Below, piece by piece: positions 1-40,582 of a stretch of DNA of 40,582 nt (the first letter of the stretch is position 1; every line of letters starts with the position of its first letter). The notes below the pieces were generated by a model, which had not been told where the DNA came from, ran no database searches, and saw only the letters and a list, made by a program, of their open reading frames with translations. Origin of the DNA: Stramenopiles sp. TOSAG23-3 (lineage: Eukaryota); assembly GCA_900128585.1 (NCBI GenBank), contig LT642181.1:1-40582 (forward strand), in the 5' to 3' direction. Made by a program: the position numbers and the translations under genes.

Positions 1-1
1 C

Positions 2-154
2 AACATTGGTGCTGAAGGGGCAAAATATGTTGCAGAGGCGTTGAAAGTGAATACTTCGTTGACAAAGATTCATTTGTACGGTAACAACATTGGTGCTGAA
101 GGGAAAGATTCATTAACAGAAGCGTGGAAACACAACAATGGATTAAGGCTGTAA
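2..154 (+). CDS. 3' end of RNI/NLRC3-like leucine-rich repeat protein (partial, begins before window)
   Basis: Frame from nt 2 reads NIGAEGAKYVAEALKVNTSLTKIHLYGNNIGAEGKDSLTEAWKHNNGLRL*, a typical 28-aa RI-type LRR; TAA at 152-154. Confidence 0.85.
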   Translation, partial: NIGAEGAKYVAEALKVNTSLTKIHLYGNNIGAEGKDSLTEAWKHNNGLRL

Positions 155-381
155 TATAATTTATTATATTAATTAGCTAAATTTTAATTACTATATTTAT
201 TATTTTTATTAACAACAATCGATCATCTTCTCTATAAAAAAAATGAAGAGATATTATGTTTTTTTTTTACAAAAACAAAAATTATTGCTTTTATTTGAAG
301 AGATTCTTTTTTGGTCTTTTCTTGTGTCTAGATGTACTGCATTTGTTGATCACGGATTGTGCTTAATCTTCTAACGTACTA

Positions 382-1358
382 CTATGACAGCTGTTTGTGT
401 TTGAAATACGCATGACCACATTCCTGCACGAGCTTCAACCGTTTGTTCTTCAACAGTTCTATGGTCTGTTCGTTTTCCGGGAGTTCACCCCAATCGATGC
501 ATTCCGGTCGCATTGGTTTCAATCCACTCAAACGTTCTAGCTTTTCCAAGTACACCTGGTACCAATCCTCCGACGACGACGGCGCGCCCCGCTCGTTGCT
601 TAACGACTTCTCCACCGCGGCGTTCTTCTGGGGTTCTGCCGTCGGGTTTTGTTGACTGCTAGGGACACGGCTTGCTGCTTGCATGGATTCACTGACGTTT
701 TTGTTTACATTTCGAAGATGGGACAAACTCTCCGATGATGAAATGCTAGCATCGAGCGATCCGGAGGAATCCTCCCACCCCTCTATAACAGGCTCCTGAA
801 ATCGTCCTGGCAACAACGAACCCATAAGCCTGTCGTAAATTTGTTTTGTTGTGTTGTCTTTTGAACGACGCAGGGGTACAGACGCAGCGACACGTACCGA
901 AACGTCAACAGAATGGAATCTTCGTACCTAGAAATTTCAACGATTTCAGTGTGATCAATTACGCACACGGTCCCTTCCAAATATATGTACAGCCCGCACG
1001 GGGAATAACCAGACGATGAGTCGAATGCTTTGGGCAAAATATGGACAAGGGACGCAGAGAAGCGCATGTGCTGTTCCAACCGTCCCTCCAGCCGTCCATC
1101 GCGGGACAAACCCGTGCTAACCCTTGTGTTCAAACTATCATTGCTTTCCCCCTTCTCGTACCCCCCGAACGTTCCCACAGTAAACGCCAAGGGGCAAACG
1201 CGCTTTTTTGCACGATCAATCACGCAAAGACAACATTTACCCTCTGATACCAAGCGCTCAACTTGCACGTTCGCGTCTGAGGGGGGCGGCCAGGACTTTC
1301 CATGTTTAACTTTCAACCATGTGTCGGCCGTGTTCAAAAATTTAACAAAATCAACCAT
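382..1358 (-). CDS. Hypothetical protein, two exons (1358-898 and 829-382)
   Basis: ORFs 783-1445 and 382-825 join in frame (…LTFR|LMGSLLP…) if a 68-nt GTACGT…ACAG intron at 897-830 is removed; first ATG at 1358 (MVDFVKF). Confidence 0.7.
830..897 (-). other. Spliceosomal GT-AG intron (68 nt)
   Basis: Minus strand GTACGT donor, A-rich body, CAG acceptor; removal restores the reading frame. Confidence 0.7.
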
Positions 1359-1995
1359 CGTTTGTAATAATACCAAACGGGCTAAGCTTCTGTACAACAG
1401 CCGCGTGGTTTGAAAATCTTCACAGTCAACCCTGCTCGAGTCCAAAAATTGGACAGAACTTACAGAACATATCTATGTATTAATATTGCCGCTTTTTCTG
1501 ATTTAGTCTAATTTTTTCTAAGGGGTTATAGATGTGAAATTATATATTATTGTTGGGATCAACACACAATAATAATATGAATTTTGAATTAATAATGAAC
1601 GATGGGATGGAGGTGATGAGGAGGGTGGTGAGAGAGGTTGATGAGAAGAGAGGAGAGGGAGGGAGGGAGAGGAGAATAGATGATTTTGTAATTATATATA
1701 TAGTTTCAATAATTAATAGTAAAAAAAAAAACAATCAATAAACAATGGTGTGTTCCTGTTTTAAAAAATTGATGTTATGTTTTTTTTAGGAAGACATAAA
1801 TAAATATCCTTGAAATATTCTTCTATAAATATTATAATACCTTGGTACAACAAAAACACCACCACATTATTAGCCCTATTTTCACCACACACTGAACTCC
1901 ATCCACTGTGAACTGTCTTTGCGGTGCCTTAATATTCGGCTGCATCACCTAAATGCCTTCCAGTCCTCTTGCGTACAAGGTTCTGTGAACATAGG

Positions 1996-2074
1996 CTGGG
2001 CACTGATCCCGTTCTCGCAACATCTCAACCAGTTCCCACGCCTTTGCTTTCGCCGTTAAACCCAGAGCTGTTTG
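1996..2074 (-). repeat. 79-bp direct duplicate of internal coding segment 3018-3096 of the protease gene
   Basis: 77/79 identical by eye; encodes QTALGLTAKAKAWELVEMLRERDQCP. Confidence 0.9.
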
Positions 2075-2103
2075 TAGGCCAGTTCAGTGGGTTGCGAACT
2101 CTT

Positions 2104-4377
2104 TCACAATCTATGGCCCGTTCCTGGACCACTTGGACACTTAATCTTATTTATTGCTTTGCATTTCGTAATTTCGTTCCCAAATTTACAAAATTTACTT
2201 TTACTGAATGTTTTGTAACAGTGGACGTTGCACTTGTACCGGGTCAGAGGTTCGTCGACTTTCTTCTTCCCCGCTCCTCCTTTGATCACGCAGTGACGAA
2301 TAGGATACGTGTGAAGTACTATACTCCCCCACGTACATAGGTAGTTATCTGATTTCGCCTGGTTTGCCTTCAATTTGCACGATCTCGCGCATGATGTCCG
2401 GCTTTCGCTTGGGTTCTGGTGCCTAATATTGCCTGCGCCACCTTTCATGGTGCAGCGCTCTGTTTCCTCTGCAGCTTTTGTGGCTTTTGTTTCTGCGGCC
2501 TTCAGCTCACTGTTGCACGTGGATTTCAGTGCCTCCAGCTCAGCTTGGTGCGCTTTCCTCATCTCTTCTATTTGTTGGGCATGCTGCGCCTTTAAGCGCT
2601 CTATACTGGCCTGGTAGTCTGCCTTTGCGGCCTCTAAACGTGTCTGGGACTCGCCCGTCAAACGGTTCCTCGCGTTTCGGAGCCGGGCTATTTCTGCACG
2701 TTGCTCTTCGATTTTCTCTCCGGCACCGTCCAGCTCACGCTCCATTTCCTCTAGGACTTGCTTGGTCTTTGCCTCGTCGCCACTTAAAGAGTCGACCTGC
2801 CGCTTCCACTCCTCTCCCTCTTTCTTGCACTTTTGTAGTTCTATCCCCGCGTCCAGGTTTACCTGGAGCCCCGAGTTGTCCTTCTTGAGGCTCGTGATTT
2901 CGGTTTGGGCAGCAGCCAACTTCTTCTGAAATCCCTGCAAGTGCTGCTTCAACGCTGTTAGTTCGCTTTGCAATGCCTTTATTTCCTCTGCAGCTTGGTC
3001 AAAGTCCTCATATACTACTGGGCACTGATCCCGTTCTTGCAACATCTCAACCAGTTCCCACGCCTTTGCTTTCGTCGTTAAACCCAGAGCTGTTTGCACT
3101 GGGGCGACCCAAGGCATCAATCGCCGGTGCAAACGCAAATTCCTACGACTACGAAGTTTTGTAGGATGGCGACGCTGCAACTTGCTGAGGGCGACATGTT
3201 GATGTATCCATTCTCTGTAATGGGACAACTCAACATAGTACTCGAGAATCCCTTTCCCGCTACTCATGAATCCACCAGACCCCGAAACAACACCGATTTG
3301 CTCATTGTTTAGAATTAAAGGGCCACCACTATCCCCAGGCATTGCCAGTTGCAGTTCTGGCGTTGTAGGCGAAGCGCATATGACTCCTTTGTTTTTCAAA
3401 TCGTGGGCTCTACTTACCGCGCTGTTCAAAGCTGCAAAGACTGGCCGTTTGAGTACACTGTACCATGCATTTGGGTTAGAAAAATAATGTTTCATCAACC
3501 ATTCTCCGGCAAGCTTAGTGAAAGCGTATGAGCATGTGTCTGGAGAAAGTACTCGACACATGGCTTTCCTCGCTGCGCCATCATACGCTGAATTTTTTCC
3601 ACTCGACCTATCCCAAATACCTTGATTTACCGTCTTTCCATAACCAACCGCTTCAGCAACACTACACGTCAAGTCCTCACTGGTCCTCGCTATTTTCATA
3701 AGCCGACGGTCCATTACGCTTGTGTCGAGGTAGACAACAGCAAGATCACCCCTGAAGATTGTAAATCCTTCTCCTCGTCCAAACGTTTCTGCAATTTTAA
3801 GAAGCAGTTTGAACGCTTTTCTTAATCTTAAAAGACCGGCTTGCCATCCCGTTTCTTCTCCTAACCTGCACATTTTAAACGTCTTGCCTGGACTACTTGT
3901 GCACTTTCCTCGGGTCATACACCAAGGAGTTGCGCTGTCTGGGCTCCGCTCGTCGCAACCAAAATATTTCTCCCCATTGTATTCCCAATTTTTGCGACAA
4001 TCGCAGTTTCCAATAAGGCGATCCAGTTTGCTTATTGCGTTGATATCTCCATTAATATTCATGTAATCTTCGTGTAGAACAACTTTAGACACTCCCAGAA
4101 CTTTCCCTGTATCACCAGGACTCAAAGGCGGTAACTTAACGGTGTATTTCGCTGTCGGTGCGTCTTCAAAGCAGTGCTGCGCCGTAAGGACGAGATTCGG
4201 TGAAATGAGAGACCCTGTGCAGTGACCCGGGTCCCCATTCCTTTGTATCTCCACAACGGACGTGTGTTCCCCAGGCTGTACTATTTTTGCATCCCCAGAT
4301 ATCAAACGCCTGGCGTGAGACGTCGATATAGTTACAGCGAGTGTGAAAATCAGGAGTACTTTCATTTTTAAACGCAT
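2104..4377 (-). CDS. Secreted S1 (trypsin-family) serine protease with FN2-like insertion, C-terminal coiled coil and Cys-rich tail
   Basis: Signal peptide; LTAQHC (His), RGDLAVVYL (Asp), GDSGGPL (Ser); CDC…WEYNGEKYFGC…PWCMT insert; long heptad region. Confidence 0.85.
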   Translation of the reverse strand: MRLKMKVLLIFTLAVTISTSHARRLISGDAKIVQPGEHTSVVEIQRNGDPGHCTGSLISPNLVLTAQHCFEDAPTAKYTVKLPPLSPGDTGKVLGVSKVVLHEDYMNINGDINAISKLDRLIGNCDCRKNWEYNGEKYFGCDERSPDSATPWCMTRGKCTSSPGKTFKMCRLGEETGWQAGLLRLRKAFKLLLKIAETFGRGEGFTIFRGDLAVVYLDTSVMDRRLMKIARTSEDLTCSVAEAVGYGKTVNQGIWDRSSGKNSAYDGAARKAMCRVLSPDTCSYAFTKLAGEWLMKHYFSNPNAWYSVLKRPVFAALNSAVSRAHDLKNKGVICASPTTPELQLAMPGDSGGPLILNNEQIGVVSGSGGFMSSGKGILEYYVELSHYREWIHQHVALSKLQRRHPTKLRSRRNLRLHRRLMPWVAPVQTALGLTTKAKAWELVEMLQERDQCPVVYEDFDQAAEEIKALQSELTALKQHLQGFQKKLAAAQTEITSLKKDNSGLQVNLDAGIELQKCKKEGEEWKRQVDSLSGDEAKTKQVLEEMERELDGAGEKIEEQRAEIARLRNARNRLTGESQTRLEAAKADYQASIERLKAQHAQQIEEMRKAHQAELEALKSTCNSELKAAETKATKAAEETERCTMKGGAGNIRHQNPSESRTSCARSCKLKANQAKSDNYLCTWGSIVLHTYPIRHCVIKGGAGKKKVDEPLTRYKCNVHCYKTFSKSKFCKFGNEITKCKAINKIKCPSGPGTGHRL

Positions 4378-5106
4378 CGGAATGTGTGAAGGATAATTGA
4401 TAATTTTCTGATGAATTTGATATATGCGAATGGATCAATTCCAAATCTTTTCCAGGCACTTTCGGTCCTCTGCCACAATTTGTTTGAGTCACTACGATCT
4501 TTTTACATGTAGTCGTCGCAAGAAGAAGAAGAACGAAAAAAATCATTTGTACACATATACTCTATGGTGTGTGTATGCAATGTATTTGTTTTTTCTTCAT
4601 TCTTCAAGCACAAAAAAAGTTTCAGCCAGCTGCTAGCACTTCTATCTTTTTTTCACACTCTGCTCTGCTGCTGCACCCTGCACCCCTCCTCCCTTTTTTT
4701 CAATATCGATCGATCGATCATCAACACAAAAAACTGAGAAAGACGAAGAGAATGATGATCTAAAATGTTCCTACGCTGTGTCTATATTATAATATGTTAC
4801 GTTCTTCATTCATAATAATGATTGATCAAGATTATTTGTTGTTGACGACGACCACACATCCACTCAAAATAACATCTAACAGAAGAAGAAGAAGCAAGAA
4901 GTTTTTTAATTTTTTAAAATAGAACGATCTATACAATTAATAATCAGAATAAATCTGAACTATTTGCAACGAAGCAAAACATTAAAACATTCCAATGTTT
5001 ATTTCATAAGTAGAGGGAGAGTTTCATTTTACAGGTTATATTATCTATTCAATTGAATAACTACAATAGGTATTTGTGTTGCAAACGATTATTTGAAAGA
5101 ACGACG

Positions 5107-6471
5107 ATGAGAACGTTTGGTTTATGTGTGCTGGTGGCTGCGTGCCTTTTGGTGGGTGCGTACGGGAAGCAAGCGTGGACGTCCAACAAAGGGCCAGTAA
5201 CGGGCCGGTTGCAGGTAAACAACGACCCTACTGGGTTGTGCGACACCGTCAAAAGCGAAGCGGGTTACTTCAAAATTGAGGGATCCAAGGACAAGAATTA
5301 CTTTTACTGGTTCTTCGAGTCGCGAAACGACCCAAAAAACGACCCTGTCATTCTTTGGATGACGGGCGGACCGGGCTGCAGCTCTGGCATTGCCCTGTTC
5401 AAAGAAAATGGTCCTTGCCAGATCGACCCCTCCGACATCCTCAACACAAAGATGAACCCGTACGGGTGGAATGCCAACGCAAGCATCATGTACATCGACC
5501 AGCCGGCAGGCGTGGGGTTCTCGTACGGCGACGCCGAAGATGCCGACCACAACGAGAAGGAAGTTGCGGAGGACATGTTTCACTTTCTTCATGAATTTTC
5601 GCAGGCCAACGGGGACTTGCTGAAAACGAACGAATTCTTCGTATTTGGCGAATCGTATGGGGGGCACTACGCACCAGCGACCGCGCACCGTGTTGGAACC
5701 TCCCTGAACCTGAAAGGCCTAGGAGTGGGCAACGGTTTGACTGCCCCAGAGCACCAGTACCAAAGCTACCCAGAAATGGCGTACAATTACTCCATCGAGG
5801 TGACCGGGAAACCGTCCGTTTCGTTGGAGCAGTACACAGAGATGACAGCGGCCCTTCCAGCCTGCATCGAGATCATCCACAAGTGCCAGCAAGAGGGCGG
5901 CGACGTCTGCGCCCAGGCGCAGAGCCAGTGCAACGGGGCGCTTCTGAACCCATACTACGCCACCGGGAAAAACCCTTACGACATTCGCGAACCGTGCAAG
6001 GTGAAACCCCTGTGCTACAATTTCACGGACGTTGAACTATTCCTGGACGACCCATCCGTGCAGGAAAAGCTTGGGGTAGACCACCCAATCCAATGGTCGT
6101 CCTGCAATTTTACCGTGAACGCCGCGTTTGCCGACGACTGGATGGAAAGCTTTGCGTACACAGTACCGGACTTGCTGAAAGAAGGCGTCCGGGTCCTTAT
6201 CTACGACGGCGACATGGACTTCGTCGTCAATTGGATCGGCGACAAGGCATGGACGATGGCTTTGGAATGGGAAGGAAAGGAGCAGTTCAACGCAGAAGGC
6301 GACCACGACTGGACGTCGAATGGAAAGCTTGCTGGACTTGCCCGCACGTACGATAATTTCACGTTCTTGCGCGTGAAGAACGCAGGGCACATGGTTCCTC
6401 TCGACCAACCAGAGGCCGCCCTGGACATGCTGAACACGTTCCTTTCAGGAAAACCGTTTTACAAACAGTGA
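5107..6471 (+). CDS. Serine carboxypeptidase, family S10
   Basis: Signal peptide; WMTGGPGCSS, IDQPAGVGFS, GESYGGHY, NAGHMVP motifs; ATG at 5107. Confidence 0.95.
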   Translation: MRTFGLCVLVAACLLVGAYGKQAWTSNKGPVTGRLQVNNDPTGLCDTVKSEAGYFKIEGSKDKNYFYWFFESRNDPKNDPVILWMTGGPGCSSGIALFKENGPCQIDPSDILNTKMNPYGWNANASIMYIDQPAGVGFSYGDAEDADHNEKEVAEDMFHFLHEFSQANGDLLKTNEFFVFGESYGGHYAPATAHRVGTSLNLKGLGVGNGLTAPEHQYQSYPEMAYNYSIEVTGKPSVSLEQYTEMTAALPACIEIIHKCQQEGGDVCAQAQSQCNGALLNPYYATGKNPYDIREPCKVKPLCYNFTDVELFLDDPSVQEKLGVDHPIQWSSCNFTVNAAFADDWMESFAYTVPDLLKEGVRVLIYDGDMDFVVNWIGDKAWTMALEWEGKEQFNAEGDHDWTSNGKLAGLARTYDNFTFLRVKNAGHMVPLDQPEAALDMLNTFLSGKPFYKQ

Positions 6472-7134
6472 GAGAGAGAAGCAAAGTAAAATGAAGTGAA
6501 TGACAACGGGAAGACGACGACGACGGATTATTCATAATATTATCTATAGTTTTACTAGTACATTATCTATATATACTATAGTCTAAGAAAAAGAGGCCTA
6601 TTGCCGCTGCTGGTTATTATTGCTGTAGTATGGAGTAAAAACCCTACGCGTATCCAACATCAAATACTCGAAAAGAAGAATGAAATAATAATATTTTAAA
6701 AAACTTGAAAAGGGGGGGGGGGGAGGTTCGCTTTTTAGGTACCGTACCAAGGTATAGCAATGATGTAGCTATATCCAAGTTAAGAATGGAATTAATCTAT
6801 TAATACTATATATTTAATAGTATAATGTTAAAGATTCAATATATAGTAGGTGGTAAAGTACCGGTATAATACAATATTTAACACCAGACGATGATAGGAG
6901 AAACACAAAACAACAACAACAACAGGAAGTGGTGTGCAAATAATACAATTCCTTGGTACCTATATTCATAAACGTAGTTTAGAAGCTATATCTAAGAATT
7001 GGATCATGAATTTGAAAGGGTTAAGTGAAACGGTCGGCAATTTAAAAGATCCCGGAAGTACAGGAATGCAGGAAAGACGCCAAAAGATCTGAGCAAAATC
7101 AAAAGAACTATTACTGTAAAAACGAAGGGAGGAA

Positions 7135-7980
7135 ATGTTGTCCGTTCGTACCACTGTTAGCGTTAGTGCTTTTCTGTTGGTTGTTGTTTTCGCAATCAGT
7201 AGCGGAAGTGCAAACCAAATAAGAACGGCCACGCAAGCGCAAACACATACACAGGCACCTACACAAGCTCCGACACAAAAACCTACACAAGCACCTACAC
7301 AAGCACCTACACAAGCTCCGACACAAGCTCCGACACAAGCACCGACACAAGCACCTACACGGCCGCCACGGCCAGCGCCAGCGCCACGGCCAGCGCCAGC
7401 GCCACGGCCAGCGCCAGCGCCACAGTACAAACTGGAGAACCAGCTTCCAAGCGATACATGCTGGGCTCCATTTAGTAATGCTTGTACGTGCCCGGCATTT
7501 AAAAGGAAGGTCGTCTTTAAAATAAAATCTGAAACGCGTCTTGCAAAAGAGCAAATTAAGTATTCGCACGACAACAGAGAAAATACCCCCCTCACGAGGT
7601 GGGTCAAGAATTCCGTAGTGGAAGAGAGGTCCAAGAATAAATTTTCTCTTGTGTATAGTTGCAGCTGCTGCCGCCATAGTTACGATGAAGTGAACAATCC
7701 TTTGTGTTACTACAAATGCGGTCACTCGCTCAGTACCCAGCCGCCTCTTGGCAGTCGAAGGGTACCCTTTGTTGTTAATAAACATATGACACTTACCGCC
7801 ACAGCCAGAACAAATACAAAGGCACCAACCCTAATTTTTTGTAATATCCACAATGTAAGAAGCAAAAAATTTGGGGACGTTATGTTGTCTTCTGTTGCAA
7901 ATCCACAGTACGTTGTGTACGATGTAGAGTCGAAGGGCAACAGACGGCGCAGGCTGCTTACTAAATCCCCACCGTGTTGA
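7135..7980 (+). CDS. Secreted Pro/Thr-rich (TQAP, RPAPAP repeat) protein with Cys-containing C-terminal domain
   Basis: Hydrophobic signal peptide, ~10 TQAP units then RPAPAP x3, Cys-rich globular remainder. Confidence 0.75.
   Translation: MLSVRTTVSVSAFLLVVVFAISSGSANQIRTATQAQTHTQAPTQAPTQKPTQAPTQAPTQAPTQAPTQAPTQAPTRPPRPAPAPRPAPAPRPAPAPQYKLENQLPSDTCWAPFSNACTCPAFKRKVVFKIKSETRLAKEQIKYSHDNRENTPLTRWVKNSVVEERSKNKFSLVYSCSCCRHSYDEVNNPLCYYKCGHSLSTQPPLGSRRVPFVVNKHMTLTATARTNTKAPTLIFCNIHNVRSKKFGDVMLSSVANPQYVVYDVESKGNRRRRLLTKSPPC
7230..7421 (+). repeat. Coding tandem repeats: 12-bp (ACACAAGCWCCK) then 18-bp (CGGCCAGCGCCAGCGCCA)
   Basis: Directly visible. Confidence 0.9.
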
Positions 7981-8177
7981 AGGATTTTCAGGCCGGTTGC
8001 AGACCCTTCCCAATTTGTGGCTAAATTAATCAACAACGGCTATAATATTTAATTTTTAATGGTTTAAAAGGTGCTCGTTTTCTGGTGTATTGCTCTATGA
8101 AAGAATTATCGGTTAATGAATTATCTAAATTAACAGCATTTATTTTGTTCAAATTTACTCCTTGCGCCCACAAAAAA

Positions 8178-10343
8178 TCAAACGCAATCGTTTCCATCAA
8201 ATTCACATGATTCAGAGTTACACGAAAAGTCACACTCGCCGTCTCCTAAGTATGAAGCTGAATCACAGTATTTACTGCACAACGGTTCGCAATATGGCAA
8301 ACCCTTTGAGCCTTTTGAACATCCAGGGTTAGCAGACATGTAGACCTGAAACAATTCATCTTCGCCTTTCTTCTTGCCTAAAAATTCCTCTGATGTTTTC
8401 GTGATGTTTGAAATAAGATTATCTCTTGCGTCGAGGTATCTTAATGAGTCAAACTTCGTCAAAAATTCAGGCAGGATCGAAATTCCCATGCGGGCGATCC
8501 CCAAAGATTGAACCGATTGGAACAAACGGTCCACTCCATCTAGAAATTTGTCTGTTTCACGCAGACGATTCTCATTGAGAATCAACGTCCTAATTTTCGG
8601 CAGCTCTTCTGGCCCTAGAGTCTTTGGCAAAAGTGCGCTGTTGTTAGCCAACTCCAAAACAAACACCTCTGGCAACAATATTTCGCCCTCCCCATTGGGA
8701 AGTTGCAGGCCTTTGTTGCTGCTAAGACGAAGAGTGTTTAAAGTTGTATGCTTCCATACACTTGGGTGGACCGTTGATAAGTTATTATAGTCGACCCGCA
8801 ATTGTAGCAGTTTATCCCATTTCTCCACATTTACGTCAAAATCCTTCATTCGGTTGAGCGCCAAATCAAAGTACGTCATTCCGTTCAACTTCTCCATTCC
8901 TTGGGGCAGTTCTTCCAATGGGCCGCTCCGCAACTTGACACTGCGCAATGCCGTCATCCTTACAAAATCCTTGGAAAGTCCATGCAAGTCATGGTCTTCT
9001 GCGTGAAACGTTGCACAATTGCACGCAGGTTCAAACATTTTATTGCAAAATGGTACTTTAACCTGGCACCCTTTTGAAAACCATGAAGTCTTCCCCCCAC
9101 TCGTAAAATTTTGCGACGCTTCGCAGTTTGGTTTTACAAAACACTCGCATTTGTTTTCTAGCTGCCCTACGACTGCGACCTGTACGATCGCGACGGTCAG
9201 CATGGCGACGACGTACACCACACTAAGGATCAACACTCCTAACTTTGCCCGTTTGTTGAAATACACTCCCTGCTTTGACTGTATCAGCTCAGTGTGAGAT
9301 TGCCCAAACACGCTTTGGCGCCTCCGGCCGAAGGCTTTGGAAGCCTTCGTGTCAATGTTGTTGGCAATGTCGTCCGCGCGGTCAATAATATTTTCTTTCA
9401 CCATTTTCTTCAATTTTCCAAACAAGGACATGGATGGGATCGCCACGATCCAACATATCTCCTGGGGCGACAGGCGGATCCCGTACAAGTAGGCCGCCAA
9501 CACCGGCAGGATAAGAAAAATCATATCCACGGCTAGGTCGATTGAAATCTGGTCGTCCCGCTTCTGTTTTGACACGGGCTCGCCTTTTCTTAAGAATTGC
9601 GCCATATTGTACGCGCGATAGGACGATTCTAGGATCAAGATTCCCATCATGATTAAACAAACAAAATGGGGAAAGGAGCACAGGTAAATATATGCCATGT
9701 TGTAGAACGACACATAATTTTCTAAGAATTCAAACAAGTGCAACCGGTAAAGGTAAAATTTTCCATTCAAACCAAAAAGGCCTTTGTAGGCACGATAGGC
9801 TTTCACAAGTGCATTTTTTGGCTTCTTTCGTATTTTATGGCGGCCCCCAGGCTTCCGTTCTCTTTCGTAGAAACGCTTGGCTTTCTTTTTCCAATAACAA
9901 GGGGATACAAACCGGAAGAATGCGCCCAGATAGAAGACAGCGAAGATCATAAACACCCATAGAAACTGTCTATTCCAACGTCTAAATGGGTAGTATCCAT
10001 CGTGTGTAAGTAGAAACAGCACGCCAAAGTGCAGACCAAAACCGGCAAGCAATAATATCATGAACACAACCCCTTTGCATCCAAACAGTCTGCAGCACGT
10101 TAGTTGTTTTTTGAACTCGGCCTCTCTGGCCGATGCATTATGGGACTGTGCGTGCTGGGGCATTGACTCTTCTTCGTCACTACTGCTATCGTCACCACTG
10201 CTAATATCAGGGCCTACTTCCAGGGCTTTGTCTATCATGGGATTGTTTATAAAGTTTGTTAACTCGATAGATTTGACAGAGTTCGGCGACGTGTCCGCCT
10301 TACCCTCCATCGAACGAACAGGGGTGGAGGAAACGTTAGCCAT
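8178..10343 (-). CDS. Multi-pass membrane protein with LRR domain and C-terminal LNR (Notch/Lin-12)-like repeat
   Basis: ~7 hydrophobic segments, Cys cluster, LxxLxLxxN repeats, terminal C…LGDGECDFSCNSESCEFDGNDC; first ATG 10343. Confidence 0.8.
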   Translation of the reverse strand: MANVSSTPVRSMEGKADTSPNSVKSIELTNFINNPMIDKALEVGPDISSGDDSSSDEEESMPQHAQSHNASAREAEFKKQLTCCRLFGCKGVVFMILLLAGFGLHFGVLFLLTHDGYYPFRRWNRQFLWVFMIFAVFYLGAFFRFVSPCYWKKKAKRFYERERKPGGRHKIRKKPKNALVKAYRAYKGLFGLNGKFYLYRLHLFEFLENYVSFYNMAYIYLCSFPHFVCLIMMGILILESSYRAYNMAQFLRKGEPVSKQKRDDQISIDLAVDMIFLILPVLAAYLYGIRLSPQEICWIVAIPSMSLFGKLKKMVKENIIDRADDIANNIDTKASKAFGRRRQSVFGQSHTELIQSKQGVYFNKRAKLGVLILSVVYVVAMLTVAIVQVAVVGQLENKCECFVKPNCEASQNFTSGGKTSWFSKGCQVKVPFCNKMFEPACNCATFHAEDHDLHGLSKDFVRMTALRSVKLRSGPLEELPQGMEKLNGMTYFDLALNRMKDFDVNVEKWDKLLQLRVDYNNLSTVHPSVWKHTTLNTLRLSSNKGLQLPNGEGEILLPEVFVLELANNSALLPKTLGPEELPKIRTLILNENRLRETDKFLDGVDRLFQSVQSLGIARMGISILPEFLTKFDSLRYLDARDNLISNITKTSEEFLGKKKGEDELFQVYMSANPGCSKGSKGLPYCEPLCSKYCDSASYLGDGECDFSCNSESCEFDGNDCV

Positions 10344-11436
10344 GGTCCTTGTTTCATACAATACACGAACAATTGTTTATGGATTTCTTAATTGGGCGTG
10401 TCTATAGAATGTCCTACAAGTGTTTTTTGCGGGCTATCTTCTAAATTGATTGTTCTGTCGTATCTATAATATGATTAACACGGTCGACGATCCATTATTA
10501 TCCAATAATCAATAAATAATAATTATTTATTTCTTCATCTGCAACCAGAGTATTATAAATATCTAACAAAACAACAACAACAACAACAACAAAACAACCT
10601 CAATGTTGAAGAGACCACCCGCACAGCAGTGCTTTATCATTATAACATCTACTTTGTATCTTTTTTTCATTAAGTATATCTCACATGCTGTCCACACGTC
10701 TTTCTACTCCGTCCCTCGACTGCATCCCCTACGAGGTATGATGGATACCGGATAAACTGATTTGAACTGTATAATTTAAATAGGAAGTTGGATCGATAAT
10801 ATTATAATCTAATATAAATTACAAGTACAAGTATTCGTCTAAAAAAATACCAGTTTTTAAAATTTTATTATTCATTTAAAAATAATTATAATAACTATAG
10901 ACTACAATTATATGTACTTTTAATTAATAGAAACATCTATTTAAATTTTATTTTTAAATCCCTCCTGTCTCCTGTCTCCTGTGGAAGAAGTATGTAATAT
11001 AATGTAATACGAAGGGGGTATATAGGAAGGAAGAAGGATCATTAATTATAGTAGGAATAGTGTGGGGGGAGAAGAAGAAAGATGAAGAAGTTGTTGAACT
11101 TCATCATTCTTCTTCTTCTTTCTTTCTTTCTTCTTCAACAACAATAATAGTAATAGTAATAATTATATTTTGCTGCATATTTTATTATTATTATTATTAT
11201 TTTTTTCTCTTTTCTTTAGAGTTAGTTAGAAGTAGTTAACAATAACGGTTTTATGTAATTTAATTGGTTTGATTAATAATTCCCTGTTTGATTTACACAT
11301 TGAAGAATTTTGAAGCGCACGCAAGTGAACGGTTCTACACGGTCCGTTTGGAATTTGTAATAGGTGTTTGTTTTCAAATTGGTGCAGCATCCGTTAGTCG
11401 GTCGTCTTGTACAACTCCAGCGGTGGTTAAGTAGGT

Positions 11437-13842
11437 ATGGCTTTCCAACGCTTTCTTGCGGTGGCACTGGCCGTTGCGGTCGTCTGCAGCAGTGACGTTC
11501 GGGCAGCGAAGAATATGAACCAAGGGGGAGTTCCGTACGAAATATCCAACGGTCCTGGTTCGACAGAACACTGGAAAGGAACCCCAGGAAAGTACTCCAC
11601 GAATTTTATGGAGAATGTAGACGGAAAGGTGGAGTACTTCGACGTGTACGGCGAGGTCAAAACCGTTTACTCCCAAGTCTACTGGACGCGGAACGCGCCG
11701 ATTGATCTTCCACCGGAGCTAGTCGCCCGGTTTAAGGGCAAAGTCATGGCCATTACCGGGTATGAAGTCGACCAAGTAACGCACAAGGGCCCCCAGCCCG
11801 GCTCGACAACAACAAAAGACCAGCTCGGGGGATTCAGCTGCTACCCAAGTTGCGACGATAGCGTCGACAAAAGTGTTCCAATTTACCACGCCTACAACCA
11901 CCACTACTTCTCGTGGCTGATCGGAGAAGACGCAGAAATGTACCAGAGAAAGAGCAGGGTGCCGAACCCTACGATGACAGCGTTTCGGGCAAAAAATAGC
12001 ACGGACCACAAGTTCCCCGTATCCATTGTCTACAAAGAGAACCCGGGGGGAGAGTTCAGGAAATCATACCATGGGTATCCCTCGGGCTACGCCCAACTTC
12101 TCCACAGCCCGACGCAATGGATCGTAGAGCCCATGCAAGTGGACACCCACAACCGTGAGTACGACATCAACAACGATACGGTAGGGTACAAAGAATGGTT
12201 CTTGCCGAAGCAGTTCACGGCGAACAACATGACCGATCTGCACAGCGGAATGTCGCCTTTAATCGAATGCCCTTGTACGGACAGGATTACAAAATCAAAA
12301 ACTGAATTGCCCGCTTTCGCCACCAGCGGGACGTGCGGGGACAAACAGATCAAGGACGAGAAAGACTGCAAGAAAGTTGCGGCCGGTGCTGGGATTGATT
12401 TTGGTGCCGTCGCGGTCATCAGTGACCCGTCCAAGCCAAGCGGCTGCTTTGTTGTTCCTTCAGAAAGTAACCGGGGGCACCAGTACAAAGTGTTCTTTAA
12501 CAGTGCGAAAGGGCCTGCTGCAACCTGCGGGAAGGATGGCGTTCCTGTCGCTCTCGTCGGAAAAGCGAACCTTGGAAATCTGACGACGTTGGCAATCACG
12601 CACGATGGCTTTGCCCCAGGTAACAACGTCAGTATAACCATTTCTGGCCCCGAAGGGTCATGGTTTGGTGTAGGATTTGACGCGAAACAAATGGCGGACG
12701 AACCGTACGCCTTGATCATCGACGGGAAGGGAAAGGTCACTGAAAGAAAGCTAGGGTCCCACGCACCGGGAACGCTGTTAAAGACTCAAGTGTCAGTTGA
12801 AGCAAACACTGTGGCCAATGGCATTCGAACGGTTGTTCTCGTTCGGCCGGTGCTAGGAATGGAGTACCTTCGTGAACCCGGAAACCTCAATGTAATCACT
12901 GCGATTGGAAATACAGTCGATTTGGCTTACCACAAAGCACGCACCGGGGCAATGATTTCGTTGCTCCCGAAGACGTCGCAAGCTTGCATTTGTGAGCCGA
13001 GCGTGGCTGCGTTCCTTACGTACATGGGATCTGAAAAGAATAGTTTCGGGTACGACTGCAAGGCAGAGCCACGCTCGGACATGCGCGAAAAGGGCGACGG
13101 GACCCAAAGGGACGGAATTCCAAATGCCGCGTGCGATGTGAAAACGTACCACGGGGGTTTGCAGTGCTGCAAGCATAAGTTTTTACTGACGGACAAGGAC
13201 CAAGAAAGTTTGGTCCCGAAGGACAAGGAGGACGTGTACTTTTTGAAATGGAGATATTACTTTCAAGAGTACAAGCCCGAACCAACCCCGTCCCACAAAC
13301 ATTTGCACCATTGGGTTTTCTTGATAGACGACGCAGTGAACGATTACGAAGAGGACAACCTGCCTTCCCATTATGGTATTGACATGGGCACGGGTGTTGG
13401 AAAGATTACCGCGCACTTGACAGTGAGGGACATGGGCCTGGAAGATATCGCTGGTGCCATGGAAGACAACGGGCTGCCAGACTACCCCATCCCCTTCTAC
13501 GCAAACACCACGATCAAGCCGCTAGTAATGACGCCCCATTGCCACGCCCCCAGTTGCATTCGAGAAGAGCTGTGGAACGCCGATACTGGCGAGATTCTTT
13601 GCAACATGACAGCTGCTTATGGTAACAAGCGGTACGGCAACCTTAACTCTGTCTTCAACGAAGCAAACTACATAACCATTTTACCGTGCATTTTTGGAGA
13701 GCAGGCGGGGCTCCAATACCCATTTGTCCTCTCGCAAGACACAAATTTAACGGCGATTAAGTACTTCAACAACACTTGGCGCCATCTTGGGCAGATGGCG
13801 CAATGGACCGGTATGATGGTGTACGACACGGACCCTTACTAG
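11437..13842 (+). CDS. Secreted SURNod19/copper-monooxygenase-like protein with internal DOMON domain
   Basis: Signal peptide; VPIYHAYNHHY, PHCH and HLGQM motifs; WFGVGFDAKQM…YHKAR DOMON signature. Confidence 0.65.
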   Translation: MAFQRFLAVALAVAVVCSSDVRAAKNMNQGGVPYEISNGPGSTEHWKGTPGKYSTNFMENVDGKVEYFDVYGEVKTVYSQVYWTRNAPIDLPPELVARFKGKVMAITGYEVDQVTHKGPQPGSTTTKDQLGGFSCYPSCDDSVDKSVPIYHAYNHHYFSWLIGEDAEMYQRKSRVPNPTMTAFRAKNSTDHKFPVSIVYKENPGGEFRKSYHGYPSGYAQLLHSPTQWIVEPMQVDTHNREYDINNDTVGYKEWFLPKQFTANNMTDLHSGMSPLIECPCTDRITKSKTELPAFATSGTCGDKQIKDEKDCKKVAAGAGIDFGAVAVISDPSKPSGCFVVPSESNRGHQYKVFFNSAKGPAATCGKDGVPVALVGKANLGNLTTLAITHDGFAPGNNVSITISGPEGSWFGVGFDAKQMADEPYALIIDGKGKVTERKLGSHAPGTLLKTQVSVEANTVANGIRTVVLVRPVLGMEYLREPGNLNVITAIGNTVDLAYHKARTGAMISLLPKTSQACICEPSVAAFLTYMGSEKNSFGYDCKAEPRSDMREKGDGTQRDGIPNAACDVKTYHGGLQCCKHKFLLTDKDQESLVPKDKEDVYFLKWRYYFQEYKPEPTPSHKHLHHWVFLIDDAVNDYEEDNLPSHYGIDMGTGVGKITAHLTVRDMGLEDIAGAMEDNGLPDYPIPFYANTTIKPLVMTPHCHAPSCIREELWNADTGEILCNMTAAYGNKRYGNLNSVFNEANYITILPCIFGEQAGLQYPFVLSQDTNLTAIKYFNNTWRHLGQMAQWTGMMVYDTDPY

Positions 13843-13949
13843 AGTTGGAAATGGCAAGGGGCATGTATTAAGTTTAAATTATTTTACGAGCATTACGAAC
13901 AATTGCACTACGAAATATACTTAAATTACTCTTACACCTGAATGGTTTA

Positions 13950-15773
13950 TCAAACAGCGCCGCTGTTAGCTTTCTCCCCGTCCACTTTGCAAAGGGGGTG
14001 TTCAAACAAACGTTCCGAAAAGAAGGACCGAAGTGCCTGGAGCGCGGCCGTGTCTTTTAAATGTGACGAATTTGCCGGTATAGGGACGTGCAGACGCGGC
14101 CAATCGTTGGAGTACATCTTGCATATTGAAGATTCTCTGGGGATTTCGGTGTTGTTTGCCAACGAATCGGCTGCAACTTTCGCGTTCTTTTCGACGGGAT
14201 AATACTTCATTGTACACCCAAATTTGAACGAAAGCTCTCGCACGTCTTTTTCGCTGAGGGATTCTACTACTGCTGCCCCTTCGCCTACGCCCAAGATCCC
14301 ATCAAACTGGTAAATTCGCCCGAGCAACGCCATTTCCGAGTCTTCCTCCTTTTCTAACGACTCTTTAGTCCCATTGTACTGTTCCGTCCTCTCCTTTCGT
14401 TCTAAAATGAACTTCTTCAACCGTTCCTTTGCCCCAGGGTACTGTCCGTCGCTGCCGTCCCCTTCAGACCACGCCCTGCGTTCAAGGCGCCGTCGCTTCG
14501 ACGAGGCAGAACTTAAGTTTTGTGCCACTGTGGACAGAAACGGTGCCTCCACGTAATGGAAACGAACCATCTTCCGTAACTTTCTACTGGTACGCCTCAA
14601 AAAATGTTGCATAATCCGTGCATTGCTGTTCCCGTCGTGCAGGCATAAGACATGCAAGTAGCGGGGCAGTTCGTCCCCGCGTCGTTCGTAGCAATTGCGC
14701 TCCTCCATGCACGCTTCGCACACCAGCCGGTCGGCGTGCAACTTTGGAGGTGCGGCGCCGTCCTCCGTTTTGCCCCCCTGCCCATTGCCACTATCCCCAC
14801 GGCACGATTCACATACCAGCACGAGCAGACGGCAATGCACGCACCGCATCCCAGGGCCGTAGTCATCGCACGGCCCACTGCACAGCAAGCAGCTACCCAC
14901 GATTCCAGCATCCGGGCTGCTGGTTTCCCCGGCGTCCTTGGCAGGCTCCGCTGCGCCCACCGCTAGCCTCCGGTCAAACACAAAATTTTTCCCTTTCCAA
15001 AAGCCGCCGTCTGGGTATTTCTCTAGGTATCGGTGTATTCCGCCTTTCAGCTGGTACACGTCGTCGACCCCTTTTGATTTCAAAAAGGCAGAGGCTCGTT
15101 CACACCGGACCCCGCCCGTGCAGTACATCAGCACTTTCTTGTCCTTCAACTTGTCCAAGGTTTCTGGGCGGGAAATTGACGAGGCAAAATCAGAAAACTG
15201 CCTGGTCATAGGGTCCACGCGCATGACATTCTCCGCCGAGAAGTATCCTATTGCCGTTTCATACCGATTGCGAACGTCGATCAACGCAATGCCTTTCGAG
15301 TCGGACCCGGCACTCTCCCCACCAACCTGCTGTGCGGCGCCGTCTGTGCCGTCCTTGTTGGCAGACATAAGCATTTCGTGGAATTCCTCCGGGGACGCAT
15401 GCCTTCCCCCCGTCGCCCCCTCTGGGATGGTGTTCGCCAGCCCAAAGCTGCAAAGTTCAGGCACGGCCTTGACGATCAGACCAACCATGCGCTGCTCGTC
15501 GACGCTCTTGTCTTTCCTAGGTGCCCCCCGCTTCCAGTCCACATTCTGAAAATATGGCAAAAACCGAGGGTCAGACTCCACTATAGTTATGTACTTTTCA
15601 ATATTTTCCGGCGTTCCCCCAAAGCACCCGTTGACGCCTTCCTCGGCAATCCTTAGGCGCCCGACCAGCGAAAGGTCGGTGCACAATGCCTTTTGCACTT
15701 CCACCAACTTCGATGGCTCAGAAATGGTGACATAATTATAAAACAGCAACGTCAAGTAAGGCTCCCCACCCAT
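13950..15773 (-). CDS. Rhodanese-domain protein (UPF0176/TrhO/TSTD2 family) fused to FSH1-like hydrolase domain (plant STR6-like architecture)
   Basis: GRLRIAEEGVNG, IDVRNRYE, MYCTGGVRCE, YQLKGGIHRY, GKNFVFDRR, C-terminal Cys cluster; VLCLH…FHYVEAP…FDGILG; ATG 15773. Confidence 0.85.
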   Translation of the reverse strand: MGGEPYLTLLFYNYVTISEPSKLVEVQKALCTDLSLVGRLRIAEEGVNGCFGGTPENIEKYITIVESDPRFLPYFQNVDWKRGAPRKDKSVDEQRMVGLIVKAVPELCSFGLANTIPEGATGGRHASPEEFHEMLMSANKDGTDGAAQQVGGESAGSDSKGIALIDVRNRYETAIGYFSAENVMRVDPMTRQFSDFASSISRPETLDKLKDKKVLMYCTGGVRCERASAFLKSKGVDDVYQLKGGIHRYLEKYPDGGFWKGKNFVFDRRLAVGAAEPAKDAGETSSPDAGIVGSCLLCSGPCDDYGPGMRCVHCRLLVLVCESCRGDSGNGQGGKTEDGAAPPKLHADRLVCEACMEERNCYERRGDELPRYLHVLCLHDGNSNARIMQHFLRRTSRKLRKMVRFHYVEAPFLSTVAQNLSSASSKRRRLERRAWSEGDGSDGQYPGAKERLKKFILERKERTEQYNGTKESLEKEEDSEMALLGRIYQFDGILGVGEGAAVVESLSEKDVRELSFKFGCTMKYYPVEKNAKVAADSLANNTEIPRESSICKMYSNDWPRLHVPIPANSSHLKDTAALQALRSFFSERLFEHPLCKVDGEKANSGAV

Positions 15774-16214
15774 AGTACGCACCTCCCTCTCGTAACCGCT
15801 CTCGCTCGCGACTTTCGTTTTATGGAATACACGGCTTCCTATACTCGTCTTCTTCCCGGAAGCACGGCAATGAAATCAACAGCTAACAATGTTCCGATAA
15901 ATCGAACAAATAAGTTTATAAGAGTAAAGGTTTCAAAAGGAAACAAGAAAGGAAAACAATCCTAATTTTTCTGTTTTGTACTTCTTTCAAAAATCTTCTA
16001 CAGTGTCGACTGTCGATGTATCGTCTGAAGAATATGTCTTTCAATAATATATAATTAATAAATCCAAAAAAAGAAGAAGAAGGTGTAGTAGTAGTACAGT
16101 AGTAGTATTATTATTATTATTATTTTTAATATTTTTTATTATAATAACTACGAACACCACAACAACAACACATCATCAATATAAAAAAGAAAAAAATAAA
16201 GAAGGAAGAAGGAA

Positions 16215-16259
<45 letters not shown>

Positions 16260-16869
16260 AAAATAAAAAAAAAAGGAAGAGAAGGTCCAGATGGTCGGTC
16301 CGGTCCGTCTGTCCTCCTGTAATAAATACCATCTTCTATCTCCGTCCTATCCTATTCCTAATTTCTCTTTTTATTTTAAAGTACATATAAATATCATTGT
16401 TTTTTTAGAAATTATATTTTTTATCGATAAAATACTGTAGAAGAATGTAGAAGAAGTATTTAGTATTAAATAAATAGAATAAATAAAGACCTATTCATAA
16501 CACTATTATTAATTTTGATTTTGAGGTCTTTCTTCTTTCTTTCTTTCTTTCTTTCTTTCATTCTTCTTCTTCCTTCACATTTCATTTCAGCGCGATAATA
16601 TATTTTATATGATGAGAGACGACGACTCCTCTCTCTATCTTGATCTCTTCTTCTGAGTGAGGGAAGATAATATAATAGAAGAAAAGAAAGAAGCAGAGGA
16701 GAAAGAATTGGCATGGCGGCATATATATATATGCATATATGTGAACGAGAAGAAGCCAAAATTGTATTTATATCACGAACATACATTTTTTTCGGGCAAT
16801 ACCATCTTCTTGTCTCTGGTGTTTCTATCTTTAAAATCCCCTTTTATATACATATAAATAAAAGGAACG

Positions 16870-18678
16870 ATGACGATGGTGGAACGGTTCGGTGTGTTTT
16901 TGTTATATGTCTCTGGCCTTGTGGTAACTGCAAGTGGTGGGCCGTCTGGGGCTGGGGCTGCTGGTGGGGAAGGCTCTGCGTTTTTCTCTCCAAAATCATC
17001 CGACGACTTCAAGGCGGCCCCGGTGGTTGAACTAACCCGTTCAAATAGTGCTTACATAATTGGCGCTCAAAAGTGCACGGTGGTATTTTCGAGCCCAATG
17101 TTCTTGTCGAATGAGGACAAGCCGAAGGTACAGGAGCTGAGGGCCATTTCGTCAACCCTTGCGAATCGGTTTCGTTCCAACCCCAACGTTCTTGTCGCGC
17201 ACGTTGCCGCGGATACGGAGGGCAAAACGCTTGCCTTCCCATACGAAGAAGGGGAGCATTTTGAAACATTTGTGAAGTGGAGCGAGATGGATGTACCCAT
17301 TGTCGTTGCGAGGGCTTCCAAAAAGAGGGGCGTTCGGCTGTTCGGCGCCCGAAAAGATAAGGTGCAGCTGTCCGCCGACGGCGTCGTGGCGTGGGTGGAG
17401 AAAAAATGTAAGGAGGCGGGCTCACCAGAACATGAAAAGTACGACTACGACACTCTCTCGGTAATTTTTAAGACGAACAAAACGTTGGCGCTGCTTGCCG
17501 ACGGGTTCGACTTGGTCTCGGAGGACATGAAGGCGTGGATACAGGACTACTGCGCCGACTTTCCAATCCCGCAAGAATTCTCCCCGAACGTTACCGTCCT
17601 GGACGCCCGAACCACGAGCATGAGAAAGTTTCTATGCTTGCATGCGTTCGCAGGCCGGCCGCTTGTGATGAAAAACGCCGTCGGCCAGTGGCCTGCGATG
17701 CACAAGTGGAAGCCCGATGGCCCATGGGTCGACATGATGGCTAGTGCTGCCCTTTCGGCGGACATTGGCGTGGAGCGTGGGTGGAGGGGGCGCTCGTTGA
17801 GCTCGTACGAGTATTTTGAGTACATGCAGGACAACGCTGCGGAGCGTGCTCGGCTTCGCCACTTGAACGTGACGATGCCGCCGTGGAGCTCTCTGTACGC
17901 GTACACCCACCAACATACCCGGACGGAGGATGGGTTCGTGGCAGATATAATGTGGCCTGACTTCGAGGCCCCGGACATTTTCAACCGGCAGAACTGGTTC
18001 CGCTACATGGGCGATTGCCATAAAATGATGACGGTCACGTTCTGGGCGACGGAAGGGGCACGGCAATCGAACCACCAAGACGATTTTGGAAGCAGCAAGT
18101 GGCAAGCGCAGGTGTACGGCAGGAAGCGATGGATTATGCACCCCCCCGAAGAAAGCAAGAAGCTGTACAATGGAAGGGTCGACCCGTTCGAGCCGGACTA
18201 CGAGCGGTACCCGGATTACAAGGACGTACGGCGCGTCGAGTTCGTGTTGGAGGAAGGGGACGTCCTGTTTTGGTCGGCGGGGTGGTGGCACGCAACGCAG
18301 GCCCTTGAAAACTCGCTGGCCATTGCGCAGAACATTCTCAGCGAGCACAACTACATGGAGTTTCGACGAACGTCGCGAAACGCTTGCGAGCCAGGGGGGA
18401 GCCATGGGGTGTACAGCCCATGGTGCTCCTGCTTCCGTCGAACGTATGGGAAGTGGGACGAGATGTACAAGAAGTGGCTGGACGACATCAAGGCAAATTC
18501 CCCTGGGCGCGATTATGACTTTTCCAAGTTTATGTCCCACAACGAGTCGCCTACGGAGCACACCCATGCCGATTTGGCCTCTGGCATCGGCAACGTGTTG
18601 AAGGCTTTGAACGGCGACGTCGATCATTTTACGGAAAAGAATGAGTTCCCCATCGACACGGCCCACACCGATCTATGA
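16870..18678 (+). CDS. JmjC/cupin-8 2-oxoglutarate oxygenase with signal peptide and C-terminal HTDL
   Basis: RPLVMKNAVGQWPAMHKW, HQD, GRKRW, EGDVLFWSAGWWHAT motifs. Confidence 0.85.
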   Translation: MTMVERFGVFLLYVSGLVVTASGGPSGAGAAGGEGSAFFSPKSSDDFKAAPVVELTRSNSAYIIGAQKCTVVFSSPMFLSNEDKPKVQELRAISSTLANRFRSNPNVLVAHVAADTEGKTLAFPYEEGEHFETFVKWSEMDVPIVVARASKKRGVRLFGARKDKVQLSADGVVAWVEKKCKEAGSPEHEKYDYDTLSVIFKTNKTLALLADGFDLVSEDMKAWIQDYCADFPIPQEFSPNVTVLDARTTSMRKFLCLHAFAGRPLVMKNAVGQWPAMHKWKPDGPWVDMMASAALSADIGVERGWRGRSLSSYEYFEYMQDNAAERARLRHLNVTMPPWSSLYAYTHQHTRTEDGFVADIMWPDFEAPDIFNRQNWFRYMGDCHKMMTVTFWATEGARQSNHQDDFGSSKWQAQVYGRKRWIMHPPEESKKLYNGRVDPFEPDYERYPDYKDVRRVEFVLEEGDVLFWSAGWWHATQALENSLAIAQNILSEHNYMEFRRTSRNACEPGGSHGVYSPWCSCFRRTYGKWDEMYKKWLDDIKANSPGRDYDFSKFMSHNESPTEHTHADLASGIGNVLKALNGDVDHFTEKNEFPIDTAHTDL

Positions 18679-19086
18679 GATAACAGGTATGCTAAACAGC
18701 CATATTTCGTACTAAAACGTAATGATATAATGTGGTGTGAGCATTAAATATCAATACGATGTTGCTTCAAAGAACCAGGTGTACTGAGATAAAATCTCTT
18801 TTGGTTTAACAGAGATGAGAGATGTTGCGTATATCCCAAAATGTGTGCGTGTATTAAGTAATAAAATACGCTTCAAATTGTGTGTGTGTAGTAGTAAAAA
18901 AAGCGTTTTAAATAAATAAAAGGGGAATTAAGCGCTTCTTAACACACCTGGAATTATTTTACTTCACCACAGGCTTTTACTTCACCACCCAGGCAAGATG
19001 TAATTTGTTTTTTTAACGTCAGGCTTCTGTTTTTTTTAAAACAATTATTAACCCCGTCCTCCCGCCGCTTTCCTCAAATTTGTTTC

Positions 19087-20175
19087 TCAAAGAAACATAT
19101 TTGCAATTGTCCGCCTTCCATATTTGGTCAGCTTGTGTATGCCGTCATGGTGCTCGTACATGGTTGCTTTCGGGGTGTTGATTTTGAGTTCGTACAGATA
19201 ATTTCTTTTCTGGGCCTTTCGGACACACTCAGCAATGCAGAATTGGTAGTTCAGTATCCTGATGAAGTCCTCCCGGGCCAGGTCGTCCTTTTCTGGAAAG
19301 ACCCCAGGTTCGATTTCGTTGGCAGTGCTTCCGCCAAACGTTCCGGACCATGTCCGGGACGACGTTCGCTGGGACGTCCGCGACGTCGTCCGCTGGGACG
19401 ACCGCGACGTCGATCGCTGGGACCTGGACGGCGGTTGCTTGCATAAAATATGCAGTCCCCTAATCATGGCTGATAAATCGTCGTAGTCGACTGTCGTATC
19501 AATTCCAGTACTCAGGTTTCCAACGTGTTTGGATGTAAATTTAAAGAGGCTGGACTCGGAGTTGGAGGCACGCAAATGCCTTGTGCTGGCCAACATTACA
19601 TTGTGCTTTTGCTCAAATTCCGAGGCCAGGGCCCGTCTCCTTACCATCGTTTTTCTGATCTTTGCCTTCTTCCGCCGCAGGCTCGGCAGTTCTTGAATCC
19701 CGTCCTTTCGCAGCAGGAGGCGTGAATTCTTCATGCTCTTGCCAAAAGCGGCCAGGCTCCCACTTCTATTTCTAAAACAAGTGGGGTCTTTGTCGTAGAC
19801 GGCTTTGTGCCTCACCTGCATGATGGGGGGAGGCTTGTACTCTGTCATGGCGCGCACTTTCTGGGAATTCGACAGGTTGTTTAGGGACGGGTCTGATAGG
19901 GCACCTTTCGGGACATAGAACTTCTTTATTGATGATGTTCGAACCCATCCTTTCTCTCTTACATTTCTTTGTTTCGGTTCTATTTCCGTCATGCTGCAAA
20001 CGCTCCTCATCAATTCCGCCCGCCCTCCATGCCCATACTTTTCGACACGTCTTTCATTCAATAGGGTTGGGCTGATCGGTCTCCTGGCAAGGGGAACAAA
20101 GGGATTGCGGGTCATGAAAGACGGAGCATTTGAAGAGATAGCCGAATCATTCGGTTCGTCCAAAATGATCGTCAT
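19087..20175 (-). CDS. Hypothetical basic protein with short S/T/R repeats
   Basis: Long GC-richer ORF; likely start MTIILDE at 20175; SQRSTSR-like repeats; no family recognised. Confidence 0.65.
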   Translation of the reverse strand: MTIILDEPNDSAISSNAPSFMTRNPFVPLARRPISPTLLNERRVEKYGHGGRAELMRSVCSMTEIEPKQRNVREKGWVRTSSIKKFYVPKGALSDPSLNNLSNSQKVRAMTEYKPPPIMQVRHKAVYDKDPTCFRNRSGSLAAFGKSMKNSRLLLRKDGIQELPSLRRKKAKIRKTMVRRRALASEFEQKHNVMLASTRHLRASNSESSLFKFTSKHVGNLSTGIDTTVDYDDLSAMIRGLHILCKQPPSRSQRSTSRSSQRTTSRTSQRTSSRTWSGTFGGSTANEIEPGVFPEKDDLAREDFIRILNYQFCIAECVRKAQKRNYLYELKINTPKATMYEHHDGIHKLTKYGRRTIANMFL

Positions 20176-20626
20176 TTTTATCGTCACTCTCTCTCTCTCT
20201 CTCTTAATTGACTCAACACACTCAATCTTTAAATCGATCACACGCCCAGGCAAAGATTCAATCGTATACGACTTGCACCACCCTGTACTGAAACTTGCTA
20301 TGTATAAATCGCATGATTGATCTACATATTGACATATATGACATACATACCAAGGTACTGTATAATATGAAAAACAATTCATGCATCATCAGAAGTAATA
20401 ATAATATTAAAAACTTAAAAAAATATAGCTAGAATAATAATAGCTGCTGATAATAAAATATAACCTAACTAAAAAAAATATATAAAAAATAATAATAAAA
20501 AACGGATATTATTTATATTTTTTGTTTGTTTGTTGTTTGATTTTTATGATGATTATGATGATGATGATGGATGATGAAGAAGTACCAGTAGTAGAAAGAA
20601 GAATGTGATTTTTTATTATTATATAT

Positions 20627-20792
20627 TTCTTCTTCCTTCTTCTTCTTTCTTCTTTCTTCTTCTTCTTCTTCTTCTTCTTCTTCTTTCTTCTTTCTTCTTC
20701 TTCTTCTTCTTCTTTCTTCTTCTTCTTTCTTCTTCTTCTTCTTCTTCTTCTTTCTTTCTTCTTCTTCCTCTTCTTTCTTCTTCTTTCTTCTC
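20627..20792. repeat. (TTC)n degenerate microsatellite
   Basis: Directly visible. Confidence 0.9.
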
Positions 20793-21059
20793 ATAAATAC
20801 GAGTATAAGAAGAAGAAGTATTCTACTCAAAACTGAAAAAAAAAAAAGGATGAACATTGAATAGCATTGAATTGTACTTATAGTTGCACTATATTTCTAA
20901 TAGGTATTTTGCTATTTTTTGCAACCTATGGTGTGTCAATGTTATATTTTGCACACTTAACTTCAACATTTCCTATGTGTAACTCTATAAACAACAAGTA
21001 CGAAAAAAACTCAGATTTTCGAGTAAAAAAAGAAAGTCGTCTTGAGAAAAATTGATGAT

Positions 21060-21310
21060 TTGATGAAATTTAAGGACCCACATTTAGACATTATCATATA
21101 ACTCTTTGAAAAGTCAGAAGTTAGTACAAACGCTGCAAACTCATTAAAGAGTTATAAAGGGCAAGCCACCCTCCGCAAGAATAAAAAAATTAAAACCAAG
21201 GACAATGGGATAACACTGCTGTGGAAATCGATTTTGTTGAAATCACAGCAAAACACAATGTTAACGCTAAAGATGACGACGGTGGTACAGGGTTGGTACT
21301 GGAGTGGCCT
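21060..21310 (+). pseudogene. Decayed ankyrin-repeat fragment
   Basis: HLDIII*LFEKSEVSTNAAN and, in a shifted frame, KHNVNAKDDDGGTGL. Confidence 0.45.
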
Positions 21311-21317
21311 TTCTCTT

Positions 21318-21440
21318 TGACAAAGCCAATTATCTTTAGATCCTTCAACGATGGATAATGTAGAGCTATCATTTCTGTCAAGGCCTCCTTTTGCGTAACA
21401 GAAGGTAATTTTACCTTTACTGCCAACTCTCCTGCTGGTC
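21318..21440 (-). mobile_element. PIF/Harbinger-like transposase fragment (segment just before first catalytic Asp)
   Basis: AVKVKLPSVTQKEALTEMIALHYPSLKDLKIIGFV resembles A.I.WP…I..R(H/Y)P.L…FGF(I/V)DG. Confidence 0.55.
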
Positions 21441-21595
21441 GGATTAAAGAAAACTAACTTCTACTTTTCCGATTGCATTAATTCAAAGACGAAAAGTTTC
21501 TAATTTCAAATCTAAACGCGATTTAACAAAGCAGAATGCGTACCGCCCTTTCAATCGACGGTAATCACGGAAAAAGCAATAATTCCTTGCTATGC

Positions 21596-21713
21596 CAACA
21601 GGCAATCAGTGGTTCTCCGTCTCAACAAAGCAAGGTTGGCCAACGCCGAGTCGGACACCAAGCTCCCTTCGGGGACCCTGCGCAACAGGCAATCAGTGGT
21701 TCTCCGTCTCAAC
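21596..21713. repeat. Two identical 31-bp direct repeats (21596-21626, 21683-21713) with 56-bp spacer
   Basis: CAACAGGCAATCAGTGGTTCTCCGTCTCAAC twice. Confidence 0.9.
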
Positions 21714-21714
21714 G

Positions 21715-22160
21715 TTTGCCACCTGCGGGGTGCCGTTGGATTATCTTGTAATACCCCCACTAGAGCATGAAGTCCAAAAATAATTTTTTCACTCACAACA
21801 GATGGTGTCATGGAAAATATTATGCAAAATACATTTTGCTCTTGCGTTGAGTTGAGGTACATGAGGGTTAGACCAACAATATCCTCAATACATGGACATG
21901 TTGATAACCTCTTCCTTTCAACAATGTTTCTTGAAATTCTATCAAGAACTTTCTCATCCTCAATACATGGACATGTTGATAACCTCTTCCTTTCAACAAT
22001 GTTTCTTGAAATTCTATCAAGAACTTTCTCTCTGATAACGGGTGCCACTATTTCACACAGGCTCTTGAAACACCTTACTGTGCACTTTAAGAAGTAAATG
22101 AACGTGTCATTTCTCTCCCCTTCTAAAAGTTTTCTCCATCAGCACCATTTCTGAACATTT
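21715..22160 (-). mobile_element. PIF/Harbinger-like transposase N-terminal/HTH fragment with stop and internal duplication
   Basis: C*WRKLLEGERNDTFIYF…IVGLTLMYLNSTQEQNVFCIIFSMTPSVVSEKIIFGLHALVGVLQDNPTA. Confidence 0.7.
21881..22030. repeat. Perfect 75-bp tandem duplication (21881-21955, 21956-22030)
   Basis: Directly visible; 25 aa EKVLDRISRNIVERKRLSTCPCIED x2 on minus strand. Confidence 0.95.
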
Positions 22161-22164
22161 GAGT

Positions 22165-22667
22165 CAAGGGTTGAGATGCTTGGTTGGCTATTTGGAAAAT
22201 GATGACAAGAGTCGCGTAAAATGGCCAACAGGTCAGGCGTTGGAGGATCTGGAAAAGGATATAAAACGGTTCATTGAATATATTCACCATGACGAAAAGG
22301 TTTTTATTCGAAGATTGAAATGCTATGTACCCAGTGTGGCATGGAAGGTGATTGTGCCAGGCGGACCCCAACGACCACGCGGACCTCAGCGACCACGCGG
22401 ACCCCCTGGACTTCGAAAACGACGGCCTTGAGAGTCCAGTCCCAACTGAGAGTGTAATTTGTAGATGGATGCAAAATCCGAATGCAAACATCCGCCAATA
22501 TTTGGAAGGCCAATGCTAACTATAATGGCTGGCTGCATGGACATTACCGATGCAATTTGTTGGCGTATTCGTTCGATGGTAAAATAATCCATGCAGGATT
22601 AGATTACTTGGGTTCGACACATGATTGTGCCATGACGGAAGATTGCGATTTAATTCCTCTGTTATAA
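22165..22667 (+). mobile_element. PIF/Harbinger-like (DDE_Tnp_4) transposase catalytic-core fragments, interrupted
   Basis: GLRCLVGYLENDDKSRVKWPT then FVDGCKIRMQTSAN…NYNGWLHGHY…LAYSFDGKIIHAGLDYLGSTHD; separated by unrelated collagen-like stretch and stops. Confidence 0.8.
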
Positions 22668-22669
22668 AT

Positions 22670-22806
22670 CTCATAACAATAACCCATTTTGTGCCGTAGT
22701 CTTTCAACGAAAGCTGTTTCTTATATAGGGGTTTTCCCCCGTAGACCAAGTAGTCTGTCCCCTGCCATCCTTTCTTGTCTCTTAAAACTCGGTACCATAT
22801 ATACAA
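22670..22806 (-). pseudogene. Ubiquitin-like domain fragment
   Basis: LRDKKGWQGTDYLVYGGKPLYKKQLSLKDYG parallels ubiquitin IQDKEG…RLIFAGKQLEDGRTLSDY. Confidence 0.5.
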
Positions 22807-23499
22807 TTTGTTTTTCTACTCGGTATACCAATCATCATCAAAACTTTTGTGCGAGCCACGCGAACAACTTCTTTGAATTCTTCGAATTCTAGTGCTCGCG
22901 CATCACGAGCTGGAGCGTGTATACTAACGTTTTCATTGTTTGCTGCCATGAGCAAACATTTTTCGATCTCTCCATTCTTTTTTTCTTGCTTTTTTGTCAA
23001 TGCCAGTCCTATTTAAAGACTTGGAATTGAAATCAAGAAAATCTGTTGCTAACAAACTTTTCAATTTCAATCGTAAACTTTCATTTGCCACCGTACTCTG
23101 CAACACTGGATGCTGTGGGTATTTCTTATCAATAGTATCGTAATGATAAACTACACTAGCATACCAGATTCTTGGTGGTTCTGCTTTTGCAGATGTCGAT
23201 GGGGTGATATCGCTAACAGATTCGTACTTAGTCTGATGGGGGCTGAACTTGTTTCAATGCGAATTGCACAAACGTCTTCAAACGAAGTTGACAACAAAAG
23301 AAGATATTCAGACAAAACAAATTTGAGTTAACGGCATCAGTTCTTTTGGGATAACGTCCGTGTTGTCTGGGGCAGCTTGATACAGCTGTGTAAGCACTTG
23401 CATTAACGACGAAATTTTGTTTTGCAACGTTTCACTTACAAGCCTTGCTTCAGTCTTGGCAACGGAATAGAAGCTTTCCTTTCCGCGGTTTTCACCTTT

Positions 23500-23661
23500 G
23501 GCTTTTTTTACGAAAAATTCTTTTTGCTCGTCAGTAGCCTGTTCCATGAGCTTGTTAAACTTTACCCAATCTTGGTAGGCGGCGTTCTTGTTCATCAAAT
23601 CAGCTTCCGCTTTTCTTTTCTTTTGGTTCTTGTTGAGGTGTTTGCTTTGTTCGAACAACAA
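23500..23661 (-). pseudogene. Possible Harbinger ORF1 (Myb/NAM-associated) C-terminal fragment
   Basis: KKRKAEADLM…KLMEQATDEQKEFFVKK; weak resemblance, no ATG start. Confidence 0.3.
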
Positions 23662-24165
23662 AAATCACATATATCCTTAATACGTTGATTTGTACACTGA
23701 AATAGTGTTGTAATGTTGTGACGCTGTATTATTTCGTTTTGTTTTTAGTTGTTCAAAGCTGCCCAAAAACTAAAACTTTTCATAAATCGATATTTGTCGG
23801 ACTTGTAAGGAAAACAGCCACAAAACAACAAAACGGAATTATTTTTACCAATGCTCTGTCCTGCTTGAAAAAAGTAGTCATTTTTTTTTCTCTTTTTTTT
23901 TTTTCACAGCTTTTTGAGTTATAAATATCACGAATCCATCCATTACCTTGGTAGTTGTAAATAAATAGTGCATTTAATACATTTAATAATATATTCATAT
24001 AGGTAATTATAATAATATTACTATACTAATTTAATATTATTTGTATTTTTTGTGACACAGTATACGATGTCAGTGTAGTATTTGTATGAGATGTTTGTTA
24101 TTTTTTTGATCTTAATTATTATTATTTATTGTGAAAAACCTTTAAAATATATTTTTACCTAAAAT

Positions 24166-24834
24166 TTAAAATACCATATCATGTGGGGCATCGGCTTTGG
24201 ACAAAGAGAAACGTGCGTGCAAGTAATCTTTTAAGCCTTCAACCTTCTGGGCGGCGGCAATGATTGGGCCGTCGACCTTGGTTTGCAGGGCTTTCCTGTC
24301 GTCCGAAATGCTAACTTCTGGGATTTTTCCGGCGGCCAAGAATTCGGCCTCGGCATCAGCGGCGGCGCCGGAGCTAGCACGTTTGAAGAATTTATCTTCC
24401 ACGTTGGCAACTGTACTGACATCAACATCCACGGTGGTGGAGGTGGCAATGACATAGGCTTGGTTCACGCGACGCAATGGAACACCGTTGAATTTGAATG
24501 GGCCAGTGACGAGCAAAAGTCCAGATGGCAATTGCTTCAAGAAAACAACACGCTTGCCACGGTGGCGGCCGGCCAACAAGATAAGTACACTTCCCTGTTT
24601 AATGGAGCCACGAAGCTTGGCTGACTTTGGGGTGTGCTTGCGAGTCTTGCGGATGGTGGCGTCATCGGAGGCGTAGAATTTGCCGACTTTCTTCTCTGCT
24701 GGGGCAGCCTTGGCTTTTGGGGCCTGCTTCTTGAACCTAAGTTTACCGTTCTTGAATTTGCGGCCGGCAACTTGCGACTTCGACAGACGGTTGATACCGT
24801 TGTGAAACTGGGATTGCTTTTGGATCTTTGGCAT
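24166..24834 (-). CDS. RPL6: 60S ribosomal protein L6 (eL6)
   Basis: LRGSIKQGSVLILLAGRHRGKRVVFLKQLPSGLLLVTGPFKFNGVPLRRVNQAYVIATST; ends PHDMVF. Confidence 0.97.
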   Translation of the reverse strand: MPKIQKQSQFHNGINRLSKSQVAGRKFKNGKLRFKKQAPKAKAAPAEKKVGKFYASDDATIRKTRKHTPKSAKLRGSIKQGSVLILLAGRHRGKRVVFLKQLPSGLLLVTGPFKFNGVPLRRVNQAYVIATSTTVDVDVSTVANVEDKFFKRASSGAAADAEAEFLAAGKIPEVSISDDRKALQTKVDGPIIAAAQKVEGLKDYLHARFSLSKADAPHDMVF

Positions 24835-26267
24835 AGTGATTCTTTTCGAGTAGATGTATTAATATATATGTATGTATATTCTCAAAAACTGTTTGGTATT
24901 TTTTTAGTACCGATTGGACGTTGATCGTTTAGAAATATTTACCTCCAAACGCACATACCTTCTTTCATAAAACCATGGTCACTACAATAAAATACACAAT
25001 AGAAAAACGTTTGATCAAAATAAAGAATATCGATCTCCCAACGAAGGAAGAAAGATGCCAACAGAACGCTCTTTCCCCTCCCTGTGTTTATATATAACAA
25101 CAACAAAAAGAAGAGAAGGATAAATACTAGATAATAACACAATAATACATCGGACAGCATAGAATATCATGGATTTAATTGCCTGTCCACCAATTTAATG
25201 TTGGTGTTAAAATTATAAATATATTCATACTATTTGTATGTTAAATGAATTGTTGTAACTCCCGTTTCTGGTTTGTTTTTCCGAAAGCATCAAAAACTCA
25301 TCTGTTTTGTTACATAGGAATACAATAGAATAACAAACATTAATATAGGCATAGTATCCAATAGATGAATGGTGAGTAATGCTTCTCGTTCAATGTTGTT
25401 GATCGATTCTATTGTTTTGCTATTATTTACCTATTAAATAAATGTTGTAAATGATAGATACCATCATTACCATATAGTTCATATGCTGTCTTTATATTAA
25501 TCCTTACGTTACATCTATACACCATAGATTATTGTGTTAATCCTACGAACGCTGAATTTTATAATAAAAATAAGGTTCATCCGTTCCAAAGGATTCATAT
25601 TTTTTCATTGTCCTGTTATCATTATAAATCATTGAAAACAAATTTAGTTAAAACCCAAACTATTTCAAACAAAATATAACTATTTCCTGAATTGTTATGT
25701 TAATTTAGTTTCTCTCCTTTCTTTCTTATTGGCACGTGGTGTTGAAATAATAGTTCAATATGTTTCCATTATGAATAGACATACTTTGTGTTCAACTTTT
25801 GTTGTTAATTAGGGAGGGACTGGACGAAAGAAAGTAACACGCCAGAAGAAAGGTTGGTGTCTATAAGATTAAGGATACGTATATTTTAAATATTCCCCCC
25901 CCCCCCTCCTCCTTCCTCCTTCCTCCGTCCTTCTTGATTCTTGAAAGATTTGTTGTTGTTTTTTTGTTATTGTTTTGTTGATTGACCCACATTCTTCATA
26001 TTTTCTTCATTCATTCATCAACCAACAACAAATCAATAATAAAATATTCTTCATTCAAAATAAATATAATATTATTTAAATTATTATTATAGAAACTATA
26101 TAAAAAATCAACATTTAAAGGTGCTTAAGTTTTGTTCTATTGTTTAAATTATATACCGTTTACTTTTTTTGTTCATTGCTTTTCAGTGCACTGGAGAAGA
26201 TACATACGCATGCCTACATACATACATACATACACCCGCACGCACGCACGTACAGTTGTGTGTTAGG

Positions 26268-26762
26268 ATGTCTTCCTTTGGCGATTTAGAATATTACGTA
26301 CGGGAACAATTTGAAATGTTGGTTAAAGCGGTGCCCGGGGGGTTAACCCCCCGGGCACACTTGGAGGCACTAGCTGGCTACGCGATGTCGGACTATGAGT
26401 ATTACGTCTCTGTAATGGGTTTGTTAGGGACGTTTGGGCTATTAGTTGTGGTATGGGGCTGCCGTATCTGCCGCGAAGGGGAACTAGCCGATAAATCCGC
26501 CGCGAGGGGCAACGCGGGCACGGCGGCAGCAAGCAGGGGCGAGCCCGGAGCGGAAACTAGCGTGTCAGATGTTCAAGAGTTGCAACGAATCTTGGAAAGC
26601 CGGCTTAACACCTTGACAAGTACAACGAAAGAGATAGACAAGCAGCTCGACCGGTTGGATAAAATGGTAGACAAGCGAGAGCGAGACAGGAATGCTTGGC
26701 AAAACTGGTTGCCGTTGATCGTATCGACGTGCGCTTTCGTCATCGCCTTGCGACGCCGATGA
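26268..26762 (+). CDS. Small hypothetical membrane protein (TM - coiled coil - C-terminal TM)
   Basis: ATG 26268 MSSFGDLE; two hydrophobic segments flanking a heptad region; an upstream exon cannot be excluded. Confidence 0.65.
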   Translation: MSSFGDLEYYVREQFEMLVKAVPGGLTPRAHLEALAGYAMSDYEYYVSVMGLLGTFGLLVVVWGCRICREGELADKSAARGNAGTAAASRGEPGAETSVSDVQELQRILESRLNTLTSTTKEIDKQLDRLDKMVDKRERDRNAWQNWLPLIVSTCAFVIALRRR

Positions 26763-27008
26763 TCAATGCGTGCCATTGCAAATGAAAAACGCGCCACCGC
26801 ATGTAAACGTGTACATAAATTATTTAAAAATGAACCTGGTTCAGTTTATCTAAATCATAAGCAAATGTTCCCATTTGATTTGTACATAATAAAGACTCTT
26901 AAAACATACTATATATAATTTGTTTTTTTGCCGGGCATCTACAAAACAATAATAGCCACTGTCTCAAACAATTTTACGATAGTTTGAATGATGAATACGA
27001 ATACGCCC

Positions 27009-27075
27009 NNNNNNNNNNNNNNNNNNNNNNNNNNNNNNNNNNNNNNNNNNNNNNNNNNNNNNNNNNNNNNNNNNN
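27009..27075. other. Assembly gap (67 N)
   Basis: Run of N. Confidence 1.
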
Positions 27076-27271
27076 TCTTGAACGGTTTTACCTTCTTTTT
27101 TCTTTTCTTTTTTGAGAGTCTTAAAACATACTATATAATTTGTTTTTTTATAATTTGTTTTTTTTATAAAGACTCTTTCTTTCTTTCCCACATTTGTTTA
27201 TTGCACCACACCCCTTTTTTAATTTGTTTTTGTTTTATTATACACTTTTATATCTTCTTCGTGTACCGGTA

Positions 27272-29020
27272 TCATCGTCGATGAGGATGGTGTTCGCCAC
27301 CACGACGACCACGACGACGCTTTTGCTTCTTGGAATGTTGTCCATCGCGCTTTCCATGTTGCCCACGTTCACCTTCGAATCGTGTTCTCTTCGAACCCTT
27401 TGACGGCGAGGTACGGTTGAAATGGATGGCCATATTTTTCTTCTTCCACGCGTTCTCGTTATCGCAGTAATAGAAGAACAAGCATTGCTCTGTGTATGCA
27501 ATGTTGGTCTCCCCATAAAACTTTTTCAATTTCATCAGTGAGTTGGCCGTGTCGTTCCTCCACGCTTCCTCCCCTTTTTCTGTCGTTTCCTCGAGCATGC
27601 CACTGTGAAACGTTGCAAGGACCCCCAATTCAGCGGTCCAACGGTCAAACTCCCCGTCAAAAGAGGCAGCGTTAAGGTGTTTGATGGCTCGCCGTGCCCA
27701 CTCGACCACGTTTCGGTGGTCGTTGCGACTGTGGGAAATCCCTACTTTCATTATTCTCATTGCGTACCGCAAAGAATGGTAAGGGTGAAGGCAGGACTCT
27801 ATTTCCTTCTGAAATTGGAGCGGGCGGCCCCCTTGAATGCTCTTCCACGCAAGCTTTGCACATTTTTTCTTTGCCTTGTTGCTAGTCGTAGCACTGCCAC
27901 CACCACCTTGCCCATTGAAAAGTTCCATCGCTTCCATTTGCGCGCCGTACATGCCTGCCATGACACGGCCGTGGGCGGAGCGTTCCAGGTCGTACCCTTG
28001 CATGCACCTCCCGCACTGCCAGCCGCTAATATCGCTGCTCTCGTAACGCGGCGTTAACAGCGCACTCCCGCACGCAGCGTCTGGGCAAACCAGACCTTCG
28101 ATCAGCTCTCCAAAACGCGAACCGCCGTCCTCCTCAAGGCGGCAGCGTGGACAGTTGCAAACGAAGTGATAAACGGACTCCAGCTCGGGCTTTCGGTGAG
28201 CAGAGGAAGCGTACAGAGACTCGTAAGTTATGTACACGTGCTCCCCCTCCGGTATGCTCTTGGTCGCTCGCAGCACAAAGTTGGGGCCTGCGTCAAACAA
28301 GTAGTGGGCGTTAGGGTTGCAAGAATGGTTGCAATACGACGCCATCGTGAACAGGCCGACCCCCACGTTTAAATTCCCCAAGTTCATCACAGCGGCCCCG
28401 GTCCATCGCCAGGGAATGGACACCATCATCTCGTTCGCCCGAAACCTTGCTGCTACCAACGCCCACGTCGTCACAGTTCCCGATTCCCCCGCCCGTTTGT
28501 CACCCACTAACGCCAACGCTTGCTTGGCAATGGACACCAGTTCGTCTTGGACGGCCACGGTCTCTTTTGAAAAGTGCTCTTCGAGGTTCATGAGACCAGC
28601 GCGAAACGTTTTCATGCTGGGGCGCGCAGGGTGCGACAATATTCTAACCAAAATTCGCACCTTGGTGGTATCGTCCGGCCCGCCGTCCACGCTTCTAAGC
28701 ACGCTCCCGCCCTTGAAGAGCTGTTTGTGCGCCTGGCATTCCACGCTGTTGTGCAACGGGTCCTTCTGCTTGCGGCACCCCGAGCACAAATACACGGCAC
28801 CGCAGCTCTGGCAAAGTTGCAAGTCAGTCGCACCCCACGGCCGGTCCCTCAAACAACTACCGCAAAACGTTCCATCGACAAGTAAACTGTCCAGAAGGAC
28901 ACCTATTTTATCATGGCTTTCCTTGACGGTCAGCAAGATCTCGCCTGCCTTAACGCCACCAGGTTTGCACACGCAAAGGGATCGCCCCATACTCGCCGTT
29001 TCTACCACCCGCACAGCCAT
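27272..29020 (-). CDS. SET and MYND domain lysine methyltransferase (SMYD-like)
   Basis: MGRSL N-SET, CxxC…CQSCGAVYLC…H…EC MYND, NHSCNPNA, ITY, YHFVCNCPRC post-SET; basic C-tail; ATG 29020. Confidence 0.9.
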   Translation of the reverse strand: MAVRVVETASMGRSLCVCKPGGVKAGEILLTVKESHDKIGVLLDSLLVDGTFCGSCLRDRPWGATDLQLCQSCGAVYLCSGCRKQKDPLHNSVECQAHKQLFKGGSVLRSVDGGPDDTTKVRILVRILSHPARPSMKTFRAGLMNLEEHFSKETVAVQDELVSIAKQALALVGDKRAGESGTVTTWALVAARFRANEMMVSIPWRWTGAAVMNLGNLNVGVGLFTMASYCNHSCNPNAHYLFDAGPNFVLRATKSIPEGEHVYITYESLYASSAHRKPELESVYHFVCNCPRCRLEEDGGSRFGELIEGLVCPDAACGSALLTPRYESSDISGWQCGRCMQGYDLERSAHGRVMAGMYGAQMEAMELFNGQGGGGSATTSNKAKKKCAKLAWKSIQGGRPLQFQKEIESCLHPYHSLRYAMRIMKVGISHSRNDHRNVVEWARRAIKHLNAASFDGEFDRWTAELGVLATFHSGMLEETTEKGEEAWRNDTANSLMKLKKFYGETNIAYTEQCLFFYYCDNENAWKKKNMAIHFNRTSPSKGSKRTRFEGERGQHGKRDGQHSKKQKRRRGRRGGEHHPHRR

Positions 29021-30078
29021 CGCCCCCGTCTCTATATACACACAAGTTTTTTTATTCCACAACCCCAACAAGGCAACGGCCCATCAAGACCCACCAGAAC
29101 GGTTCTGAACCCTACGTGTCGACCGATAGGATTGTAATTTTTAAGAAGATGCTGAACACAATTCCCCAAATTACACAAATCCTTCCTATCCAATGGAAAA
29201 TGTTTCACCAAATCGAAATTCAGATCGTCTTAAACATAAACATCGAACTTATTAAGAAGAAGAACATCTGAATATATAATAATAAAAAATAATAATAATA
29301 ATTAAAAAAATATTATTTGGTAGAAGAAAATATCTTTTTTTATTTGTTGTTGTTGTTTTCTTCTGTCGTCTCTTCTTCGCATTTTGTTTTATATTTGTTT
29401 ATTCATCCTTAATAAAGGAGGATATTCCTCAGCTCGACCTGGTAGTTGTAATAGTATTAATAGGTAATACTTGATGGCATTAAATTTATTATTTTATAGA
29501 TAAGGTACATAATAAAATATCCAATTTATTTAACATAAACACAGCATATTAACAGTTTCTCACCTAATTTAATGGATTCTTCCTTTCTTTCTTTCTTTGT
29601 TTCTTTGTTTCTTTCTTTCTTTCTTTTCTTTCTTTCGACTCCTCTCTTTTTTCTTCTTTCTTCTTTCTTTCGACTCCTCTCTTTCTTCTTCTTTCAATGC
29701 TGTACTTATATATACTTTTTAATAATTAATTTATAATATTAATAATAAAATTCAACTTCAAACAAGACCATCCATCCTTCCTAAAATACATCAACAACAA
29801 ATCTATATACTATTACTATGTATATATAAAATAAAAAAAGAAGAAGAAAGAAGAAGAAGAGTGAGAGCAACATGCAAGTCAAGTCAAGTGTAAAGATAGA
29901 AAAGGATAGTCGTTTCTTTCATTCAACCGCGGATTGATATAGTTGATGATGACATACAAACACAAAAAAGGAGGTAAAAAGAAACAAACGTGTGCATTCT
30001 TTCCTCTGAACCAAACAAAACATAGTTTTAAGAAACATACTCACACATTTTATTAACTCAACAAAATTCATCACCATC

Positions 30079-31245
30079 ATGGTTAGGTTTTCATCTTTAT
30101 TCTTCTCTGCAGCAGCGGTTTGCGTTGCGGTTGGGAACGCTGCCAGCTGGACAAAGGAGAGCGCTTTTGCGTCGGCACTAATTGGTGCGACCATGCCGGA
30201 CGGCAAAACTGCGTTTGTGGCTGGCGGTTCGAATGGCCAGGGCGCGGAATGCTTGAAATCTACGGACAGTGGTGTCACCTGGAACCCAACCGCCATTGGC
30301 AAGTGCTTCATGCTGCTTGACGCCGGGTCCACCTCGGACACGAACGTTGTCATAAACGGTCTTTTCGGAGCCCAGTACACAACCGACGGGAACACGTTCA
30401 AAGGCAGCATTGGCGGAGGCGGCCAAGGCCAATCCGTAGAGGGCTTTGGCAAGAACAACTTTGGCATTGCCGGCGCCTTCGGGGGAGGCGCTGGTGGAGT
30501 TGCCATCTCGACCAACGGCGGGCAATCGTTCAAGGACTTCGGCGTAGGCGCGGCGTTGGACGAAACGCACCCCGTGAGATATGGTGCGTACCCGAGCGAA
30601 ACCACTTGGTACGTCAGTGCCGGTGCCTGGCCGTCCAACCCATCGTATGGCTCGGACGAGAAATCGTTGCTGATCAAGCAAGTGTCTGAGCTTGTCCAGA
30701 TCCGCCAGTGCCGAAAAACTGGCAAACAGTTCTACAAGTACATCGACCCCCAGGAGTTGCGTGCCAACTCCAACAACATCACCGGGTACCACTCGGCGAT
30801 TGCCAAGACCACAGATGGAGGAAAGACGTTCACCAAAGTCTTCCAGAAAGACAACGCCTGCATGTACTTCAACGACATCAGCTGCGCGAACGAAAACGTT
30901 TGCATTGCTGCTGCCGAGGGGCACAACTGTGCCACGCCAGGGGCCCACTTCTACATGACGCACGATGGCGGCAAAACCTGGAATTCCACTGGCTCGGACG
31001 CCGGTGGCGGTGCGATGGGCTGCAAGATGGTCAACGAGAAAGAGGGATGGATCGCCGGTGGTGGCGCCAACAAGATCGGCCTGATGGAAGGTCGTTTCTT
31101 TCACACAATGGACGGAGGAATGACCTGGGAAAAGGAAATCGTTGACGGCATTATCAGTCTTGGATTGGACTGTGGAGATGCGGACAACTGCGTTGCCACT
31201 GCTGTCACCAACACCCAACAAGCTACAGTTGCCTACTACAAATAG
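30079..31245 (+). CDS. Secreted BNR/Asp-box repeat beta-propeller protein
   Basis: Signal peptide; five Asp boxes STDSGVTW, STNGGQSF, TTDGGKTF, THDGGKTW, TMDGGMTW. Confidence 0.85.
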   Translation: MVRFSSLFFSAAAVCVAVGNAASWTKESAFASALIGATMPDGKTAFVAGGSNGQGAECLKSTDSGVTWNPTAIGKCFMLLDAGSTSDTNVVINGLFGAQYTTDGNTFKGSIGGGGQGQSVEGFGKNNFGIAGAFGGGAGGVAISTNGGQSFKDFGVGAALDETHPVRYGAYPSETTWYVSAGAWPSNPSYGSDEKSLLIKQVSELVQIRQCRKTGKQFYKYIDPQELRANSNNITGYHSAIAKTTDGGKTFTKVFQKDNACMYFNDISCANENVCIAAAEGHNCATPGAHFYMTHDGGKTWNSTGSDAGGGAMGCKMVNEKEGWIAGGGANKIGLMEGRFFHTMDGGMTWEKEIVDGIISLGLDCGDADNCVATAVTNTQQATVAYYK

Positions 31246-31970
31246 ATTAAAACAAATATTCGCAGCAGGAACTGATCTCTAATACCGACCGACCATTTTT
31301 TTATTAATAATTTTAACAACTCTTCTTTTATTATTACAGATTTTATTTATTAATTATTATTATTTTTTTGTTGAAAACGGTTAAATTGTTTCAATGCTGT
31401 GACTATATATTTATTTGAATTCTACTTGTTGGACTTCTTGAACTAGTATCATAAAATAAGGAAACGTATCTACAAAACCCCTATTTTATGATTTATTTGT
31501 AATTGTATTCATAGTATAGGTATAATGTGTTACCTATCTAATATAAACTATTGTAGTTGTATTAATAATATATGTATTTAATATTATCCTATCTATAATA
31601 TATCGAATTGATATTATACATTGTATAGTATGGATTTTAAAATGATATAATGTACTTAAATTGTTATCAAAATTAAAATAAAAATTAATTAATAATAAAA
31701 AATTATGATGTAAAATATTTTAATAATAATATTAATAATAATGATACAATAAAACAAAACAATTATTCGGCGCCGGCGGTATTTTTATTTTGTACTTCTT
31801 TCTGCTGTTCATTCGTGTTCAGAGAAGAACGAGATCTTTCTGTTTGTATTGGGTAATATTTTTGCTCTCAAGAGTGTCCTTTCTTTTTGTTTCACTTTGG
31901 GGGTTGAGTCCAATTCCTTTTGTTGCTTAAATATTTACAACAAGGCATACGCCTGCGTGTGGTTTGAACG

Positions 31971-33410
31971 ATGAAGAAGAGCAGCAATACGGCCAACAGT
32001 AGTCACGGCCAGAAGGCCGGGGCCTCGAAAACGATCCCGCCCCCGGAGAAGAAGTCGTCGGATGAGCAAGCGTCGACCCCTCGGGCGGACGTGACCATGC
32101 CCAAGGTCGAGCGCAGGCGCCGAGGGAGCAACTCGGCACGGTCCAACGCGCCGAGGAAGATGCCGGACCTTCCCAAGTTGAAAGAGGTGAGCCTAACGCA
32201 GAGGCAGGAGGTGTTCCGGCAAAAGCTTTTGCTGTGCGAGGCCCGGTTCGACTTCAACAATCCGATGACGGACTCCCAGAGGGCGTCCGCGGAGGTCAAG
32301 CGGAACACGCTGAACGAGCTGGTGGAGTTTGTCTCGTTGCCGAGTAGTCAGAAATTTTTCACGGAGGCAATGCTGCCGCGCGTCGTGACCATGGTAGAAA
32401 AGAACATTTTTCGGGCCCTCCCGCCGCCGGACGACGAGTACAACCCGGAGGAGGACGCGCCCATCTTCGAGCCCTCCTGGCCCCACCTGTGTATTGTCTA
32501 CGAGTTTCTCCTGCGCTTCATCATGTCGCCGGACGTCACCGCCAAGGCGGCGAAGAATTACGTGTCCCACCTGTTTTGCGCCCGCCTGGTCGAGCTCTTC
32601 GACACGGAGGACCACCGGGAGCGGGACTACCTGAAGAACATCCTCCACCGCATTTACGGCAAGTTCATGTCGCACCGGGCCTTCATCCGGCGCACGATCA
32701 GCAACGTTTTTTATAAGTTTGTGTACGAGGACGAGCGCCACAACGGGATCGGCGAGTTGCTGGAGATCCTGGGGAGCATCATCAACGGCTTCGCCCTTCC
32801 CCTGAAAAAGGAGCACTTGGCGTTCATGGACCGGGCGCTCATGCCGCTCCACAAGCCCCGGTGCGTCAGCCTGTACCACAGGCAGCTGTGCTACTGCGTC
32901 ACCCAGTACATCGAAAAGGACATCAACACCGGCATCTTGATTATCAAGAAACTGCTGTCGTACTGGCCGTGGAGCTCGAGCGTGAAGCAAATTTTGTTGT
33001 TGGACGAGCTGGAAGAAATCATGGAGCTGATCACGATCGAAGTTTTAGAGAAGGGCGGCGTCGGCGCGTTGCTCTTTCAGACCCTCGCCAAGTGCCTCTC
33101 CAGCGTGCACTTCCAGGTTGCCGAGCGGACCCTGTTGATCTGGCAGAACGACCATTTGATCATGGACGGGATTTTGAAGCCGCAGCACAACGGTTTTGTC
33201 CTCCCGCAGATTTTGCCGGCGCTCCTAGACGGGCGGGGGGATTGGAACAAAAACGTGGAGGGCTTGGCCCGGGTAGTGATCGAACGGTACCAGAGCGATG
33301 ACATAGAGCTGTACGACGAGTGCAAGAACCAGCACGAGCAGAACAAACGAAAGGCAGAATCGGAACGAAGCAGGCGGGACGCGCTGTGGAACAAGTTGAG
33401 CCACGCGTGA
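31971..33410 (+). CDS. Protein phosphatase 2A regulatory subunit B' (B56)
   Basis: NIFRALPP, EPSWPHL, ELFDTEDHRERDYLK, ELLEILGSIINGFALPLK, HFQVAER. Confidence 0.96.
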   Translation: MKKSSNTANSSHGQKAGASKTIPPPEKKSSDEQASTPRADVTMPKVERRRRGSNSARSNAPRKMPDLPKLKEVSLTQRQEVFRQKLLLCEARFDFNNPMTDSQRASAEVKRNTLNELVEFVSLPSSQKFFTEAMLPRVVTMVEKNIFRALPPPDDEYNPEEDAPIFEPSWPHLCIVYEFLLRFIMSPDVTAKAAKNYVSHLFCARLVELFDTEDHRERDYLKNILHRIYGKFMSHRAFIRRTISNVFYKFVYEDERHNGIGELLEILGSIINGFALPLKKEHLAFMDRALMPLHKPRCVSLYHRQLCYCVTQYIEKDINTGILIIKKLLSYWPWSSSVKQILLLDELEEIMELITIEVLEKGGVGALLFQTLAKCLSSVHFQVAERTLLIWQNDHLIMDGILKPQHNGFVLPQILPALLDGRGDWNKNVEGLARVVIERYQSDDIELYDECKNQHEQNKRKAESERSRRDALWNKLSHA

Positions 33411-33961
33411 GGCGCCCGTGTCGGTCGAGGAAGGGGGAAAGATCATAAAATTCGAAGGAACGGGACGGTTGAGAAATTTTTTAATGTGAAAATCAATCCA
33501 GTATCCGAAGGTCATCGTCATACGAAGTATGAATAATAATTATTGATTGATTAGTTTACTACTACAAATATATCGTATTCTTTTTTATTATTTATCCTGT
33601 ATGTATAATTATTCATATCTTCTTTTTTTATTTTTGTTGAAAATGTAGATGGTGTGTGGTGTATAGAGTATTACACCGTACTACCAAAGGCAAAATGTAT
33701 TTTTTAGATTTCTTTCTTCTTCTAATTATTATAATACCAACAAGGTAGAAGAAGGATTTAAGAAAAGATGGAAAAGCTACTCGTACTTATCTTAGTCATA
33801 TGACTCTTACTTCGCATTTAAAAGAGTATTTTACAGTGTTTGGTTGAAACAAAGGTTGTTGCGGATGTGTACGGTTGGTGTGTAACAGTTTAATCTATGA
33901 ATGTCCCCAACACACTTTTTTACGATCATTTACCGCCGCCAAGCACAAGTTGTTTCGTGGG

Positions 33962-34648
33962 TCACAGGAGGTCGACCACGGGGTCCAACAGTTTGTTCCA
34001 ATCCTCCAGGCCCCAGCTGGACGACGTGTCCAACAGGATTCCGTTTATAGCACACGTTGGAGTGACGTGCACAGTTCTCTGTCGGTGCATTTTTGCGTAC
34101 CACTTCAGCGCCTGCGTGGTCCCGTTTCCACTATTTCTCTGCCCGTTCGACGTGTCCAGCTTCAGGACGTCCAGGAACTTCGACTCGTCCAGCCCGCAGG
34201 CGGGGCAGACCACTTTCGCTAGCTCCTGGTAGATTTGGGTCCTGGTCTTGTCGTACGTTTCTGCGTCAACAAACTGTTCCCTGGCGTCTAAAATCGCCCT
34301 GTACGCCTTTTGATACACTTCCGAGGTCCCTCCAATAATCCATGCCGCCAGTGCCGCTTCGTGCAGCAACGTGCTCTGTGGGTGCCACGGCTGGGGCACT
34401 TGTTGAAAGACTACCTTTAGCTTGCACGGGGACGCCTGCTCGTAGTGAGGCACGACCAATGTCGTCAAACGGTCGTAGATTCGCTTGCTAAAAGGGCACG
34501 CAAAATCAATAAACACTTCCAATTCCACGGCGTTCGGGTGGAATTTTGTCGATTGAGAGTTGAACACTAGCCCTAGCTTTACCGGAGGCGTTCTCGACTT
34601 GGCCAGCGTCGGGCTCATGTTTGTCGTCACTGGTACCATAGCAGCCAT
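33962..34648 (-). CDS. Thioredoxin-fold DsbA-like protein (CxxS)
   Basis: LEVFIDFACPFS, VPQPWHPQS, VHVTPT; likely start 34648 or 34639. Confidence 0.85.
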   Translation of the reverse strand: MAAMVPVTTNMSPTLAKSRTPPVKLGLVFNSQSTKFHPNAVELEVFIDFACPFSKRIYDRLTTLVVPHYEQASPCKLKVVFQQVPQPWHPQSTLLHEAALAAWIIGGTSEVYQKAYRAILDAREQFVDAETYDKTRTQIYQELAKVVCPACGLDESKFLDVLKLDTSNGQRNSGNGTTQALKWYAKMHRQRTVHVTPTCAINGILLDTSSSWGLEDWNKLLDPVVDLL

Positions 34649-34849
34649 TATTGTGGTGAATAGAAGGCGTGTGTTATAACCAAATATCAAAGAAGTGAAT
34701 GAACAGGCAACGAATATTACAATCTGAAATAATTGATTCTTTTCCATGCATTTTTCATCTCTCTTTTTTTCTTCCCTCTTTTTTTCTTCCATTGTGGTTT
34801 TTAGTAGTAGTTGCTTTCCTTATTATTATTATCTATTTACTGTTGTTAC

Positions 34850-35180
34850 TTCTTCTTTCTTCATCATCATTCTTCTTCTTCTCTATTCTGTCTTCATTCT
34901 TCTTTTTTTCTTTCTTCTTTTTTTTTTTTTCTTCTTGCTTCTTCTTCTTTTTTTATTATTTCTTCTTCTTTTCTTCTTCTTTTCTTTTTTTCTTCTTCTT
35001 CTTCTTCTATATTTTATTATTTCTTCTTCTTTTCTTTCTTCTTCTTTCTTCTTCTTCTTTCTTCTTCTTTCTTCGTTCTTCTTCTTTTTTTATTTCTTCT
35101 TCTTCTTCTTTTTTTCGTATTTTTTTTCCTCCTTTCTTCGTTCTTCTTCTCTCTTCTCTTCTTCTTACTTCGCTTTCTTA
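34850..35180. repeat. (TTC/TTT)n low-complexity tract
   Basis: Directly visible. Confidence 0.9.
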
Positions 35181-35962
35181 TTTGTATATTATATAGGGAT
35201 TACATACATAGTTATAATGTACAATAATAATATAAGTACATAGTATATCTATACTCTTTTATTGACCTAAAGAAATATAAGTTGAGATGAATGATTGAGT
35301 TTCTGTATTATTTTCTATTTGTATTTTTATTGTATTAATATCCATAGTATTCCTATATATATACGTAATAAATAATAGAGTGCAGAGGTTTCAATTTTTT
35401 TTTTCCGTTTTTATTACATTACTATAGCATAGGTAATAAGAAAGAATGTGCGAAGAAAGAAAAAAAGAAGGAAAAAGAAAACGAATATTTTAATACTTCA
35501 AAATACAGGAGACAGCAGGATAGAATATTAAAAAAATAGTGAACCTTCTTCAATCCATCATCATCAGTAATCCACCATCATCAACAACAACGAAAAAAAA
35601 GCAAAAAAAATCCATAAAAATAATATTTAATTTATCCTCCTCCTTTTGTAGTCGTTTCTTCCGACTGCACAGTTCAAATGGGAAGGGTTTGATTTTGAAC
35701 CAATGCAGGATTATTGGAGATGAATTTTATTTGTGCTCTGTTTATATTTCGAATTATGCAAAAAAGAAGTGTGTGTATTTATATTAATCTCTGCATTTTT
35801 AATTGCCTACTTAACTCTTACTTCAAATAGCACACGTCCATCTGCAATATCCCTCTCTCTCTCTCTCTCTCTCTCCCTGGACTCAGGCTCCCTCAATGTT
35901 TTATAATTTATTGTTAAACAATTTACTTATCGCCGTGGTGTTGGGCAGCTCACTGTGCGGCG

Positions 35963-37429
35963 TTAAAGACGAGCTTCTTGCGGCTCCACTTTGGCCTTCT
36001 TCGGGGAGGACGGCGATGGCTTCGGCACTGTTTTCTTCTTTTTCCCGCCACCGCGGCCCTTTGATCTATCCGAGCCTAAAAAATCTGGTATGCCTTTCCA
36101 GCCCTGGTTGGCGTACGTGACCTGGGGCGTGCTGGGGATGTTGCTGGGGCGCTTCGTTTTGCTCCAGAGGTCCCAGTGGCGCTTCGTCTTCAAGTTAAAC
36201 TTTTGAACGTACTTTTTGGCGGCTTCAAAGGACAAAAAGTTGGCCGAGCGCGCGCGCGTGCTCCGGCCGTCCGTTCCGAGCCAGTCCGCCATCCCAATCC
36301 ACCCTTGCTCGCTGTAGGTGCGCTGGGGCGTGCTCGGTATCGTCGCGGGCCGCTTCAGGCGGCTCCACTCTCGCCAGTCCTTCTTCCCCTTCAACTTTTG
36401 CTTCCGGACGAAAGCCCGGGCCTTTTCGAATGGCAAAAAGTTTCGATTGTTTGCTTTAGTAGAAATCGTGTCGGTTCCCAACCAGTCTTGCATCCCCTTC
36501 CAGCCCATGTCCCGGTAGGTGACGTCGGGAGTGCTCGGGATGTTGGACGGGCGGTACTCTTTGCTCCAGCACCACCAGGCCCGCGCCCCGCGCAGCTTGA
36601 GGGCCCGGACGATCGTGCGCGCCTCCTTGAACGGCAAGAAGTTGGAGCTCTTCTTCCCTACACCTCGCTGGCCCCTGCTCTTCTTGCTTGCCGTCTTCTT
36701 CTTCGTCGCAATGTTTTTCTTCGACGTCGACGGGGTCGTCGTCGACGCCCGGGCGGGGGGGGGGCGCGCGGGGGACAGGGCGACCTGCTTCTGCTTCTTC
36801 GACGGGGATGCCGAGCTTCCGGCCGCCTGGGCGGCCGTCGCGCGCTTTCGCTTGCTCGGGGAATCGGACGCTCGGCCGATGTTTTTCGTCGTGGGGTCCT
36901 TGAGGGCGACTTGGTAGTTGGCAAACTTTCCTGAAGCTTCAAGCTGTTCCGATATCTTCTCGATTCGCTTCTGGAGCGACGCACCCTTGGGCGTTTTCTT
37001 CTCGGGCGTTCCCGCTTTCTTTGGCAGGACGACGTCGTTGGCGTGCTGCGGGGTGGTCAGGGACTTTTCGATGAGACGCCGTAGGACCTCCGGCTGCAAG
37101 TGTTTCGGCGGGACGGCGTGTTTTCGGATGTACCCGCTCTTTGGTCGCTGCCCCCCCGACGCCGTCACGGGAAGCGTCGAGGTTATCTTGTTCCGGCCCT
37201 TTCCGGCCGCCTTCTTGCTAATTTTACTATCAGATTTCTTTTTCCTACCCACCGTCGCCGCGCCCCTCTTGGCCGCCTTCTTCCTCGACGGCGTGTTGGA
37301 TGAAAAGCGGGAGAGGCTGAACAGGGCCTCGGCGGCATTGACCTGGTCAACGACGGTGTGTTTCTTTTTCCTCGTGTCAGAGACGATATTTAGGGCGGGG
37401 CCCAACGATTTTCGTGTCGTCTTTGGCAT
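35963..37429 (-). CDS. Basic nuclear-type protein with three phage-integrase-repeat-like units
   Basis: Three ~68-aa repeats NFLxFxxA…V..LKL…W..WS…RPxxIPSTP…Y…GWxG..D(W/F)LG; K/R-rich disordered N-half. Confidence 0.75.
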   Translation of the reverse strand: MPKTTRKSLGPALNIVSDTRKKKHTVVDQVNAAEALFSLSRFSSNTPSRKKAAKRGAATVGRKKKSDSKISKKAAGKGRNKITSTLPVTASGGQRPKSGYIRKHAVPPKHLQPEVLRRLIEKSLTTPQHANDVVLPKKAGTPEKKTPKGASLQKRIEKISEQLEASGKFANYQVALKDPTTKNIGRASDSPSKRKRATAAQAAGSSASPSKKQKQVALSPARPPPARASTTTPSTSKKNIATKKKTASKKSRGQRGVGKKSSNFLPFKEARTIVRALKLRGARAWWCWSKEYRPSNIPSTPDVTYRDMGWKGMQDWLGTDTISTKANNRNFLPFEKARAFVRKQKLKGKKDWREWSRLKRPATIPSTPQRTYSEQGWIGMADWLGTDGRSTRARSANFLSFEAAKKYVQKFNLKTKRHWDLWSKTKRPSNIPSTPQVTYANQGWKGIPDFLGSDRSKGRGGGKKKKTVPKPSPSSPKKAKVEPQEARL

Positions 37430-39952
37430 TTATAGTACGTTGAGGGGGGGCGGGGGGCTGGTGGCTGATTGTTTGGACCTTTCGTTTAGATTGATCTTCA
37501 GAAGTGTGCGTGGCCTGGGCGAGTGATGCGTTTGGAAGTAGTACTGCTTGAAGTTCCACGGATTACAACAAACAAAAACCAGTGCGTTCGTTTCAGGTAA
37601 AGTGCTGTGAGTGCAGACGCTATTGTTTTATTGATGGTGAGTTGAATGTAATGTTTCGATGTTATCCTGTAAAATCATTTTACCTACTGGTTCGATCATT
37701 ACTAAAAACCATGCAAGAAAGAAAGGAAATTTTAATTATTATATTATTATTATTTTTCTTCTTCTTCCTCCAGCAGCAGGTAGTAAGTAGTATTAATACC
37801 AAACCGGTACGCACGACGAACACATTTCTTCTTCTTCTCTTTTCTCTCTTCTTTCTTCTTTCTTACATCATCGAACCAAATGAGTTTTCAGTTTTCTATA
37901 CTGTGTACCTGTTGTATCAAAAGATGAAAAAAAGTCAATCAGAGAGATAGATTCTTAAACAGATATAATATTTAGACTACATATATTAATACTTATATTA
38001 TATATTTATATCCTATATATTATTGCCTACCTGCGTTCCTTCGTTAATTAAGTATTTGATGTAATACATATTCCGATTTATTTAATGTTATTATTATATA
38101 ATATTTAAGAATCCGTTGTTTTATTTATCCTTACGTTTTCGGAACAACGAAATCGGGAGCGAAAAAGACCATTCCTCAATAAAATTGATAAGAGTACCTA
38201 TGCTGTGTGTATGTTATTTAATTATTAAAAAATTGCCTTTCGTTTTCGTTTTAGATGCATAAATAATAAGCACACAGCATCAAGTACTGAAAACTTTCTT
38301 CTCCGCCCGACGAAATCCAATTTTTTCATCTTCTCAATTCCTTTCATTATTAATGCTATTTCTATATTAAATAAAGAAACACTAACAATGCCTCTTCTTT
38401 TCTATACTTTTATAACATATAACCTATATAATTTATACTTAAATTATAAATCCAATCCAACGCGCACTTTTTTTCGTTTTCCTTCCTTTCTATTTCCCTC
38501 ACAATCCTTTCCCAATCCTTTTCTTTTCAGAAATCCTGCTATTTAACTCTTTTCTATCTCTTAACACACTCATCATTTCGTAACTTCTTCCTCTATTTAT
38601 TTCCTCTTCTTCTTTGTTGTTCCTATTTATTTCCCCTTTCTTTTTCTCCTCAACAATCATCCTCGAACGAACCTCGAAACCAACAAATAATCAAAAGCAA
38701 CAAAAAACGAAATAAAAAATATTTCCGTTCTATTTCTATATAATATATAATTTAAATATTGTATATTGATGGTGTGGGGTGGAATAATCCAACTGGTGGA
38801 TTTGGAATCTTCTATTCTTCTATCAACTATAGCGTCCAGCGTGTGGGGTGGGTGGGTGGGGTGGGTGGTCGTATGTATTTTATATAAATAACAGAATTCT
38901 GCCCAACGATGCTGCCGTCGCGTATTTTAGTTTTAGATCATTATTAGACTATGAACTCTATCTCTATAACTAGAACTAATTACTGTAGAACGAGACCAAG
39001 AACTATAAAATTTCTGCAAGCAGGCCAGCGGTCGGGTCGGGTCGGTCGGGGGTCGGCCAGGTCAGGTCAGTCAGGCCACCAACCGAGGACCCGCGTGAGA
39101 GAGATTTCAGATTTCAGATTGAATAAAATACCCCAATAATAATAAATGGACTAAACTATAGTATTGATGGATGGTGATGAATTATGATTTGTATTTGTAT
39201 TTGTATTATATTAGTATACGTATAATAATACTATCTAATTGTACAATGTGCGTGTAGCATGTATACTAATTCTATATTAAAGTTTGAAAGAACATTTAAT
39301 ATGTACGTATATTTAAAATGTATTATAATTCCTTATTTATTGTACAATAATAACAGATTTCAGAATTAATAATTCTTCTTCTCTTCTTACTTCTTCTCTT
39401 TTTTTTTTGTATTTAATAAAAATATATTTAATAATAAATTGAATGAAGAATATATTTTTATTATTCTCTTCTTCTTCTTCTTGGATCTTTTTCTACTATA
39501 ATAATATATTATGGTATTCTTCAATAATATTATTATTTATATTAATAATTAAAAAATGATGAATAAATACTGTAATAAAATATATTATTATTATGATGTG
39601 ATGATATAGAAGATATGTTGTTGTTTGATATTATAAAAAACACAACATTGATTGAATATCTATATTGTACTAATTAATAGCCAACCACCTTTTAACTTGA
39701 TCAGACCTGTTCTATTTTATTTTTCATTGCTTCATATTGCTTTAACGAGCAAAGAAGTGAAATTTTAGTTTGTAGAGTGTGGATTTAATTGTATATAATC
39801 ATCGCAAACAAGATTTTATTCAACGTTGTTCGTTTCGTCGCGTACGTATCTAGGGAAAGGTTTCAAGTCGAACCGCGTTGGGCAAGAAGAAAGAGTACAA
39901 AGCGGTTTGTTGCGTAGTTCTAGTTCTTATTTTATTAGTTTTGTACAAAAAT

Positions 39953-40582
39953 ATGTCGTTTAATCAGCAGCAGCAGCAGGGTGGCCCCCCTGCAGCGCCA
40001 CAAGCTCCGGTTGCGGACATCCAGCAACTCCAAAGTATGCTCCGACGTTTGGACTCGGCGGAGACGGCCCTGAGGAGCCTGGCTTCGGAAACGAGCGGAA
40101 ACCCGACGGAAGCGGACTTGGGAAACCTAGGGCACTTGATGCAAAACCTGACCCAGCTGCAAGGCCAACTCAACGTGCTTCAAGAGAACGTGGACACCGT
40201 GACGGGGGGGGGGGCGCAGGGAGTGGAAACCAAGAGCCGGACATCTTGGTCCTGGACGACACCCCGGAAGGGCCCGGACAGGACGAGGTGGCCATGGTCG
40301 AGAACCATCCCGAAACCAACAACCTCCAGGCCGTTCCCCAGCCCCGGAGCGAAGAGCTGTCGTTGGAAACTGCCGGGTCGGAAATTGAGCATATATCCAA
40401 CCGGATGGCAGAAATCGAAGCCAGCATTAAAACCACCGCAGAGTCGGCGGAGAACGCCGATGGCGCGGCCCTTGTCGTCTCCCAAATGGAGGAGCTGCAG
40501 CAACTGTACGACCGGATGGAGCACATCCAAACCCACCTGAACAGTGACCTGGGGGCACAGACGAAAGAGGACGCGAAGGAGG
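39953..40582 (+). CDS. 5' part of acidic coiled-coil protein, apparent frameshift at G11 run (partial, runs off window)
   Basis: MSFNQQQQQGG…; after G run 40204-40214 the -1 frame is open to the window end (GAGSGNQEPDILVLDD…QMEELQQLYDRMEHIQ) with matching composition. Confidence 0.7.

What the first reader, a model, noticed from the sequence alone, without database searches (positions are those of the whole stretch)
21000..23700. Patchwork locus of short fragments from many different mobile/foreign genes in both orientations: candidate transposon 'trap'/memory (small-RNA cluster-like) locus
Seen: 2.7 kb of coding-like composition with no intact ORF, between AT-rich spacers. It is made of abutting 60-450 bp pieces: ankyrin-like (+), Harbinger-like (-), repeat-flanked piece (-), Harbinger HTH (-), Harbinger (+), collagen-like (+), Harbinger DDE core (+), ubiquitin-like (-), Crypton-like (-), NAM-associated-like (-). 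I found no terminal inverted repeats. Established: piRNA clusters and siRNA loci in other eukaryotes consist of truncated TE fragments in mixed orientation. Inference: this may be a locus that serially captures invader fragments to guide silencing, or a fragment-capturing non-autonomous element; ordinary single-element decay does not explain the scrambling.
Basis: partly seen in the sequence, partly recalled or inferred. Interest (0 to 1): 0.8.

Follow-up and report, generated by a model that had tools for sequence, protein, structure and literature searches.

The report
Scrambled graveyard of broken transposon genes
A 2.6-kb gene-free stretch in a marine single-celled eukaryote is a mosaic of broken transposon genes (Harbinger-type and probably Crypton-type) and other gene scraps, most likely made by error-prone DNA repair and not shown to be a defence "memory" locus.

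Summary

- **Harbinger, plus strand:** three pieces (22140-22254, 22458-22634, 23161-23305) are collinear parts of one transposase. An intact relative with 309-bp terminal inverted repeats lies on metagenome contig L001.
- **Harbinger, minus strand:** two pieces (22138-21713, 21417-21319) come from a much more divergent Harbinger transposase.
- **"Ubiquitin-like" and "Crypton-like":** these are two collinear parts of one fragment (23160-22630, minus strand). It matches the C-terminal third of a 654-aa protein, P0019, whose motifs resemble a tyrosine recombinase. It replaces 18 codons of the plus-strand transposase.
- **"NAM-like":** this is a 3'-truncated fragment of an unnamed coiled-coil gene family.
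- **"Ankyrin-like":** weak support only.
- **"Collagen-like":** an 18-nt minisatellite.
- **Ends and repeats:** there are no terminal repeats and no long inverted repeats.
- **Independent support:** other runs confirm the junctions from 22039 to 23321. They also show other junctions between the same pieces in related cells.

Best reading: dead Harbinger insertions remodelled by break repair with template switching, deletions and tandem duplications. A small-RNA "trap" is untested and unlikely.

The parts
20825..21105 (.). Block 'a': AT-rich non-coding block with sharp homology edges. It also lies 199 nt left of the intact Harbinger in L001.
   Evidence: blastn to L001 8543-8859; edges read; 269 of 280 aligned nt identical. 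Contiguous with 21106-21318 in run X3 (record 9).
21224..21301 (+). Ankyrin-repeat-like scrap, about 26 aa, weak.
   Evidence: phmmer against PDB: 30 matches, nearly all named ankyrin or DARPin, best E 2e-4, query aa 11-36 of the 21194-21358 frame. No Pfam hit at E<=1.
21319..21417 (-). Harbinger transposase fragment 1b (matches aa 152-184 of the L001 transposase, ending at the ...GFV motif just before the first catalytic Asp).
   Evidence: tblastn 48% identity over 33 aa, E 0.005; tblastx. Run X3 diverges exactly at 21318.
21418..21595 (.). Filler piece of unknown origin.
   Evidence: In metagenome run X7 a 625-nt contig carries 21411-21595 (3 differences) between unrelated sequence on both sides.
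21596..21713 (.). GC-rich piece (59% in 21600-21699) with exact 31-nt direct repeats 87 nt apart (21596-21626, 21683-21713).
   Evidence: No Rfam match. Fold z-scores -0.33 and -1.34.
21713..22138 (-). Harbinger transposase fragment 1a (N-terminal helix-turn-helix region, aa 44-157 of the L001 transposase numbering). It carries an exact 75-bp tandem duplication (21881-21955 / 21956-22030).
   Evidence: HMMER against 1.84 billion representatives: 8 hits at E<=1e-3. Of the 7 scanned in Pfam, P0014, P0016 and P0017 are 337-374 aa with DDE_Tnp_4. tblastn (28% identity to the L001 transposase, E 2e-12). Duplication; absent in X3, in an X17 contig and in P0011.
22140..22254 (+). Harbinger copy 2, piece d (aa 128-165 of the L001 transposase).
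   Evidence: 95.7% nt identity to L001 9835-9949; 36 of 38 aa identical. The head-to-head junction at 22139/22140 is bridged by X7 record 23, X3 record 10 and protein P0011.
22255..22457 (+). 203-nt segment replacing 51 nt (17 codons) of the transposase.
   Evidence: Junctions read against L001; repeat. Copy number differs in X7, and other continuations appear at 22359 and 22437 in X7 and X17.
22458..22634 (+). Harbinger copy 2, piece g (aa 183-241; first catalytic Asp region FVDG...GSTHD).
   Evidence: Pfam DDE_Tnp_4 E 5e-6, 26.7 bits against a 24.8-bit cut-off; 89% nt and 54 of 59 aa identity to L001. Junctions bridged by X7 record 24, X17 record 5 and X4 record 19.
22630..23160 (-). Crypton-like fragment: the C-terminal third of a P0019-type protein (aa 414-481 and 590-610), with the middle shortened and diverged. 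It replaces transposase aa 242-259.
   Evidence: tblastn with P0019: 62% over 68 aa (E 3e-16) and 52% over 21 aa (E 0.005), collinear on the minus strand. P0008 is 100% identical over 71 aa; P0009 matches both ends. Absent from L001 between 10181 and 10231.
23161..23305 (+). Harbinger copy 2, C-terminal piece (aa 260-320). The second catalytic Asp motif GDSAF reads GGSAF, and short deletions remove the RQGVEWGM motif with the catalytic Glu.
   Evidence: The junction at 23160/23161 is bridged by X4 record 21 and X3 record 11.
23326..23670 (-). Piece k: the 5' part of an unnamed coiled-coil gene family, truncated after ...KELMP.
   Evidence: 7 homologues. P0004 aa 4-93 match at 60%, E 2e-26. P0004, P0006 and P0007 continue for 66-104 residues beyond the truncation point. 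No Pfam family above cut-off.

Best explanation
The locus is a non-functional remnant of PIF/Harbinger transposon insertions in the spacer downstream of the rpL6 gene. It was later remodelled by error-prone repair.

**What is there**
- One Harbinger copy (plus strand) belongs to a family whose intact form is seen on contig L001: 3.1 kb, 309-bp terminal inverted repeats, a 366-aa transposase and a second ORF.
- In the window this copy has lost its ends, its first 127 codons, its last ~46 codons and its second ORF.
- It carries two replacement insertions. One is a 203-nt segment with a minisatellite. The other is a ~530-nt internal fragment of a Crypton-like gene in antisense orientation.
- It also has microhomology-flanked deletions that destroy the catalytic site.
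- Two fragments of a divergent Harbinger transposase abut it head-to-head, separated and flanked by further short filler pieces.
- A truncated coiled-coil gene fragment lies on its other side.

**How it arose (inferred, not shown)**
Double-strand breaks in or near the element, from excision attempts or stalled replication, were repaired by synthesis with repeated template switching (the "gap-filling" or FoSTeS-type model described for Pack-TIR elements). This copied internal scraps of other elements and genes in either orientation. Replication slippage then added the tandem duplications.

The locus has no demonstrated function.
For: **Shown**
- Collinear mapping of 22141-22254, 22458-22634 and 23162-23305 (+) to aa 128-165, 183-241 and 260-320 of the intact L001 transposase, at 95%, 92% and 62% aa identity (the last includes a deletion).
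- The L001 element is intact: transposase ORF with DDE_Tnp_4 (E 1e-10), and 309-nt inverted repeats 98% complementary.
- Minus-strand fragments map to aa 44-157 and 152-184 at only 28% and 48% identity. They overlap copy 2 in transposase coordinates, so this is not a simple inversion of one copy.
- The Crypton-like fragment is bounded exactly where L001 homology stops and resumes (22633/22640 and 23161) and replaces 49 nt of L001.
- A more intact, 100% identical relative of that fragment (P0008, 71 aa) exists elsewhere and continues upstream as P0019 does.
- Two deletions, 24 nt between ATGCG repeats and 8 nt between AATT repeats, remove the Glu motif. GDSAF reads GGSAF.
- There are an exact 75-bp tandem duplication and an 87-nt partial one.
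- Pieces occur in other contexts in other runs. X7 carries 21411-21595 between unrelated flanks. X7 and X17 show the same alternative junction at 23420, matching P0001 and P0002. X3 shows joints 21318|22140, 22250|22458, 22335|23310 and 23198>21486.
- Junctions from 22039 to 23321 are bridged by contigs of runs other than the likely source.

**From the literature (passages read)**
- Gap-filling with template switching under microhomology creates single-copy chimeric TIR elements (PMC8277862).
Against: - The repair mechanism is inferred from anatomy only. Donor DNA is not in hand, so microhomology could be judged at only one junction (a 4-nt CCAT overlap of the two homologies at 22630-22633) and is 0-1 nt at the other.
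- The left third (junctions at 21318/19, 21417/18, 21595/96) is not bridged by any run other than the likely source. Both that source and X3 appear, judging only from their small size, to be amplified single-cell libraries, which can contain chimeras.
- Piece g is more diverged from L001 (19 of 177 nt) than pieces d and Ct and block 'a' (4-5%). Copy 2 may therefore itself be a mosaic or gene-converted.
- Block 'a' lies beside Harbinger sequence in both L001 and the window although the DNA to its left is unrelated. This is unexplained.
- Contigs from an RNA library match parts of the locus at 99-100% identity, so it is not shown to be silent.
Confidence: 0.7

Rival explanations
1. Transposon trap or small-RNA source locus. 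The mosaic is kept because transcripts across it are processed into small RNAs that silence Harbinger and Crypton elements, as piRNA clusters do in animals.
For: - Fragments of at least two or three transposon families lie in both orientations within 2.6 kb of an otherwise gene-dense window.
- Contigs from a metatranscriptome library match 21956-22080, 22213-22359, 22418-22595 and 23420-23776. One of them (22418-22595) spans a junction specific to this arrangement.
- The arrangement differs between related cells.
Against: - No nucleotide-level inverted repeats beyond 15 nt, so no hairpin precursor.
- Only about three transposon families are represented, and non-transposon scraps are present too.
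- The differences seen between organisms A and B are permutations, deletions and duplications of the same pieces, not gains of new invader fragments.
- Two of the RNA contigs run into sequence unlike the window, so they come from other variants or donors. DNA carry-over in the RNA library is not excluded.
- No small-RNA data and no genome were available to check for RNAi genes.
Confidence: 0.05
2. Artefact. The scrambling, or much of it, is a chimera made by whole-genome amplification of a single cell or by assembly, not the arrangement in the cell.
For: - The only runs holding 98% of the words are two small runs of one sample, which may be the source.
- Junctions at 21318/19, 21417/18, 21595/96 and 23305-23420 are not bridged by any other run. 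X3 and X7 diverge exactly at several of these points.
- Recalled, not checked here: multiple-displacement amplification makes inverted chimeras.
Against: - A marine metagenome (X7) bridges 22039-22359, 22419-22757 and 23420-24024 with 0-2 differences per contig.
- A second sample of the same organism (X4) is identical over 22439-23321.
- X3 bridges 20918-21318, 21956-22189 and 22922-23198.
- Independently predicted proteins P0011, P0001 and P0008 reproduce piece boundaries.
- The order of the k ORF across 23420 is that of the intact family members.
Confidence: 0.1
3. A mobile composite (Pack-TIR-like) non-autonomous element that carries captured fragments and is dispersed in the genome.
For: - A foreign fragment lies inside a Harbinger gene.
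- Pieces are seen in other contexts in other runs.
- A perfect 15-nt inverted pair brackets the locus.
Against: - The inverted pair is poly-A/poly-T low complexity, and no 3-bp duplication flanks it.
- The 309-bp terminal repeats of the related intact element have no match in the window.
- The protein clusters that match the pieces come from 1-5 contigs each.
- No second copy exists in the 40-kb window.
- Copy number in the genome could not be measured because no genome is held.
Confidence: 0.05
4. Piece k is a resident host gene lying downstream of rpL6 on the same strand. The mosaic is what replaced its 3' end, giving a truncated or chimeric transcript with some residual function.
For: - k lies on the same strand as rpL6, downstream of it, with about 500 nt of AT-rich spacer between them.
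- Its 5' part is intact relative to P0004 and P0005.
- RNA-library contigs cover 23420-23776.
- P0006 is 24 of 25 identical over the overlap but continues intact.
Against: - The frame ends 9 codons after the truncation point.
- In X7 and X17 the transcribed variant is truncated at a different point, 23420.
- It is unknown whether P0006 comes from this locus.
Confidence: 0.1

Closest known systems
PIF/Harbinger DNA transposons (DDE_Tnp_4 transposase plus a second DNA-binding protein, terminal inverted repeats)
   Same: - Three plus-strand pieces are 92-95% (two pieces) and 62% identical in protein to an intact element's transposase on L001. Two minus-strand pieces are distant relatives.
- One piece passes the Pfam DDE_Tnp_4 cut-off.
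- The need for a transposase plus a second DNA-binding protein is stated in the abstract of bioRxiv 10.64898/2026.05.26.728016, seen only in the search listing.
   Different: No terminal repeats, no second ORF, no start of the gene, a destroyed catalytic site, and foreign DNA inside the gene. It is a dead remnant, not an element.
Single-copy Pack-TIR chimeras made by transposition-independent gap filling with template switching (Tan et al. 2021, PMC8277862; passages read)
   Same: A TIR-type transposon whose internal sequence is replaced by a copy of unrelated DNA. The replacement is short relative to the element, and microhomology is possible at one junction.
   Different: Here the filler is itself transposon-derived (Crypton-like and another Harbinger). 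There are several fillers in both orientations, the terminal repeats are gone, and the junctions differ between related cells.
Crypton tyrosine-recombinase transposons (Kojima & Jurka 2011, PMC3212892; abstract and passages read)
   Same: - The fragment's full-length relative P0019 (654 aa) has residues in the order and spacing expected of a tyrosine recombinase: AGR at 192-194, SKG at 220-222, HSWR at 304-307, GH at 331-332, YY at 342-343. This comparison is by eye and from recall.
- A language-model search gave GCR1_C-bearing clusters as nearest (score 0.87, weak).
- Cryptons occur in stramenopiles, fungi and animals, and carry either GCR1_C or another conserved C-terminal region.
   Different: - No profile or structure search recognises P0019: Pfam, PHROGs and NCBIfam gave nothing meaningful, and PDB gave a single chance-level hit (E 1.5).
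- The window holds only the part downstream of the putative catalytic domain.
piRNA / siRNA clusters of animals and other eukaryotes
   Same: Truncated transposon fragments in mixed orientation at one locus.
   Different: About 100 times smaller than typical clusters, few families, no small-RNA evidence, and no inverted repeats.

Membership tests
PIF/Harbinger transposon | DDE_Tnp_4 transposase homology | tested here: met
   Pfam PF13359, E 5e-6, 26.7 bits against a 24.8-bit cut-off, for 22458-22667(+). Collinear tblastn to the L001 transposase and to P0014, P0016 and P0017.
PIF/Harbinger transposon | Intact transposase ORF with the catalytic D-D-E | tested here: not met
   No ORF longer than 182 aa. 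The second Asp motif reads GGSAF, the Glu motif is deleted, and aa 1-127 and 321-366 are missing.
PIF/Harbinger transposon | Terminal inverted repeats | tested here: not met
   Only a 15-nt poly-A/T pair. The L001 309-bp repeats have no match in the window.
PIF/Harbinger transposon | 3-bp target-site duplication (recalled feature) | not testable with these tools
   No element ends can be defined in the window. In L001 the contig stops 7 nt beyond the right repeat.
PIF/Harbinger transposon | Second ORF for a DNA-binding protein | tested here: not met
   tblastn of the L001 second ORF (10634-11299, minus strand) against the window gave only chance-level matches, E 8.6-20. Profile comparison of the k family with that ORF: probability 0.4%, E 0.15.
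Crypton (tyrosine-recombinase transposon) | Tyrosine recombinase domain with the R-H-R-Y tetrad | tested here: inconclusive
   The window fragment covers only P0019 aa 414-610, outside the candidate domain. P0019 has suitably spaced R, K, HxxR, H and Y motifs but no profile hit. The single-sequence structure model was unusable, pLDDT 36.
Crypton (tyrosine-recombinase transposon) | GCR1_C or another conserved C-terminal DNA-binding region | tested here: inconclusive
   The Atlas nearest clusters carry GCR1_C in 33-37% of members, score 0.87, below the 0.9 guide value. Pfam shows no GCR1_C hit at E<=1 for P0008, P0009, P0010 or P0019.
piRNA/siRNA-cluster-like locus | Transposon fragments of several families in mixed orientation | tested here: met
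   Two or three Harbinger fragments (- and +) and one Crypton-like fragment (-).
piRNA/siRNA-cluster-like locus | Small RNAs derived from the locus | not testable with these tools
   No small-RNA data. Only assembled contigs of one metatranscriptome were laid on the locus.
piRNA/siRNA-cluster-like locus | Source of double-stranded RNA (long inverted repeats) | tested here: not met
   Self-blastn with word size 7 finds no inverted match beyond 15 nt.
Pack-TIR / gap-filling chimera | Foreign DNA replacing internal transposon sequence | tested here: met
   22634/22641-23160 replaces L001 10182-10230. 22255-22457 replaces L001 9950-10000.
Pack-TIR / gap-filling chimera | Microhomology at the filler junctions | tested here: inconclusive
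   A 4-nt overlap of the two homologies at 22630-22633, and 0-1 nt at 23160/61.
Pack-TIR / gap-filling chimera | Retained terminal inverted repeats | tested here: not met
Ankyrin repeat | Match to ankyrin repeat profiles | tested here: inconclusive
   Pfam: none at E<=1. PDB phmmer: 30 matches to ankyrin or DARPin chains, best E 2e-4, over about 26 residues, less than one full repeat pair.

The most novel reading that the evidence does not exclude
The locus is a recurrently breaking spot that keeps copying scraps of active Harbinger and Crypton elements, and of genes, into one transcribed place. Its transcripts feed an RNA-silencing pathway. This would make it a miniature transposon "trap" in a compact marine protist genome, with different fillings in different strains.
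Probability: 0.04. Interest if true: 0.75.

Novelty: new member of a known kind. Interest (0 to 1): 0.27.

Why it matters
It mostly matters as a correction. What looked like ten unrelated captured fragments is two or three dead Harbinger transposase remnants, one Crypton-like scrap, one truncated gene and a few short fillers.

Modest points of interest:
- It documents recently active Harbinger elements, and probably Crypton elements, in an uncultured marine eukaryote lineage. An intact Harbinger sits on L001, and a 100% identical, more complete Crypton-like relative (P0008) exists.
- It gives a clean example of one transposon's internal fragment copied into another's gene.
- It shows that related cells and natural populations carry different junctions between the same pieces, that is, a small rearrangement hot spot.

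If small RNAs were found to arise here the locus would become much more interesting, but nothing yet points that way.

Tried and rejected
- **Whole genome:** none is held for this window. Donors and copy numbers could not be sought.
- **Earlier findings of the scan:** nothing for this genome, for look-alike stretches or for P0019.
- **Structure of P0019:** the single-sequence AlphaFold2 model had mean pLDDT 36, so no fold search was run.
- **Profile searches of P0019:** Pfam, PHROGs, NCBIfam and PDB gave nothing meaningful. A scan of viral contigs found no relative.
- **Atlas search with P0004:** no usable hit.
- **k family against the L001 second ORF:** probability 0.4%. The idea that k is the Harbinger accessory gene was dropped.
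- **Rfam on 20000-25000:** only three sub-threshold matches, E 0.33-0.93.
- **RNA folds of the repeat-flanked piece:** not unusual.
- **An early idea dropped:** I first read RIWYASVVYHY as the recombinase Tyr motif. In P0019 that segment lies about 70 residues after the candidate Tyr, so I dropped it.
- **Simple inversion of one Harbinger copy:** rejected, because the two orientations overlap in transposase coordinates and share only 28-48% identity.
- **Read depth:** X7 depth over the pieces (about 1-5) resembles that over the flanks, but the tool warns that this is no copy number, so I draw nothing from it. Stretches without cover in X4, X7 and X17 (including rpL6 in X17) are likewise no evidence.
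- **Arrangement in organism B:** the exact linear order could not be resolved from short contigs.

Full report
**Setting.** The 40.6-kb window is gene-dense eukaryotic DNA. Long, mostly uninterrupted ORFs of 50-60% GC are separated by AT-rich spacers. Neighbours include JmjC/cupin, rhodanese and SET-domain genes. Ribosomal protein L6e lies at 24166-24858(-), just right of the finding. No whole genome is held.

The 2.7-kb stretch is held almost completely (98% of sampled words) only by two small DNA runs of one sample, which may be its source. Fourteen other DNA runs hold 29-48% of its words. One is a second organism "B", one is a second sample of organism "A", and twelve are marine metagenomes from eight studies. 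Four RNA runs hold 6-19%.

- The two 2.7-kb windows centred on the locus have the shortest longest open frames of 29 tested: 182 and 179 aa, against 204-732 aa elsewhere.
- GC is 33-45% per 100-bp bin, with peaks of 55-59%. This lies between spacer (12-31%) and host genes.
- Of ten frames scanned in Pfam, only 22458-22667(+) passes a curated cut-off (DDE_Tnp_4, E 5e-6). Two have noise-level hits and seven have none.

**Minus-strand Harbinger fragments.** HMMER of the 182-aa frame 22138-21590(-) against 1.84 billion representatives gave 8 hits at E<=1e-3.
- One, P0011, is a 99% identical variant.
- Seven of the eight were scanned in Pfam (P0013 was not). Three of them (P0014, P0016, P0017) are 337-374-aa proteins with a full DDE_Tnp_4 domain. 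The match lies in their N-terminal region just upstream of that domain.
- This frame contains an exact 75-bp tandem duplication. The duplication is absent in run X3, in an RNA-library contig and in P0011.

**The key comparison.** A scan of metagenome contigs with the DDE piece returned L001, 12.1 kb of a 17.6-kb contig.
- L001 carries an intact Harbinger element. Its 309-nt terminal inverted repeats are 98% complementary (9059-9367 / 11832-12140). It has a 395-codon open frame (9365-10552, +) holding a 366-aa transposase with DDE_Tnp_4 (E 1e-10), and a 221-codon open frame (10634-11299) on the other strand.
- The window matches L001 in four same-strand blocks: 20825-21105, 22140-22254 (95.7%), 22458-22640 (89%) and 23161-23305.
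- In protein terms, 22141-22254, 22458-22634 and 23162-23305 are aa 128-165, 183-241 and 260-320 of that transposase.

Copy 2 is dead.
- Its first 127 and last ~46 codons, its second ORF and its terminal repeats are absent.
- GDSAF reads GGSAF.
- Two deletions remove the RQGVEWGM motif: 24 nt between ATGCG repeats and 8 nt between AATT repeats.
- Over 405 aligned nt, dN/dS against L001 is 0.13. Most of the divergence therefore accrued while both were under selection as working transposases.

**Relation of the two orientations.** The minus-strand pieces map to aa 44-157 (22138-21713, 28% identity) and aa 152-184 (21417-21319, 48% identity).
- They overlap copy 2 in transposase coordinates and are far more divergent.
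- They are therefore fragments of another Harbinger lineage lying head-to-head with copy 2, not an inversion of it.
- Between them lie 295 nt of other DNA. One part (21411-21595) sits between unrelated flanks in a contig of metagenome X7. The other is a GC-rich part with exact 31-nt direct repeats 87 nt apart.

**The "ubiquitin-like" and "Crypton-like" pieces.**
- Searching the 22933-23253(-) frame found P0008 (100% identical over 71 aa) and P0009.
- A profile search among longer proteins found one hit, P0019 (654 aa, E 3e-27, among 8000 candidates scored).
- Its aa 414-481 and 590-610 match 23160-22957 and 22692-22630 collinearly on the minus strand.
- The two pieces are therefore one fragment of one gene, with the middle shortened and diverged. 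The "ubiquitin" label has no support (0 PDB matches at E<=10).
- The fragment sits exactly where L001 homology stops (22633/22640) and resumes (23161). It replaces 49 nt of the transposase.
- P0019 has R, K, HxxR, H and Y motifs at 194, 221, 304-307, 332 and 342/343. From recall, I judge this order and spacing typical of tyrosine recombinases.
- An Atlas search for P0009 gave GCR1_C-bearing clusters at a weak score of 0.87. GCR1_C is the C-terminal domain of fungal-type Cryptons, and stramenopile Cryptons have a different conserved C-terminus (PMC3212892, passages read).
- No profile search recognises P0019, and a single-sequence structure model failed.
- "Crypton-like" is therefore plausible but not proven.

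**Other pieces.**
Its members P0004, P0006 and P0007 continue for 66-104 residues beyond the point (...KELMP) where the window's copy ends. There are no Pfam hits. It is not detectably related to the L001 second ORF.
- This piece lies downstream of rpL6 on the same strand, so it could be a resident gene whose 3' end was lost.
- The "collagen-like" piece is an 18-nt x 2.7 minisatellite inside a 203-nt segment that replaces 17 transposase codons. Its copy number and continuation vary between runs.
- The "ankyrin-like" piece matches ankyrin or DARPin chains in PDB over about 26 residues (best E 2e-4, 30 matches) but no Pfam model.

**Is it an artefact?** Contigs of runs other than the likely source bridge these junctions with at least 31 nt on each side:
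- 21105/06: X3
- 22139/40: X7 and X3
- 22254/55: X7
- 22457/58: X7 and X17
- 22633/34: X7, X3 and X4
- 23160/61: X4 and X3

Not bridged are 21318/19, 21417/18, 21595/96 and 23305-23420. The k frame's order across 23420 does agree with intact family members. A chimera in the left third cannot be excluded.

**Variation.**
- Run X3 (organism B, about 99% identical in the flanks) holds all the pieces but with other joints: 21318|22140, 22250|22458, 22335|23310, and 23198 followed by 21486. It also has a longer middle of the Crypton-like fragment (423 against 230 nt).
- P0011 reproduces the 22335|23310-type joint.
- X7 and X17 share another joint at 23420, which matches P0001 and P0002.
- These differences are permutations, deletions and duplications of the same pieces. 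No gains of new foreign fragments were seen.

**Function.**
- There are no inverted repeats longer than 15 nt and no similarity to the rest of the window.
- There is no Rfam match and no unusual RNA fold in the repeat-flanked piece.
- Metatranscriptome contigs match four stretches at 99-100% identity. One spans the window-specific junction at 22457/58. Others run into unlike sequence, and DNA carry-over is possible.
- No small-RNA data could be examined.

**Conclusion.** The best-supported reading (about 0.7) is a dead Harbinger insertion site remodelled by break repair with template switching, plus slippage duplications and microhomology deletions. This is the route described for single-copy chimeric TIR elements (PMC8277862, passages read). 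The mechanism is inferred from anatomy, not shown. A silencing "trap" remains possible but has no positive evidence (about 0.05).

**Unexplained.**
- Block 'a' (20825-21105) is 96% identical to L001 and sharply bounded. It lies next to Harbinger sequence in both places, although the DNA to its left is unrelated.
- Piece g is more diverged from L001 (10.7%) than the other shared pieces (4-5%).

Noticed in passing
L001 9059-12140: An apparently intact PIF/Harbinger element on a metagenome contig. It has 309-nt terminal inverted repeats (98% complementary), a 395-codon open frame holding a 366-aa DDE_Tnp_4 transposase (9365-10552, +) and a 221-codon second open frame (10634-11299, -) with no Pfam family. 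The contig ends 7 nt past the right repeat. An eIF5A-like gene lies to the left (7467-7982, -).
   Followed up: partly
window 20825-21105 and L001 8543-8859: A sharply bounded AT-rich block, 96% identical between the window and L001. It lies beside Harbinger sequence in both, with unrelated DNA to its left. L001 and run X3 carry a 34-nt stretch here that the window lacks.
   Followed up: partly
window 22302: Runs X3, X7 and X17 all carry one extra A after 22302 compared with the window. With it, the frame of 22140-22302 would run into the frame of the DDE core at 22458, with one stop remaining.
   Followed up: no
window 21411-21595 (run X7, record 22): In a marine metagenome this 185-nt piece sits in a 625-nt contig between unrelated sequences. 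The sequence following it contains telomere-like CCCTAA-type repeats.
   Followed up: no
window 20627-20791: A (TTC)n microsatellite of about 51 units in the spacer left of the locus. Contigs of other runs break here.
   Followed up: no
window 19087-20385 (-): A 432-aa open frame with no Pfam family and a serine/arginine/threonine-rich repeat. It is the left neighbour gene of the locus.
   Followed up: no
P0019 (654 aa, from a 2662-nt contig): A full-length protein with motif spacing like a tyrosine recombinase that no Pfam, PHROGs, NCBIfam or PDB sequence search recognises. It is a candidate member of a poorly described Crypton-like lineage in marine eukaryotes.
   Followed up: partly
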